DNA from: Sedimentisphaerales bacterium | Lineage (GTDB): Bacteria; Planctomycetota; Phycisphaerae; Sedimentisphaerales; SM23-30 | Assembly: GCA_963666285.1 (NCBI GenBank) | Contig: OY762711.1 | DNA length: 64,000 nucleotides | Strand: one strand, 5' to 3' | Shown here: positions 1 through 64,000 of the stretch, piece after piece | How positions within the stretch are numbered: position 1 is the stretch's first letter | How the letters are laid out: each line of letters opens with the position of its first letter | Translations under genes and position numbers: made by a program | The notes under the pieces: model-generated | Databases searched by the model: none | What the model was told of the DNA's origin: nothing | What the model saw: the letters and a program-made list of their open reading frames with translations, nothing else

Positions 1-12
1 ATAATACAAAAG

Positions 13-1110
13 TTAAATTTTCAACACCTTTTCATAATACTTCTCAAATTGATCTGCTATTAAATCCCATGAGAAATTATTTCTGACTCTATCGATAGCT
101 TTGCCTGCCATATTATCTTCATTATTTTTATGTTCTAACATTGCTGTAAGTTGTTCTGCCAGACTTTTGACATTGCTGCTTTTAAAAGACCACCCGGAAT
201 CACCAATCGCTTCGAGATTTTCGGGTATGTCACTTACCAGGCAACGACACCCATAGCTCATTGCCTCAAGCAATGCAATAGAAAGCCCTTCAATATCAGA
301 CGGCTGGACATACAGGGAGCAATAACTAAACAATTCATCCAAAAGCCTACCCTCAACAAATCCTGGGAAAATCACCCTTTCGTCTCCACCGGCTAAATCA
401 ATTAATTCCTGCTTATATTCATCCTCATTCGGCACATCACCTGCAATAACAAGTTTATAATCAGTATTTAATGACTTAAATGCCGGTATCAGGTAATGTG
501 CTCCTTTCTCCCTGACAAGCCTGGAAGCAAATAAAACATATTTTTGAGGTATCAAACCCAAAGAAAAAATTTCCAGAGCTTCCGGTTTAATTTTAATGTC
601 AGCACCAGTCGGAATATATTCAACATCAATGCCATATGTTTCGTTAAAATATTTGCACTGTGTCAGGGAGACAGCAGTAAATGGAATTTTGTGTTTAATA
701 ACTTTTTTTTCAAGAAAAAGTGCTATTTTTGCGCTTAATGAATTAAACCTGCTGCGTTTCCACTCCAAGCCATGCCACTGCAATATGCATTTCTGCTTTA
801 ACAAACGAGCCAGCCCAACCCAGGTACCGGCCGGAATTGTGTGAAAGTGGCAAATGTCGTGTTTTTGCCTGCAAGCCTTTAATACCGCAAAGAACGCTGC
901 TGTACCCTTTTCTAATACCCTGCCTTTTAGCGAAGGAACATACCTAATTGTCATACCCTCATATTCAGAAACATTTTCACCATAATGTCTCATTGAATAA
1001 ACAGTAACATTATGTCCCCGCTTAACCAGACGCGAGCCAAGTTCAAGCGTATATTTTTCAATGCCTCCGCCTCGGCTAATATTTTTTACAACAATAAAAG
1101 CAATATCCAT
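13..1110 (-). CDS. GT4-family glycosyltransferase
   Basis: GGIEKY N-terminal motif, RLVREKG, and EGLSIALLEAMSYG (EX7E). Start moved to the ATG at 1110 (MDIAF), just after the radical SAM stop. Confidence 0.9.
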   Translation of the reverse strand: MDIAFIVVKNISRGGGIEKYTLELGSRLVKRGHNVTVYSMRHYGENVSEYEGMTIRYVPSLKGRVLEKGTAAFFAVLKACRQKHDICHFHTIPAGTWVGLARLLKQKCILQWHGLEWKRSRFNSLSAKIALFLEKKVIKHKIPFTAVSLTQCKYFNETYGIDVEYIPTGADIKIKPEALEIFSLGLIPQKYVLFASRLVREKGAHYLIPAFKSLNTDYKLVIAGDVPNEDEYKQELIDLAGGDERVIFPGFVEGRLLDELFSYCSLYVQPSDIEGLSIALLEAMSYGCRCLVSDIPENLEAIGDSGWSFKSSNVKSLAEQLTAMLEHKNNEDNMAGKAIDRVRNNFSWDLIADQFEKYYEKVLKI

Positions 1111-1111
1111 C

Positions 1112-2173
1112 TTACAAAGAACTCTGCGATTTCGGCCCTGTTTTTTCACAATCACAACGATATCGACCAACATTATAAAGCGGGCAGCATTTGGTATCCA
1201 CAGGCTTCCCCAGCATTGCCCGGATCTTATTTTTTATCACCCAGGGCAACGTCTTTCTAATATATTTCTTCATGACAGGTGAAGCTGAGCCAATCATCCA
1301 GCAGTTTTTCGGGCAGTTCGCTACCTTTTGCCTGACTTTTTCGGCATTAGGACTGTTCCATATATCCATAAAATTTTCAACTTTATTCAGGTTGCCCATA
1401 CTTTCAAGCCAGTATTTTTCTTCCATGCCATTACAGGGCAGAACTTCGCCATAAGGGTCAATAAAGAAATTCTCAGTGCCAGCCTCACATGGCAGCATTC
1501 TTCTACCGCCTTTTATATAGTTTATCAGGCCGAGGTTGAACAATGCCCTAAACCAGTTTTTTGGATGTTTTTCTTTTAATAAGCGATTGATCAATTCATC
1601 AAAATGGCCGCAAACCTCATCTATATTAGTTATTTCATTATCATGCTTATGGAAATAAAATGAGTTATGAAACGCAGCGGTTGCAAACTGCATATTAAGA
1701 TTTTTTGCCAATTCATAAAGAGCCAGTAAATCCTTGGAATTATTATTGGAAACTGTAATACCAAAACCAATATCCTTGACACCAAGCCTTCTCAGCTCCA
1801 GCAAAGTTCGCAGTCCCTTGTCAAATCCGCCGGACCTGCCGCGCAGCTCATCATTTTTTTGCGACAGACCTTCAATACTAACCCGAAAGCCAAGTTTGGG
1901 ATATTTTCTTGCTGTCTCCAGAAGCTCCTTATCCATCCACCCACTTGTCGAAATAACAATCCGATCTGTTCTGGTAAATAATATCTCTATTATCTCATCG
2001 AGATCTTTGCGGACAAACGGCTCTCCGCCGGTTACATTTACCAGCTCGAGCCGAGGCAGTTTTTTGAGCAATTCCGGCTTAAACTCATCTTCTATTTTTG
2101 ATGGATTATTCCATATATCACACATCCTGCATCGCATCGGACAGCGATATGTGGTTATTATTGATGCTTCCAT
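1112..2173 (-). CDS. radical SAM/SPASM-domain protein within the polysaccharide locus
   Basis: CPMRCRMC (CxxxCxxC), TGGEP, and C-terminal SPASM-like cysteines (CEAG...GEVLPC...CPKNC). Confidence 0.9.
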   Translation of the reverse strand: MEASIITTYRCPMRCRMCDIWNNPSKIEDEFKPELLKKLPRLELVNVTGGEPFVRKDLDEIIEILFTRTDRIVISTSGWMDKELLETARKYPKLGFRVSIEGLSQKNDELRGRSGGFDKGLRTLLELRRLGVKDIGFGITVSNNNSKDLLALYELAKNLNMQFATAAFHNSFYFHKHDNEITNIDEVCGHFDELINRLLKEKHPKNWFRALFNLGLINYIKGGRRMLPCEAGTENFFIDPYGEVLPCNGMEEKYWLESMGNLNKVENFMDIWNSPNAEKVRQKVANCPKNCWMIGSASPVMKKYIRKTLPWVIKNKIRAMLGKPVDTKCCPLYNVGRYRCDCEKTGPKSQSSL

Positions 2174-2184
2174 TTATTCTCTTT

Positions 2185-3396
2185 TCATTTCATTGCACGT
2201 CTATATACATCTATCAATTTCTCATAATGAGTATCCGAAGAATAATGTTTTTCCAGTTTACATCTAGCTGCTTTGCCCATTTTTGTAAGCACCTGGCTAA
2301 TAGACCACATATTCAGAATTTTATCCTTTAGATCTACAGCATCACCAGACTTAAACAGTATTCCTGTACTTCCATCATCGATCATCTCGGGTATCCCGCC
2401 AATATCAGCTCCTAAAACCGGCTTGCCATAGGCATAAGCTTCCAGAATTGACATCGGAGCATTTTCACACCATTCAGAAGGTACAACAGCAAAAGCTGCT
2501 CCCTGATAAAGGCTAGAGAGTTCATTCCCTGTTTTGTATCCCAACAACTCGACACTGCTAATATTATTATCAACAATGAAACTCTGTACCTGTTCTCTCA
2601 GAGGGCCATCACCAACTATCTTTAACGGAATATCCAGCCCGGCCATTGCTTTCAAAAGAGTCAAAACACCCTTCTCATGTGACAATCTCCCGGCATATAA
2701 TATATATTCACTATCCTCATAATTTACCAGATACTGGTCGGGATCTACAAAATTTGGGAGATAAACCAGTTTTTCTTCTGAAAAGCCACTTTCCAGCATT
2801 TTCCCCTGTATAAATTTGCTCGGACAGATATAATATCTGACTTTTTCCCATTTTTTGAACCATTTGTTATAGTATGATTCCATGGTATATACAGCAGATG
2901 CCAGAGTACTATTCTTATGGCATCTATTCTTTACACAATGCCAGTAATTTCTACCTTTACAATCCTCACATACCTGCCCTTTATTGAGCATTAGATATGA
3001 TGAGCAAATCAGTTTATAATCATGCAAAGTCAACACAGAAGGCATGTCCAGTTTATTAACTGCGTCCAAAACCGAAGTCGTCAGACCACCATAAATATTG
3101 TGAGCATGAACAACATCAGGGTTAAACTCTTTTAATACTATTTTTAGATTATCTGCAGCTTTTTTATTCCTTATAACATCAATAGCTCCTCTTACCTTAC
3201 CCAAACCTCTTAAGGCTTCAAAGTCAGCCTTTTCGGGAAAATATTTTTCATACTTACAAGTCTGGTTTTCTGGACATAGTTGCGAAAACCCGTTAACTTG
3301 ATGTCTATTTTCAAGCAGAAGTTCCTGCTCCTGAAACATTACCTTTTCAGAGCCGCCACGCAAATAATAATAATTGTTTAAAAAGAGGATATTCAA
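2185..3396 (-). CDS. GT4-family glycosyltransferase
   Basis: RGGSE, HAHNIY, TLHDY, GRLSHEKG, ENAPMSILEA. The TTG start overlaps the upstream TGA. Confidence 0.9.
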   Translation of the reverse strand: MNILFLNNYYYLRGGSEKVMFQEQELLLENRHQVNGFSQLCPENQTCKYEKYFPEKADFEALRGLGKVRGAIDVIRNKKAADNLKIVLKEFNPDVVHAHNIYGGLTTSVLDAVNKLDMPSVLTLHDYKLICSSYLMLNKGQVCEDCKGRNYWHCVKNRCHKNSTLASAVYTMESYYNKWFKKWEKVRYYICPSKFIQGKMLESGFSEEKLVYLPNFVDPDQYLVNYEDSEYILYAGRLSHEKGVLTLLKAMAGLDIPLKIVGDGPLREQVQSFIVDNNISSVELLGYKTGNELSSLYQGAAFAVVPSEWCENAPMSILEAYAYGKPVLGADIGGIPEMIDDGSTGILFKSGDAVDLKDKILNMWSISQVLTKMGKAARCKLEKHYSSDTHYEKLIDVYRRAMK

Positions 3397-4556
3397 GAAC
3401 CACCATTTAGCACTTGCATATACACTTCATAAAACCTGTCAACTGCTTTTGACCAGGTATAATTATTTTTGATATTGGATTCTGCCTTTACTGAAATATC
3501 TTCTAGGTATTCAGGATTATCTATCAGCTCCAAGAGTTTAGCTTTCCAATTGTCAAGATCATTTGGTGGAAGAATAAAACCTGTCTTTCCATCAATAACT
3601 AACTGGTCAGAACCAGCCGTAAGTGTTGTCAAAATGGGCAGACCAAAAAACATAGCCTCCAAAATAACCATTCCGTATATCTCATAATCACTATGCAGTA
3701 AAAACAAATCTGCAATTTCATATATACTTGATATTTCATCTTGCGGGATACCAGGAATGTATCTGACTCTATTTAGGTCGGATTTAGCTCTTAAGTTATT
3801 TTCAAATCGTTCCTGATATTTTGAATTTCTTGAACTGCCGACTATCAGAAAATATACATCGGTCCTATCATCACAAATATTCTCAAAAAGTTCCAAAAGA
3901 AAGTATATTCCCCTACGCTCCTCAAGTATACCTACATATAACAATAGGGTAGCATTTTCTGGTATATTTAAACTTTTACGACTATACTTTTTTGATTTAT
4001 TGATAAAAATACTATCATCCAGTCCAATCGGAGCAACATGGATATTATTAAAATTCAAACCCTTCATATAACCCGCAGCATAATTTGTTTTTGCGATAAC
4101 TGCATGAGTGCTTTTTCTAATACGGTTCAAAAAACAGGAATTGTAACATTTTTGCATCATACTTGGGAAAAAACCATCATAAGGCTTATACATTCCCTGG
4201 CATAAAACAAGCGGAATCCAGCTTTTTATTGCACATCGACCTGACAAATAAGACATTAAAAAATGGTATTCATGTACCTGAATAAGATCATATTCACCAT
4301 TCGATAAATAATTCAGAAGTTTTGGAATATAACATTGGTATCCTAACAAAGAAATATAAGGCATACAAATCAGCTTAACAGCATTACTACCATCATATTC
4401 TATTTCAAAGGTCTCAGGCTTTACATTGTTTCCAACAACATAAACATCAGAACTTATGTTTTTTTTTAATAAAGCTTTAGCCAGACCTAATTCCTGGCAA
4501 TTATACTCATTTATATCAAGAACATGCCCTATTGTACGAATAATTGCCAACTTCAT
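3393..4556 (-). CDS. GT4-family glycosyltransferase
   Basis: EIYGMVILEAMFFG (EX7E) and a GT-B C-terminal domain. Confidence 0.85.
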   Translation of the reverse strand: MKLAIIRTIGHVLDINEYNCQELGLAKALLKKNISSDVYVVGNNVKPETFEIEYDGSNAVKLICMPYISLLGYQCYIPKLLNYLSNGEYDLIQVHEYHFLMSYLSGRCAIKSWIPLVLCQGMYKPYDGFFPSMMQKCYNSCFLNRIRKSTHAVIAKTNYAAGYMKGLNFNNIHVAPIGLDDSIFINKSKKYSRKSLNIPENATLLLYVGILEERRGIYFLLELFENICDDRTDVYFLIVGSSRNSKYQERFENNLRAKSDLNRVRYIPGIPQDEISSIYEIADLFLLHSDYEIYGMVILEAMFFGLPILTTLTAGSDQLVIDGKTGFILPPNDLDNWKAKLLELIDNPEYLEDISVKAESNIKNNYTWSKAVDRFYEVYMQVLNGGS

Positions 4557-4668
4557 TTTATATCCATAATAAAATATTTACTCTTCAGAAATAATTCAAT
4601 ATAATGGCCCGTTATGATAGATACTTGACTTTAACAGCATCAACTCCAACAAAGTATGAGATTTTTGT

Positions 4669-5607
4669 ATGAATTGGAAAATAAAAGCTTACGCACAAAA
4701 AATGATCGCTATATTCCCAGAAAAGTTTTCTTATAAAGCGTATTTACATCTTCAACATAATTACGGTGCAATTAGAATGGCTGCAAACCCTATGGGCGGA
4801 CTGAGCGCTGGGATAGACATTTACAATCATATTAAATGTAACAACATCAATCCTCTTGATAAAATATTTTTTGAAGTTGGAACCGGAACAGTACCACTTG
4901 TACCACTATCTTTATTTTTATTGGGTTGCAAAAAAACCATCTCGGTAGATTTAAACCCATACATAAATGATCTAATGTTCAAACAATGCCTTAGATATAT
5001 GATAAATAATGAAAAACATATCCGCAATCTCTTTGGTGAAAAAGTTGTCAATGAAAGATTAAAAACATTAATTGAACATTTAATATCCAATGAATATTCT
5101 AGAAAAAACATATTAGAGCTATGCAATATTGAATATCAATCTCCAATGGATGCCAGAAAAACTAAATTGAATGATTCTTCTATCGATTTTTTTATTTCGA
5201 AAAATGTCTTCGAACATATTCCGAAATCAGAGCTCCAGGATATCATTATTGAAGCAAACCGAATAGTAAAGCCAAATGGACTATTCATCAATCACATTGA
5301 CTATATTGACCATTACTCATATTCAGATAAGAGTATCAACAAAATAAATTTCCTCAAATATTCCGACAAACAATGGAATTTTTACGCAGGCAATAAATAC
5401 GCATATACCAACAGAATGCGTCATAGTGATTTCATTGACTTATTCAAAATTCTAAATCATCAAATAATTGAAGAACAGCCGGAAACAAATAATGATATTT
5501 TAGAAAAGCTAAATAGCAATTTAATATATCTGGATAAAAAGTTTAAAGATAAATCTTGCCAAGACCTTTCAATAATGTCTGCATGGATAATATCTAGACA
5601 CCATTAA
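4669..5607 (+). CDS. class I SAM-dependent methyltransferase, opposite strand within the EPS locus
   Basis: FEVGTG motif I, SIDFFISKNVFEHI, and RIVKPNG. Confidence 0.8.
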   Translation: MNWKIKAYAQKMIAIFPEKFSYKAYLHLQHNYGAIRMAANPMGGLSAGIDIYNHIKCNNINPLDKIFFEVGTGTVPLVPLSLFLLGCKKTISVDLNPYINDLMFKQCLRYMINNEKHIRNLFGEKVVNERLKTLIEHLISNEYSRKNILELCNIEYQSPMDARKTKLNDSSIDFFISKNVFEHIPKSELQDIIIEANRIVKPNGLFINHIDYIDHYSYSDKSINKINFLKYSDKQWNFYAGNKYAYTNRMRHSDFIDLFKILNHQIIEEQPETNNDILEKLNSNLIYLDKKFKDKSCQDLSIMSAWIISRHH

Positions 5608-6829
5608 GCAAACTGTTATATATTTTATCCAAAACTTCAATTTTATTTCCATACACACTTTTCTTGGCCTGTAGAATTGCATTTCTTGCCAGACTTTGTC
5701 TTTTTTCCTCATTTTCGTACATATCTACTACTGCATCCGAAAATTGACGACATACAACCTCCACTGATACTGGTGACACTCTGATACCAGTTTTTTCGTT
5801 AACAACATCCGTAAAACCAGAATAATCAGGGCAAATCACCGGCAAACCACACCCATACGCCTCATAAACAACTCCAGGTGATGAGTCATAAGAACTTAAC
5901 AAAACAAAAAGGTGACAATTTTTCATTACCTCAAACACTTTTTCTCTTGGTAATTTTCCATAAAAAATTACTTTTTTATTAAGCCCTAAATCTTTACACA
6001 TCTTTTTACTTTTATCTAGCATCTCACCATCACCAACAACATGTAAACGCCACCTTATCTTATCAGATAAAAATGTAAGCCCTTCAAGAACTAGATATAG
6101 ATTTTTCCTTGGCAGCATATTACTAACCCATATTATCTCTAAAGGCTCATTGAATTTCCTCTCTAACGGATTATCTACACAAACGAAATCATCACCTAAC
6201 CCAGATTGAATAATTATCGGGCATTCTCCTATGTCATATTTTCTCAATTTATCACTAAGGAAAGATGAGCCAGGAATCACACTCGAATAATTCTTTATAG
6301 CTTTCCGTACACTTCGCTTATATCTAAGGTCAAATGAAGCGGTACACTTTTTAATATATAAAAGCATTTTCTGAGAAAAAGAAGCATCACTATTTATCAA
6401 TGCCAATGGTATCTCAGATATTCCAGTTACAGGGCCCCAAACAGATGGAACCCCTAAATCCCAATATCTTCCCGGGTTTCGAAAACCACATGGAGTTAAT
6501 TTATGCACGATATCAATCTTTTCATTATTTATTATTTCTAGAGATACTCTAAATGCCATTTTATGCCAACGATTTAAGATTGCATTAAATTGAATTTGTC
6601 GAAAAAATAGAATATCACTTCTATTATCATTCCAACCGGCAGAAATATATCTGAAGATTATCTTATTATTAAAAATATGTTTTCTATTTTCGACAAATTC
6701 TCTATCTTCCTCTGCTACAATCACGTATAAATTATGTCTTTTTGCTAACTCACAAATAAAATCCCAGCCTACAGCCCATTCTGACCCCCGTGAGCCATTA
6801 CAACACATACATATCAATAGTAAATTCAA
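5594..6829 (-). CDS. GT4-family glycosyltransferase
   Basis: GSEWAVGW N-terminus, VWGP, PRKN, DSSPGVVYEAYGCGLPVI. Confidence 0.85.
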   Translation of the reverse strand: MNLLLICMCCNGSRGSEWAVGWDFICELAKRHNLYVIVAEEDREFVENRKHIFNNKIIFRYISAGWNDNRSDILFFRQIQFNAILNRWHKMAFRVSLEIINNEKIDIVHKLTPCGFRNPGRYWDLGVPSVWGPVTGISEIPLALINSDASFSQKMLLYIKKCTASFDLRYKRSVRKAIKNYSSVIPGSSFLSDKLRKYDIGECPIIIQSGLGDDFVCVDNPLERKFNEPLEIIWVSNMLPRKNLYLVLEGLTFLSDKIRWRLHVVGDGEMLDKSKKMCKDLGLNKKVIFYGKLPREKVFEVMKNCHLFVLLSSYDSSPGVVYEAYGCGLPVICPDYSGFTDVVNEKTGIRVSPVSVEVVCRQFSDAVVDMYENEEKRQSLARNAILQAKKSVYGNKIEVLDKIYNSLLNGV

Positions 6830-8148
6830 AATTTCACTCGATCTCTTCGCAATAACCTATTATTTCTACAGTAGTTAACTGCAGTGATTTTATTTTCTAC
6901 CACTGAAGCATAGGCAATAAACAATGCAAACCAAAGCATCTCTGGCCTAGTCATACAACCACTAAAAAATGATCTAACTATAAAAATCATTAATACCATC
7001 ACTAATTGCGGTACCAGAGAACTATTTTTTCTATATAAACGATAAACCAACATACAACATTGATATATAATATTAATATATAACAGCAACCCCAAAATAC
7101 CAAGATCAAATATCACTTGAAGAAAATCATTATGTGCATGAGATCTGATAAAGACATTATTAAGAAAGTCATTTGTTGACTGAAAACCATTTCCAAAAGC
7201 AAGAGAAAATATATCTGATTCCTTTAAGCCTTCAAAAACTTCAGACCACATCAACATTCTACTTGAACCAGCACTATCATCTCCACTAAAAGCTTCTTTC
7301 CAACGCCCAACAAAATTCTCTTCATTAGAACTTATAACCAAACCACAAATTAATACACAGGTTATAATAATAATTGCAACGCGAACAATCTTTACACGGC
7401 TCTCAAATACATTTCTATTTTGTTTCAAATATACAACAAAATAACCTATTAACGCAAAAACCAGTGCAAGCTGAGCACCTCTTTTCATGGAATAAACTAC
7501 TCCGGAAACAATAATAAATATACAAAAAAGCCTTCTTTTATTCATACCACAAGTGTGCGATAAAAATAATGGTAATAACCACACTAATTCATAGCCTAAC
7601 CCAAGACCAACAGTATCTGAATCATACACTATCCCTCCAGGCGTAACTCTTGTTGCCCCCAAACGAATACTATAAAGTTCTGCCAATACAAAACGCAAGA
7701 TAACAAATACAAAACATATCCATACCAAAATAAATACCTTTTTTTCACTAAAAGGAGAAATATCATTTGTTAAACTTGCAGAATAAAAAGCATAATAGAT
7801 AAAAATCCAATAAAGACACTTTGAAAACCCCAAGATTCTATATAAATCTATTGGACTATGTACTAAAATAAGTACTAAATATATTCCCCAAACAAATATA
7901 GAATTTGCGACCTTATTTGACCTTATATCTCTTAACCTCAAACAAGATAAAAACACCCCTCCTACAACCATTATAATTAGAAATCCTCGAATATAATGCC
8001 AATGGTTTACAGATGGCCCCTCAGTTGCATCATATCCAGACAATTGCCAAATTACTAAATCAAAAAACATAACAAACAAACCAAGGTTTGTAAGCATCTT
8101 ACCTGGTTCTAAATGAAAAACTGGCTTTCTGTATAATTGAGAATCCAT
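6826..8148 (-). CDS. wzy: Wzy-type polymerase / O-antigen ligase family membrane protein
   Basis: About 10-12 hydrophobic segments, SMKRGA, SSR..MW, and HAHNDFLQ..DLGILG (Wzy_C-like). Lies in a wza-wzc-wzx locus. Confidence 0.75.
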   Translation of the reverse strand: MDSQLYRKPVFHLEPGKMLTNLGLFVMFFDLVIWQLSGYDATEGPSVNHWHYIRGFLIIMVVGGVFLSCLRLRDIRSNKVANSIFVWGIYLVLILVHSPIDLYRILGFSKCLYWIFIYYAFYSASLTNDISPFSEKKVFILVWICFVFVILRFVLAELYSIRLGATRVTPGGIVYDSDTVGLGLGYELVWLLPLFLSHTCGMNKRRLFCIFIIVSGVVYSMKRGAQLALVFALIGYFVVYLKQNRNVFESRVKIVRVAIIIITCVLICGLVISSNEENFVGRWKEAFSGDDSAGSSRMLMWSEVFEGLKESDIFSLAFGNGFQSTNDFLNNVFIRSHAHNDFLQVIFDLGILGLLLYINIIYQCCMLVYRLYRKNSSLVPQLVMVLMIFIVRSFFSGCMTRPEMLWFALFIAYASVVENKITAVNYCRNNRLLRRDRVKF

Positions 8149-8245
8149 AAAACGAAATTTAATACTCGTTATATTATAATTATTTTTCTATTAATAGAAT
8201 CAAAACATAAGCTATCATTTTAAAATTCAATAACTTATTATTAAT

Positions 8246-9019
8246 TTATAATGGTTTTACAATCTTTGATATCATTTTACTATATCTCCATATATCATTA
8301 AGTTTGGAGACATTTAGCGTTTCAATATTAAGAAAACTATTACTTCCGATCCAGCACCCACCATCACCTATTCTAAAATCCGTAAATAATACCTGATATT
8401 TATATATGTCAAATACTGAATGATATATTAATCTATTTGCATCATGAAGAATCACTATACCACTTGGGCTTAATAACGATTTCGCCTTGATTAAGCATTC
8501 CTTCCTGGCACGACCATCAATAAAAATGTAGTCAAATTTAACATTAAGTGTTTCAGGATATTCAATGTAATCTTTATAGTCATCATAACATTCAGTATCA
8601 GGTTCGACATTATTATTTGGTGCAATGCATACTATTGAAACCCCATCTTCATTTATCTTATTTTTTATATTCTCAGACCAAACTTGATCATGTTCGATTG
8701 AAATCCATTTTTTCTCTCCCACTATTAACTTAGGAAAACACAAGGTACTGTACCCTGCTCCCCATTCCAAGCATTGCCTGGGTTGATTTTTTCTAAGTAT
8801 TTCTTCTATTATTAGAAGTTCTCTTCTTCTCATCCAAGGTCTCTTACTCGATATATTGAAGAATTTCCTGAATAAACGCACAGAAACTTCATTTATATGA
8901 ATCCAAATAACATAAAAAATTATAGTAACTTGCATCACAATTTTTTTTAACACTAGAAATATAAAAGCCATGAATCGCATATTTATTGCCCCAGTTTCAA
9001 TTTCACGTAACATATCCAA
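8246..9019 (-). CDS. class I SAM-dependent methyltransferase-like protein (start uncertain, probably downstream)
   Basis: LEWGAGYST, SIEHD, FDYIFIDGRAR, GIVILHDA. Confidence 0.75.
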   Translation of the reverse strand: MDMLREIETGAINMRFMAFIFLVLKKIVMQVTIIFYVIWIHINEVSVRLFRKFFNISSKRPWMRRRELLIIEEILRKNQPRQCLEWGAGYSTLCFPKLIVGEKKWISIEHDQVWSENIKNKINEDGVSIVCIAPNNNVEPDTECYDDYKDYIEYPETLNVKFDYIFIDGRARKECLIKAKSLLSPSGIVILHDANRLIYHSVFDIYKYQVLFTDFRIGDGGCWIGSNSFLNIETLNVSKLNDIWRYSKMISKIVKPL

Positions 9020-9852
9020 GTATAGTATACGGCTTCATTAAAATATATTTTATGAAACTCTTTTACCGGCTTATTCAATAAAGGAGCAGGTGTTGGATAC
9101 ACATTCTCATCCCATATGTCACCCCACCGTGTTACTTGAGGCTTAAATACTGGAGGAAATTCATAATATATCTCAATATGCTTTTGCAGCATTTTACTAT
9201 CTGCTTCATTAGGCAATACTCTTACAGCATTGTATTGAGGCAAACATGATATCTCATTCACACCAAGTATATTTGCAATTTTTCTACGAACTCGCGGTAA
9301 AACAGAATTAGAATTTTCTGATATTACGCCTCTGCGTACCGGATCAAAACCGACATTTGAAAATGCTTTTTTCAAACTATAACAATCACCTGTAGGAACT
9401 GGATAATTATCCTCAAAGACAACATGCTTAAACCCAAACCACTTACACTGCATAAGTCTTTTATACGCATTCTGATGATCATCAAACATTACTAGCGAAT
9501 TATCTGGAATTTCTGACCAATCATGCTCAGAGAAATCTCTATCCGAATACTCAACTTTATCAGATATATACTGCCTATTACTGAGGTCCAAATCAATAGA
9601 TACAATCCTAGCCTCAGGACAAGCTTTCTCTAACAGCCAGGTGCTCTGCCCTTTCCAAACACCACTTTCAACTATTAATTCAGGTGATATTGTTTTCACA
9701 ATAAACCAAACTGCAAACAAATGTGGTGCTCGCATTCCCGATGTATTTTCTTTTATTGGACGATCCTTACAAAGAATAGAAAATTCTTCTAGTCCATCTA
9801 ATATCTCTTCTCGGGACCAAGGTGAATTACCTATTTCCATTACTTTATGCAT
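8983..9852 (-). CDS. hypothetical methyltransferase-fold protein
   Basis: IVESGVWKGQSTW resembles SAM-binding motif I; also FDDHQ and FEDNY. The ATG at 9852 has a GAGGA RBS. Confidence 0.6.
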   Translation of the reverse strand: MHKVMEIGNSPWSREEILDGLEEFSILCKDRPIKENTSGMRAPHLFAVWFIVKTISPELIVESGVWKGQSTWLLEKACPEARIVSIDLDLSNRQYISDKVEYSDRDFSEHDWSEIPDNSLVMFDDHQNAYKRLMQCKWFGFKHVVFEDNYPVPTGDCYSLKKAFSNVGFDPVRRGVISENSNSVLPRVRRKIANILGVNEISCLPQYNAVRVLPNEADSKMLQKHIEIYYEFPPVFKPQVTRWGDIWDENVYPTPAPLLNKPVKEFHKIYFNEAVYYTWICYVKLKLGQ

Positions 9853-9874
9853 ATTCAATCCTCATAAATACCAT

Positions 9875-11107
9875 TTACCGATTTAACTTACATCCATCCA
9901 TATAATATTTCAAAACTAATACAGCCATACCACTTTGTATAAATTTTGTAACGCATAATGATAGAGCAATCCCGACAAGCTGTAATTTGATTATCATTGG
10001 TATACCAAAAATAATAAATATAGAAAAACACACCAACGATTGTACAAATATTACCTTTGTACGTTCAAACACCACTACTCCAGCATTAAATAGAGATGCC
10101 AAAACTTCAAAAAATCGCGACATGCTCCAGAATAATATTACGATAAATGGCACACTATAAACATCTCCATAAAGTTTTTCAATCAAATCATTACCAATTA
10201 ACAAAATACATATAAATAATGGTAGAAATATAGCTAGTATTAACATAAAATATTTACGCAATGACTCTCTAAATTTTCCGACACTTTCATTAAAGCTTTT
10301 CACTAATCTAGGTGCAAATATATTTTGCAAAAGTATTGCTACAGGATTTAATAAACCAAACAACCCAACACAAACACCTATTAGCGGTATAACTGAATCC
10401 TGACCAAGTATTTTCAAAATAAATGGAAATGACGAATTGGTTATTAGATTTAATATGCACGTTAAAAAAATCCACTTACCAAATTTGAAATGCTCTTTAA
10501 ATGTTCGAATAAAATATGATAATTCATTTGGTGGCTTTTTACGATTCAAATAATAGTACCATATCAGAAGAGATGGAATTAGGTAAGCTATTACTATCGC
10601 TAGTAATACTGTTTCAATTTCAATAAAATTATTAAAATATAATATTCCAAACATAGCGAAAAATATCAAAAAACTTAAAATACTATTTGCAGCCGAGTAA
10701 AAATATTCTATTTTAGCTACAAATATCATACGAATAAAGTTACTTATAACATCGCTCAGTATCACCATTAATGATAATACAAAAAATATCACATTGAAAT
10801 ATTTACCTTCAAAAAATATACCATAAACACCTGTAAATATTATGATAACCAAAACCAACATTGACAACATAATAAAACTAACCATCCTATTATATTCTTC
10901 AGAGTTTATTTCATCTTTATGCACAAAAACCATATATGGCGAAATCACAATACTAGTAGTTAGAAAAAGAGCATAGATATAGAATGTTTGCAAAATAACA
11001 TAATAGCTATAATCGTTAGAGCATTGCCTTGCTATTATTATTCCAACTAAAAATCGTAATAAAGTTCTAAAAAATTGATCTATTATAAGAATACTAACTT
11101 GAAACAA
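9875..11107 (-). CDS. wzx: Wzx-type oligosaccharide flippase
   Basis: 410 aa with about 12 TM segments, directly downstream of wzc. TTG start. Confidence 0.75.
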   Translation of the reverse strand: MFQVSILIIDQFFRTLLRFLVGIIIARQCSNDYSYYVILQTFYIYALFLTTSIVISPYMVFVHKDEINSEEYNRMVSFIMLSMLVLVIIIFTGVYGIFFEGKYFNVIFFVLSLMVILSDVISNFIRMIFVAKIEYFYSAANSILSFLIFFAMFGILYFNNFIEIETVLLAIVIAYLIPSLLIWYYYLNRKKPPNELSYFIRTFKEHFKFGKWIFLTCILNLITNSSFPFILKILGQDSVIPLIGVCVGLFGLLNPVAILLQNIFAPRLVKSFNESVGKFRESLRKYFMLILAIFLPLFICILLIGNDLIEKLYGDVYSVPFIVILFWSMSRFFEVLASLFNAGVVVFERTKVIFVQSLVCFSIFIIFGIPMIIKLQLVGIALSLCVTKFIQSGMAVLVLKYYMDGCKLNR

Positions 11108-11141
11108 ATAATAATACCTTAAACATCAATTACACATTCCG

Positions 11142-11158
11142 CGCACACTCCGTGCCGG
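11142..11158 (-). promoter_or_regulatory. possible internal sigma-54 (-24/-12) promoter upstream of wzx
   Basis: Minus strand CCGGCACGGAGTGTGCG has GG-N10-GC spacing with a GGCACG core, but lacks the TT before GC. Confidence 0.4.
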
Positions 11159-11229
11159 TCGGTTGCAATGAATAATTTCATTCCAACAGATAATAAAAAA
11201 AAGGGAATTTATCGACCTGAAAATACAGG

Positions 11230-13389
11230 TCAGTGAATTCTCTCGCCTTCGCTTTGCATTCTATTGTTTACAGCCTCTATAACATTACTGCGGCCGTATC
11301 TTTTGGCAGCATAGCCGTATCGCTTTTTGCCAGAAGTTATATCATTCAGTACCACACCTGAAATATCAGCTCCCACCGAACGCATTGTATCAGCAGCCAT
11401 AGCACACTGATCTCTGCCGCTCTGGTCGGCCCGAACTACCATTACCGTAGTATCACAGAAACCTGCAATTATACGGGCATCGGCAACTGATAAAACTGGC
11501 GGAGTGTCAATAACTATTTTATCGTAACTTCGTTTTAACACATCCAGGATCTCAGGAAATACCCTTCCGGCCAGCAGGTCAGAATGGAAACTGCCGCCCG
11601 GCCCGCTGCTCAGCAGGTCAAGCCCAGAAATAGAAGTTGTTTCTATACATTCCGGTAAAACATCAATGCCTCTCTCCAGAGCTTTGGCCAGCCCGGTGCG
11701 TCTGCAAAGCTTACTATCGTGTATCTTTTGCTGTGCCGGGCTGCGAAAATCAGCGTCTACCAGCAGAACTTTTATGCCTGAATGTGCCATAGTTATGGCA
11801 ATATTACTGGCAACTACTGATTTACCCTCGCCCGGTGCCGGGGATGTAACCAAAACAATAGACTTGCCATGCCGAACTCCCTGGTAATAGAGGTGAGACC
11901 ATATCTCGCGAAATGCCTCTGCCGCTTCAGAAGCACCATCGACCTGCGATTTCATCCCTAATCGCCTGATACCTTCTCTGACCGGCATATTTGGCACGGT
12001 CCCCAGAATTTGAAGCCTGGTAGCAAGATTCACATCATGAACCGAGCTTACACTATTATCCTTTAACTCCAGTACCAGGCCGGCAAACATACCGGCCCAT
12101 AAGCCGATAACAAGTCCCACTGCAAGAATTTTTGCATAGCTCCTTTCAACGACACTACTTTGAATGTCAGCCCTTTCCATTATTGTAATATTCATTGAAT
12201 TGGAATTAACTGACAGACTCTCTTCTTTTATCCTGCGGTCAAGCGTATCATTAATATCATCTAAACGGGAAATCTCTTTTTTGAGAAATTCATATTCTGC
12301 GGCTTCTGAATTGGTATTCCAGGCAATATCTTTCTGCTCATCCAGTTTCTTACGCTGCTGCTGAACCTTTTTGGAACACGCTATCCATCGCTGAATAATA
12401 TTCTCGCGATATTCCCTGGCAATTCTAGCGGTATTTTCCTGGAGTTGACGATTGATAAGAGCTTTCTTCTCTAAAATAGAATAAACTGCCGGATGCTGAC
12501 CGGTAGCTTTTTGCTGTATATCTGAAAGCTGTTTTTCCAGGGTTTGAAGCTCTTCGCGAAGCCTTCGATCCTCCGAATCAGAAAAAGTTGAATCTGACAG
12601 GGCTAACGATTTGATTTGCTCAGGCTTATCTACCAGGGCATTTACCGTATCATAAAGAGTTTGAATTTCTGTCAGTTCCAACTCAGCTACTGTTAAGGCT
12701 TCCGATATTTTTGCCAGACGAGCCAGTTCAATATTATCACCCTCTTCAAGTGTAATAGCTCCATTTGACCGTGCAAGCTCAAAGAGCTTCTCTCGTTTTG
12801 TCTTGAGTTCAATTTCATTTGTCTGCTTTTCTTTTTGCATAACAGATATTACTTCTGAAGAAGTACTGCTGCTTTGCATATTATTGTGCAGGATATAAGC
12901 ATCGACCATGGAATTTATCACATTTGACAGCCAAAGAGGTTCGCTAGAATAACCGGAAATTGTGATTATATCGTCTGATTTACCCACAGAAACATCTATT
13001 TTATTTCTTAAATATTTTAATGGATCACTAATTCCGGCCTGCTTCATACTGCTTACCAGTTCGGTATCGGACAGAATATCTGTAATAATCGGCATTGACT
13101 GAATAACTTCGGCCTGGGCATTAAGGAAATTCCTGGAGTCAGCCATCTTTTCCTTTTTAGCGTCAATCAATCTTGGAGATGTCTTTTCAACAAATAATCT
13201 GCTGTATACATTATATTTAGCTGGTGCCACTAAAGCATAAACAGATGCAGCCAGCAAACCTACGACCCCACATAAAATAATAAGCTTATACCGCCGAGAT
13301 AGCAGTCTGTCTAATAGACCTTCTCTGCTGTTATTGACATCATCAATAATATCAAGTTGTGCTTCCAGATTGTTTTTGTTTTCAGACAA
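11230..13389 (-). CDS. wzc: Wzc-type polysaccharide co-polymerase / BY-kinase
   Basis: Two TM segments around a coiled coil; Walker A (PAPGEGKS), VLLVDADFR, IVIDTPP; short Tyr tail RYGY..RYG. Confidence 0.92.
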   Translation of the reverse strand: MSENKNNLEAQLDIIDDVNNSREGLLDRLLSRRYKLIILCGVVGLLAASVYALVAPAKYNVYSRLFVEKTSPRLIDAKKEKMADSRNFLNAQAEVIQSMPIITDILSDTELVSSMKQAGISDPLKYLRNKIDVSVGKSDDIITISGYSSEPLWLSNVINSMVDAYILHNNMQSSSTSSEVISVMQKEKQTNEIELKTKREKLFELARSNGAITLEEGDNIELARLAKISEALTVAELELTEIQTLYDTVNALVDKPEQIKSLALSDSTFSDSEDRRLREELQTLEKQLSDIQQKATGQHPAVYSILEKKALINRQLQENTARIAREYRENIIQRWIACSKKVQQQRKKLDEQKDIAWNTNSEAAEYEFLKKEISRLDDINDTLDRRIKEESLSVNSNSMNITIMERADIQSSVVERSYAKILAVGLVIGLWAGMFAGLVLELKDNSVSSVHDVNLATRLQILGTVPNMPVREGIRRLGMKSQVDGASEAAEAFREIWSHLYYQGVRHGKSIVLVTSPAPGEGKSVVASNIAITMAHSGIKVLLVDADFRSPAQQKIHDSKLCRRTGLAKALERGIDVLPECIETTSISGLDLLSSGPGGSFHSDLLAGRVFPEILDVLKRSYDKIVIDTPPVLSVADARIIAGFCDTTVMVVRADQSGRDQCAMAADTMRSVGADISGVVLNDITSGKKRYGYAAKRYGRSNVIEAVNNRMQSEGERIH

Positions 13390-13409
13390 AATATATTTTC
13401 CCGGATTTC

Positions 13410-14555
13410 CTAGTCTATTCTATATAATGTTTGTGCTCCAAATTGCAATTCTAATATCTGACTCATCATTACCCTGAAATTAGTTCTGTCAGTATGACTT
13501 ACGTGAACAACGTCACCCGGCTTGAGTTTAACAACCATTGATTGCGGTGCTTTGTCTCCGGTAATCGGTAATATAACTGAAACTATCTCGCCAGATGAAT
13601 CCTGGCGGTAAATACTTAAATAGCGAGGGTCGGCAACCTCATTCACGCCCCCGGCATACGCAAGTGCGTTCATGACGTTATAATCTACGCCAGGCACAAA
13701 TTCAAAAGCACCTGGCTTTTTAACCAGTCCGACAACGGTAAACATCTGAGGTGCAAGAGCCTGCACAACTACAACATCTCCATTATGCAGCTGTACATCT
13801 TCAAATGGAACATTTAATCCTTCAACCGGCAACACCAGCGGCTTACTGAAATTTCTTTCACCTGAACGCTTTATTCGTATCGCCGAAGCACCATCATCAA
13901 CAATCCCGCCTGCTTTCATTAATAAGTTAACCATCGACATTTCATCGACACGTAACTCGTAAATTCCACTGTTTTCGACCGCACCTACTACTGATACTTT
14001 CTGGGTATAATAATCTGAAACAGTCGCGACAATTGATGGGTAAGTAACTACATAACGAGGATAATATGCTTTAGCAACTGCCGTCTCCAGCTCAGCAAGG
14101 GTCAACCCTTCGGCTTTAATGGCACCTACTACCGGCAATACCACATTTCCAGAAAAACCTACCCGACACCTATACGGCTCTTCCTGACCAGTCCAGTCAG
14201 GCAGCTCTGCCGAAGACGCCTTTAAAATTGCAGGCATCTCAAAAGCGACAACATCCCCTTTGACCAGCCGATATTGCCCCTCTGTCCAACATGCCGCTGC
14301 GATTAGATCCTTATCTACTCTCGGGCTTATCGGACCGGCCTGGTTAAAACGCTCCAGCTCCTGATAACTGCTTGGCAACGGTGATTTGCATCCGCTTCCA
14401 ATAAACAGGATCAGTATAATTGCTACTGCATACCCTACATTTTTAAAAATGAAGAATACTGGTTTACTTAAACAGGTATCCATACCTAAAGAAAACCGCA
14501 GCAATAAATCCTTTTTTTGCTTGATCTTCAACTCTGTTTTACTCCCTAAATCCAT
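13410..14555 (-). CDS. wza: Wza-type polysaccharide export lipoprotein with SLBB domains (true start may be 14483)
   Basis: Lipobox-like IGSGC, Poly_export motif (GNVVLPVVGAIKAEGLTLAEL), and SLBB repeats (VVGAVENSG; VVGLVKKPG..ALAYAGG). Confidence 0.85.
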   Translation of the reverse strand: MDLGSKTELKIKQKKDLLLRFSLGMDTCLSKPVFFIFKNVGYAVAIILILFIGSGCKSPLPSSYQELERFNQAGPISPRVDKDLIAAACWTEGQYRLVKGDVVAFEMPAILKASSAELPDWTGQEEPYRCRVGFSGNVVLPVVGAIKAEGLTLAELETAVAKAYYPRYVVTYPSIVATVSDYYTQKVSVVGAVENSGIYELRVDEMSMVNLLMKAGGIVDDGASAIRIKRSGERNFSKPLVLPVEGLNVPFEDVQLHNGDVVVVQALAPQMFTVVGLVKKPGAFEFVPGVDYNVMNALAYAGGVNEVADPRYLSIYRQDSSGEIVSVILPITGDKAPQSMVVKLKPGDVVHVSHTDRTNFRVMMSQILELQFGAQTLYRID

Positions 14556-14606
14556 CCGTGGATTTATGAGTGTCCATATTATTTAGATGTACTCCCCGTA
14601 CTTAGG

Positions 14607-14623
14607 TGCAAATCTCATGCCAA
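14607..14623 (-). promoter_or_regulatory. sigma-54 promoter of the EPS operon
   Basis: Minus strand TTGGCAT-GAGAT-TTGCA is a near-consensus TGGCAY-N5-TTGCW, about 50 bp upstream of wza. Confidence 0.75.
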
Positions 14624-14765
14624 TTACACCATCTCAGGAATTAATTAACCTTACCTCTGTGTTTTCGTGTAATCTTTATGGCAAATGCCATTAAAACTCC
14701 ATCATTTAACATCTTTTCTCGATTTTTTAGCAATTATTTCTAAAATAATAATACTTACATTTAAA

Positions 14766-14780
14766 GCGCAATTATTGCGC
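14766..14780. promoter_or_regulatory. candidate enhancer (bEBP) binding palindrome
   Basis: Perfect palindrome GCGCAAT-T-ATTGCGC about 150 bp upstream of the sigma-54 site, with a weaker TGCGCAAAATGCAG at 14797-14810. Confidence 0.5.
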
Positions 14781-14814
14781 GTCCATGCCTGATGCCTGCG
14801 CAAAATGCAGACAT

Positions 14815-14849
14815 AAAAAAAACCCGGCAGATATTTCTACCGGGCTTTT
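14815..14849 (-). terminator. intrinsic terminator of the flagellin gene
   Basis: Minus strand GCCCGGTAGA-AATA-TCTGCCGGGT followed by a T run. Confidence 0.85.
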
Positions 14850-14875
14850 CAGTTTTACTTCTTTTATTAAATATC

Positions 14876-16345
14876 TTACAGAAGTGACAATACACTCTGA
14901 GGAGCTGTGTTCGCCTGAGCCAATACACTGGTAGCAGACTGAACCAGGATCTGAGACCTTGTCATTGCTGATGTCTCAGATGCGAAATCTGTATCACGGA
15001 TAGCAGATTCAGCTGACATCAAATTTTCAGTAGTAACAGTCAACGAATTGATTGTCTTTTCGAGGGTATTTTTCTGGAATGATCCCAGACGACCGCGAAG
15101 CTTTGACACATCCTTAATAGACTGGTCAAGAATTCTCTGTGCTGTATAAAGATTATCAGAACTCAAACTATTAGCTCCACCAGTTTTGAGCGTATTTAAC
15201 TTACCATCGTCTGCATTACCCAGACTTGTTGTGTCAACACTCACAATACCAACTGCTTCCAGGCCGATTGCATCAACCTTGGAACCAATGGCAAAGTCAG
15301 CACCACCACCAGTCACACTAAATGTGTACGCACTTGTCGATTGAGCCACCTTATCGGTCAACGTCAGTTCAGCATCAAGCATAGCTGTCTTGATAGATAG
15401 CTTTTTACCTGAGGCAACAGCCTGGGTTCCATTGATAGTTGCAACCGCATCAACACCATAATCCTTTGTTTCAGCTATAGCAGTACCTGTTACATATGTG
15501 CCATCAGCCGCATCCGCAAGTATCTTCAATTCGCTTGCTGTATTACTCAACTGCTCAACGCTTACATATGCATCAGTACCAAAATCAACAGAATTCAAAC
15601 TTATAACATTGGAACTTACTCCAGCTGATACACCTGTTATTTCTTTTACCGCATTGATACTATAACTAATAGCTGAAGTTTTTGTACCACTGGCAAAAGT
15701 CAACTCTGTACTTCCACGATTTGAACCTATTTTGATACTAATAGTACCAGAAATACCTGTTGATGCTCCAGACATATATGCCTTACCAGTCTGAGCTGAT
15801 GCTGTTATATCAACTGCTACGGTCATTGCAGCACCATCGATAAGTTTTGCACCATTAATCTTTGTATCTGAGATAGCACTTGTAAATGTATTAGTTGTTG
15901 CTCCACTTACAGTGTAATCGAAGTTACCGTTAAGAAGCTTGATACCTTCAAATTCAGCTGAATTAGATATACGGTCGATTGTATTTAGAATTGAGTCAGC
16001 CTGCAGCTGGTTAGCTTCAATTTCTTCAGTACTCATACCGCCCTTATTAGCTACTTCACCAAGCAGTCCCTGAAGTTCGGTCAGCATGTCACTGATTTCA
16101 CCTAGTGATCCTTCAGCAGTACCTACAATATTAACTGCACGTTCTGCATTCTTGACACCGGTTTCTGTTCCCTTGATCTGTTTACGCAAATTTTCAGATG
16201 CGATCAAACCAGCCGGGTCATCTGAACCACGGTTGATTTTCAGACCAGTACTTAATCTTTCCAATGACACATTCAGGTCTGTTGTATTGTCATTCAAGAT
16301 TCTTGTGCTTGTTAAAGCCGTTACGTTTGTGTTAATTCTGCTCAT
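14876..16345 (-). CDS. fliC: flagellin
   Basis: SRINTN..LERLSTGLKINRGSDDPAGL N-terminus and SAESAIRDTDFA..QILVQSATSVLAQAN..VLSLL C-terminus; GGAGG RBS. Confidence 0.97.
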   Translation of the reverse strand: MSRINTNVTALTSTRILNDNTTDLNVSLERLSTGLKINRGSDDPAGLIASENLRKQIKGTETGVKNAERAVNIVGTAEGSLGEISDMLTELQGLLGEVANKGGMSTEEIEANQLQADSILNTIDRISNSAEFEGIKLLNGNFDYTVSGATTNTFTSAISDTKINGAKLIDGAAMTVAVDITASAQTGKAYMSGASTGISGTISIKIGSNRGSTELTFASGTKTSAISYSINAVKEITGVSAGVSSNVISLNSVDFGTDAYVSVEQLSNTASELKILADAADGTYVTGTAIAETKDYGVDAVATINGTQAVASGKKLSIKTAMLDAELTLTDKVAQSTSAYTFSVTGGGADFAIGSKVDAIGLEAVGIVSVDTTSLGNADDGKLNTLKTGGANSLSSDNLYTAQRILDQSIKDVSKLRGRLGSFQKNTLEKTINSLTVTTENLMSAESAIRDTDFASETSAMTRSQILVQSATSVLAQANTAPQSVLSLL

Positions 16346-16911
16346 AATTTTACCTCCTGGGGTCTTATGACGACCGCAACCTTATTTACCGGGTATCGAT
16401 TTTTTCAAAAACCGTAATACTTTTTATTCCCCCCGGAGAACACATACACAACTAAAGGTTACAGTCCAGGTTCTATATTTTTCTAAATTAGTTACTTTTA
16501 TGTATTAAATGAATATTTATCTTAATCGCTTGCCAACGGGATATTGGCATCGGTTTTTCAGATCATAGGCCCTTCCCTCCCTGACTCATCTGGGTTGCTG
16601 ACTTGTATCTTCTAAATACCATAATCTTCAATTCCTATTTTTAGCGTCTTAAATATCAAAATATAATTATGGCCACAGAAAAGCTTTTGAGCTTCTCTTG
16701 TGACATGCACCACATCGTCGAGGGCATAGCGCGACTTTAGAAACCTGATTTGGGATTTAATGTTTTTAGGGATAAAAGAGTTTTTTTTTCTTTTCGGAGG
16801 TGACCAGATCAAAGAATACCAGCTTCAGGTCCGGTAATATCATACATACTGGAACTACAGAAAGGTTCGAATAGAGAAAGGTTCGACATATACTAAATGT
16901 AGGAGTTATAT

Positions 16912-16949
16912 AAAAAAAAATGAGAAAACAGATTTTGTTTTCTCATTTT
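16912..16949 (-). terminator. intrinsic terminator downstream of mutS
   Basis: 14-bp stem AAAATGAGAAAACA/TGTTTTCTCATTTT with a poly-T tail on the minus strand. Confidence 0.75.
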
Positions 16950-16991
16950 AAAATGAATGCAAATTATAGGACCAAAATATTCGTTACAGTA

Positions 16992-19640
16992 CTACCTGCT
17001 CTCCAACTCTATCTTGATTTCATTTATCAGATTGATAGCCTGCAGGGGTGTTAAATTGTTAACATCTACATCCTTAAGTTTAAGTAAAAGCGGGTCGGGC
17101 GGCTGGTTATTAAACAGCATCATCTGACCGCTATCCTCAATTTTACCGGCTTTTTTTGCCAATTCCGGGCCATGCGCTTCTTTCACAAACGTACTCTGAA
17201 TTTCCAGCAGAATCTCGTTACTTCTGTCAATGATACCTTTTGGCATCCCTGCAAGCCTTGCAACATGAATACCGTAGCTTTTATCAGTCCTTCCTTTGAT
17301 TATCTTATGAAGAAAGACCACATCCTCTTTCCATTCCCTCACTGCCACATTATAATTCTTGACATTATCATATAAATCGCTCAGCTCTGTTATCTCATGG
17401 TAATGGGTGGCAAAAAGGGTACGGCACTTAATCCTCATCGCTATATACTCTGTAATCGCCCACGCCAGGCTCAATCCATCATATGTGCTTGTGCCGCGAC
17501 CAACTTCATCAAGAATAACTATGGATCTTTCCGTAGCATTATTAATAATATTGGCCGTCTCTACCATTTCTACCATAAAGGTGGATTGCCCGCGGGTAAG
17601 TTCATCACTTGCACCTACCCTGGTAAATATACGGTCGGTCAAACCTATCTGGGCAGTCCGGGCCGGTATAAAGCTGCCGGTATGTGCCAGCAGAACCAGC
17701 AAAGCAGTCTGTCGAATATAAGTACTTTTACCAGCCATATTGGGTCCGGTAATAATACCAACATCACCAAAGCGACCGCCTAACGCCACATTATTAGGCA
17801 CAAACTTACCGCCCAGCTGGACATCAAGAACCGGATGACGACCATCCTTAATCTCCATATCAAGGTCTTCATGAACTTCCGGCCTGCAATAGTTACGACT
17901 GCGAGCTATATAAGCAAAAGCAGTAAGCACGTCTATTTCTGCCACGGTATCTGCTACCTGCTGCAGCCGAAGCGTATGACTGGCAACCTCTCTGCGAAGA
18001 TCATTAAACAGCCTCTCTTCAAGATCCTTGCTTCTCTGCTCTGCTGTCAATGCTTCAGTCTCATACTGCTTGAGCTCATCGGTAATATATCGTTCGGCAT
18101 TTTTCAATGTCTGTTTACGCACGAAATACGCTGGGGCCTGCTCGGCAAGATGCCTGGACAACTCAACATAATAGCCAAATACCTTATTATAGCCCACTTT
18201 CAAATTCTGCAGGCCGGTCTCCTCCATCAGTTTCTTTTGATAATTCGCCAGCCAGGTCTTGCCATCCTTGCAGATACTTCGCAAATGATCGACCTGCTCG
18301 TCATAACCGCTGCGTATTATATTGCCTTCTCGTATGGCTATCCCGGCATCAGGATTGATAGCAGATTCGATCAGATCTGCCAGTTTGTCAAAACTGTCAC
18401 ACTGGTTATTCAGCTCTACCAAAAGCTCACAACAGCAATCCTTCAGCTGTTCACGAATAGAGGGCAGCTGTCGAAGAGCCTGTGCCAGCCCCAGTAAATC
18501 TCTCGGTACAGCCCTGCCGGTACTGATACGCGTACTAATACGCTCAATATCTGTTACATTTTTGAGGATAACCCTTAGCTTATCACGAATATGATCAAAA
18601 TTCACCAGCTCGGTAACTGCCGCCTGACGTCTGTGAATCTCGCCCAGGTTATTCAGCGGATAGCATACCCAGTGCCGCAGTTTTCGGCTGCCCATCGCGG
18701 TTAGCGCCTCATTAATACACCCCAGCAACGAACCGGAAGTACTGTTATCCCTGATTGTTCGTTCTATCTCAAGCGACCGGAGAGTTGTCTGGTCAAGCTG
18801 AAGAAAATTCTCACGCACAACCTTTCTCAACGAACTTAAATGATCCAACGCAATCTTTTGGGTTTCGCCCAGGTAATCAATAATTACTCCTGATGCCGCT
18901 ATCGAACAATCAGGTTCGTCAAAGCCAAAACCTTCTAACGAACCAGACTGAAATATTTCTGTCAGCGATTCATATCCCTGCCGACTGTCAAACGACCACC
19001 CGGGACGCTTTGTCACTACCGTTCCGATAATATCACGCAACTGGTTCCCAAAGTTTTCCGGCAGATCCTCTGATTCGTCAGTAATCAAACACTCAGATGG
19101 ATTAATACGTACCAGTTCATCAACCAGGTAACGCACATCCATCTTCTGGGCAAAAAATTGACCTGTCGAAAGATCTACCCAGGCAAGACCAACTTTTTCG
19201 CTCGACTTTTTTCCTTTACCTTGCTGCTCAAAGCATATCGCCGCCAGGTAATTCTCCTTTGCACCACCCAGCAGATTGTCCTCTGTCAGCGTTCCCGGCG
19301 TTATCAGCCTGACAACATCACGTTTTACCACACCTTTGGCCAGTGCCGGATCTTCTACCTGCTCGCATACCGCAACCTTATGGCCGGCCTTAATCAATCT
19401 GGGCAGATAGCTGTCTATCGCATGGTATGGCAGCCCCGCCAATGGAACTGGATTATCGCTGTTTTTATTTCGGCTGGTTAGAGTGATTCCCAAAACCTGG
19501 GCACAAATCCTGGCATCCTCATAGAAAGTCTCATAGAAATCACCCATACGAAACAGTAATATCGCTTCAGGATACTGCTCCTTGAAGTCAACATACTGCT
19601 TCATTGCCGGAGTTAATTTTGATTTATCTATATTTTCCAT
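16992..19640 (-). CDS. mutS: DNA mismatch repair protein MutS
   Basis: TPAMKQY..FRMGDFYETF, GPNMAGKSTY, STFMVEM, DEVGRGTST, FATHYHE. Confidence 0.98.
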   Translation of the reverse strand: MENIDKSKLTPAMKQYVDFKEQYPEAILLFRMGDFYETFYEDARICAQVLGITLTSRNKNSDNPVPLAGLPYHAIDSYLPRLIKAGHKVAVCEQVEDPALAKGVVKRDVVRLITPGTLTEDNLLGGAKENYLAAICFEQQGKGKKSSEKVGLAWVDLSTGQFFAQKMDVRYLVDELVRINPSECLITDESEDLPENFGNQLRDIIGTVVTKRPGWSFDSRQGYESLTEIFQSGSLEGFGFDEPDCSIAASGVIIDYLGETQKIALDHLSSLRKVVRENFLQLDQTTLRSLEIERTIRDNSTSGSLLGCINEALTAMGSRKLRHWVCYPLNNLGEIHRRQAAVTELVNFDHIRDKLRVILKNVTDIERISTRISTGRAVPRDLLGLAQALRQLPSIREQLKDCCCELLVELNNQCDSFDKLADLIESAINPDAGIAIREGNIIRSGYDEQVDHLRSICKDGKTWLANYQKKLMEETGLQNLKVGYNKVFGYYVELSRHLAEQAPAYFVRKQTLKNAERYITDELKQYETEALTAEQRSKDLEERLFNDLRREVASHTLRLQQVADTVAEIDVLTAFAYIARSRNYCRPEVHEDLDMEIKDGRHPVLDVQLGGKFVPNNVALGGRFGDVGIITGPNMAGKSTYIRQTALLVLLAHTGSFIPARTAQIGLTDRIFTRVGASDELTRGQSTFMVEMVETANIINNATERSIVILDEVGRGTSTYDGLSLAWAITEYIAMRIKCRTLFATHYHEITELSDLYDNVKNYNVAVREWKEDVVFLHKIIKGRTDKSYGIHVARLAGMPKGIIDRSNEILLEIQSTFVKEAHGPELAKKAGKIEDSGQMMLFNNQPPDPLLLKLKDVDVNNLTPLQAINLINEIKIELESR

Positions 19641-19863
19641 ACTTATTAATATAGTCTACTAAATTGCACTTATCATGTAATATGCATTAAATTGTTTTCT
19701 CATAAGGAATTACATAGCATATTAGATTTTCTGCCAAAAATCAACTTCCATTTAGCCAAACGTCCAATAATTAATATCTTAATTTCTCAAAAAATATTTC
19801 ATTCATAAGTTCAATCGAAATAAATATTTAAATATTAATACAAAAACTTTCTCTACAAAATAC

Positions 19864-19892
19864 TTGCAAGCTCTACAACTGTAGAGTATGTT
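19864..19892 (+). promoter_or_regulatory. sigma-70 promoter with a BlaI/MecI-type operator in its spacer
   Basis: TTGCAA-17bp-TATGTT. The spacer holds the palindrome CTCTACA-AC-TGTAGAG (19871-19886), matching the TACA-N2-TGTA BlaI/CopY box. An extra half-site CTCTACA lies at 19851. Confidence 0.8.
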
Positions 19893-19931
19893 AAATATAG
19901 AAATGATAAACATCCTGAAAGGAATCTTTCA

Positions 19932-20315
19932 ATGAAAAATAAAAAACACGAATTGAGCGATAATGAATGGGCGATCTTAAAGGCCGTCTGGAAATCCGAG
20001 CCATGCACCGCACCTTGCATACAGGAGGCACTTGAGCCGGATAAGGGATGGGCTTACACAACCGTCAAAACAATGATGGATCGAATGGTCAAAAAAGATC
20101 TTCTTTTCGTTGAAAAAATTCGTAATCTGCACCTGTATAAATCCGCTATCACACCGGAGCAGGCTCAAAAGAAAGAAATTCTCCGCACACTCAAAAGAGC
20201 TTTTAACGGAGCTGTCACACCAATGATGCAGTTTCTTATCGAGCATGAAGAAATATCAGAAGAAGAATATCAGCATCTTGGCGAACTGCTTAAACAAAGA
20301 AAATTACAGAAGTAA
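19932..20315 (+). CDS. blaI: BlaI/MecI/CopY family transcriptional repressor
   Basis: LSDNEWAILKAVW..WAYTTVKTMMDRMVKK winged HTH; upstream operator; adjacent M56 gene. Confidence 0.92.
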   Translation: MKNKKHELSDNEWAILKAVWKSEPCTAPCIQEALEPDKGWAYTTVKTMMDRMVKKDLLFVEKIRNLHLYKSAITPEQAQKKEILRTLKRAFNGAVTPMMQFLIEHEEISEEEYQHLGELLKQRKLQK

Positions 20316-20419
20316 AACATACCCCAAAAAATATTGCCGTTTGACCTGGAGCAAAAAACTAAGTTTTCGTACTTTGCTGAATATCAACCGGAATATTTAT
20401 GCAAGTATATTAATGCTGG

Positions 20420-20510
20420 CTTTCGAAGTTTTAAAATTGCAATAAATGTGTGCCTTTTGATGAATCACCTAAAAGGGCCTTTGCGTATAACGGTGAACAG
20501 CCAAAATGCA
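20420..20510. repeat. dispersed intergenic repeat, copy A (related to 49329-49483)
   Basis: CTTTCG.AGTTTT.A...TGCAATAA...GTGCCTTT.G...AATC.CCTAAAAGGGCCTTTGCGTATAA.G.TGAACAG.CAAAA is shared with the 49.3 kb copy. Confidence 0.75.
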
Positions 20511-20553
20511 ATACCGCACATAATCAGACTAGTTTTGATAAGGAGTTTATGTT

Positions 20554-22965
20554 ATGGAAACGGTTATCATAAGCTTAAACGAAATAAGTGACAAACTATT
20601 ATCGTTTATGGGATCTATGCTTCTGCAAAGCAGTATTATAATAATAGTAATAGCTGCCATTGACCTCATACTGAAATCAAAGGTAAAAGCAGTAATTCGC
20701 TATGGCCTTTGGATGCTGATTCTGCTAAAACTGGTTATCCCCCCTGACTTCGCTCTTCCAACCGGTATTGGCTATTGGATGCCGAAAGAAACTCAAAATA
20801 CTGAAACTGCCTCAACTATACAGCAGCCTCTTATGCCTGACCTGGAAAAATTCAAACCTGATACTGAACAGCCGGCATACAATAACCACGAAATTGAATT
20901 TCAACTATTAGCTGAAACTGAAAATATTGCACCGGCCACTGATAATTCACCATCAATTACCCTTAAAAGTGTTATTATTCTTTCCTGGTCATTATTGTTT
21001 ATACTTGGAACTATATTCACATTTAAACGATATAGATACGTCAAAAATATTATAGCTGATTCCCACCCCGCCAAGCCGAAACTTATCAACCTCATGAGAC
21101 AATATAAAAACGAACTAAATATCAATAGAAATATTGATATCAGGATCACTAAAGAATCTCAAAGCCCTTCGGTATGTGGAATTATAAAACCGGTTATACT
21201 GTTTCCTCTTAACCTGTCTGACAAACTTAGCACTATACAGCTTAAAGCTGTTCTTATGCATGAGCTGACACATGTCAAAAGATATGACCTGCTGATAAAT
21301 ACCATACAGGCTATTCTGCAGCTTATATATTTCTTCCATCCGTTACTGTGGTTTGCCAACTCAAGAATTCGCAAGATACGCGAGCAGGTGGTCGATGAAT
21401 CTGTTATGCTCGCTATGGGCCATGAAGCCGAATATTATCCTACAACCCTTCTGGAAATATCAAGGAGTATTATTATGAAACCCGCATTACGTCTGAATAT
21501 GATAGAAGTCGTAGAATCAAAATCATCTTTAATACAAAGAATTAAACGGATTGCTTCCATGCCGCTGCCCAAGAATGCAAGGCTTGGAACGGCCGGACTA
21601 ACCTGTATAATAATAGCCGCAGCTATTCTGCTGCCTATGGCCGGTAACAGCGAAATCGTTAATGCAAAAGATATTGAAACTATTCCGGAATCAGCTGAAA
21701 AATCTGAAGAACAAGCTCAGCACCCTGAAGTCACCTCGACTGAACTTGCTAAGCCTGAAGTAAAAATAACAATAGATGAAAAAACTGAAGTTGAAAATAA
21801 TCTGCAATTGGCTGATGAAACCAGTCCGGCAACACTGACAACAAAACCTGAAACTTCAAGTACAGGACATGCCATGGGCGGCGGTATGATAATGGGCGGA
21901 GCTATGCCGGGCAGTGGTATGGGCGGTGGTATGATGATGGGCGGAGCTATGCCGGGCGGTGGTATGGGCGGTGGTCTGATGATGGGCGGAGCTATGCCGG
22001 GCGGTGGTATGGGCGGTGGTCTGATGGGAGCAGCCCAAACTAATTTTCGGTCAGAAGCTGCAAATTCAAGCGCAACGGCTGATGTCGCTGAGATAATGCC
22101 GATGACCGAACTGCTTGTCCCTCGCCTGCTTGATACCAGGGACCTTATCGAAACTATTCAGCATAATAAACAACAGGAACAATACGACCCAATCATAGTG
22201 GAAATTGACAAAAAAATTCTCGAAAATGAACTGAACCTGCGGGAAGCAACAATAATGAATGACAATATAGCCATCTCTATCGCAAAAGAGAAACTGCAAT
22301 TTCTTAATGAGCAAAAAGAAATAAGGGAAATTAAACAACAACAGCTGCAACAGGAACAGGCTGCTGAATTGGAAAAGCAATATCGTAAAATGACAGAAGC
22401 GGCAAAAGTCAGCCAGGAAAGCCAGAATAAACTGAGAGATATGATGGTTAACAGTCAGAAACGAAAAGTACCGCCAACTCTGACAAGTGACAGTTATATT
22501 ATTACCTGTAGAATCCTGAACGAAACAAAGCTGCAATTAGAATTTGAAGATGTTTCTCTTGAAGAAGCTATAAATCAGATTAGTGATAAGGTTAATGTAA
22601 ATATCCTGGTCTTCTGGAACGAACTCGACTTGACCGGCGTTACCAGGGACGACCTGGTAAGTCTTAAATTTTCTAAAGAAGTATCCGCCGGCAAAGCACT
22701 TGAGCTGGCATTGAAATATGTCACAATCGACCCTTCACGACCTATTGGCTACGACGTGGATGAGGAGGGAAATGTTTTTGTTAAAGAAGTTGGGAAAGAT
22801 CATGATTATGAGTTTCGTACTTATTATATAGGTGATCTTGTCAGGCCAATATATACTCCGAATTATGGCCAGAACCAGGGCAGCAATAACAATAACAATA
22901 ACCGTAACAACACCGGAAACCAAAACAATAGATCCAGGTCATCCGGCGGCATGCGAAGCAGGTAA
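20554..22965 (+). CDS. BlaR1-like peptidase M56 signal transducer with a Gly/Met-repeat linker, coiled coil and secretin-N/STN-like C-terminal domain
   Basis: RYGLWMLILLKL..PP, SPSVCG..KPVI, HELTH (HExxH), FFHPLLW..EQVVD. No penicillin-binding domain recognised. Confidence 0.85.
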   Translation: METVIISLNEISDKLLSFMGSMLLQSSIIIIVIAAIDLILKSKVKAVIRYGLWMLILLKLVIPPDFALPTGIGYWMPKETQNTETASTIQQPLMPDLEKFKPDTEQPAYNNHEIEFQLLAETENIAPATDNSPSITLKSVIILSWSLLFILGTIFTFKRYRYVKNIIADSHPAKPKLINLMRQYKNELNINRNIDIRITKESQSPSVCGIIKPVILFPLNLSDKLSTIQLKAVLMHELTHVKRYDLLINTIQAILQLIYFFHPLLWFANSRIRKIREQVVDESVMLAMGHEAEYYPTTLLEISRSIIMKPALRLNMIEVVESKSSLIQRIKRIASMPLPKNARLGTAGLTCIIIAAAILLPMAGNSEIVNAKDIETIPESAEKSEEQAQHPEVTSTELAKPEVKITIDEKTEVENNLQLADETSPATLTTKPETSSTGHAMGGGMIMGGAMPGSGMGGGMMMGGAMPGGGMGGGLMMGGAMPGGGMGGGLMGAAQTNFRSEAANSSATADVAEIMPMTELLVPRLLDTRDLIETIQHNKQQEQYDPIIVEIDKKILENELNLREATIMNDNIAISIAKEKLQFLNEQKEIREIKQQQLQQEQAAELEKQYRKMTEAAKVSQESQNKLRDMMVNSQKRKVPPTLTSDSYIITCRILNETKLQLEFEDVSLEEAINQISDKVNVNILVFWNELDLTGVTRDDLVSLKFSKEVSAGKALELALKYVTIDPSRPIGYDVDEEGNVFVKEVGKDHDYEFRTYYIGDLVRPIYTPNYGQNQGSNNNNNNRNNTGNQNNRSRSSGGMRSR
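21874..22026 (+). repeat. in-frame 45-bp tandem repeat (MGGAMPGGGMGGGL/MM x3 plus a partial copy)
   Basis: Near-identical units ATGGGCGGAGCTATGCCGGGC(A/G)GTGGTATGGGCGGTGGT(A/C)TGATG starting at 21892. Confidence 0.95.
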
Positions 22966-23012
22966 TCCGGCTGATTAGTTAACCTCCACTTTTCAAGTGT
23001 TCACCTTTTTTC

Positions 23013-23043
23013 TAAGAGTTCTCTTCGAGAACTCTTATTTTTT
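23013..23043 (+). terminator. intrinsic terminator 1 downstream of the M56 gene
   Basis: TAAGAGTTCTC-TTC-GAGAACTCTTA followed by a T run. Confidence 0.8.
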
Positions 23044-23090
23044 GCCAACAGCATTAGTCTAATAACCTCCACTGCTAAGTGGAATTATGC

Positions 23091-23123
23091 AAGAGCTCTC
23101 TTTAATGGGAGCTCTTCTTTTTT
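23091..23123 (+). terminator. intrinsic terminator 2 (related sequence)
   Basis: AAGAGCTCTC-TTTAAT-GGGAGCTCTT followed by a T run. Confidence 0.7.
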
Positions 23124-23135
23124 ACAGCTCCATAT

Positions 23136-23175
23136 TAAACTCAGACTTGAGTTTATCTTCCAAACATTCTATAAT
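23136..23175 (+). promoter_or_regulatory. sigma-70 promoter with an overlapping palindromic operator
   Basis: TTGAGT-17bp-TATAAT. A perfect TAAACTCA-GACT-TGAGTTTA palindrome covers the -35. Confidence 0.7.
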
Positions 23176-23223
23176 AACTGGTTGTAACCTGCCACACAAA
23201 CACACCACACAACTATAACACTA

Positions 23224-24429
23224 ATGAAAAACAACAAATTATATATACTTTTTCTTGGACTTATCGGAGCTATCCCACCACTTGCAACTGACATGTATCT
23301 TGCGTCTATACCTAAAATTGCATCTCAATGGCAAGTTGATGAATCGCTGATTAATCTATCCCTGGTTCTCTGGTTCGCTTCATACAGCATTGCATTGTTA
23401 ATCTGGGGAAGCTTATCCGATCGTTACGGCAGACGCCCCATTCTTATCTACGGTCTCATTGGTTTTATTATTTCATCTGTTATTTGTGCGATTTCCCAGG
23501 GACCGTACCAGCTTATTGGCGCCCGTGTCCTGCAAGGCACTTTTGCCGCTGGAGCTTCATCAATGGTAATGGCAATTGCACGCGATAAGTACCACGGTAA
23601 AGAACGCCAAAGAATACTTGCATGGATCGGTATCATACTTGGTATAACACCCATGGTCGCACCATCAATCGGCGCGACTATCCTTAAATATGCCAGCTGG
23701 AGATTTATCTTTGCCGCCCAGGGCGGCTTGTCTGTCCTGTCCTTCATACTCACACTTGGCATTTATTCTGAAACGGCCACTACCCTGGAAAAGGGAGGAA
23801 TACCCCAGGCATTCAAGCGATATATAAGATTAGCTAAGAATAAAAACTATATGCTTACCAACGGAACAACAGGGCTAATGTCAGCTGCTTTTCTTGGATT
23901 TATTGGATTTTCTCCCTCAGCCTACATAATCCACTTCGGAATGTCAGAACAAAGATTCGGGTTACTTTTCGGTGCTAACGCTCTCTGTTCGATTGCAGGA
24001 GCTGCGGCATGTGTCAGGCTGATAAAAAACTACAGCGAACATAAGTTAATCTGGCTTACCTTTATCGGGTCACTTATTGGCGGTACTGTTATCCTTTTGG
24101 CCGGCAGCACGTTCTGGCTCATATTCACCTTAGGCATGGGGCTGATTTCCTTTTCTTTCGGAATCAGCAGACCGCTTGTCAATCATCTCATCCTCGAACA
24201 GGTCAACCAGGATATTGGAGCCGCTTCATCAGGCATTATCTGCTATCAGTTTATTGCCGGGGCTATCGGTATCGCAATATCAACTCACCAATGGCAAAAA
24301 CCATTTCTTGCCTACGGAATACTTGCTGTTTCCTGCCAGCTTATTATAATAGTAATTTGGCCTTACCTGCTTAAACGCATTAAGCATACAGAAAGCAGCC
24401 CACAATTGGATAACTCTTGCAATGAATGA
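23224..24429 (+). CDS. Bcr/CflA family MFS efflux transporter
   Basis: PLATDMYL and GSLSDRYGRRP (motif A); 12 TM segments. Confidence 0.9.
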   Translation: MKNNKLYILFLGLIGAIPPLATDMYLASIPKIASQWQVDESLINLSLVLWFASYSIALLIWGSLSDRYGRRPILIYGLIGFIISSVICAISQGPYQLIGARVLQGTFAAGASSMVMAIARDKYHGKERQRILAWIGIILGITPMVAPSIGATILKYASWRFIFAAQGGLSVLSFILTLGIYSETATTLEKGGIPQAFKRYIRLAKNKNYMLTNGTTGLMSAAFLGFIGFSPSAYIIHFGMSEQRFGLLFGANALCSIAGAAACVRLIKNYSEHKLIWLTFIGSLIGGTVILLAGSTFWLIFTLGMGLISFSFGISRPLVNHLILEQVNQDIGAASSGIICYQFIAGAIGIAISTHQWQKPFLAYGILAVSCQLIIIVIWPYLLKRIKHTESSPQLDNSCNE

Positions 24430-25432
24430 GACAAATAATAATAAACTCATTACTAAGATCAGGATTCTCTTGCCTGGCATTATTTTATGCTCAATACTGG
24501 CAATTATTGCTTCCTTCATGGGAAAGTACGCTTTCGGGCTCGGGTCAACAACAGTTGCTCTTCTGCTCGGCATTATAGCGGGCAATACGATCAAATACAC
24601 ACCATTACTGCCCGGCATAGAATCGGTTGAAAAGAAACTGCTGCCGTTTGCTATCGCCGTGCTGGGCGTTCAGCTTAACCTGCTGGACCTCCAGGCACTA
24701 GGCAGCAAAGCTATCTTACTCATATTAACCATCGTGCCATTCACAATTATTCTTTCGCTCGCTCTCGGTAAATTTTTCGGCCTTACCAAAAGCCAGTCTA
24801 TTTTACTAGGCAGCGGAAACGCTATCTGCGGTTCCAGTGCAATTGCAGGAGTCAACAAGGTTATAAAAGCGAATCAGGAAGAGGTCGGACTCAGCATTGC
24901 AGCTGTAAACCTGATGGGTACTATTGGCTTATTTACTTTTCCGGTTATTCTTAAATTGATGGATTTCTCCCAGGAACAATCCGGTTTTTCGCTGGGAGGG
25001 AGCCTGCAGGCTGTCGGCCATGCCGTTGCCGCCGGGTTCGGCATGTCAGACGACATAGGTAAAACCGCTATCATTATTAAAATGGGACGCGTGCTTATGC
25101 TTGGCCCGGTTGTCATTATCCTGGGGATAATAAACAGTAAAAATAAAATTCAGAAAGATGATAATATTAAAGTTGCATTACCTGTTCCACTTTTCATAAT
25201 TGGCTTTTTTGCTATGTCACTGCTCTCGACCTTTGTCCTGACCAATGAAAATACGATTTCATCTATTCAGCATATTGGAAAAACTTTGCTGAATATCGCA
25301 ATGGCAGGTATTGGTATGAGGATCGTATTTTCTGCCTTGATAAAACAGGGACCGAAAATTTTATGCGTCGAAATAATTATTGGTGCTATTATGTTTGGCG
25401 CCACTATAGCTTTATCTTCTATTTTATTATAA
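24422..25432 (+). CDS. YeiH (UPF0324) family putative sulfate exporter
   Basis: GNAICGSSAI, K(M)GRVLML, P.FIIGF, AMAGIG. Confidence 0.88.
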   Translation: MNETNNNKLITKIRILLPGIILCSILAIIASFMGKYAFGLGSTTVALLLGIIAGNTIKYTPLLPGIESVEKKLLPFAIAVLGVQLNLLDLQALGSKAILLILTIVPFTIILSLALGKFFGLTKSQSILLGSGNAICGSSAIAGVNKVIKANQEEVGLSIAAVNLMGTIGLFTFPVILKLMDFSQEQSGFSLGGSLQAVGHAVAAGFGMSDDIGKTAIIIKMGRVLMLGPVVIILGIINSKNKIQKDDNIKVALPVPLFIIGFFAMSLLSTFVLTNENTISSIQHIGKTLLNIAMAGIGMRIVFSALIKQGPKILCVEIIIGAIMFGATIALSSILL

Positions 25433-25442
25433 CTTAACCTGC

Positions 25443-26207
25443 ATGGAACTATCCTGGGAAATATACCTGTTACTTTGGGCTGCCGGACTACTCGGCGGGT
25501 TTGTTGACTCTATCGCCGGCGGCGGAGGGATTATTACCGTTCCGGTACTGCTGGCTGTCGGCATACCGCCGCATGTTGTTCTTGGCACCAACAAGCTGCA
25601 GGCTTCTTTTGGTTCGGTAACCGCTTCCACTCATTATGCTCGCAGCGAACTTGTTGACATACGCAAGACCGTACCAGGTATCGCATTTACCGCTCTTGGC
25701 GCTCTCATTGGCACCTTCACAATCCAGCAAATCGAACCGGAATTTCTCAAACTAATACTGCCGATTCTGCTGGCAGCTATTTTTATCTATGTGCTGCTGT
25801 CACCCCAACAAGGCAAACACGACACCAACCCCATTGCTCATCCGCTGCTGTTCTACCTGGCTGCCGGACTCGGTATTGGTTTTTACGATGGTTTTTTCGG
25901 ACCAGGAACCGGAAATTTCTGGACAATCGCTTTCATTACCCTGCTCGGTTATAATATTAAAAAAGCTACCGCCCACACCAAGATCATGAACGCCGCCAGC
26001 AATCTGGTATCTCTAGCTGCATTCGCATTTAGCGGCTATATAATGATAATACCGGGTATAGTCATGGGCAGCGGCCAGCTGATCGGCTCTTCCATCGGTG
26101 CTCATATGGTGTTAAAAAAAGGAACCGGATTTGTCCGCATATTCTTCCTCTTTGTCGTCGCCGTAACCATCGGCAGACTGATCTATAAAAATTATTTCCC
26201 TGACTAG
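25443..26207 (+). CDS. TSUP (TauE/SafE, YfcA-like) transporter
   Basis: GFVDSIAGGGGII, LGTNKL, GFYDGFFGPGTG. Confidence 0.92.
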   Translation: MELSWEIYLLLWAAGLLGGFVDSIAGGGGIITVPVLLAVGIPPHVVLGTNKLQASFGSVTASTHYARSELVDIRKTVPGIAFTALGALIGTFTIQQIEPEFLKLILPILLAAIFIYVLLSPQQGKHDTNPIAHPLLFYLAAGLGIGFYDGFFGPGTGNFWTIAFITLLGYNIKKATAHTKIMNAASNLVSLAAFAFSGYIMIIPGIVMGSGQLIGSSIGAHMVLKKGTGFVRIFFLFVVAVTIGRLIYKNYFPD

Positions 26208-26211
26208 ACAT

Positions 26212-26264
26212 AAAAAAAACACCTTGAACAATGATAATGCTATCATCAGAAATCAAGGTGTTTT
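26212..26264. terminator. bidirectional terminator between convergent genes
   Basis: AAAACACCTTGA...TCAAGGTGTTTT stem with A/T runs on both sides. Confidence 0.65.
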
Positions 26265-26280
26265 ATGATAATTTGTAATA

Positions 26281-27162
26281 TTAAAACTCAACAACTGACC
26301 ATATCGCGTTATGGTCAGACAAAAACTGATCACCAACCCTGGCCGGGCCTACCTCGCCTGTCTTAACCTCAACATCTTCCGTACAGAAAATAAAATCTAT
26401 CCGATCGGTTAATTTATCACTGTCATAGCAGTTAAATGTTCCTCGCAAACTCTCTTTGGTACCGACTTTCGCCAGAGTATCAACCATACATATATCAGGC
26501 TTTTCTTCGCTCTTGCCGCATATATACTTGATTGGTCCGCTTTCCGGATAACTGTTAAAGTCACCTGTCAAAAATACCGGTTCACCTTTACTGATCTCAG
26601 CTATTTTAGCTGTTATAAGTTTTGCACTTTCATCTTTTGCCTGCTGTGACCGATGGTCAAAGTGAGTATTAAAAAAATAAAACGGCTTAGAACTGGCAAT
26701 ATCAATCAACTTAACCCAGCTGCATATCCGGTTACAGGACGAGTTCCAGCTCCTGCTTCCAGCAACTTCAGGGGTTTTCGACAGCCAGAACGTGCCGCAA
26801 CTGTCCAGGACATATTTCGTTTTGTTATAAAATACCGGGCTGAACTCACCGCGGCATTTACCATCGTCTCTGCCAACACCTGCCATCGAATAGTCGTCCA
26901 GGTTTTGCTGCAGATACTTAACCTGCACCAACTCAGCTTCCTGCATGCCAATCACATCCGGCTTCAGCTCATTCACATATTTCGCCAGGGCCGACTTTCG
27001 ATTATCCCATGAGTTCGCCCCCCTATCCCCACCGGCATAACGAAGATTATAACTGGCCAACTTCAGCTCTGTTTTACTATAATCTTTACCTGTCCCAACT
27101 CCATAACAAACGCCAAATACCAGGAACATAAATACCACAAAAACCATTCTTCGAATGTTCAT
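26281..27162 (-). CDS. secreted endonuclease/exonuclease/phosphatase (EEP) family protein
   Basis: Signal peptide, SYNLR, GMQE, NTHFDH, GDFN, IDFIF, SDH. Confidence 0.9.
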   Translation of the reverse strand: MNIRRMVFVVFMFLVFGVCYGVGTGKDYSKTELKLASYNLRYAGGDRGANSWDNRKSALAKYVNELKPDVIGMQEAELVQVKYLQQNLDDYSMAGVGRDDGKCRGEFSPVFYNKTKYVLDSCGTFWLSKTPEVAGSRSWNSSCNRICSWVKLIDIASSKPFYFFNTHFDHRSQQAKDESAKLITAKIAEISKGEPVFLTGDFNSYPESGPIKYICGKSEEKPDICMVDTLAKVGTKESLRGTFNCYDSDKLTDRIDFIFCTEDVEVKTGEVGPARVGDQFLSDHNAIWSVVEF

Positions 27163-27193
27163 TGCCTAAACCTCTTTTTTTATTAAATATGTT

Positions 27194-27220
27194 AAAAAAA
27201 GGCGGCCATACAACCGCCTT
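27194..27220 (-). terminator. intrinsic terminator after the phosphomannomutase gene
   Basis: Minus strand AAGGCGGT-TGTAT-GGCCGCCTT followed by a T run. Confidence 0.75.
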
Positions 27221-27306
27221 GAAAATTTAAAACTTTCGCAAAGATTTAAATAAACTTCGCATCAACACCAGAATTTATCACTTAATTTAAATGCCTTGCG
27301 GCTATA

Positions 27307-28677
27307 TCAGTGGTCAACCGGCTCGCCCAACATCTCTTTGATCTCGCCGAATTTCTCAGCCAGCCTCTCGGCACTCTTGGCTTCTACATTTAACCTTAAA
27401 AGCGGTTCGGTATTGCTCGGACGGCAGTTAAACCACCAGTCATCACATTCAATTGTTACACCATCCAGCCAGTCGCCCTTGCCGTATTTTTCTTCCAGCT
27501 TCTTCATGGTGCCTTCTTTATCTTCAACTTCAAAGTTAACTTCGCCGCTGCTGTGATAAACAAGATACGGAGCAAACAACTCACTCACCGGCTTGTCATT
27601 TTCTGACAAAATATTCAGCAGGTGCACCAGCGTAATCATACCACTATCGGCAAAGAAATTGTCACGATAGTAAAAGTGGCCGCTCAGCTCACCGCCAAAT
27701 ACAGCCTTAGTATCCTTCAAGGTCTTCTTCATAAACGAATGACCGACACGCTCTCTGCGAGGTACACCGCCGCAACGCTCGATAGTCTCTTTCAACGCCC
27801 AGCTGCTGCGAAGGTCGTATACTATCGCAGAGCCCGGATTATCCTTCAGGAAATATTCAGCCAGCAGAGCCGTAAAGATATCACAGCTTACCGGGGTACC
27901 ATTTTCATCTACGACCACCAGTCTGTCTGCGTCGCCGTCAAAACAAACACCAACGTCAGCTTTATGTTCGGCTATCGCGGCCTTCAGCTCCGACAGGTTA
28001 CTCTCTACCAGCGGGTTAGGATCATGATTAAATGTCCCGTTTGTCTCCTGGTTCAACAGGATCATTTCAATATCAAGATCGCCAAAAATCTTTGGCACAC
28101 TCTTACCGGCCATACCGTTCGAACAGTCAACAACCATCTTTACCTTCTTAAGGTTACTGGTCAAAAACTGGAGTACATGCGCCTTGTACGGCTCGTACAG
28201 ATCCATCTCGGTAACTTTGCCCTTACCGGCTGCTGCAGTATGCTTCAAAGAAGATGCGATGTGCTGAATCTCTTTCAGACCGGTATCAGAACCGATTGGA
28301 CGAGCCTTGAGACCGCTTATCTTAAAACCGTTATAAGGGGCTGAATTATGGCTCGCTGTGGTCTGCACCCCGCCGCAGGTTCCAAGGTGATTAATCGCAA
28401 AGTAAATCTGAGGGGTATCGATCATACCTATATTGATTACATTCGCTCCCGAACCGGTCATGCCGTCAATCAACGACTTCACCAGTGACGGGCTGTGTGT
28501 ACGCATATCATAACCTACAACTATAGACTGGGCATTTTCCTGACCACGCTCAAAACCCTCCAGCAGACTGCGGAGAAACTGGGCACTTGCATGACCGATC
28601 TTCCATGCTGCTTCTTCTGTTACCTGCTCGCCATATAAGCCTCTGATATCGTAAGCCTTAAAGATTTTTTGATCCAT
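27307..28677 (-). CDS. phosphomannomutase/phosphoglucomutase
   Basis: FKAYDIRG, TASHN, FDGDADR, GELSGH, RPSNTEP. Confidence 0.95.
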   Translation of the reverse strand: MDQKIFKAYDIRGLYGEQVTEEAAWKIGHASAQFLRSLLEGFERGQENAQSIVVGYDMRTHSPSLVKSLIDGMTGSGANVINIGMIDTPQIYFAINHLGTCGGVQTTASHNSAPYNGFKISGLKARPIGSDTGLKEIQHIASSLKHTAAAGKGKVTEMDLYEPYKAHVLQFLTSNLKKVKMVVDCSNGMAGKSVPKIFGDLDIEMILLNQETNGTFNHDPNPLVESNLSELKAAIAEHKADVGVCFDGDADRLVVVDENGTPVSCDIFTALLAEYFLKDNPGSAIVYDLRSSWALKETIERCGGVPRRERVGHSFMKKTLKDTKAVFGGELSGHFYYRDNFFADSGMITLVHLLNILSENDKPVSELFAPYLVYHSSGEVNFEVEDKEGTMKKLEEKYGKGDWLDGVTIECDDWWFNCRPSNTEPLLRLNVEAKSAERLAEKFGEIKEMLGEPVDH

Positions 28678-28920
28678 TTGTCAAATTCCTTATGTACTCT
28701 CTTTGTTGTTTATTCTCCGGCACAACTGCCGATTTATTCGCTAAATTTAGTTAATTATAAGATATCCCGCTCCATAGTCAACGATTATACGAACATCAAC
28801 ACTAAAAACACTCACAACACACTGACACAAAAGACTTTAAGACAAAAACGGCCAATACTATTTCCTGCATGATTGCAAAATAACTTGCATTTTAATGCAA
28901 ATTACCCGGCAAAATATTTT

Positions 28921-30246
28921 TCACCGCCTGCTACCTCCCCCCCTCAAACTCTCAACCCATTCCTTGAATTCTTTTTCTTCTTTTTCGTCAAGTTCTTTTA
29001 TTTCAGCCTCTCTTGTTTTTTTCCTCTCTTCAATTTGATCGTAAACATTTACCCAAGGCGTTTCTTTTATTGTCTGCTTACGAAATTCCTCATCTTCTTC
29101 ATAACCTTTTCTACGACACATGATCGCTCTGTCATTTTTCCTTCTTTCTAATTTCACTCTCGCTTTCATAGCATCAATTCTTAATTGTCTTTCTTTATTA
29201 ATATAATCACTATCATATTCAAAATATCTCCTTCCGTAAGGATTTGTAAATGCTGCGCCATTTATCCTGAGATATGGATTATTTCCAGAAGTTGAAGCAA
29301 CTACTTTAAATTCAATAATTGAGTAATATTTTCCCATTGAATCTTTTATATATAGATAAAATGGCTGAGCAAAGAAATCGGCATTAGGATTATCAGGTTC
29401 GGCTAAAAAGTTTTCGTATGTGCATTCAGATATATAACCTTCTGCTGGAGCTTCATATAGTTTTTTGTCTGTCAAAAAGAAAAGTGCTTCATTTGATTCA
29501 GATCTGAAAGTTAATTCAAACCTGGAACAATCTGCATTGAAATCGCATGTAATAACAAGATCATTATTACTATTTAACTCTTCTGTCCTATCGCTATTAT
29601 TATAATTTCCATAAATATCAATCCATTGTGGAAAATATATTGGTTTATAAGGAGTATTATTATTTTTATCAAACTTGCCAATAAAACCTCCTGTCACTAG
29701 ATAGTCAAGAACACCTTGTTTACGGAGGAAATATCTGACAGGACTATTCGGGCCAGTAACAACTTCAGTTTTTTTCAAATCCCTGGCAATTACTCCTCCC
29801 TCATAACTCAAAGATATATAATCCTTATTTTTTGAAAAAATAAATTCATATCCTTTTTTTTCAATATTCTTTACAAATAGCAAGTGGCCTTTTTTATTAT
29901 CAATTGAGAATATCCCTTTTTCGTCCGTAGCCAGATTATAAGTTTGATCCATTCCACCTGCATTCAATTTAGTATAGTCTCTAATAGAATATGTGACAAT
30001 AGCATTTCCAACCGGATTACCATCCAAATCTACTACCTTTCCCCAGAAATTAATATCGCTGCGAATTTTTAATTCACTTTCCTTTTCTTTTTCCTTAAAA
30101 TTTTGTATCCATTTTTCCCTGTGTTCTCTATCGGCTTTATCAGCTTGACCTAAGCTAATACTACCAACATCATTTCTTCCGACCTCACATGAAATCAAAC
30201 ACACAGCTAAACAAATAAGCAGCAGGATATGCAAAATAGATTTCAT
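28921..30246 (-). CDS. hypothetical lipoprotein with a carboxypeptidase-regulatory-like domain, paralog A
   Basis: Lipobox LISC; INFWGKVVD.DGNPV.NA.V; charged C-terminal helix; paralogous to 30447-31697. Start taken at MKSILH (GAAGGG RBS). Confidence 0.75.
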   Translation of the reverse strand: MKSILHILLLICLAVCLISCEVGRNDVGSISLGQADKADREHREKWIQNFKEKEKESELKIRSDINFWGKVVDLDGNPVGNAIVTYSIRDYTKLNAGGMDQTYNLATDEKGIFSIDNKKGHLLFVKNIEKKGYEFIFSKNKDYISLSYEGGVIARDLKKTEVVTGPNSPVRYFLRKQGVLDYLVTGGFIGKFDKNNNTPYKPIYFPQWIDIYGNYNNSDRTEELNSNNDLVITCDFNADCSRFELTFRSESNEALFFLTDKKLYEAPAEGYISECTYENFLAEPDNPNADFFAQPFYLYIKDSMGKYYSIIEFKVVASTSGNNPYLRINGAAFTNPYGRRYFEYDSDYINKERQLRIDAMKARVKLERRKNDRAIMCRRKGYEEDEEFRKQTIKETPWVNVYDQIEERKKTREAEIKELDEKEEKEFKEWVESLRGGGSRR

Positions 30247-30329
30247 AAATATACCCTTCATCAAACATTGACCTATATTATTTCATCTGATAATTTTTTT
30301 GCACCAAATATTGTGGCATGAAAACTCAA

Positions 30330-30429
30330 GGCGACCGCTGAAATTGCTTTTGATGCGATAGTTTAAGATTTTGATTGCCGCCAGGCAAAAGAAAAACTAG
30401 TCGTTCAAAATGAATTTTCAGAGGGTGTC
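30330..30429. mobile_element. palindromic MITE-like element, copy 1
   Basis: GAAATTGCTTTTGATGCGA...CAAAATGAATTTTCAGAG is shared with the 52531 and 61685 copies; imperfect terminal inverted repeats; TCAA on both flanks. Confidence 0.7.
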
Positions 30430-30446
30430 TCAAATATTCACTTGAT

Positions 30447-31697
30447 TTATTTTCTTAATTTATCAACCCATTCCTTAAATTCTTTTTCTTCTTTCTCGTC
30501 AAGTTCTTTTATTTCAGCCTCTCTTGCTTTTTTCCTCTCCGCGACAATTTTATCTGCATCAATCCATGGGGTATCCCACTTTGCCTTTTTTCGGTATTCC
30601 TCATCTTCACGTTCTTTTTTTCTATTCTCAAACATCCTGTCATTTTTCCTTCTTTCTAATTTCACTCTGCACTGCTGAGCATCCTGTCGATACTTTCTTT
30701 CCATATCATTATAGCTCTTGAAATAAAGCAAATTCCTTTTTCCATAAGGATTAGTATATGAAGAATAATTAAGATCAACAAATAACTCACCAAGCACTCT
30801 CGTACCAACTTCAAAATCGATACGTGAATAGTATTTACCCTCTTGTCCCTTTATATACAAATAAAACAACTGTGATGGCAAACCGGCTTTATCATTAACT
30901 TTTTTAGGGTTGGTCATCGAATTCTCATATAAACATTTGGCTTCATAGCCTTCCTCCGGAGCTTCATCCAACTTTTTGTCCGATAAAAAACAACCAGAAT
31001 TCCCACTCTTCGACTCAAAAACAAGACTGAATTTTGAGTTATCTTCTGAAATCGTACAAGTTATTAATAGATCATTATTAGAACCCAATTCTTTCTTATC
31101 TAAGTTCCTGTATTCACCATAAATACTAATCCATTTCGGAAAATATACCGGTTCAAACGTAGATACACTCTTGTCAAAACGGAATGTTCTACACTGATTA
31201 GTTACAAGATAGGTTGCTTCGCTGACATTTTTAAGATAATAAAGCACAGGAGCATCTGAATTATTATTGATTGTAGAATGTAGTTTGTAATTAAAACCTC
31301 TATTCTCGACATTCTCTGCTACTATATACTCATAACCTTCTTTTTCTATATTATCAATAAACAGCCAGTGCCCTTTTTTGCCTTTGAGCGAAAAAACACC
31401 GTCGCTGTTTGTGGTTGACTTATATGCAGTATCAGTTTCTCCGCCGGTAAAGCTTTTCTGAAAATCTCTTACTTTTAACGTAACTGTTGCACCCTCAACC
31501 GGGTTATTCTCATGATCTACTACCTTTCCCCAGAAATTAATCTTTGTGCGGCTGCTGCTTACCTTTTCTTTTTGTTTTTGAATAAGCTGTCCCCTGCGGT
31601 CAGCTTCAAGATCACCGGGCTTTTTTTCAACCTCTGTACAAGACACCAACAATACAGATAGCCCGCCTAAAAGCATAACACTTAAAATGTTTTTCAT
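30447..31697 (-). CDS. hypothetical lipoprotein with a carboxypeptidase-regulatory-like domain, paralog B
   Basis: Lipobox LVSC; INFWGKVVDHENNPVEGATV; same C-terminal EIKELDEKEEKEFKEWV as paralog A. Start taken at MKNILS. Confidence 0.75.
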   Translation of the reverse strand: MKNILSVMLLGGLSVLLVSCTEVEKKPGDLEADRRGQLIQKQKEKVSSSRTKINFWGKVVDHENNPVEGATVTLKVRDFQKSFTGGETDTAYKSTTNSDGVFSLKGKKGHWLFIDNIEKEGYEYIVAENVENRGFNYKLHSTINNNSDAPVLYYLKNVSEATYLVTNQCRTFRFDKSVSTFEPVYFPKWISIYGEYRNLDKKELGSNNDLLITCTISEDNSKFSLVFESKSGNSGCFLSDKKLDEAPEEGYEAKCLYENSMTNPKKVNDKAGLPSQLFYLYIKGQEGKYYSRIDFEVGTRVLGELFVDLNYSSYTNPYGKRNLLYFKSYNDMERKYRQDAQQCRVKLERRKNDRMFENRKKEREDEEYRKKAKWDTPWIDADKIVAERKKAREAEIKELDEKEEKEFKEWVDKLRK

Positions 31698-31756
31698 GAC
31701 CAATCCCTTCAAAATTGTATTCACACTCAATCTTTATCACACAATATATTTAGACA

Positions 31757-32386
31757 TCATAAACTATAACTGCCGTTAATACCCAGTATAACAACCTCAC
31801 ACCCGGCCTTCTCGGAAAAATGCTCGGCATCAGATTTATTACCCACAATATCTCCCCAATGATACGGTATTGCCGCTGTCGGTTTGATTATCCCAACAGC
31901 CTTGGCTGCTTCTACTCCATCCATCGTATAAGTTCCGCCCACCGGCAGCAGCGCTGCATCAATCTCACCCAGCTCACCCATCTCATCTATTACATCAGTA
32001 TCACCCGCATAATATATACGCTTGCCATCGATATTTACTATAAAACCAAGCCAGTTATTCTCCTTAGGATGAAAATGTTTTGCCGGGTTATATGCACGGA
32101 CCGCCTCAACCTTGACCCCGTAATACTCAAAACTGTCACCCGGAGCCACCGCCGTTCCACAATCAGCCCGGCATATTACATCGTTCGAGCTGTATAACCG
32201 GCCGTCATCTGACAGTACCTTTGCCACATCATCTTCTGAATAATGATCGTAATGACTGTGGCTTACCAGTATCAGCTTGCCGTCGCGAGGGTCGCCTTCA
32301 AGCTTCCATGGATCTATGTAAACCACTTTATCATCAGCATTTATCCTGAACGACGCATGTCCAAACCATTTAATTTCAACACTCAT
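31757..32386 (-). CDS. MBL-fold metallo-hydrolase (UlaG-like)
   Basis: WFGHASF, SHSHYDH, YYAGDT, PVGGTYTM, IPYHWG. Confidence 0.9.
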   Translation of the reverse strand: MSVEIKWFGHASFRINADDKVVYIDPWKLEGDPRDGKLILVSHSHYDHYSEDDVAKVLSDDGRLYSSNDVICRADCGTAVAPGDSFEYYGVKVEAVRAYNPAKHFHPKENNWLGFIVNIDGKRIYYAGDTDVIDEMGELGEIDAALLPVGGTYTMDGVEAAKAVGIIKPTAAIPYHWGDIVGNKSDAEHFSEKAGCEVVILGINGSYSL

Positions 32387-32433
32387 ACCAGGCTCCTATT
32401 TTATTTAATCATAAGCTACTTATTCTTGATTAC

Positions 32434-32733
32434 TTACTCCAAATCAGGAATCCCACGAGCTGCATGCCATATCCGCATAATACCTATGGAGTTATTATTT
32501 AAATCAACAAAATAGACAATTCGATATGGACATAGTATTGATTCCCTGATTGTTTCATCCTTTTTCTCCGGCACGATTCTATTTGAAAAAGGATGTATGC
32601 TTGCTAACTCAATTCGATTTATAACTCTATCTGCTAAACTGGATGCAGCATCAATATCATCACGTGAAATATACGAAACAATCTCTCGCAAATCTTCAAT
32701 AGCAGTCTCTGACCATATTACTTTGAAAGCCAT
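32434..32733 (-). CDS. type II toxin, RelE/ParE family
   Basis: VIWSETAIEDL..I..YI..D..AA, RE...PYRIVY, RIWHAAR; overlaps the antitoxin gene. Confidence 0.88.
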   Translation of the reverse strand: MAFKVIWSETAIEDLREIVSYISRDDIDAASSLADRVINRIELASIHPFSNRIVPEKKDETIRESILCPYRIVYFVDLNNNSIGIMRIWHAARGIPDLE

Positions 32734-32903
32734 TTCTTCAGGCTATCCTTAACTTCCTCATGCGGAACAACCCTACCAGACTTAATATCATTAAGACCTT
32801 TATCTATTGCGGCAAGAAACCTTATCCGCTCTTCAATATCAGACCAGCTAACAGTGTCAGGTAGCTCCTGGATTGTCTTTATTGCCATTTCTTTACTAGT
32901 CAT
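32718..32903 (-). CDS. putative antitoxin
   Basis: 61 aa, LPD..SW.DI...I.KGL.DI..GRVVPHEEV, directly upstream of and overlapping the toxin. Confidence 0.8.
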   Translation of the reverse strand: MTSKEMAIKTIQELPDTVSWSDIEERIRFLAAIDKGLNDIKSGRVVPHEEVKDSLKKWLSK

Positions 32904-33044
32904 GTTTATATTATATCATCTATGACTCACGATAGCAAAGTAAACATAAATCAATATAAAATATATGATTACAGCAATTACACTTACTGGCCGGAAAAAA
33001 TATTTCAAATATTAATTTGCATTGTCTCAATTAATGATACAAAA

Positions 33045-33065
33045 TGTATTAGTAGGATTAATACA
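33045..33065. promoter_or_regulatory. YtrA-type GntR operator
   Basis: Perfect palindrome TGTATTA-N7-TAATACA 21 bp before the ATG at 33087; a weaker TGTCTCA..TGATACA site lies just upstream. Confidence 0.7.
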
Positions 33066-33086
33066 ATTTGTACGGAGTACAGCATT

Positions 33087-33506
33087 ATGCCATTATGGAT
33101 TCAAATAGCACCCGGCTCAAAACAACCTGTCTACAAGCAGATTTTTGACCAGGTTTCACAACAGATCGCTCAGGGCAAGCTCAATACCGGCGACAAGCTC
33201 CCGGCAGTACGGAACCTCGCCGCTGAACTGGTTGTTAACCCCAACACAGTAGCACGGGCTTATTCCCTGCTCGAACAGAAAGGACTTGTCATTACCAAAA
33301 CCGGTGCAGGAACCTTTATCAGCGACCCCAAACTTAAGGACCCGGACATGCAGCAGATCAGCATTATCAATGATCGATTTGACAACCTTATCTCACAGGC
33401 CGTCAACATAGGCATGACCGGCGAACAGATCAGGGAATTATTCGAAAAAAGACTTAGCCAGTTCAATAAACTGGATGATATTCACGGAGATAAAACTAAT
33501 GACTAA
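33087..33506 (+). CDS. GntR family regulator, YtrA subfamily
   Basis: PVYKQI..GDKLPAVRNLA..VNPNTVARAY..G.GTF. Start moved to the ATG at 33087 (GGAG RBS). Confidence 0.9.
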   Translation: MPLWIQIAPGSKQPVYKQIFDQVSQQIAQGKLNTGDKLPAVRNLAAELVVNPNTVARAYSLLEQKGLVITKTGAGTFISDPKLKDPDMQQISIINDRFDNLISQAVNIGMTGEQIRELFEKRLSQFNKLDDIHGDKTND

Positions 33507-34425
33507 TCCATACGCTATCGAGACTAATGACCTGACCAAATATTACGGCACTTCCGCCGCGGTCGATCATCTCAACCTCAAAATCCCTTACGGCAGTATA
33601 TACGGGCTGCTCGGCCGAAACGGTGCCGGCAAAAGCACAACCATCCGCATGCTGCTGAACTTTGCTCGCCCAACCTGCGGCACATGTAGTATCGCCGGCT
33701 GTGACAGCCAACAGCTTACACCTGAGCTGCTTACAAAAATTGGCTATATCAATGAAGGACACAAACTCTACGGATCTATGAAGATCAAAGAGATCCAGCA
33801 ATACCAGGCCGCCTTCTTCCCCGACACATGGAACAGCAAGCTTTTCGATGAAATGATCGATTTCTTCGAACTGTCAAAAAACAAAAAGATCAAAAAACTC
33901 TCCAACGGTCAGCGAGCACAGGTATCGCTCGCACTCACACTCGCACCCGACCCTGAGATACTCATCATGGACGACCCAACCCTCGGCCTCGATGTAGTCG
34001 TTCGACGCCAGTTTCTCGAAGGTATGATCAAGCTTATCCAGCGAAAAGGCCGGACAATACTATTCTCCAGCCATATCTTGAGTGATGTAGAACGAGTCGC
34101 TGACCATATCGCCATTATCGATCAGGGACGCCTCAGGGCAGACTGCACCACCGAAGAATTTCGCTCTGCCGTACGCAAGCTTATCATACATTTTGACAAC
34201 ACACCTCCTCAGGAAATGAATATCCCAGGACTGCTTCATCATCGCTGTAACGAACATATTATCGAAGCAATTCTGATAGCACCGCCGGAAGATGCTCTCA
34301 ACCAATGGTGCAAAGACAACAACGCAAACATTCACTCAGAAGTTGAAATGTCACTGGAAGATCAGTTTATCGAATACACCATAACACCAACTAAACGACA
34401 CTTGTTCTCATGGGATAAATACTAA
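33499..34425 (+). CDS. ABC transporter ATP-binding protein (YtrB-like)
   Basis: GRNGAGKST, LSNGQ, ILIMDDP, SSH, SLEDQF. Confidence 0.92.
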   Translation: MTNPYAIETNDLTKYYGTSAAVDHLNLKIPYGSIYGLLGRNGAGKSTTIRMLLNFARPTCGTCSIAGCDSQQLTPELLTKIGYINEGHKLYGSMKIKEIQQYQAAFFPDTWNSKLFDEMIDFFELSKNKKIKKLSNGQRAQVSLALTLAPDPEILIMDDPTLGLDVVVRRQFLEGMIKLIQRKGRTILFSSHILSDVERVADHIAIIDQGRLRADCTTEEFRSAVRKLIIHFDNTPPQEMNIPGLLHHRCNEHIIEAILIAPPEDALNQWCKDNNANIHSEVEMSLEDQFIEYTITPTKRHLFSWDKY

Positions 34426-34440
34426 TACCGGGAGTCAAAA

Positions 34441-35157
34441 ATGAACAAATATACCGCAATAATCCAAAAAGAATTAAAATATATCATACCACTAACAATT
34501 ATTACTATCTTGGTTTTCGCAACTTTAAACTACTCTAGTGGAAAAGGCCACTTCAGCAACAATCATTATATCCAAAAACAAACTGATAGATTTATAACAC
34601 TTGATGACTCACCACACTCAGGGTTCAAATTCAAAAACAATAAACTTTCAAGTGGGATATTAGAATACCTCGGTTTGCCTGCTATATACTTGATAGAATG
34701 TTTTTCATCTTTAGCTATCATTTTAGCTCTTATACAATTCTGGCTGCCCTCTTTTCGCGGCTATTGGAAATTCACATTACATCGCCCTGTAAAACGTCAA
34801 ACAATTATCATTCTATACCTGGCGACAACAATAATAACACTTTTCTTGACAAATGGCATATGCTGGACATTATTATGTAACTATATGGACACCCAAACAC
34901 TGATTCCCGTTGAAAATTATATCATTCTTATCGGTTGGAAATTTGGATTAATACCATTAATATGCTACACAACTATATCGTTAATAGGACTTATACAAAA
35001 AATATCACAGATTGCAAAAATACCAATTGTCCTGGCTGCATTGATTATATTAGCATTTATAAATCAATTCAATGCCCAAACTATCTTGTTAATTATTATC
35101 TTTCTGATAATGACACTGCCTTTAGCAATATACAGATTCACTACAAACGAATACTAA
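34441..35157 (+). CDS. probable ABC-2-type membrane component
   Basis: KELK N-terminus, about 6 TM segments, and LHRPV.R loop; follows the ATPase. Confidence 0.65.
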   Translation: MNKYTAIIQKELKYIIPLTIITILVFATLNYSSGKGHFSNNHYIQKQTDRFITLDDSPHSGFKFKNNKLSSGILEYLGLPAIYLIECFSSLAIILALIQFWLPSFRGYWKFTLHRPVKRQTIIILYLATTIITLFLTNGICWTLLCNYMDTQTLIPVENYIILIGWKFGLIPLICYTTISLIGLIQKISQIAKIPIVLAALIILAFINQFNAQTILLIIIFLIMTLPLAIYRFTTNEY

Positions 35158-35177
35158 TCCCTCGAAAGGAATTTATA

Positions 35178-36746
35178 ATGAAATATTTTAGCCAGTATAC
35201 TAAATCATGCCAAAGCATATTATTTGCCCTATCGATATTTTGCATACTATATATTCTTGCTCAATTAACCGGGGGACTTATTGCCAGCCGCTTCAGACCA
35301 ATAGAAGCATCAGATGAAAAATTACTTATTGATGTCGACAGCAACATTATGCGGCTGAACGAATTCCCAAGGTTATATACTTCAGACGGCAAAATAGTTC
35401 TCTATGCTGCAAATGAAGACAAGATTTCTTATGAAATATACAATCCTGAATCCAACACATTCACTCCGGCATCGCCCATTGACCAAAACAACATTATACA
35501 TGAATCACTTAATATCAAAAGATCTGTCACTCCTGGAAGACTTGCGTTTAACATAAGGGCAGATATAACAATACCTATTTATGAAAACCAGACTCCGACT
35601 CTGTGGCACTATGACAAGGAAAAAATGTATTTTACAGCATATCGCAATAGAAAAACTGTCGGCTACCTCGACCAAAGCGGATTCAAGGATTCTTTAAATA
35701 CTATCACTAAGTTCAATTGCCAAACACAACATATTTGGCTGGATGACACAAAAAGCAATAATGAAACTAAAAACTTTATTATGATAACTCAACAAAACGA
35801 TGGATTATATCTCACAAACTTCATCAAAAAAGAACATAAATTAATATACCCGATAAACAGTGCTGATAAAATCACAACTTGGAATGTGTATCCGGATAAT
35901 GCAAATCAAAACAAAATATACAACATTGACACAAACAAAATAAATACATACAGCAGCACACCTGACATCATTATCATCCAATATAACAACAAAGCCCCAG
36001 AACTATTAACCTGCAACGGAGACACATTTAAAGCAGTAAAACTAAACATCCCAAATATAGATTACGACTATTATATTACTGCATATTTCGACAATAACCC
36101 GAATAATTTATACCTTGAATTTACAGAAAATAATCTTCAGCAGTTTGCTCATCTTCCAGAGAATATACGATACAAAAAAATTTACTACTTTTTAAACTAT
36201 GAATGCACACGCACAACAAATATTGATTCCAGAATAAAAAAACAGCTTTATAGAGTTGATATAGATAACGGAACTTCTGAAAAGCTTAATGATTACACAT
36301 TCATCTCGGCCAGCGCTATGCCTGTTAATTACATTCAATACAATAACATCAATATTTTCACTAGAGAGGTAATCCAATCATTCATACCGTTGGCAACTGC
36401 CGGCCTGACATTTTTCAACACTTTCTGGCAATTACTCGTCTCATTCGAACTCTATATAAATGTGTATACCTATATCCTTTCTCTGCTTTGTACCGCACTT
36501 GCTTTCTACCATATCCGCAACCGAAAGCGGTCCCAGGCATCAATGTACAGCTGGCTTATCTTCGTATTCCTCTTCAATCTCGCCGGACTGCTGACATACC
36601 TCATCTTTAACCACTGTGCCCTGGCCAAATGCCGATCCTGCGGCAAACCTCGCCACCTGCAAAGTGACAACTGTCCCCACTGCAATTCTCCATTACCAAA
36701 ACCGGAATTCATGCCTACTGATATAATCACTGCTCGAACAGCATAA
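35178..36746 (+). CDS. membrane protein with a large extracytoplasmic domain and a C-terminal zinc ribbon
   Basis: N-terminal TM, three C-terminal TMs, CRSC..CPHC. Start taken at MKYF (AAGGA RBS). Confidence 0.65.
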   Translation: MKYFSQYTKSCQSILFALSIFCILYILAQLTGGLIASRFRPIEASDEKLLIDVDSNIMRLNEFPRLYTSDGKIVLYAANEDKISYEIYNPESNTFTPASPIDQNNIIHESLNIKRSVTPGRLAFNIRADITIPIYENQTPTLWHYDKEKMYFTAYRNRKTVGYLDQSGFKDSLNTITKFNCQTQHIWLDDTKSNNETKNFIMITQQNDGLYLTNFIKKEHKLIYPINSADKITTWNVYPDNANQNKIYNIDTNKINTYSSTPDIIIIQYNNKAPELLTCNGDTFKAVKLNIPNIDYDYYITAYFDNNPNNLYLEFTENNLQQFAHLPENIRYKKIYYFLNYECTRTTNIDSRIKKQLYRVDIDNGTSEKLNDYTFISASAMPVNYIQYNNINIFTREVIQSFIPLATAGLTFFNTFWQLLVSFELYINVYTYILSLLCTALAFYHIRNRKRSQASMYSWLIFVFLFNLAGLLTYLIFNHCALAKCRSCGKPRHLQSDNCPHCNSPLPKPEFMPTDIITARTA

Positions 36747-36818
36747 GATAAAAACCAATGGTCGCGGGGGTTATATTTGTAAAAACATCCTACATCTCCC
36801 CTCGCGGCCAAAAAGCTG

Positions 36819-38825
36819 CTATCTGTTTTTATACAATTTAAGATCTCTGCCATTCAGCCTGGCCGTCATACCCGCCATCTTACTACTGACACTCGTTGCC
36901 ACATCGCCAATAGCAAAGGTCGTTTTCGGAATTATGAACCTGTTAACTTTTATACTTATACTATCCAGCTGCTTGGCAAAAGCCTTCTCACGCAGCCTGT
37001 CTATCTTCTCTTTATAAATATCAATCTTAATGAGCAGCTGCTTTATCTCTTCCAGCTTACCGATAACCTCTCTCTTGGTCTCCGGCTTCAGCTTTGCCAA
37101 AAGCTCAACTGCATCCGCCGAACTAAAATCAATACATATGCTCTTTTGCAGCAAAACAACTTCCGCCTGAAGTTTTGATATAGCAGCTTTGGCATTCTCG
37201 AGCTGAATACACATCTCCTTATCACCGCCACAGGCTATTATTGTATTCTCTGTGGTCGTACCAACCGAATCAATTTCCGCGCTGCCCATAACCGATATCA
37301 TACTGCCCATTACTGCCCCACGCTGATTGCCGGTTACCCCTCGACCCAGTACACACAGGTTTCCTCGACAACTTATCTTTGCTCCATAGACATATCGCTG
37401 AACTGTCAGATCTCCTGTAACACGGATATTTGCTTCCTGTACATATCCTATATCTGCATCATTCCTGACATAAACCAAACCTTTTTTTGTAAATACACCT
37501 TTCCGAACTACCAGGCTGCCGCATCGGACTTCAACATTATTTTCAATACTGCCGTTAACTATCAACTCATTTCTACATTCAACCGAAAAACCGTTCAAAA
37601 TATTACCTTTTACAAATATTGATGAGCCATGCGTAATATTACCCGTATCCGGGCCAACATCTCCATTGATAAAAAATGTGTCCGTAACCGATATCAAATT
37701 ATTATTGTAGGCCAGGCAGCCGTCACTCTTGGCATATAGCAATACCTTTTCATCACTTTCCTGCACCTGGATATTATCACCTATCTTAATTTCCTTAGAC
37801 TTCGCACTAATCGCTGGAATTTCGTCACCATAAACGTCAATTCCCGGTATACCCTCTACCGACAATGTTATCTCTGCCAGTAACTCGTCTTTTTTCACCA
37901 TCGTATAAAAGGCCTTACGCATAAAGTCTATTATACTGGTCTCGCCGCTATGCTTATCCCTCTCTGCATCAACACAAATATTAATTTCTGCATTCTTGCC
38001 CTGTATCGGCCTGCGACCCTTGGCCACAACAATTTCGTCTATTATATTACCTTCTGCCTGGACCTTATTTATCCTGTCGATAACTTCCATCAGTTCACAG
38101 CTCAGCTGATCTGCTAAAACAACCTCCTGGTATTTTTTAGCATAATAATTCATAAGCTCCTTATAATCATATTCTCCCACCAACGGTAAAATCACAAAAC
38201 TGATTGTTATGCGATCTGCCGAATATTTAAACGGAGAAATAACATGAACACACATCTGGTCGTCTATCGCAAGATAACCTGTTTCTTTCGCTATAAACGA
38301 AACACCATCGACCATCTCTACAATTGCCACATTTCGGCCTGGCTTTAGTTTTATCGGCATATTCTGTTTCTTCAGCTTGCGGCCAAATATGTCTTCCTGG
38401 TCAGCTTCTTTTATACAACACAATACCGAATCTACCCCCACAAAACGAGACTTAAAATCCACAGTCGGAATTTCATCCCCTTCTACCATGACTTTATAAA
38501 CCTTACGGGCAAAATCTATTTCACTCATCACCTCCTGAACTGTCATACTTCCCGAATTCTGAAATGATATCTCATGCTTGATACGAGCTTGTGCCGCAAC
38601 CAGATCTGTTATCGGCTCACCGGTTTTATTCGACCATTCTACTGCCGTATCTATTGCAATAACATCAATATGGTTAACTACACCACACGCCGATAGCTTT
38701 GATATCACATTATCAGAAGTTATTTTCTCGCCAAATACGTTCTCTGCCGCCAGAAAGGCTACTTTTGCCTGGCTGCCGTCTGGCTCACATAGTATTTCTT
38801 TTTGCGGACTCACCAATGACATCAT
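36819..38825 (-). CDS. FapA (DUF342) family protein
   Basis: AKGRRPIQGKNA, G..G.DVYG..I, INGDV..TGNI...G.I.V.GNI beta-solenoid, then a coiled coil. Confidence 0.8.
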   Translation of the reverse strand: MMSLVSPQKEILCEPDGSQAKVAFLAAENVFGEKITSDNVISKLSACGVVNHIDVIAIDTAVEWSNKTGEPITDLVAAQARIKHEISFQNSGSMTVQEVMSEIDFARKVYKVMVEGDEIPTVDFKSRFVGVDSVLCCIKEADQEDIFGRKLKKQNMPIKLKPGRNVAIVEMVDGVSFIAKETGYLAIDDQMCVHVISPFKYSADRITISFVILPLVGEYDYKELMNYYAKKYQEVVLADQLSCELMEVIDRINKVQAEGNIIDEIVVAKGRRPIQGKNAEINICVDAERDKHSGETSIIDFMRKAFYTMVKKDELLAEITLSVEGIPGIDVYGDEIPAISAKSKEIKIGDNIQVQESDEKVLLYAKSDGCLAYNNNLISVTDTFFINGDVGPDTGNITHGSSIFVKGNILNGFSVECRNELIVNGSIENNVEVRCGSLVVRKGVFTKKGLVYVRNDADIGYVQEANIRVTGDLTVQRYVYGAKISCRGNLCVLGRGVTGNQRGAVMGSMISVMGSAEIDSVGTTTENTIIACGGDKEMCIQLENAKAAISKLQAEVVLLQKSICIDFSSADAVELLAKLKPETKREVIGKLEEIKQLLIKIDIYKEKIDRLREKAFAKQLDSISIKVNRFIIPKTTFAIGDVATSVSSKMAGMTARLNGRDLKLYKNR

Positions 38826-39720
38826 TTACACTCCGATAAAAAAACTATCTCTTTTATCCTTGTTATAGCCTGAACTTTATCTGGTTTACACTCGGGAAAT
38901 GCCTTCTTATCCATCTATCCTAAACCCATTTCTAATATTTCGTACTTTCTTTCAACCAGGCCAAGTCTATGACCAGCCCGGATAACACAATAGGTACATA
39001 TACCCATGGTAGTTGGAAATGCCCGTTCGAGCATGGTATAAATGATTACATTATCATTACTCACCTTCCGAGCGACCGGACAAAACCATACACTATGTGC
39101 ATATATCACAATTTTCTCCGCAAACCACCTGCCACACAATCAATACAAACTTAGCCCCTGCCTGTCTTTTACCATCGAATAAATTGACCTCCAATATTAT
39201 ATTATACATTTTTCATGTCAATATTTTCAAAAACAGTTCATAGAACTCTGTTGCCATATACTGGGTGCATAATAGTAATAACTAACAGAACTGGTATTTT
39301 CACAACTCGTTACTGTATACAATAACAAAATAACACCTGAGATATAATCCTTTAAAATATACATATTTGCGGCTATAGCACTAATTATAAAGTATTTCGA
39401 CTATTATAATTTGCGCAAATATGATGTAGGACAAAATCTTTCATACGGCAATTGATTTAAGTATTCTCTATAAATATTTAATAATAAAAGTACAATCTGA
39501 TCGATCAATTATAGGACACAAAATGGAAGATCTCGAACAATATCACTTCATACTTCCGAAACATTGTTTACATAATTCCCGACATTTAGGTACAAACATT
39601 TATAGACATATCGAAATACATCAGCAGAAGCATTTTACAAATAAGAAAAGAAGAATTATAAATACTTCTCAATATAGATAATCCATCAACTTAATACTGA
39701 AAATAATTATTTTTCAAATT

Positions 39721-41805
39721 TTATTTCAGTATATCAATCACAACTGCACTACCCGCATAATTACCCTCAGGCAGAGTAACTGTTTTTATATATTCTTGAC
39801 CTTTATAACGAATCTTCACCACCACACACTTTTCCTTGCGCGACGGATCGGCTATATTCAGAAACAGCTCTTTATCTTCGCCTGTTACAAGCATTGCAAC
39901 ACAAGGCTTATCTACCGAAATACTGTTATCATGCCAGGTAAGTTTCGCCGGCTTATAAAACACCGCCATAATACTCCCATCCGAACTAACCGCCTGGATA
40001 GAACCGCTATTGGAAAGAATAATGGTTTTATCCTCCGGCAATTTGATTACCGGCTGAACAACATAACAGTATTTTGCCCCTTGCGGCTTTTCCCCGTGGT
40101 CGATATACAGCTTGAAAATGTCGTGGTCGATTTTCCTGTCACTTTTCTCAGCTGCTATCATCTTCCAGCTGCCGGACTGCTTACCGCACTCCAGCTTCAC
40201 ATCCTGCTTCTCCGGAAAACTGTAAACAAAACCACCATGCTGAACTAAATGATCGACTTCTACAACAAACGAACCGTATTCTAAAATCCTGCCTTTCAGC
40301 TGATCGACCAGACTGTCCTTATCCAAATGACATTGGTTGATTGTAGTATATATTTTATCTTCACTTGCACTTGTAATACCAGACCCCAAACAAACCAGCA
40401 CATCACCGCAGGCAAACCACGCTTTTTTGGCAGCCACCCCCTCAACATCATAATCCATCACACAAAAACCGTTTTCGCCATCGCTTAGCCCGCCCACAAA
40501 AGGCTGCATATTACCTTTATTACTCCAGCCGGGCCTTGGCGGTGCATCCTCACTATGAATTAACGTAGCACCCGGTATCTGACGCCAGTCCCATGCCGGG
40601 AAAATATCTTTATATTCATTACCGCTGCTATAAAAAAAGCATGCTCCATCACTGAGAAATCCGCCCAGCTGGTTTTCATTGTTGCCGCCCGCCTCGGTTC
40701 CCAGCACAAAATTTGAGTTCATCTTCACGCTCGCCATGAAATCTTCTCGACGATGCACCATGTAATCCGAACGCCAGAAATATGTATTGCCTGTCAGTTT
40801 ATTCTCCCCATCCCGCGACTGCATCTGGTCCAAATACTGCTGATATTCATTCGAATATTCCGGATCCAGCATCTTCATATATTTGAAACCATTTACCAGC
40901 GAACGAGCTTTAGAATTAGGCTGCCCGGCAAATATCTGCCTGCCGCAGCTGCTGATATCATAAAAATCTTTCCACACCACCCAACGCTGGCCATAAAGCA
41001 GGTAATTACGCATCAGTTCAACCTGTTGTTTATTTTCAAACTCTGTGCCGGACACTACCCATAGCCACTTGGTCATATTACCGACAAATGCCAGGCCATA
41101 ATTACCAAACTGCAGCTGCGGGCCATGCTGATGGAAACTCCAATCCGGCTGCATCCCTTCACCGGTAGTAACTTTCAGCTCATCAAGAATAGACTTTATC
41201 GCTTTCTCTGCCATAGCCCTGTCCTTGACAAACAAAGATCGAACAAATACATTATCACTAAGCCAGATCTTATTCTGACCGGTCATCCTTATCTTTGCCT
41301 GCGACATGATCTTATTGAGTAGAAAATCTCTTTCTTCTCCTGTCGCTTCATCTCCCAGCATAAGCATCAACTGCCCGGCTTGCATCGGCATAAAAATCTG
41401 ATGATGCCACCAGTTATCACTGCGAAGATCTTTTGCCTGCCAGAAACCAATCGCCTTATGTATCGAATCTGAATATTTCTGCTTTTGCCCGACATTCCCA
41501 TCTAACCTACAGGCAACCTGGCAAATTCTGATTATATTATTAATATGAGCGGAACTCGGCCAGAACGATCTCTGCCTGCTTTCATAATCTATACCCGGCC
41601 AGCTGCCGTCCGACCTCTGCTTGCCAACCAGGCTATTAGCTTCGGCTGTCTCCTTTGCCGATGGCGGCTCGTTCCCATGATCACCCGGCTGATAGCCTAA
41701 CGCCAAATGCTGCAGACGCGAATCGATAACAGAAAAATCATCAGCAAAGATCAAAGAATTAAATACAAATACAACCAGTAATATAAAACATATCTTCAGC
41801 TTCAT
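39721..41805 (-). CDS. polysaccharide lyase family 8 (chondroitin/hyaluronate lyase-like)
   Basis: NWWHHQI, TGQNKIW, DWSFHQHGPQLQFGNYG, WDWRQIPG, AKKAWF; signal peptide from MKLK. Confidence 0.9.
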   Translation of the reverse strand: MKLKICFILLVVFVFNSLIFADDFSVIDSRLQHLALGYQPGDHGNEPPSAKETAEANSLVGKQRSDGSWPGIDYESRQRSFWPSSAHINNIIRICQVACRLDGNVGQKQKYSDSIHKAIGFWQAKDLRSDNWWHHQIFMPMQAGQLMLMLGDEATGEERDFLLNKIMSQAKIRMTGQNKIWLSDNVFVRSLFVKDRAMAEKAIKSILDELKVTTGEGMQPDWSFHQHGPQLQFGNYGLAFVGNMTKWLWVVSGTEFENKQQVELMRNYLLYGQRWVVWKDFYDISSCGRQIFAGQPNSKARSLVNGFKYMKMLDPEYSNEYQQYLDQMQSRDGENKLTGNTYFWRSDYMVHRREDFMASVKMNSNFVLGTEAGGNNENQLGGFLSDGACFFYSSGNEYKDIFPAWDWRQIPGATLIHSEDAPPRPGWSNKGNMQPFVGGLSDGENGFCVMDYDVEGVAAKKAWFACGDVLVCLGSGITSASEDKIYTTINQCHLDKDSLVDQLKGRILEYGSFVVEVDHLVQHGGFVYSFPEKQDVKLECGKQSGSWKMIAAEKSDRKIDHDIFKLYIDHGEKPQGAKYCYVVQPVIKLPEDKTIILSNSGSIQAVSSDGSIMAVFYKPAKLTWHDNSISVDKPCVAMLVTGEDKELFLNIADPSRKEKCVVVKIRYKGQEYIKTVTLPEGNYAGSAVVIDILK

Positions 41806-41911
41806 AGTTATAATATACCTCTCTTTACCACAAGGTAACAAACCGTAATCTGTGGATAAGTATTTCTATATCTTCGTGTAGCTGCTTAGGCATGAACATG
41901 GCAAAGTCTGA

Positions 41912-42691
41912 TTAAACAAATACCAGCGGTCTGCCCGTTTCTGGATGTTTGCTTATTATTATATCTTCGTTATACGCCTGCGATATATGTTCAGCCGTTA
42001 TAACTTCTCCCGGTACGCCCGACGCTATCTTCTCGCCCTTATGCATCAATACCAGCTCATCACAATATTTAGCCGCCAGGTTCAGGTCATGCGTAACTAC
42101 CATCACTGCCTTGCCCGCTTGCGACTGCCTTGCCAGCAACGCAAAAAACGATCCCTGATGATGCAGATCCAATCCCGTCGTCGGCTCATCCAGCAAAAGG
42201 ATATTCGGCTCCTGTGCCAGTACCGAACCCAACAGTACCCGCTGCTGCTCACCACCGCTCAACTGGGCAATATCCCGACCGCGAAATTCCAATACCTCCG
42301 CCTCGGCCATTGCCTGCTCAATTACCTCTCTGTCATGGGCACTGCTAAAGCCAAAGCCTTTCAAATGGCAGTACCTGCCCATCGCCACAACCTGCTCAAC
42401 TGAATATCCGGACACAATATTTACATGCTGCGGCATATAGCCCAGCTCCACCGCTACCTCACGACGTGGCATCGTGCTCAGGTTTCGACCTCTTATTTCG
42501 ATCCGTCCGCTGCTAACATTCAATATACCGGCAGCCGCCTTTAGTAGTGTGCTCTTACCGGCTCCGTTAGGCCCTATCACGCCCACCATACGACCGCCAT
42601 GCAGCTCCATCGACACGCCGCGAACTTGCTCAATCTCGCCGTCATAACTGAAACTTAAATTATCAATTGTCAAAAGAGATTCATTTTTCAT
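41912..42691 (-). CDS. iron-chelate/cobalamin ABC transporter ATP-binding protein (BtuD/FecE-like)
   Basis: GPNGAGKST, LSGGEQQR, LLLDEPT, THDLNLA. Confidence 0.9.
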   Translation of the reverse strand: MKNESLLTIDNLSFSYDGEIEQVRGVSMELHGGRMVGVIGPNGAGKSTLLKAAAGILNVSSGRIEIRGRNLSTMPRREVAVELGYMPQHVNIVSGYSVEQVVAMGRYCHLKGFGFSSAHDREVIEQAMAEAEVLEFRGRDIAQLSGGEQQRVLLGSVLAQEPNILLLDEPTTGLDLHHQGSFFALLARQSQAGKAVMVVTHDLNLAAKYCDELVLMHKGEKIASGVPGEVITAEHISQAYNEDIIISKHPETGRPLVFV

Positions 42692-43625
42692 TGATACAGT
42701 TATACAACTCCTCCGCAATCTCTACCATCCTCACACCCGGTCTGTGCAGCAGATTTGCATCTATCAGATACACCATTCCATTTGCAACCGCAGGTACCTC
42801 CAGCGCTTGCCATTGCTTCAGTATCTCATCGCTGCTTTCCGCCAGCAGTTTTGGATCAACCGCCTCTATTATCACATCTGGTGCCCGGCTTATCAGCGAT
42901 TCACGCGAAATATCGGCATAAGGCAAAACGATATCAGAAAATATATTCTCGCCGCCGGCCAGGTGAATCATCTCGGTAAAACAGGTATCATTACCCGCTG
43001 TCGATAAGTTATTCAAAGTACCAGGCTTACGACCCAGACACAGAAATACCTTACGCCTTTTAACAACATCACCGCTCCTGTCCACCAGCCTTTTGCGAAT
43101 ATCCGTCAGACCGTCAAATATATTATTACACAGTTCAACACCCCGCTGCTCGCAGCCCAGTATCTTCGCCGTCAGCAATATCTCCTCATACACACATGCC
43201 AGATTTGACAACTTAAGATGCAGCTGCCGGATATTATTCTCCTCGCAATAATCTGATATTTTCTGGCTCTTACCCAAGGTAATTATCAGATCAGGCGTCA
43301 GCGATGCTATCGCCTCGAAATTCGTGTCAAAAAAACTGCCTACCTTTACCACGGTTTCAACTTCAGGTGGATAATCGCTAAACAGATCTGCTCCCACAAG
43401 CCTGTCCCCGCACCCCAGGGCATATACCAGCTCGGTACCTAAAGGCGTGACCGTAATTATACGCTGCGGAGATGACAAATCACTCACACTACCATAAGTG
43501 TTTTCTAATTCTGTACTTACGGAAATACTATCAGGAGTAGTACTGCTGCCGACCTGCATTATCAATACACCGATAACCGCAAGAACCAATGCCACAATAA
43601 AAGTTTTATCCATTTTCTGGATCAA
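42681..43625 (-). CDS. helical-backbone substrate-binding protein (BtuF-like)
   Basis: QRIIT.TP..TELVYALG.GDRLVG...SDYPPE, NFEAI.SL.PDL, AGGENIF, PAV.NG.VY, RPG.R. Confidence 0.85.
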   Translation of the reverse strand: MIQKMDKTFIVALVLAVIGVLIMQVGSSTTPDSISVSTELENTYGSVSDLSSPQRIITVTPLGTELVYALGCGDRLVGADLFSDYPPEVETVVKVGSFFDTNFEAIASLTPDLIITLGKSQKISDYCEENNIRQLHLKLSNLACVYEEILLTAKILGCEQRGVELCNNIFDGLTDIRKRLVDRSGDVVKRRKVFLCLGRKPGTLNNLSTAGNDTCFTEMIHLAGGENIFSDIVLPYADISRESLISRAPDVIIEAVDPKLLAESSDEILKQWQALEVPAVANGMVYLIDANLLHRPGVRMVEIAEELYNCINEK

Positions 43626-43775
43626 TACACATAACCTTCTAATAATAACATACTTAGCCAGGACAATAAGCAGCCACTTCTACCTGTATTTTACATGCTA
43701 TTATTAGACACGATTATACGTTTTTTTTCAACTGTCAGTTAATTTGCACTGTCATCACACTCTCTTTTGTATATA

Positions 43776-45635
43776 TCATTCAAAAATCTCATCTAAAAAC
43801 GATGTAGTAAACATTACTGTTTTCATATACCACGGATGGAACAGCCAGAAAGAATGCGGAGCATCATCGAGTGTATGAATCTCGCTATAAATCGAATGCT
43901 GATTAAGCTTTTCCACAACCTCATCCCTGCCGGCATGAAATCGCGGCTGAGAACTATTAATAAACAGTATCGGCGGAGATTTTTCATCTACATAATATAG
44001 TGGAGAAGCTTCTTTCCATATCTCAAATATTTCATGATGTCTGCCGCCCAGCCACTTACTCGCCGGTGTTTCCTTCCTCGATGGGTCATCTTCATTTTTG
44101 AGTACTTCCTCACCGGTAAAATCCATAACTCCATCAATATTGATTATAGCGACAATCCGCTTTTTTTCATTTCCACTGCCGTTATCAGTCCCATACGTCA
44201 AACCAACCAGACCCGCAAGCTGGGCTCCGGCTGAACAACCCAGGATAGCCATCCTGTCTGGATCTATTTTATATTCAGCACTATGGTCAACAACCCAGGT
44301 TATCGCATTTTTTATATCTTCTACTGCTGCCGGATATTTCGCCTCCGGTGACAACCGGTATTCTACCGCCACCGCCGCATAGCCATGCTGAGCCAGGTAA
44401 TCTGCCATAGGATACATAAGGCTGCGGTCGCCCGAGCTCCAGCCGCCGCCGTGTATAAGAAAGACCACCGGTTTCGGAGCTTTCACTTTGTCATTAACAA
44501 AAAACAAATCCAATACCAAAACCCGACCGCCAAGATTGGAATATCCTACATCTTTGCACATAATACTGGCCGGATCATATAATGCCGGTTGTATAAATGG
44601 ATAATATTTCCGATATTTTTTCAGCGCACTTTCAAGGGTATAAGATGTATCACGCGGAATGTCAGGCATTATCTGCTTCGGCCGCTCAAACATCATTTCG
44701 GGTAACATAAACGGCTTCAACACTTCCCCGGCACTATACTTTCCAACTTCTTGTTCCGATAATAACCTAAACCATCCAACCCTTTTACCGGTTTTGGCAC
44801 CCGCACCACAATTGCCGCCTTCGACATACGCAACCGTCTGTTCCTTACCCTTATCATTCCAGTTATGCCAGCCTTCCGGACGAATATGGCCGCCCAGCTC
44901 GCATTTCACAAATGCCGTCTTGGCATACTGCCGCCATGGTCGTCCCAGGTAAACCTTATCGACACCATCATCTGCGGTTAATTTGCAATTCAAAAACACC
45001 AGACCATACGGACGGCCCTGCGGGGTACTTGCCGCAGTAATGTAGGAATTCTGCTTGCTGTGTATAACACAATTTTCAAAAAGTGCCGTTGCCTGACCAA
45101 AAATATAATCAGTTGTTCCCTCGATATAACAATTAATATAATGCTGACGGGTATTTGCTCCGTCAACATACAAGGTGTCCTGGTTACCGATAAACCTGCA
45201 ATTTTCAAAAACACAGCGGTCCGACTCGACCGCAAGAGCCACTGCCTGACCTACTCTGCCGGCATTATTTTCAACTACAACGTTCTTCATCCTGAAATTA
45301 TCTGACTGAACCAGCATCGTTGCTGTATGAAATGTACTGTTTCGACCGCGGTCAATTTTATCAAAATAATCATCCCACCGTATAACAACTTCTCCGGCTG
45401 ACCGTCCTATAATAGTCAGGTTATTATTCCAGCTATGCACTTTTACCTTTTCTTGATAAGTCCCGTTCTCTAGATAAATCGTAACTGATTTATCTGGAAA
45501 GGCTTTTGTACCGTCTATCGCAGCCTGTATCGAAGAAAAATCAGCTGTGCCGTCCAATGCAACATGAATTTCTGTCTGATACTGCCCACACACTATTGAA
45601 CATAACACAAAGAGAAGAATATTAATTAGTTTCAT
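43776..45635 (-). CDS. pectin methylesterase (CE8) fused to an alpha/beta-hydrolase esterase
   Basis: QAVAL, GNQDTLY, IEGTTDYIFG, LGRPW in the N-terminal half; HGGGW, GCSAG, HSFW in the C-terminal half. Confidence 0.9.
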   Translation of the reverse strand: MKLINILLFVLCSIVCGQYQTEIHVALDGTADFSSIQAAIDGTKAFPDKSVTIYLENGTYQEKVKVHSWNNNLTIIGRSAGEVVIRWDDYFDKIDRGRNSTFHTATMLVQSDNFRMKNVVVENNAGRVGQAVALAVESDRCVFENCRFIGNQDTLYVDGANTRQHYINCYIEGTTDYIFGQATALFENCVIHSKQNSYITAASTPQGRPYGLVFLNCKLTADDGVDKVYLGRPWRQYAKTAFVKCELGGHIRPEGWHNWNDKGKEQTVAYVEGGNCGAGAKTGKRVGWFRLLSEQEVGKYSAGEVLKPFMLPEMMFERPKQIMPDIPRDTSYTLESALKKYRKYYPFIQPALYDPASIMCKDVGYSNLGGRVLVLDLFFVNDKVKAPKPVVFLIHGGGWSSGDRSLMYPMADYLAQHGYAAVAVEYRLSPEAKYPAAVEDIKNAITWVVDHSAEYKIDPDRMAILGCSAGAQLAGLVGLTYGTDNGSGNEKKRIVAIINIDGVMDFTGEEVLKNEDDPSRKETPASKWLGGRHHEIFEIWKEASPLYYVDEKSPPILFINSSQPRFHAGRDEVVEKLNQHSIYSEIHTLDDAPHSFWLFHPWYMKTVMFTTSFLDEIFE

Positions 45636-45993
45636 ATATAAACTCCTTCTAAACAGTCTTAATATAAGAGCCGGATATCTAAATTATATAGGGTATCAAA
45701 AGTGGATACAACCGCATAATCGTTACAACCGTTGCATGCGGTGCAATCTCAGCCATCAAACCAATCCGTTTATATTATTACCACAACTATTTTTTTAAAC
45801 AAAATGTATCATTATTAACTCATTATGGCTCAATTCAGTGTCGATTGAATATATTGTTACAAAAGCAGATCTTCTGTTTATATAGTAAATGTTTTTCATT
45901 TACTTATTGGAGTTACTTAAATAAAGCTCTAAGCAAAGGTCAAGGAGAAAACATTGCGAACAAATTATTCAGTTTCGCGGAGGTTAAAATAAC

Positions 45994-46752
45994 ATGCGTA
46001 AAAGAAAATTCGTTGTAGGTAGAGAGACACAAAACTTGTTACACACTGCATTGATGAAAAAGATGCCTCTTACCATAACAAAAAAACATGGCGACGATTG
46101 GGAAATGTATAAATCCCATATTATTTCGATACAGGGTCATAGAATGGTTATCACTCTGCCTTTCGGCCGTGAAGATCAGCCTCCGATGGAACCGGGAAAA
46201 GGGCAGGAGCTGGCAATCACTTTCAAAAAAGGGTATAACAAATGCCTGTTCACCAGCCGAATCATTTCTCAGAGCAGAACCGAAATCGATCCGGGCCAGT
46301 ATATCGACACCCTCATAATATACGTGCCGGAACAAATCGAAAAGATCCAACGCCGTGTTTACGAACGTACAAATGTTCCTGAAGGCGAAACTATCACTGT
46401 TACCTTCTGGGCCATTCATGACAGCAGCGAAAAATATTCCGGATCACTCAACGACCTGTCAGGCGGAGGTATTGGTGTCGATGTGAATGAAAATGTCGAC
46501 CCGGCAATCGAACCGGAACAGCATTGCAATGTTCAGTTTGTCCCACTGCCGGGCCACGAACCTATCATAGCAACCGCTATTTACAGACATATAACCAACC
46601 CGGAAAATGGCAAACGCACGATCGGTTTCCAGTTTATCGGCCTGGAAAACACCGAACAGGGTCGCATGGTCCTTAGGAGAATTGGACGGGTAATTACAAT
46701 CTACGATAGAAGAAATAATATCGCAAAGAATAGATTCATCTATCAACATTAA
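45994..46752 (+). CDS. YcgR-like PilZ-domain (flagellar brake) protein
   Basis: QRRVYER (RxxxR) and DLSGGG (DxSxxG) after a YcgR-like N-domain. Confidence 0.85.
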   Translation: MRKRKFVVGRETQNLLHTALMKKMPLTITKKHGDDWEMYKSHIISIQGHRMVITLPFGREDQPPMEPGKGQELAITFKKGYNKCLFTSRIISQSRTEIDPGQYIDTLIIYVPEQIEKIQRRVYERTNVPEGETITVTFWAIHDSSEKYSGSLNDLSGGGIGVDVNENVDPAIEPEQHCNVQFVPLPGHEPIIATAIYRHITNPENGKRTIGFQFIGLENTEQGRMVLRRIGRVITIYDRRNNIAKNRFIYQH

Positions 46753-46786
46753 AAAATATGCAATAAAAACCTATCTCAACATAGCG

Positions 46787-46817
46787 AAAAACAGGCCCGG
46801 AGTTTGGGCCTGTTTTT
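46787..46817. terminator. bidirectional intrinsic terminator
   Basis: AAAAACAGGCCC-GGAGTTT-GGGCCTGTTTTT between convergent genes. Confidence 0.85.
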
Positions 46818-46880
46818 ATTTTAAATCTGCTTTTCCGCAGGTGACACATACTAATCAACTGGACTATCAACGGATAATGG

Positions 46881-49211
46881 TTAATTTACATCATAAGACG
46901 GCGGTACATAACCTTTCGCCCAGTCCGTATCCGGCTCGGTTGACATTATAAATTCCAGCTTGTTCTTTTTCTTACTGGCAAGTTCTTCCAGCGTAAGCCA
47001 GGTCTTACCTGCCTCGCTGCCGTTAAGCTTCATCGAGGTTATATATGGTGCTTCATGACCGGCATTATCAGCTGTTATTACCACCTGACTGCCGTCACCA
47101 AGATTAAGCGTAACTTTAGGAAACAGCGGACCGGTCACAGAAAAACCACCAACGCCCGGTATCTCAGGATACAATCCCAGCGATGCAAATATATACCATG
47201 CCGACATCGCGCCGCTGTCATCATCACCCGGTATCCCCTTAACCTTATTAAAGAATGATGCATCCATAACACGACGCATCTGGTTCTGAGCCTTCCACGG
47301 TGCTCCCATCCAGTTATAAACCGGTACGATACCAAAGCACGGCTCATTACCGGCCAGGTATTTCGGATTACCATAATCATAGCCAAACGCTATCTCCGAC
47401 ATCAGCTTATCCAGACGCTCCTGGGCTGCTTCATTTCCGCCAATTTCATTTACCAGTTTGCCCAGGTTATGCGGGATACCCCAGGTATAATGGGTCGAGG
47501 TGCCTTCCTGGCAGCCATCGTTACTAAACGGGTTAAAATCTTCTTTCCAACTGCCGTCTCTCATCCTGCCCCAGATATATTTCTTTTCCGGGTGCAATAT
47601 ATTAAATATACTCTGTGAACGAATCAGAAAATATTCATAGCTCTCCTCATCACCAATAGTCTTTGCCATCTGCGCAATTGAAAAATCAGCTGATGCATAT
47701 TCGACATTCTGTGATACCGGGCAATGAATATTAACATCATAAGGATAATAGCCATATCGCTTGTATTCCGGCAGACAGCCCCAGGTATAATGAAGGTTAC
47801 GACCCCAGTATCGATTATTCGTACCGGAATCGATCATAACTTTTGTCAGACCGTCAACGTCAAAATCCTTCGCGCCAAACGCGTAAGCACTGGCAATAAA
47901 CGGCGCCGCCGGATAACCTGCCATTATCAAAGTCTCATCATTAAACATACTCCATAACGGCAGACCGCCTCCGCCATTATATTCTGTCTGCTGCGAGGTC
48001 TCCAGCATCGTCTGGCAGAAATCGCTCGCAGCCTCCGGGTAGAACAAGCCCCAGAGCTGAGCCTGGGTACGATAGGTATCCCACCCGGAAAATGTACTGT
48101 AAGCATGATGTCCCGGTCGAACGGTATGAACTTTGTCATCCATACCGATATACTCGCCATTTACATCATCAAAGATATTCGGTAATACAACTGAATGATA
48201 CAGTGCCGTATAGAAAATAGTCTTATCATCCTCGCTGCCGCCTTCGATCTGAATTTTATTCAACACATCATTCCAACCGTCTCTGGCTGCATTCTTGACC
48301 GTGTCAAAACACCAGCCCGGCATCTCTGTCGCCAGGTTGAGCCTGGCATTTTCTTCACTGACATATGATATGCCGGTTTTCATCAAAACATCGCTGGCGG
48401 CAAAACTTACATAGGCCGCTATATCATTGCCTTCGGCTGTGTATGCTCCGGCCATATTCTCAGAGCCCTTCCAAATGCCATAGCCTTTGAATTCATTGTT
48501 AAATACAGTATTGAAATAGATCACATAGTCACATTTCTTCTGATGACAGAAACCGCCGCCCCTGACCCAGCCGGAAACTGTCCGTGTTTCAGGATCAATT
48601 GTTATTTTACCATCTCTCATACCGTTTGCCGATGCGGTCGGATCAAAAATAACATGCGCCGAATCTGTATCCCCATACTCAAACTTCGCCATGCCGCAGC
48701 GAGTCGTTGCTGTCAGCTCGGTTTTTACATTATACCGGTCGAGCATCACGGAATAATAGCCCGGAGAGGCACTTTCCTTTTCCTTACTGAACTTCGAACT
48801 GTAAACATTCTTATCTGACGCCGGTGAAGCTTCCAGCGAACCGGTAACAGGCATAAACGGCAGCTCACACACCGCCTCACAGCCCACACCGCTTATATGC
48901 ACCAGGCCGAAACCGCGAATCTGGTCACAGGTGCGGTCATATCCGCTGCCGTGATTGCGAACAGTTGAATGCGGACTGAATGACAGCATACCAAACGGCA
49001 TCTGGGCTCCGGGGTAAGTAGAACCGGAACCTCTGGCTGTACCGATAAATGGATTTACATATTCTGACCAGTCTGGAACAGACGTCTTTTTACCAGATGC
49101 TGATTTCGATGAATCTATTGTACAGCCGGCAATAAAAATTACTACAGATAGAAACACTGCAATAATACAAACGCGCAAGGCCTTCTCGGCCCGAATACTT
49201 AATTCTTGCAT
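46881..49211 (-). CDS. GH92 family glycoside hydrolase (alpha-mannosidase-like), probable lipoprotein
   Basis: YVNPFIGT, YPGAQMPFGM, FYTALYH, WDTYR, GNEP, GDDDSGAMSAWY; lipobox IAGC. Confidence 0.93.
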   Translation of the reverse strand: MQELSIRAEKALRVCIIAVFLSVVIFIAGCTIDSSKSASGKKTSVPDWSEYVNPFIGTARGSGSTYPGAQMPFGMLSFSPHSTVRNHGSGYDRTCDQIRGFGLVHISGVGCEAVCELPFMPVTGSLEASPASDKNVYSSKFSKEKESASPGYYSVMLDRYNVKTELTATTRCGMAKFEYGDTDSAHVIFDPTASANGMRDGKITIDPETRTVSGWVRGGGFCHQKKCDYVIYFNTVFNNEFKGYGIWKGSENMAGAYTAEGNDIAAYVSFAASDVLMKTGISYVSEENARLNLATEMPGWCFDTVKNAARDGWNDVLNKIQIEGGSEDDKTIFYTALYHSVVLPNIFDDVNGEYIGMDDKVHTVRPGHHAYSTFSGWDTYRTQAQLWGLFYPEAASDFCQTMLETSQQTEYNGGGGLPLWSMFNDETLIMAGYPAAPFIASAYAFGAKDFDVDGLTKVMIDSGTNNRYWGRNLHYTWGCLPEYKRYGYYPYDVNIHCPVSQNVEYASADFSIAQMAKTIGDEESYEYFLIRSQSIFNILHPEKKYIWGRMRDGSWKEDFNPFSNDGCQEGTSTHYTWGIPHNLGKLVNEIGGNEAAQERLDKLMSEIAFGYDYGNPKYLAGNEPCFGIVPVYNWMGAPWKAQNQMRRVMDASFFNKVKGIPGDDDSGAMSAWYIFASLGLYPEIPGVGGFSVTGPLFPKVTLNLGDGSQVVITADNAGHEAPYITSMKLNGSEAGKTWLTLEELASKKKNKLEFIMSTEPDTDWAKGYVPPSYDVN

Positions 49212-49328
49212 ATTAAACCTCTACTATTGTGTTAACATAGATAAAAAAGACAAACAGAATTGTCTTTGCTATCTATTTTTGCTTTGAGTAATATGATAGT
49301 AACAATCTGCCCAATCATCAATAGTTAA

Positions 49329-49483
49329 CTTTCGCAGTTTTTAAGATGCAATAACGAAGTGCCTTTGGTAAATCGCCTAAAAGGGCCTTCCTGCAAATAC
49401 CTTAAATTTTCACTTTTCGTTATTAATTTTCACTAAATTGCCCTGTTCCGGCCTTTGCGTATAATGCTGAACAGTCAAAAGTG
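49329..49483. repeat. dispersed intergenic repeat, copy B (66 bp longer than copy A)
   Basis: Matches 20420-20510 on both sides of a 66-bp segment bounded by GGCCTT direct repeats. Confidence 0.75.
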
Positions 49484-49946
49484 CGCCATGCATATGATGC
49501 AAAGCATAAACCGCACCAATATAAAACGTCGGAAAAAAATTAGCGACCACTTTTAATATAAATGGAATTAGCGGGTTTTTCACATTAAGGTCTCATAATT
49601 ATTTTAAAAATATATAACATATAGAAATTATAAATGAAATATTACAATAATATTAATAGTACCATACTGACATTAATGTTGAAAATAATATAACACAAAA
49701 TTTAACAAAAAGCCTTATAGTTTCAACGAAATAACGAAATAAATGCAACTTAAAATAAAAGTTTAATAAAAAAACAAAAATACTCATTTTCACCAGAAGT
49801 TCAAGTAATGGTTTTCCCAGCTAGTAACAGAGTCTTAAATATGACAGGTATTATCTTAACCTGCATTTCAAATATATCGATTAATCATTGGACAAGAGAG
49901 AAAAATATAAACACCTATGATAATACCTACACAGAAGGAGATGTTA

Positions 49947-51431
49947 ATGTTTGCAAAGAAAAATAAAATAAGCTTTAAAGTTCTGATGCTTCCGGTTATA
50001 GCGTTAATTTGTATGGGAGGATTATACTCTAGCGAGCAATATGTCAACTCTGCGGTTTCAAACGATGTAATAATGCCTGAATTTAACAAATCAGTTTTAA
50101 ACAGCAAAAAGGAAGCCTTAAAATCAGCTATTGATGTTGAAGCCACCCTCTTGGCTAAAGCTCTTGCAGGCATAAATGACACTGACAAAAAAATAGAAAT
50201 TATCGGACAATACATTCAGGATGTCAGATTTATGGGTGAAGATAAAACTTATATCTTTATTAACTCAACTGACGGGGCCAGCGTCTATCACCCGATAAAC
50301 CCATCGATTATGGGCGCGGATATGTCTCAAGCTAAAGACCCCGATGGAATCTATTTTACCCAGGAATTCATCAAGGCAATCAAAGAAAAAGGTGAAGGTT
50401 TTGTTAATTACTCCTGGGCTAAAGGAGACCTCGGACCTCAACCGAAAATAAGCTATGTAAAAGCTATCCCCGGAACAAATTTATATGCCGGAGCTGGTGT
50501 ATATATTGATGATATTGAAAAGGAAAAAGCAGCATTAACAGCTTCTATCCAGGATAAAAAAAGCCAATATACGGTTTATAAAGGAATTGGAATAACATTA
50601 TCATTAATTGTATTAATATTATCATCCGGCCTGATTGCAAAAAGCATTATTCTTCCTTTGAATAAAGCAATTAGCTCCTTAACAAAAGCAATGGCGGAGA
50701 TTACAGAAGCATCGGAAAACATCTCTTGCAGTGCCAATAACCTGGCTAATAACGCCAACAATCAGGCCGCGTCGATAGAAGAAACAAGTAGCTCACTCGA
50801 AGAAATAAATTCGACAATAAAAGCAACCTCAGAAAACTCAGGAAAAGTTAGCGTACTGGCTGAATCTTCAAGACAAGTCTCACAAAAAGGACAGGAATCC
50901 ATATCTCAAATGACATCGGCAATGGAAGGTATAAAAAAGTCATCGCAGGAAATCGGTAATGTTATCAAGATAATTGATGAAATTGCTTTCCAGACAAACC
51001 TGCTCGCCTTAAACGCTGCGGTTGAAGCTGCTCGAGCAGGCGAAGCAGGAAAAGGATTTGCTGTTGTGGCAGAAGAAGTTCGCAATCTTGCGATGCGTTC
51101 GGCAGAAGCTGCAAAGGGAACTTCCAGGATGATCGAAGAAGCTGTAAAAAGCTCCCAAAATGGTGGAAAAATCGTAACCGAAGTATCAGAAGCATTTCAT
51201 GAATTTTCTGACTCAACCGATCAAGTTAACCAATTGATATCAGAAATACATAATGCGTCAAAAGAACAATCGAATGGCATCGAACTGATCAGCCAGGCTA
51301 TGGTGCAAATCGATCATTCCACCCAGGCTATCACGGCTAATGCCGAGGAAGATGCCACTGCTGCCATGCAGCTAAAGGAACAGGTGCAATATGTACATAA
51401 TGTTGCTGATGAATTGAAAGAGATGATTTAG
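49947..51431 (+). CDS. methyl-accepting chemotaxis protein with a Cache sensor domain
   Basis: [26 protein letters not shown] sensor, and [30 protein letters not shown]. Start taken at MFAKK (AAGGAG RBS). Confidence 0.93.
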
Positions 51432-51581
51432 CAGGATATTGTTTTTCACAAGTTAAGAAAACTTATAAAATGTAAGCATTCACAGGTGCGATATTTGCAT
51501 CAGATTCCGTGTTTGTGAAGCTTTAAAATTGGTCGCGATAGCGATACCTTAACTTATTTCTTTTTACTTATATCTTATTAC

Positions 51582-51603
51582 TGTAACCGTGTGAACGGTT
51601 ACA
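51582..51603. terminator. hairpin between the convergent MCP and prepilin genes
   Basis: TGTAACCGT-GTGA-ACGGTTACA perfect stem; weak U tail. Confidence 0.5.
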
Positions 51604-51609
51604 TAAAAT

Positions 51610-52491
51610 TTATTTCGTGTCAAACAGTGAATTATTTTCCGGACCGAACCAGCCCAGCTTATTGGCAATTGTACCCTGCTCGTCAGTTTTACCATGTGTG
51701 GTATATTCTGTTGAAAAACTCATTGCTTCTGCTGTAACATGACCGTCCGCCCACGCAGTATTTGTAAACCTGCCATGACGAAAATGAATTGTAGGATCAG
51801 GCATACCATCTACTTCCATAGCTTTGTCACGACTATAACCACTGCTGCCAAACGCATCTACATACCACGGCCAGAACGGTGGATGAACAAAAGAGTACTC
51901 AATCAACCCCTGCTTACCATTTCCAAGATCCTGGTTAAACGCTGTATCTGCAAACATAACCGTTGAATGAGGCTTCTTGACCTTTGTCTCATTCGCACTA
52001 TAATTACCACCCTTAGCAATACCATACTCATCGACCCGGCCGCCAATATATTCGCTGTTATAGCCATAACCGCCGCAACCGGCCTCAAAATTACCATCAA
52101 CCTGTCCCGCCTCGGCATAATAATGCCGCTCCTTAAAGGATGGGCATCTCTTTAGCTCTCCTTCGCCAATATATTTTGCCAGCGGCCCCCTTGCGGCATC
52201 AAATGCCTCATTTACACTATCACGAACTCCATGCCAGCGATGGTGATTATAATTAATATCTTTTGCCGCCAAAACATAATACCCTCTGTTATCCATCGCA
52301 TAGTTTGTGTTTGCCAGGAAAAGCTGCCGTTCATTTGACGCACATACTACCCGGCGGCCCTGTCCGCGGGCATTCGCTAATGCCGGTAAAAGGATACTAA
52401 CCAGCAGTGCGATAATTGATATCACTACCAGTAACTCTATCAGGGTAAAACCTGATGCCTGTTTTCTACTATTGTAAATCAAATTTGGCAT
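51610..52491 (-). CDS. prepilin-type N-terminal cleavage/methylation protein with H-X9-DG motif (DUF1559-like)
   Basis: [27 protein letters not shown]......C.SN.RQ and [13 protein letters not shown]. Confidence 0.92.
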
Positions 52492-52530
52492 ATATTTGTA
52501 ATATCGGCTCTATAGTTAGATAATGCTTAA

Positions 52531-52691
52531 GGTGACTTTTGGAAATTGCTTTTGATGCGATAGTTTAAGATTTTGGTTGCTGACAAGAAACATAAAATCG
52601 TGCATATTGGTCTATATTCACTGTTTTATGTGACGCATGCCGGCAGGCAAAAGTAAAACTTGTCGCTCAAAATGAATTTTCAGAGTGTGCC
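52531..52691. mobile_element. palindromic MITE-like element, copy 2 (longest)
   Basis: GG...CC ends, about 36-bp imperfect TIRs and an internal hairpin; TTAA on both flanks, with the right TTAA containing the stop codon of the upstream gene. Confidence 0.75.
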
Positions 52692-53939
52692 TTAATCTCG
52701 TTTAACCGAGTTTAACCAGTTCGTCGCCAGCAGGTATAAATCATTGATATCGATAAACCTGTTCTCATCAAAGTCACCCTGCGGCCAGTTTCCATACATA
52801 TTCCACCGGTTCGCCAGGCGGATAAAATCTGCCATATTCACCTTTCCATCTGAATTAGCATCACCGTAAAGCTGTTCAATCGCCCCGATAGCCTCAAGGT
52901 CAAAACCGCCAGAACCCCAGGTTACCCACGCATCATATACACTATGATTGGTTTGAAAATATTCTCCCCCTTCACCTGTTTCTGGGTCTATACTATTGGG
53001 ATCAATAAGTTCAATGGCCGAATCCTCATAAAAACCACTGCCGGGGATATCCACTATTTTAATGTAGTTAATATTCTGCAGATCAACATCGCCATTTATC
53101 ACCGCCTCGCTGTTTGCCAGATCTTTCAGGTTAAACGGCGTACCCCATGTACGTTCATAAGCATTTACATGTTTGCCTGCCAGATTATACACATTCGATG
53201 GGTCTATTGTACCATATGCTCCTACCTTTGCACTGGTAAGCGAAACCGACGGAAACCGGGCAAACATTTCTCCGTCTGTCGATACCTCAACATAAGCCAG
53301 CTCGGCAAATATCTGGCCGCCAATACCTGCTCCGCCTGCCGAGATAAAACCATTCTCAAATACAGCGAAGTCCGGGCCAGGTCCATCGCAAAGTGGATCA
53401 TCAAAGGAAACAGTAACCTGGCCCGGTTGGATTTTATACGGATCATTAGGATCCAGTATATCATTATCCGCATAATTAGGATCTGAAGGATCAAGCACAT
53501 TAAGCTGGCTTTCATGCAGATCGCCCAATACACATACATCAAAATTATCACCGGTCACGGGGCCTAACGAAGCTTCTGGCCTGCGCCAGTCCTTAGGAAC
53601 GCCGCCATAATACGTATAGCTTTCCCGCCCTATCAACGCAGCACTTGCTGCCGGGGCAGGAATATAGTTTTGATACCCGGTTGCCCATTGCCTGAAAACT
53701 GGGTTAACACGTAAACTGTTTGGATCATCATTTCCACCCGGCTCTTCATCATTAGATCCTGCCGGGCAAATCCCCCTTGTACTGCCGCTGATGTATCCCG
53801 GTATTCCGGCATCAGCCGCCGTTGGATGGCGATTCTCCATCGCGGTTGAATAATGCCCGTAATATTCGCCTTCCTGTCCGTTAAAAGCAAATATTACCGA
53901 TGCAAATATTAAACTTACAAAAAATACTTTAATTGCCAT
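52692..53939 (-). CDS. secreted cell-surface protein with a C-terminal dockerin-like repeat
   Basis: Signal peptide from MAIK; DGPGPDFAVFENGF..FAELAYVEVSTDG..NLAGK..GTPF.L..SGGFDLEAI; tail GDANSDGKVNMADF..W..GDFDENRFIDINDL..NWL. Confidence 0.8.
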   Translation of the reverse strand: MAIKVFFVSLIFASVIFAFNGQEGEYYGHYSTAMENRHPTAADAGIPGYISGSTRGICPAGSNDEEPGGNDDPNSLRVNPVFRQWATGYQNYIPAPAASAALIGRESYTYYGGVPKDWRRPEASLGPVTGDNFDVCVLGDLHESQLNVLDPSDPNYADNDILDPNDPYKIQPGQVTVSFDDPLCDGPGPDFAVFENGFISAGGAGIGGQIFAELAYVEVSTDGEMFARFPSVSLTSAKVGAYGTIDPSNVYNLAGKHVNAYERTWGTPFNLKDLANSEAVINGDVDLQNINYIKIVDIPGSGFYEDSAIELIDPNSIDPETGEGGEYFQTNHSVYDAWVTWGSGGFDLEAIGAIEQLYGDANSDGKVNMADFIRLANRWNMYGNWPQGDFDENRFIDINDLYLLATNWLNSVKRD

Positions 53940-54130
53940 TTCTATCCTTACATAATATCCGAGACAGGACACATAATTATGCCCTGTCTCATTATATCTA
54001 AATTATTCAAAGTGACAGATTTTACACTTTTTATTGCTGTAAAACAATTTAATGCAAATTGTTATATTAATGATTTAATTAGCTTGCCGCTTTGCGGCAA
54101 ACCTTCCCTAATACCAAATAACTAATACCT

Positions 54131-54157
54131 CTCAAACTGACCATCGGTCAGTTTGAG
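54131..54157. other. perfect 12-bp hairpin right after the PEP-CTERM gene (possible mRNA stabiliser)
   Basis: CTCAAACTGACC-ATC-GGTCAGTTTGAG; no U tract on the minus strand. Confidence 0.5.
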
Positions 54158-54161
54158 TAAA

Positions 54162-55250
54162 TTACTGCTTTCTCCGGCGTCGAGCTATTAACATTCCGCC
54201 CAAACCTAAAATCGTCATAGTAGCCGGTTCAGGAACCATGGTAATCTCAGAAATGCCCGCATTAAAACCAAAAGTTCCATACAGAGAATCTCCTTCAAGA
54301 AAATTACCGTCAATATCCAAACCGCCATACCAGCCAAACCCCTGGGTGGAATCCAGGGTTGCGATCACCTCGTAATTAATGCCGCTGCCGATTGCCATGC
54401 TTTCATTCCACATTATTACTTCGGAAGTGCCATTCATAAAATCGTTATATGTCACAAAAACATTTCCGCCATCGTCAACTGTGATACCGTTAGCCCCGTC
54501 ACTAAGGTCTGACAGCAAAATAGCATCGTCCAGCGTTAATATTTCATCAACTTCACCGGCTTCGATATCGTCAAAGACAGAACTTACCAGCCCGGCATCC
54601 CACTTATATAAAGCAGAGCTGCCAAAATTATAAGTCGCATAATAAATATTACCTGACTTATCAACTGTCATCGAAGCTGAATTACCTAGTGTCTGGATAA
54701 GGGTATCATGCTGGCAAACACCACCGCTATTGGTTACCGAACTATCAGAAATATATCTGAAAATATAATTCTCCTGGCCGTAGCCGCCGTTCCATGGCTC
54801 GTTCAGCCCGGAAAAATACAAATCGCTACCGATTGTATCGGCCCCGTAAGCGTTAACCGCACTTGTCGAGCCGGTTTTCCATTCCCCGCTATTATGATCG
54901 TATTCATAAATATGGGCGTCACTTGAACCACTTATCGTTGCGGCATAAAACGTATTTGTCTCAGGGTTATAAACACCAAAGGCGTCGCCCCCTCCATTCG
55001 ATTCAACTCCGCTATCTGGCTTGCCGATCAGGGTGGTATCTCCTGTGGCTGCGTTGGTGGTATAGTAACCGTCACCAGTGTTCCAGTAATGGAGCACTCC
55101 ATCATAAACAGTAAAATCTGTTACCGTTGCTATTGTTGTTATATCTCGCGCTGAATACTTGCTTGTATCAACATCAACATAATCTGATAAATCTGCAGCA
55201 TTAACATAAGCAGAAATGCTCAGCAGCATTATTATTAGTTTTTTATTCAT
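54162..55250 (-). CDS. PEP-CTERM surface protein, probable beta-propeller
   Basis: Signal peptide; NHL-like blades (SMTVDKSGNIYYA, GITVDDGGNVFVT); VPEPATMTILGLGGMLIARRRRK. Confidence 0.85.
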   Translation of the reverse strand: MNKKLIIMLLSISAYVNAADLSDYVDVDTSKYSARDITTIATVTDFTVYDGVLHYWNTGDGYYTTNAATGDTTLIGKPDSGVESNGGGDAFGVYNPETNTFYAATISGSSDAHIYEYDHNSGEWKTGSTSAVNAYGADTIGSDLYFSGLNEPWNGGYGQENYIFRYISDSSVTNSGGVCQHDTLIQTLGNSASMTVDKSGNIYYATYNFGSSALYKWDAGLVSSVFDDIEAGEVDEILTLDDAILLSDLSDGANGITVDDGGNVFVTYNDFMNGTSEVIMWNESMAIGSGINYEVIATLDSTQGFGWYGGLDIDGNFLEGDSLYGTFGFNAGISEITMVPEPATMTILGLGGMLIARRRRKQ

Positions 55251-55268
55251 TTTTTATTTTCCCTTTCC

Positions 55269-56015
55269 TTAATATGCTTTCTTTCTACGTGACACCATCA
55301 AACCACCTAAACCTAATATCGCCAGCGTGGCTGGTTCCGGCACCACCCCGTTCAAGGCCTCTACGTAATTAATCTCGGTGCTGAAATAGCCAAATATTCC
55401 GGCTGAATCATCTGTCGCGGTCCTGATACGAACATAGGCAATATCGGTTAAGCTGACATAATTGCCATCTGCATCAATTGCCTCGCTCAAATCGATTAAA
55501 TCTCCGCCTACGGTTACATCTGCATAACCCGTAACGCTATTTGACCAGTTGGAATTATAGGGATAACCAACAGATAAAGCACTGTCTCTTGGGTCGCCAA
55601 CTAAATCATAATTGCTGGTCTTGATCAGATAAAATGTCTCGTCCATCCAGCCGTCAGCTGTTGCGCCATCGCCATCAGTTTCGCAGGCTACCTCTACATA
55701 GCCCGGTTCATACCAGCTTGACATTGGGTTACCTACTATATTAAGATCTGCTCCGTCACCGTTTAGAATTGAGGTACTGAAACCAAGACAGATTCCGACC
55801 GCTCGGTCATTTGTACCCTGATCCGGGTTATCTGACCATCTGCCAAGTGAAACGATATCTGATGTGTTCAGAGCGTTTTCCGGGGTAGCATAATAGCCGC
55901 CATGGGTTTGTACTCCCTGCTCATAATAGCATAGTACATCACATATGGTCCCAGCATGAGACATCATTGGCAGACAAATTATTGTAAGCATTATATTTAT
56001 TACTCTTTTTAACAT
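55269..56015 (-). CDS. PEP-CTERM surface protein, first gene under the B12 riboswitch
   Basis: Signal peptide; VSLG..GF...I.NG.G.D..I.GN...EPG.V.V..GYAD..D.S.AIDADG..V.L..I.YV.I.T..G..STEI; VPEPATLAILGLGGLMVSRRKK. Confidence 0.85.
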   Translation of the reverse strand: MLKRVINIMLTIICLPMMSHAGTICDVLCYYEQGVQTHGGYYATPENALNTSDIVSLGRWSDNPDQGTNDRAVGICLGFSTSILNGDGADLNIVGNPMSSWYEPGYVEVACETDGDGATADGWMDETFYLIKTSNYDLVGDPRDSALSVGYPYNSNWSNSVTGYADVTVGGDLIDLSEAIDADGNYVSLTDIAYVRIRTATDDSAGIFGYFSTEINYVEALNGVVPEPATLAILGLGGLMVSRRKKAY

Positions 56016-56020
56016 ATTTT

Positions 56021-56143
56021 ATTTCTCCGTAATTCTGTTGTTTTTGTTTCTTATAAATTCCAACTTTGAGCCTTCAATATAAATTATCTACATTGGTTTC
56101 ACCTCCATTCTTACTGGTGATGAGGCTCTGATTACGGAGAAAT
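56021..56143 (-). promoter_or_regulatory. long-range anti-SD/SD inverted repeat
   Basis: ATTTCTCCGTAAT (56021-56033) and ATTACGGAGAAAT (56131-56143) form a perfect 13-bp IR. On the mRNA the downstream arm is the GGAGA RBS of 55269-56015. Confidence 0.65.
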
Positions 56144-56345
56144 TTGCCTTTACAAGCCGTTTCTGCAATTGCTTTCAGGCATATTGCATTTAACCGAAAT
56201 TTGCTTATAATATTTGTTGCTAGGAAGCCGGTTTCCGGTTTCGCGGGGCGTTGGCATCTCCTTGTCAGCGCCCCTTTCCATTAAAACTCTTACCTCAAAT
56301 CTCTCTTACCAAAAGATACACCCGGGCACGAGCCATACGCGTAAT

Positions 56346-56383
56346 AAAAAAAGCCGCTGTTCCGGCGAAAGGAACAACGGCTT
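56346..56383 (-). terminator. intrinsic terminator in the riboswitch leader (expression platform)
   Basis: Minus strand AAGCCGTTGTTCC-TTTCGCC-GGAACAGCGGCTT-TTTTT. Confidence 0.85.
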
Positions 56384-56475
56384 AGTTGTTTGCTATGTCA
56401 GGGGTTACGGCATTGTCTATCTGGCAATCCGACTGATGCAGTTCTTTTCGCGAGAACAAAATACAAGTTCATCAT

Positions 56476-56640
56476 ACAGGTATTCTGACTCTCGCTCTAT
56501 CGGATATCACCTTCCCAACTAATTCTATTAATCAGTGGCATAAGATATCTGAATTTCTGGTATGACCAGATCGAACGATCACAGCGGCGCGACCGTCGTG
56601 GATTTTCACCACGTTCCCTGCCAGGCTCTAAACAGCCTGT
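56476..56640 (-). ncRNA. cobalamin (B12) riboswitch
   Basis: Minus strand ACAGG..GGGAA CGTGGTGAAAATCCACG ACGGTCGCGCCG CTGTGA..GCCACTG..GGGAAGG..GAGTCAGAATACCTGT. The conserved B12-element blocks and the B12 box are in the expected order. Confidence 0.93.
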
Positions 56641-56671
56641 CTTCTTTTCTAATTGTTAAAGAACATCATCA

Positions 56672-56700
56672 ATAATACTCTTAGCCTTTTTAGATGTCAA
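56672..56700 (-). promoter_or_regulatory. sigma-70 promoter for the riboswitch transcript
   Basis: Minus strand TTGACA-17bp-TATTAT, about 30 bp upstream of the aptamer. Confidence 0.75.
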
Positions 56701-56831
56701 AGAAAAAGATCTGGAACTATTTTTTACTCAATTTTAGTAGCGAATTATATTTTGTTAAGTATTTAGGACTGTTACAGTTGCACTGGATTATTCGCTGGAT
56801 ATATATATGGACCCACCTTATAATCTCTATT

Positions 56832-58640
56832 ATGGAAACGGAAAATATAAATCTGAATACCGAAAATTCTCCGGCACCGCCCCCCCGGCAAAAGGGCATG
56901 CGGGCTGCTGTTATACTTTCATTACTGACAATCTTTATGCTCTGGCTCAGTCAGGAACCGGCAGGATGGAGCTTCCTTTCATGGTTCGCACTTGTCCCCT
57001 GGGTCGTCGCAACCGTTCGCTGCGAACGATATCTCAAAATGGCGGCCGTTAACTGGGCCTGCGGTTCACTTTACTTTGTCATCAGCCTGTACTGGCTCTG
57101 GGATATCACCGGACCCGGCATGATAGCACTGTCTATCTACCTCGGACTTTACTTCGTTATCTCAGGTTTTATTCTCAGACGCGTTTACGTCGCCCGCAGA
57201 CGGTGGTGGTTCTCTGTCTGCCTGCCGATCGTATGGGTCGGCCAGGAATACCTCCGCGGCACTGTCATGACAGGATTCCCATGGCTGTTCATTTCACACA
57301 CTCTCATCGACTACCGAATTGCACAGGTCGCTGAGATTACCGGCGCTTACGGCGTTACCTTCCTCGCGGCCATGGTCAACGGCCTGCTCTGTGATGGACT
57401 GCTCAGACCACTGTTCGATATCAACCCGCGCACCGGACAGAGACGCGCCGCCGGACTATTCCGCATGCTGCTGGTAGGCGTCATTATCTCAGGTGCCCAC
57501 CTGTACGGCACACTGCGACGCAACTACGTCGCCAACAACAGCACACCCGGACCAATCGTCACCGTCATACAGGACACCATCCCGCAATCAAATAAAGATT
57601 CCGCCGCAAACTTCGACAATATGTTCGACAGCCATATCAGGCTCAGCCAACAGGCCGCTGATGATAATGTCAAAGAAAACCTTATCATCTGGCCCGAGAC
57701 TATCGTACCGGCACATATCAACCAGGAGTTCCTTGACCTGAAACAAAGATATGATTTCCTTACCGAAAACTTTAAAGATCGTGTCGACGCAGCACATAAA
57801 TACAACGACCGGTTAATGAAACTGGCCAAAGATACCAACACCGGGTTACTGGTCGGCACTCCCGGTATGGTTTTGAGATTGTCAGACGATAAATCAGGAG
57901 TTGAAATCGACAGGACAAACTCGGCGGTCATGTATAAAAATAACGGCGACCGGTTCGGGCAGCGGTACGACAAGATCCATCGCGTTCCTTTCGGCGAATA
58001 TGTACCGTTCAAAGAATCCATACCATGGCTCAATAAACTACTGCTGAACCTTACTCCTTACGATTACGACTACAGTATCTTACCAGGCAGAAACCCTGTC
58101 AGGTTCGATGTTCAGCAGTCAACCGAAGAAACCGAAAACCGCCCCGCCCAGACAAACAATTACGGCTACGCCGTTGCTATCTGCTATGAAGATGTTATCC
58201 CACAGACCGCTATACTGCTGAGCAATTACGAAGGCATTGACTTCCTGGTAAATATCAGCAACGAAGGCTGGTACGTCACTCCGCACGAACTCGATTGCGG
58301 CGGCGGCATCATCGAGGTTACTCCATCCAGCGAATTAATGCAGCATTGGAATATCAGCCGATATCGTGCCATCGAAAACCGGATCGGTATCGTCCGATCG
58401 GTCAACTGCGGCATAAGCGGGTTCATCAAACCTGACGGCTACGCCCAGACCTCCGGCACCGGCACTCTCTCTGAACTGCCACAGGACCGACGCTGCCAGG
58501 TCGGATACCTGACCGATAACGTCTGGCTCTATAAAGGCGGCAAGACCATATATGCAAGAATCGGCGACTCTTTCGCTATCACCTGCACCATCCTTATGGG
58601 ATTAATATTTGTTGTAACCCTGAAAAAATCTCGTAATTAA
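56832..58640 (+). CDS. lnt: apolipoprotein N-acyltransferase
   Basis: TGFPW, IIWPET, YDKIHRVPFGEY, ICYED, NISNEGW, RAIENR. Start taken at METEN. Confidence 0.93.
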   Translation: METENINLNTENSPAPPPRQKGMRAAVILSLLTIFMLWLSQEPAGWSFLSWFALVPWVVATVRCERYLKMAAVNWACGSLYFVISLYWLWDITGPGMIALSIYLGLYFVISGFILRRVYVARRRWWFSVCLPIVWVGQEYLRGTVMTGFPWLFISHTLIDYRIAQVAEITGAYGVTFLAAMVNGLLCDGLLRPLFDINPRTGQRRAAGLFRMLLVGVIISGAHLYGTLRRNYVANNSTPGPIVTVIQDTIPQSNKDSAANFDNMFDSHIRLSQQAADDNVKENLIIWPETIVPAHINQEFLDLKQRYDFLTENFKDRVDAAHKYNDRLMKLAKDTNTGLLVGTPGMVLRLSDDKSGVEIDRTNSAVMYKNNGDRFGQRYDKIHRVPFGEYVPFKESIPWLNKLLLNLTPYDYDYSILPGRNPVRFDVQQSTEETENRPAQTNNYGYAVAICYEDVIPQTAILLSNYEGIDFLVNISNEGWYVTPHELDCGGGIIEVTPSSELMQHWNISRYRAIENRIGIVRSVNCGISGFIKPDGYAQTSGTGTLSELPQDRRCQVGYLTDNVWLYKGGKTIYARIGDSFAITCTILMGLIFVVTLKKSRN

Positions 58641-58855
58641 AATTTAGACAAATTCATCAAAAACAGCTCATATAAAGCTTTTAAGACAAGCCTGCCTAAG
58701 CGAAACTTTGACTAATTTCTTCTTACTGCGACCACATAAACATCTACACAGAAACGACATAGCTCACAAATTCTCCTTTAACTTGAATATTACCTCTCCA
58801 CTGGAATATAATATCATAAAAAGTTAACAACAGAACAAATACATTTGGAGAGTTT

Positions 58856-59458
58856 ATGAATACTTTCGAAGCCATTAAAACCAGACGCTCAGTCAAACAT
58901 TTTGACCCTAACCACGTTATGAGCAAAGAAGAAATCGAACAGATACTTTCTCTGGCCGTTCTTTCTCCCACCGCTTTCAATATACAAAACTGGCGGTTCG
59001 TCATTGTCGATGACCCCAAACAACGACAAAAAATCAGGCAGGTCGCATGGGATCAGTCACAGGTTACCGACACCTCACTTTTCATCGTTCTATGTGCCGA
59101 TGTCAAGGCCTGGAAAAAGCAACCCCAACGATATTGGGCCGAAGCCCAACAGGAAATACAGGATTTCATGGTACCCGCTATCGATCAATATTACCGCGAT
59201 AGGGAACAGGTCCAGAGAGATGAAGCTATGCGATCATGCGGTATTGTCGCACAGACTCTCATGCTCACCACCAGGGCTATGGGCTACGATTCATGCCCGA
59301 TGGACGGGTTTGACTTCGATAAGGTAGCAGAAATTATCAACCTGCCGGACGACCACGTAATCGCAATGTTCGTTGCTATCGGTAAAGCCGCCAACGAGGC
59401 TTATCCGCGTTCGGGCCAGCTGCCGCTTTACGAAGTTATTATAAAAAACAAATTCTGA
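58856..59458 (+). CDS. nitroreductase family protein
   Basis: RRSVKHF, SPTAFNIQNWRF, GYDSCPMDGFD. Confidence 0.92.
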   Translation: MNTFEAIKTRRSVKHFDPNHVMSKEEIEQILSLAVLSPTAFNIQNWRFVIVDDPKQRQKIRQVAWDQSQVTDTSLFIVLCADVKAWKKQPQRYWAEAQQEIQDFMVPAIDQYYRDREQVQRDEAMRSCGIVAQTLMLTTRAMGYDSCPMDGFDFDKVAEIINLPDDHVIAMFVAIGKAANEAYPRSGQLPLYEVIIKNKF

Positions 59459-59495
59459 TTTTACCGTCAGTCGAACCTGTCAAAAAGCTGGTCTT

Positions 59496-60548
59496 TTACG
59501 CCACAATACTCTCAGCTGACAACACCGGCCCCATCGACTTCTCGGTGAAGTTAATGATATTCTGCATCATTTCAACTGCTTCCACAGGATGCTTGCCGCT
59601 CGCCGTCTCACCTGACAACATAACATAATCCGAACCGTCGAGAATAGCGTTCGCCACATCGCTCACCTCCGCCCTGGTCGGTCGGATATTCTCGGTCATA
59701 CTCTCCAGCATCTGGGTCGCGGTTATAACAAACTCATCTCGCTGGATACTTTTCTTGATGATCATCTTCTGGACCATCGGAACTTCATACATCGGCAGCG
59801 ATACTCCCATGTCACCGCGAGCTATCATCACGCCATCTGAAACATCCAGTATCTCATCGATATTATTAATACCTTCACGGCTCTCGATCTTCGCGATCAG
59901 CGGACAGTTGTATTTATGCTTATTAATAAAGTCTCGTACGCTTATCATATCCTGGGCCGAACGAACAAAAGACTGCGCTATCAGGCTAACCTTATTCTTT
60001 ATGCCAAACAGCAGATCTTCCTTATCGCCCTCGGTCAAACTATCGAACTCCAGATCGGCATCCGGAATATTGATACCCTTGTTATTCTTTAGCCTGCCCG
60101 GCACAATTACTTCGGCGGTTATCTCGTTTTCGTCACTGCTGATAGCCTTCAGCACGATATTACCGTCATCAATAAATATATTATGACCAGGCTTGATACA
60201 GGTAAACGCTCCCTGGTAATCAAAAGGAATTATATCCGTCTGATCGGTTGCCTCGCCCCGTACCAGCGTTACAATATTGCCCTGCTTGAGCTTGATCGCG
60301 TTATACTCGTTCAGGAACTTTCCGACACGTATCCTGAAACCCGCCAGATCCTGCAATATCGGGATACGCGGACCGCCGTTCTCAAACTGAATCTTACGGA
60401 TCAGGTCAATGTTCTGCTGATGAGTCTCATGTGTACCATGAGAAAAATTCAACCGTGCTACACCCATTCCGGCCTTTACCATACGCGCTAATATCTCAGG
60501 CGTATTACTGGCCGGACCAATAGTACAAATAATTTTGGCTCTTGACAT
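59496..60548 (-). CDS. pyk: pyruvate kinase, short form (no C-terminal regulatory domain)
   Basis: KIICTIGPAS, RLNFSHG, AKIES, MIARGDMG, ATQMLESM, PTRAEVSD, MLSGETA; only 350 aa. Confidence 0.9.
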   Translation of the reverse strand: MSRAKIICTIGPASNTPEILARMVKAGMGVARLNFSHGTHETHQQNIDLIRKIQFENGGPRIPILQDLAGFRIRVGKFLNEYNAIKLKQGNIVTLVRGEATDQTDIIPFDYQGAFTCIKPGHNIFIDDGNIVLKAISSDENEITAEVIVPGRLKNNKGINIPDADLEFDSLTEGDKEDLLFGIKNKVSLIAQSFVRSAQDMISVRDFINKHKYNCPLIAKIESREGINNIDEILDVSDGVMIARGDMGVSLPMYEVPMVQKMIIKKSIQRDEFVITATQMLESMTENIRPTRAEVSDVANAILDGSDYVMLSGETASGKHPVEAVEMMQNIINFTEKSMGPVLSAESIVA

Positions 60549-60987
60549 TTTTCTACTCTCTTAGTTATCTTTTGCACTCTACATGTGCAAGTTTTTTAAA
60601 ACAAGCCGTGAGCGACAGCGAATTATTCCTGATGTCAACGTACATCAGGACACCTTAACTCTTCTCTTACTTCTTCACTCTTCACTTATTCTAAGTACTC
60701 TCTCTATCTGACTCCGGCTTATATAAGCCGAAATCGTTGCGAATTATAGCGGGTATCCAAATCGATTACAATACTTATTCCGGGAATTATCTCAGTTTTT
60801 TTCTAACCGGCATAAAAATAAACATTTACACAGAAAAAATTAACTCCCAACCCATACAGCACACCCATCTTAACAATGAAATTTTTTTCACTCTAACACC
60901 TCCCTAACACTACAACTCAAAAAACTTCTAACCTCTTACCTCTCTCTTCTCGATTCTCCCTACTCTCTTCTCGCTTCTCTCTTCTAA

Positions 60988-61443
60988 CTATTCTCCTATA
61001 TCCTCATTCCACAGCTCAGGTTTCTCCGCGATAAAACGCTCCATAAGCTCAACACACCTTTGGTCATCTACCACCAGCACCTCTACTCCCCTGGCACGCA
61101 GCGAATCCTCATCACCCATAAACGTTCGATTCTCACCTATCACCACATACGGTATCTTATACAGCAGTGCCATACCCGCACACATCGGACACGGCGACAA
61201 GGTCGTATACAACACACTCTCTTTATACACCGAAGCCGCTCGACGACCCGCGTTCTCTACCGCGTCCATCTCACCATGCAATATCGCGCTGCCCTTCTGC
61301 ACGCGACGGTTATGACCGCGACCGATTATCTCGCCTTTATAGACCAGCACCGAACCTATTGGGATACCGCCCTCGGCATAACCAACCTCCGCTTCACGAA
61401 CTGCCTCTGTCATAAACTTTTCGTCATAAATTTCTTTTATCAT
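60988..61443 (-). CDS. zinc-dependent nucleoside/cytosine deaminase (yeast FCY1-like)
   Basis: EGGIPIG, GHNRRVQ, HGEMD, TLSPCPMC, W.EDIGE. Confidence 0.88.
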   Translation of the reverse strand: MIKEIYDEKFMTEAVREAEVGYAEGGIPIGSVLVYKGEIIGRGHNRRVQKGSAILHGEMDAVENAGRRAASVYKESVLYTTLSPCPMCAGMALLYKIPYVVIGENRTFMGDEDSLRARGVEVLVVDDQRCVELMERFIAEKPELWNEDIGE

Positions 61444-61650
61444 AGCTCACCTGCATTAAAACAATTTACAAACCGTCAAGCACTTACCTCTTACTTCTCT
61501 TTTCTGACTTTTTTTTACTCTTTTTATTTTACACTTTACTCTTTTTTCATACTACCATAACCGCAAAACATATCAAGAAATTCTTTTCAAAATACTATAC
61601 CGCCTGTATATCGTCAATTTCCAACTCGAATCGCCATAATGGATTTATCC

Positions 61651-61680
61651 TTGACCCACCTGTAAAAAATACTGTAGAAT
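61651..61680 (+). promoter_or_regulatory. putative sigma-70 promoter upstream of fprA
   Basis: TTGACC-18bp-TAGAAT. Confidence 0.5.
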
Positions 61681-61684
61681 TATA

Positions 61685-61759
61685 GGTTGCTTCTGGAAAT
61701 TGCTTTTGATGCGAGAAATAGATCTGTTCGCAGTACAAAATGATTTTCTAGAAGTGGCC
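61685..61759. mobile_element. palindromic MITE-like element, copy 3 (shortest)
   Basis: GGTTGCTTCTGGAAATTGCTTTTGATGCGA...CAAAATGATTTTCTAGAAGTGGCC, flanked by TATA/CATA. Confidence 0.65.
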
Positions 61760-61854
61760 CATAACTTAAAAAAACTATAAAAAGGCTAAGGACATTGCTC
61801 ACCACAATATTCTGCAATATCCCGCCTGACCACTCACAGGAGAGAGACACAACT

Positions 61855-63048
61855 ATGCAAAACGCTATACCAATATCAGACAATATATTCTGGGTCGGTG
61901 TCAACGACCGACAGACAGACCTGTTCGAAGGAATGTGGCCGCTGCCCAGGGGCGTATCATACAACAGCTACCTGGTAGCCGGCGAAAAAGTAGCACTCAT
62001 GGACACCGTCAAGGAAGGATCAATGCCGATCTTCCTCGATAGAATCGCAAACGTCCTGCCAAATAAACTCAAAATCGATTATCTGGTTATCCACCATCTC
62101 GAACCGGACCATTCCGGCTCGATCCCGCACCTCAAAAAACTGTTCCCAGAAATGACTATCATCGGCAACCAGAAAACCGCTGAATTCGTCGAACATCTCT
62201 TCGGCATAACTGAAGGCGTACAAATCGTCAAGGAAGGTGACGAGCTCGACCTCGGCGGAAAAAAACTCAAGTTCTTCATGACCCCGATGGTACACTGGCC
62301 CGAAACCATGATGAGCTATGAACTCGAAAGTAAAACACTTTTCTCCGGCGACGCCTTCGGCGGTTTCGGCACACTCGACGGCAGTATCTTTGACGACCAG
62401 CTTGACATCTCATATTACGAAGATGAGATACTACGCTACTTCTCCAACATCGTCGGCAAATACACCGGACCCGTACAGAAAGCGATCGGCAAACTCAGCG
62501 GCATCGATATCAAAACCGTCTGTGCCACCCACGGACCCGTATGGCGCAGCAAACCGGCCGAGATCATCGGACTATACGACAAATGGAGCAAACAGGAAAC
62601 CGAACCCGGCATCGTCATCGCCTACGGCTCCATGTACGGCAACACCGCCAACATGATGGAAGCCGTCGCCCACGGCATAACCGACGCCGGCTGCTCTGAG
62701 ATCAGGGTACACGACCTCTCAAGGAGCCATCTGTCATATGTCATCCGCGACACATGGCGATACAAAGGGCTCATACTTGGCAGCTCTACCTACGACCTCG
62801 GCATTTTCCCGCCGGTTGACGCTCTCGTCAAACTGCTGCAGGCCAAAAAACTATCCAACCGGACCGTAGGAATCTTCGGCAGCTACGGATGGTCCGGCGG
62901 CGCCGTATCCGGCCTCCGATCATTCGCCGAGACTACTAAACAGAACCTCATCGAACCGGTCGTCGAATCACGGTTCACGCCCGGCGATGATCTGCTCGAA
63001 CAATGCCGACAGCTCGGCTATAACGTAGCCAAAGCCGTCATGCAATAG
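61855..63048 (+). CDS. fprA: A-type flavoprotein (flavodiiron protein)
   Basis: GVSYNSYL, HHLEPDHSG, HWPE, SGDAFG, HGP, YGSMYGNT, FGSYGW. Start taken at MQNAI. Confidence 0.93.
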   Translation: MQNAIPISDNIFWVGVNDRQTDLFEGMWPLPRGVSYNSYLVAGEKVALMDTVKEGSMPIFLDRIANVLPNKLKIDYLVIHHLEPDHSGSIPHLKKLFPEMTIIGNQKTAEFVEHLFGITEGVQIVKEGDELDLGGKKLKFFMTPMVHWPETMMSYELESKTLFSGDAFGGFGTLDGSIFDDQLDISYYEDEILRYFSNIVGKYTGPVQKAIGKLSGIDIKTVCATHGPVWRSKPAEIIGLYDKWSKQETEPGIVIAYGSMYGNTANMMEAVAHGITDAGCSEIRVHDLSRSHLSYVIRDTWRYKGLILGSSTYDLGIFPPVDALVKLLQAKKLSNRTVGIFGSYGWSGGAVSGLRSFAETTKQNLIEPVVESRFTPGDDLLEQCRQLGYNVAKAVMQ

Positions 63049-63068
63049 CATACCAACCCAACCAAAAC

Positions 63069-63100
63069 TCAAACATTCAAACATTCAAACATTCAAACAC
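63069..63100 (+). repeat. 8-bp tandem repeat TCAAACA(T/C) x4
   Basis: Read directly between the fprA stop and its terminator. Confidence 0.85.
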
Positions 63101-63112
63101 TCAACCAACACT

Positions 63113-63143
63113 AAAGGGCAGGCACCACACCTGCCCTTTTTTT
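63113..63143 (+). terminator. intrinsic terminator after fprA
   Basis: AAAGGGCAGG-CACCACA-CCTGCCCTTTTTTT. Confidence 0.85.
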
Positions 63144-63187
63144 ATTTCGCAGACTCCAATCTAACTTTCAACCTATCGACAAACTCC

Positions 63188-64000
63188 TTACCCTTCCTTC
63201 TTAACTATTCGCTCTTTTACCTTATCGATTGCCCTGGGTATCTCTTTTAGAACAGATTCATATTCAAATTTCAACGGACATTCAATATCCTGAGTATTTA
63301 CAATGCCATCAAGCTCTATTAATTTACTATTTAGAAAATCTACTACCTGCTCATCTTTTCCAATACACCCAAGCATATGTGCTGACATCATGCTCAAATC
63401 GTTAAAAGTGCCTTTAATTATTTCAATTGCATCAACATATGGATACAGCTTTGCTATTGCAATTACCAGGTAATAACGACTATCGGCATAAACCGGATTC
63501 TTTACAGCTTCCACCACCCATTCTTTTACATTAGTAACATCACAAAAGGCAATTATCCCGGCTATAGCCCACCTTAACTGGCTATCACTTTCAAGATCTT
63601 CATATATTTCCGCAAGCAGTTTCCCATCAATCTCACCATCTATTCGTCGCAGCGCATAAACGATCACTTCCCTCGCTCTATTATTTTTCGTACTCCCCAG
63701 ATGTTTTAACAGAATCATTTCTTCAGCAGAACTCAAATAATCATCCAGGAACTTATATTCCATCACAAACTCAACATCAAATCCATTATCATTTAGCTCT
63801 TTAATAATTCTTCCATGCTCTGTTTCATATTCCTCTCCATAATCCTGCGTTACAAACAAAGCTTCTTTCCTTGCCACAGCTAAATTCTTCTTATCCTTTC
63901 TGTACCGCTTCGGCCGCCCATGACTATAATCTTCAACCTCACCACCGGTCACCTCTTTACGAGCATCATGCAGCTTGTACTTTTTCTTCCTGCCCTTAAC
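63188..64000 (-). CDS. hypothetical protein with a HEAT-like helical C-terminus; 5' end lies outside the window
   Basis: The frame stays open from the listed GTG (63952) to the window edge (VKGRKKKYKLHDARKE..). Confidence 0.55.
   Translation of the reverse strand, partial: VKGRKKKYKLHDARKEVTGGEVEDYSHGRPKRYRKDKKNLAVARKEALFVTQDYGEEYETEHGRIIKELNDNGFDVEFVMEYKFLDDYLSSAEEMILLKHLGSTKNNRAREVIVYALRRIDGEIDGKLLAEIYEDLESDSQLRWAIAGIIAFCDVTNVKEWVVEAVKNPVYADSRYYLVIAIAKLYPYVDAIEIIKGTFNDLSMMSAHMLGCIGKDEQVVDFLNSKLIELDGIVNTQDIECPLKFEYESVLKEIPRAIDKVKERIVKKEG

Follow-up and report, generated by a model that had tools for sequence, protein, structure and literature searches.

What does a cobalamin riboswitch govern when the genes behind it include no recognisable receptor? 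In the source genome, a member of the Phycisphaerae, such a switch precedes four ORFs on the minus strand (248, 362, 426 and 293 aa) within a 64-kb window, this being the whole stretch of DNA analysed. An earlier interpretation from the letters alone (the sequence-only reading) had described four co-oriented genes, among which it saw neither a TonB receptor nor a cob gene nor a B12-independent isoenzyme, and both points hold; plug and barrel domains of the BtuB kind were found in none of the four products.

The riboswitch and its leader

The cobalamin riboswitch aptamer (RF00174, 56458..56683, minus strand), for which the sequence-only reading had proposed an Rfam search, is indeed full, the match at 56683-56458 spanning the full model (positions 1-189); it scores 64.5 bits (E 1.2e-13), where the gathering threshold is 31.5. 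It is the sole Rfam match within the window, and in the alignment its core is canonical and P1 is poorly paired. A second riboswitch in the leader was considered and rejected: RF00174 alone passes, and the match to BcKCsr2 falls short of the gathering threshold and is due to the terminator hairpin.

The sigma-70 promoter claimed before the riboswitch corresponds to a putative site at the 5' end of the aptamer (TTGACA-17-TATTAT, 56672..56700, minus strand, 11/12 consensus matches). This is the joint best of 29 sites, and since 16.9 would be expected by chance the consensus alone is weak and the weight rests on the location. The terminator claimed ahead of the genes is likewise present, as a 13-bp hairpin with a U-run (56383-56351, minus strand), 75 nt downstream of the aptamer, and pairs at 0.81-1.0 in the folding ensemble. 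An aptamer segment is predicted to form a duplex of -11.5 kcal/mol with the 5' arm of the terminator, which would be the antiterminator of this expression platform. Given a switch assigned by Rfam match, low B12 would let transcription pass the terminator.

The proteins encoded ahead of the pilin

ORF1 (248 aa, 55269..56015, minus strand) has a signal-peptide-like N-terminus, a BtuH-type B12-binding domain assigned by homology, and a PEP-CTERM anchor. Its profile, from 36 relatives, matches only two structures at E<=0.1, 8BLW_B (E 2.8e-16) and 7BIZ_A (E 1.5e-10), a comparison that makes ORF1 a homologue of the BtuH2/BtuG1 C-terminal domain. The metal/phosphate site of BtuH2 (Asn399, Glu406, Asp522, Ser582 and Glu584, numbered as chain position +100 in a mapping of our own) corresponds to N96, E103, D166, S212 and E214, where D166 was placed via the GYAD alignment of 8BLW, and all 5 of 5 are kept. 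The relatives have N in 35/36, E and D each in 36/36, S/T in 36/36 and E/D in 36/36. Where the corrin contacts were compared by alignment (His476, Tyr510, Trp511 and Trp577 of BtuH2), Trp577 aligns to Ile207, and the His476/Tyr510 region is poorly aligned or absent in ORF1, which has no insertion around His476.

The anchor of ORF1 is PEP-CTERM, and the lipoprotein anchor and btuB operon that characterise BtuH are both absent; judged from its sequence, it is a BtuH-domain protein to which the label of BtuH lipoprotein does not apply. The absence of a receptor and the like from the unit stands, but with a recognisable BtuH relative the unit is less anonymous than first read. A switch lies upstream at 7 of 8 loci of ORF1 relatives, and at one locus (L010) tandem cobalamin and c-di-GMP-I switches precede the same binders.

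Two PEP-CTERM proteins, of 248 and 362 aa, had been claimed, and TIGR02595 is above cut-off in both ORF1 and ORF2. In the structure model (pLDDT 88.7) ORF2 (362 aa, 54162..55250, minus strand) is a predicted six-bladed beta-propeller with a PEP-CTERM anchor, and its best fold match is the PknD sensor (Z 23.7, rmsd 2.8, 236 aligned). ORF2 as a BtuG was rejected on this model, whose strand count and best fold matches indicate six blades, against seven in BtuG. BtuG is absent among the sequence and fold matches listed, which by itself excludes nothing, and none of those matches links ORF2 to any B12 binder.

In the case of ORF3 (52692..53939, minus strand), the likelier start is the ATG at 53939, which has an AAGGA site and gives 415 aa in place of 426 aa. 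The protein appears to be secreted and distantly paralogous to the BtuH-type domain: hhalign against the ORF1 family gives 96.6% (E 5.3e-10) over 91 columns, and N207 (104/104 relatives) and E224 (103/104) correspond to the first two BtuH metal-site ligands. No direct match of ORF3 to 7BIZ or 8BLW was found, the link running only through the ORF1 family. The sequence-only reading had likewise called ORF3 secreted; its dockerin tail is only dockerin-like, scoring 20.8 bits, just below the cut-off of 22.9. The ESM Atlas gave an LIC_13355-like cluster for ORF3, as a lead only. Scavenging of B12 at the surface, as had been proposed, is favoured by a BtuH homologue with an intact metal/phosphate site and by a paralogue often fused to the B12-binding DUF4465 (16/120 ORF3 homologues among the matches listed).

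The pilin and its place behind the switch

Domain matches mark ORF4 (293 aa, 51610..52491, minus strand) as a prepilin (G|FTLIEL), and its model shows an apparent type IV pilin core and large insertions; the sequence also carries an H-X9-DG motif. PF07963 and TIGR02532 (N_methyl) are above cut-off at its N-terminus, which has a G|FxxxE cleavage motif and a long helix (17-67). The prepilin/H-X9-DG protein that had been claimed is thus upheld as to the prepilin and the literal motif (H239...D249-G250), but ORF4 matches neither the TIGR04294 nor the DUF1559 model; TIGR04294 is matched by 34/82 members of its subfamily. The model (pLDDT 92.1) has only pilins and pseudopilins among its top 20 structural matches, at low scores (best Z 5.5, rmsd 3.4, 123 aligned), and Foldseek gave nothing at E<=0.001, in itself no sign of a new fold. 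For the ORF4 head, the ESM Atlas returned unnamed clusters (mostly Verrucomicrobiota where known), one with 12% PF07596, which are leads only.

The source genome has about 40 H-X9-DG/DUF1559-type prepilin paralogues. ORF4 scores 173 bits, against 37.5 for the next of them, and in a quick tree the branch splitting 46 switch-linked pilins from 39 of these paralogues has an SH-aLRT of only 77%. Two Pirellulales loci have a classical DUF1559 pilin instead, whose scores against the subfamily profile are 12 and 4 bits.

Within the class, 151 genomes were sampled, most of them draft assemblies, in which an absent gene means one not found. Outside the source genome 148 switch matches were listed; leaving out 9 with less than 2.6 kb of contig downstream gave 139, and 23 further matches stand outside this set. 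Among these listed matches, a pilin of the ORF4 subfamily lies behind 116 of the 139 switches (101/120 and 15/19, two of them in one operon), and a TonB receptor behind 2; by chance, any prepilin occurs in 3.6% of random 10-kb stretches of the source genome. The conservation of switch, PEP-CTERM and H-X9-DG order, which the sequence-only reading had left to be checked, is found across the class as switch, binder and pilin, and this too favours scavenging at the surface. It had also asked whether such genomes carry btuB, and in addition to the 2/139 receptors, no PF07715 plug was detected in 78 of the 144 genomes that carry the pilin, mostly in single copy.

Seven genomes lack the pilin. Three of these are the only carriers of CbiC, a marker of synthesis, and come from three families (Fisher p 6e-5, with kin that are not independent); three others have no switch either. 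In the seventh (G045), a switch, a TonB receptor and TonB occupy the site that holds binder and pilin in its relatives, and in one other genome (G008) the pilin and a switch-linked receptor are both present. Unrelated binder folds accompany the same pilin subfamily. DUF4465/BtuJ is found behind a second switch of the source genome and in 17/120 class loci. The pilin often adjoins btuF/C/D-like or DUF6580 genes.

Outside the class there were 25 pilin matches in 23 genomes, and 16 of the 20 fetched have a switch upstream, with the pilin as first gene in 12. Of the four without a switch, one is at a contig end and three are not, and no degenerate switch was found before any of them at E<=1. Eleven such switch-linked loci were read downstream: 10 have no binder at the locus, DUF6580 occurs in 6 and btuF-like genes in 2. 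In Desulfosarcina a TonB receptor lies between the same binders; the pilin subfamily was not found in the three Desulfobacterota genomes searched, where PEP-CTERM binders occur without it.

What stays constant is the pilin; binders can replace one another, and the pilin swaps with a TonB receptor. Its behaviour across genomes is that of the receptor BtuB and not of one more accessory binder. Of the BtuG/BtuH-like roles that had been assigned to the unit, the BtuH-type one survives in ORF1; that of BtuG does not suit a propeller of six predicted blades, and the pilin is better compared with BtuB than with these lipoproteins.

A possible route for B12 across the outer membrane

Ordinary porins do not admit a molecule of the size of B12, which is known to cross the outer membrane through a TonB-dependent receptor. 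The source genome appears to need imported B12, because it has no match to CbiC and no BLAST match to CobS, CobT or CobU, carries split MetH-like corrinoid genes, and has two other cobalamin switches, one governing nrdD...metE and the other a PEP-CTERM protein with DUF4465. Of its 7 TonB receptors, none follows a switch or approaches the btuB cut-off. Since that model fails on the receptors of Bacteroides and Caulobacter as well, there may be an unregulated B12 receptor among them. The genome has 7 secretin matches, at least 3 T2SS-like clusters (by inspection) and 2 exosortases (PF09721). The btuF-like and btuD-like genes (41912..43625, minus strand), 8 kb downstream of the unit and outside it, are from their sequences likely to be the inner-membrane step and not members of the unit; they are the best genomic matches to genes directly after the pilin at three loci (L050, L082, L154), and the btuF-like protein is the sole PF01497 protein of the genome.

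The reading preferred here, at a probability of roughly 0.55, is that the operon scavenges B12 and that its dedicated pilin replaces BtuB across the outer membrane, via a secretin. From their sorting signals, ORF1 and ORF2 would be displayed via exosortase and ORF3 via its tail; ORF1, and probably ORF3, would bind B12 through the BtuH-type metal/phosphate site. Gene context and fold suggest that ORF4 would be processed as a pilin, join a type II secretion or type IV filament, bind B12 on its enlarged head and be drawn in through the secretin, and BtuF/C/D-like proteins would complete import. Counting against this reading are an operon that itself contains no filament or secretin gene, the low pilin-fold scores, the joint presence of pilin and receptor in G008, the out-of-class pilins without a switch, the modest tree support, the two Pirellulales loci, the altered corrin-contact region of ORF1 and an ORF2 with no link to B12 binders.

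On an unlikely alternative, the pilin would bind B12 yet remain anchored in the inner membrane through its N-terminal helix, serving as a periplasmic collector for BtuFCD/DUF6580, with the outer membrane crossed via a porin, an idle secretin or an unrecognised receptor. Its btuF/C/D-like and DUF6580 neighbours would fit this, as would the Pfam name of its wider family, SBP_bac_10, and the absence of filament genes from every operon read. However, BtuF-like proteins co-occur and would make a second periplasmic binder redundant, conservation extends to the cleavage motif and the pilin core, and both G045 and Desulfosarcina place an outer-membrane receptor in the pilin slot. Pseudopilins act in export, and the pilin might, less probably still, be an adaptor that lets type II secretion put PEP-CTERM binders on the surface without touching B12. 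This would suit its usual position as final gene, after the binders, at class loci, the 10/150 ORF4 homologues in which a single ORF fuses binder-like domain, anchor and pilin, and similar pseudopilins that a 2026 paper (PMC13274419) reads as part of alginase export. Out-of-class loci that are mostly pilin-first and, where read downstream, mostly without binders at the locus, the unrelated folds that go with one pilin subfamily, and PEP-CTERM binders without this subfamily in the Desulfobacterota searched all argue against it.

PEP-CTERM proteins and pilins have been linked to flocs and adhesion, and a B12-repressed unit for adhesion or partner-finding, with pilin and surface proteins holding starved cells to biofilm or to producers of B12, would also accommodate the c-di-GMP-I tandem of L010 and an ORF2 with no known ligand; it does not explain why a TonB receptor with TonB can take the place of the pilin, why btuFCD genes adjoin it or why the BtuH metal site is kept, and is very improbable. 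Least probable of all is that the switch governs ORF1 and ORF2 alone, with ORF3 and ORF4 transcribed separately and their position historical. The ORF2-ORF3 gap (222 nt) has hairpins and a 10/12 promoter-like site (54018-53991), the ORF3-ORF4 gap is 200 nt, and the ribosome site of ORF4 is weak, but on this strand neither hairpin is followed by a U-run, and in many genomes the orthologues of ORF3 and ORF4 come immediately after a switch, often as abutting genes.

Among known systems the unit comes closest to the Btu relay of Bacteroides thetaiotaomicron, formed by BtuJ, BtuH, BtuG, BtuB and BtuFCD (PMC13616437, PMC8941943). Shared with it are riboswitch control, several predicted surface B12 binders, BtuF/C/D-like genes, a domain in ORF1 homologous to the one that 7BIZ and 8BLW represent for BtuH, and DUF4465/BtuJ behind a second switch. 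The unit differs in its PEP-CTERM and dockerin-like tails in place of lipoprotein anchors, in the blades of its propeller, in having no BtuB, and in a pilin as constant partner. With BtuB-TonB uptake of Gram-negative bacteria it shares the regulatory slot, as first or core gene behind the switch beside btuFCD, and the G045 swap; ORF4 is by its model a type IV pilin-fold protein with neither plug nor barrel. DNA-uptake competence pili, with ComP as ligand-binding minor pilin, are a further comparison, and 5HZ7 and 2NBA are among the structural matches of ORF4; in both systems a pilin-fold protein would bind an outside ligand and bring it in through a secretin, the cargo here being a 1.3-kDa cofactor and there a polymer.

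No description of small-molecule import by a pilin was found in the literature searched, nor of the combination of switch, PEP-CTERM and pilin, in a search that left subscription journals mostly outside its coverage and where riboswitch-regulon tables in supplements could list these genes. An undescribed B12-import route marked by the pilin is likely. BtuH-type domains on exosortase anchors outside Bacteroidota are by themselves a new variation on a known kind of binder; any larger novelty would lie in the pilin.

ORF4 shares its prepilin N-terminus, its H-X9-DG motif and its many paralogues with DUF1559 (PF07596)/H-X9-DG (TIGR04294) proteins, while missing both models and belonging to a subfamily that almost every genome of the class has, mostly in one copy, and that is linked to a single ligand-sensing switch. 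Such prepilin-like proteins are described as of unknown function in one paper (PMC10632474). It is suggested, tentatively and as rather less than an even chance, that they are ligand-specific import adaptors, each paralogue loading one nutrient onto a filament, of the type II secretion or the type IV kind, running inward through a secretin. The dozens in a genome would then be a receptor repertoire, taking the role of TonB receptors in lineages with few or none, and the B12 pilin the first with an assignable cargo. In this class, 148 of the 151 sampled genomes have no detected CbiC and over half no detected TonB receptor, yet a B12 switch together with a single dedicated pilin is retained in almost all of them. 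The pilin hypothesis is directly testable, with a single gene, a single ligand and a coloured binding assay. If the pilin carries B12, small molecules would have a new mode of entry, and a very large protein family whose function is unknown would have its first ligand.

The riboswitch leader and the exported proteins

A promoter, a cobalamin riboswitch, a terminator, and four co-oriented genes had been recognized by the sequence-only reading, and all were found where it placed them. The check it proposed against the Rfam cobalamin model matches a full aptamer at 56683–56458 on the minus strand (64.5 bits, E 1.2e-13), the sole Rfam match within the window. There is a promoter-like site (11/12) at the 5' end of the aptamer and, 3' of it, a terminator of 13 bp with a U-run, which ensemble modelling of the complete leader without ligand predicts to be dominant. 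An aptamer segment that pairs with the 5' arm of the terminator in this modelling (-11.5 kcal/mol) is a candidate antiterminator. The four ORFs downstream of the switch are all on the minus strand, with ORF3 probably starting at 53939; with spacers of some 200 nt ahead of both ORF3 and ORF4, co-transcription in the host genome is only presumed. A second GC-rich hairpin between the terminator and ORF1 (56245–56274) and three strong hairpins without U-runs in the gap between ORF2 and ORF3 (53960–54160) are possible processing or stability elements. The unit is flanked by a divergent apolipoprotein N-acyltransferase gene (56694–58640, plus strand) and a convergent methyl-accepting chemotaxis protein gene (49917–51431, plus strand), for which a link to the unit was looked for and none found.

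The exported proteins had been likened to Bacteroides BtuG and BtuH, and for ORF1 the comparison holds. Among solved structures, a profile built from ORF1 plus 35 relatives hits two and no others, namely the BtuH domains of 8BLW and 7BIZ. Five residues of BtuH2 are reported to hold metals that bridge to the B12 phosphate (PMC13616437; PMC8941943); these correspond to ORF1 N96, E103, D166, S212, and E214, which are almost invariant in the ORF1 family, the conservation of the corrin-ring contacts being less clear. A switch is present 5' of ORF1 relatives in 7 of 8 loci. ORF3, which has a dockerin-like tail, appears from profile alignment (hhalign 96.6%) to be a distant paralogue of this family and retains the first two metal ligands; DUF4465 is also present in 16 of the 120 listed ORF3 homologues. 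The BtuG part of the claim probably does not stand, as the confidently modelled propeller of ORF2 has six-bladed proteins as its best structural matches, and ORF2 was not assigned as BtuG. Relatives of ORF2 are found behind switches in loci L010, L012, L059, and L201. The first of these, from Desulfatiglandales, has three tandem pairs of cobalamin and c-di-GMP-I riboswitches (2758–3135, 9318–9886, 11848–12275), which precede arrays of secreted and PEP-CTERM-like proteins.

A single pilin cluster behind most Phycisphaerae switches

The order of riboswitch, binder, and pilin was also to be sought beyond the host. Up to 10 kb downstream was fetched for 139 switches of the class Phycisphaerae, and behind 116 of these there is a single prepilin cluster (fetched loci L151 and L193 being one operon). 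The genes between switch and pilin come from various families (DUF4465, ORF1-like, ORF3-like, propeller, and some unnamed); the component that does not change is the pilin. The remaining 23 loci comprise 6 with nrd/metE, 4 cob operons, 3 with radical-SAM genes, 4 on contigs that are cut off, 4 with binders only, in genomes with the pilin elsewhere, 1 with a receptor, and 1 unassigned. A radical-SAM/SPASM gene follows the switch in L126, L127, and L139 (genomes G020, G019, and G132, respectively). A TonB receptor lies behind just 2 of the 139.

The profile of the cluster head, built without ORF4, gives ORF4 173 bits, the runner-up among 53 genomic prepilins having 37.5. A quick tree puts the switch-linked pilins and 39 paralogues on opposite sides of a weakly supported branch (77); ORF4 is within a 13-member set with support of 99. 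The ORF4 model (pLDDT 92) can be superposed along its length on pilin cores, the Z-scores being low, with about 150 residues inserted; residues invariant in the subfamily include W86, G140, G150, and R238. In 10 of the 150 homologues of ORF4, one ORF encodes a domain like that of ORF1 or ORF3, then an anchor helix and a basic stretch, and lastly the pilin (P0191, P0205, P0206, P0240, P0257, P0278, P0286, P0299, P0312, P0336). Their predicted topology would allow separation by prepilin peptidase, with assembly errors possible.

Pilin, TonB receptor, and a probable need for B12

The subfamily was found in 144 of 151 class genomes by a profile trained on class members, and a search for the receptor detected the TonB plug in only 67 of the 151, so that 78 genomes have the pilin but no receptor that this search could detect; most of the genomes are drafts and related genomes are not independent. 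Of the seven without the pilin, G019, G096, and G132 are the sole carriers of the cobalamin-synthesis marker CbiC among the class genomes sampled, and G023, G103, and G129 also have no switch. In the seventh, G045, the switch leads to a TonB receptor and TonB, 5' of the same neighbours that come after binder-pilin cassettes in its relatives. All seven absences thus fit, since CbiC is present, the switch is missing, or a TonB receptor is in place: the distribution of the pilin tracks the job of the receptor. Against this, G008 carries both systems. Desulfosarcina has a TonB receptor gene 3' of its DUF4465 and ORF1-like PEP-CTERM genes; the pilin subfamily was not found in the three Desulfobacterota genomes searched.

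The host genome (G000; 6.35 Mb, 97% complete), which the names attached to near homologues of ORF3 place probably in Sedimentisphaerales of the class Phycisphaerae, has three cobalamin switches, including that of this unit. The second is directly 5' of the gene for a DUF4465 (BtuJ-type) protein whose tail is PEP-CTERM-like (L005 14028–15206, C1:5844027–5845205); B12 binding is reported for DUF4465 proteins of six lineages (PMC13398666). The third leads a combined B12-bypass operon of nrdD, nrdG-like, dCTP-deaminase-like, and metE genes (L004 9119–15363, C1:4027118–4033362). CbiC was looked for in G000 and not found, CobS, CobT, and CobU had no BLAST match there, and split MetH-like corrinoid genes are present, from which the organism likely requires finished cobamide. 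The only PF01497 protein of the genome is encoded by the btuF-like gene paired with a btuD-like gene at 41912–43625 (minus strand) in the window, far from the matching btuC-like permease gene (C1:5834168–5835259), which is itself some 9 kb away from the switch with DUF4465. At C1:3876678–3880096 (minus strand), another H-X9-DG pilin paralogue comes immediately after a TonB-dependent receptor gene.

Role of the pilin

Phylum-wide, 44 of 251 genomes have subfamily matches. A switch is upstream of 16 of the 20 pilins fetched from outside the class, and in 12 of these 16 the pilin is the first gene, 127–384 nt distant; three intact loci have the pilin with no switch, which counts against the association. 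Reading on past the pilin in 11 of the switch-led loci showed no binder in 10, DUF6580 in 6, and btuF-like genes in 2, in one case arranged btuFCD-cobQ-cobO. DUF6580, a transporter-like membrane protein, is encoded directly or almost directly 3' of the switch-led pilin (L205, L206, L207, L210, L212, L213), accompanied in two of the six by a PF01902 gene, and is a candidate inner-membrane cobamide transporter. The minimal unit would thus be switch, pilin, and inner-membrane transporter. Also against the role proposed for the pilin, a classical DUF1559 pilin fills the same slot in two to three Pirellulales loci with a switch and an ORF1-like binder (L007 10774–11634; L012 8568–9470; L013 10513–11006), which suggests a second recruitment out of the same superfamily.

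The pilin would carry B12 inward on a T2SS-type filament through a secretin, a reading given a probability of roughly 0.55, in which B12 binding by ORF4 and its exit from the inner membrane are presumed. Seven secretin matches were obtained in G000, and the genome also encodes two exosortases along with at least three T2SS-like clusters; its seven TonB receptors count against the pilin as receptor. A membrane-tethered periplasmic collector is a distinctly weaker candidate. Less probable still is an export adaptor for the binders; a possible link to export is proposed in a 2026 proteomics paper for a pseudopilin that is induced by alginate and has 67 paralogues (PMC13274419). Adhesion, or independent transcription of the genes, jointly takes the small remaining share.

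The closest known system to the pilin-borne uptake proposed here is the Bacteroides Btu relay, which is centred on BtuB; the terms pilin, pilus, PEP-CTERM, Planctomycetes, and Verrucomicrobia do not occur in a 2026 review of it. The literature assigns no function to DUF1559 proteins, 2 of 68 paralogues being reported essential in Planctopirus limnophila (PMC10632474), and no link of H-X9-DG/DUF1559 pilins to B12 was found in the literature searched. The present analysis contributes the BtuH site mapped in ORF1, the class-wide profile of pilin and receptor, the loss of the pilin in each of the three CbiC carriers, and the exchange, at one chromosomal site, of the pilin cassette for a TonB receptor. 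In some form, the unit very probably serves B12 acquisition.
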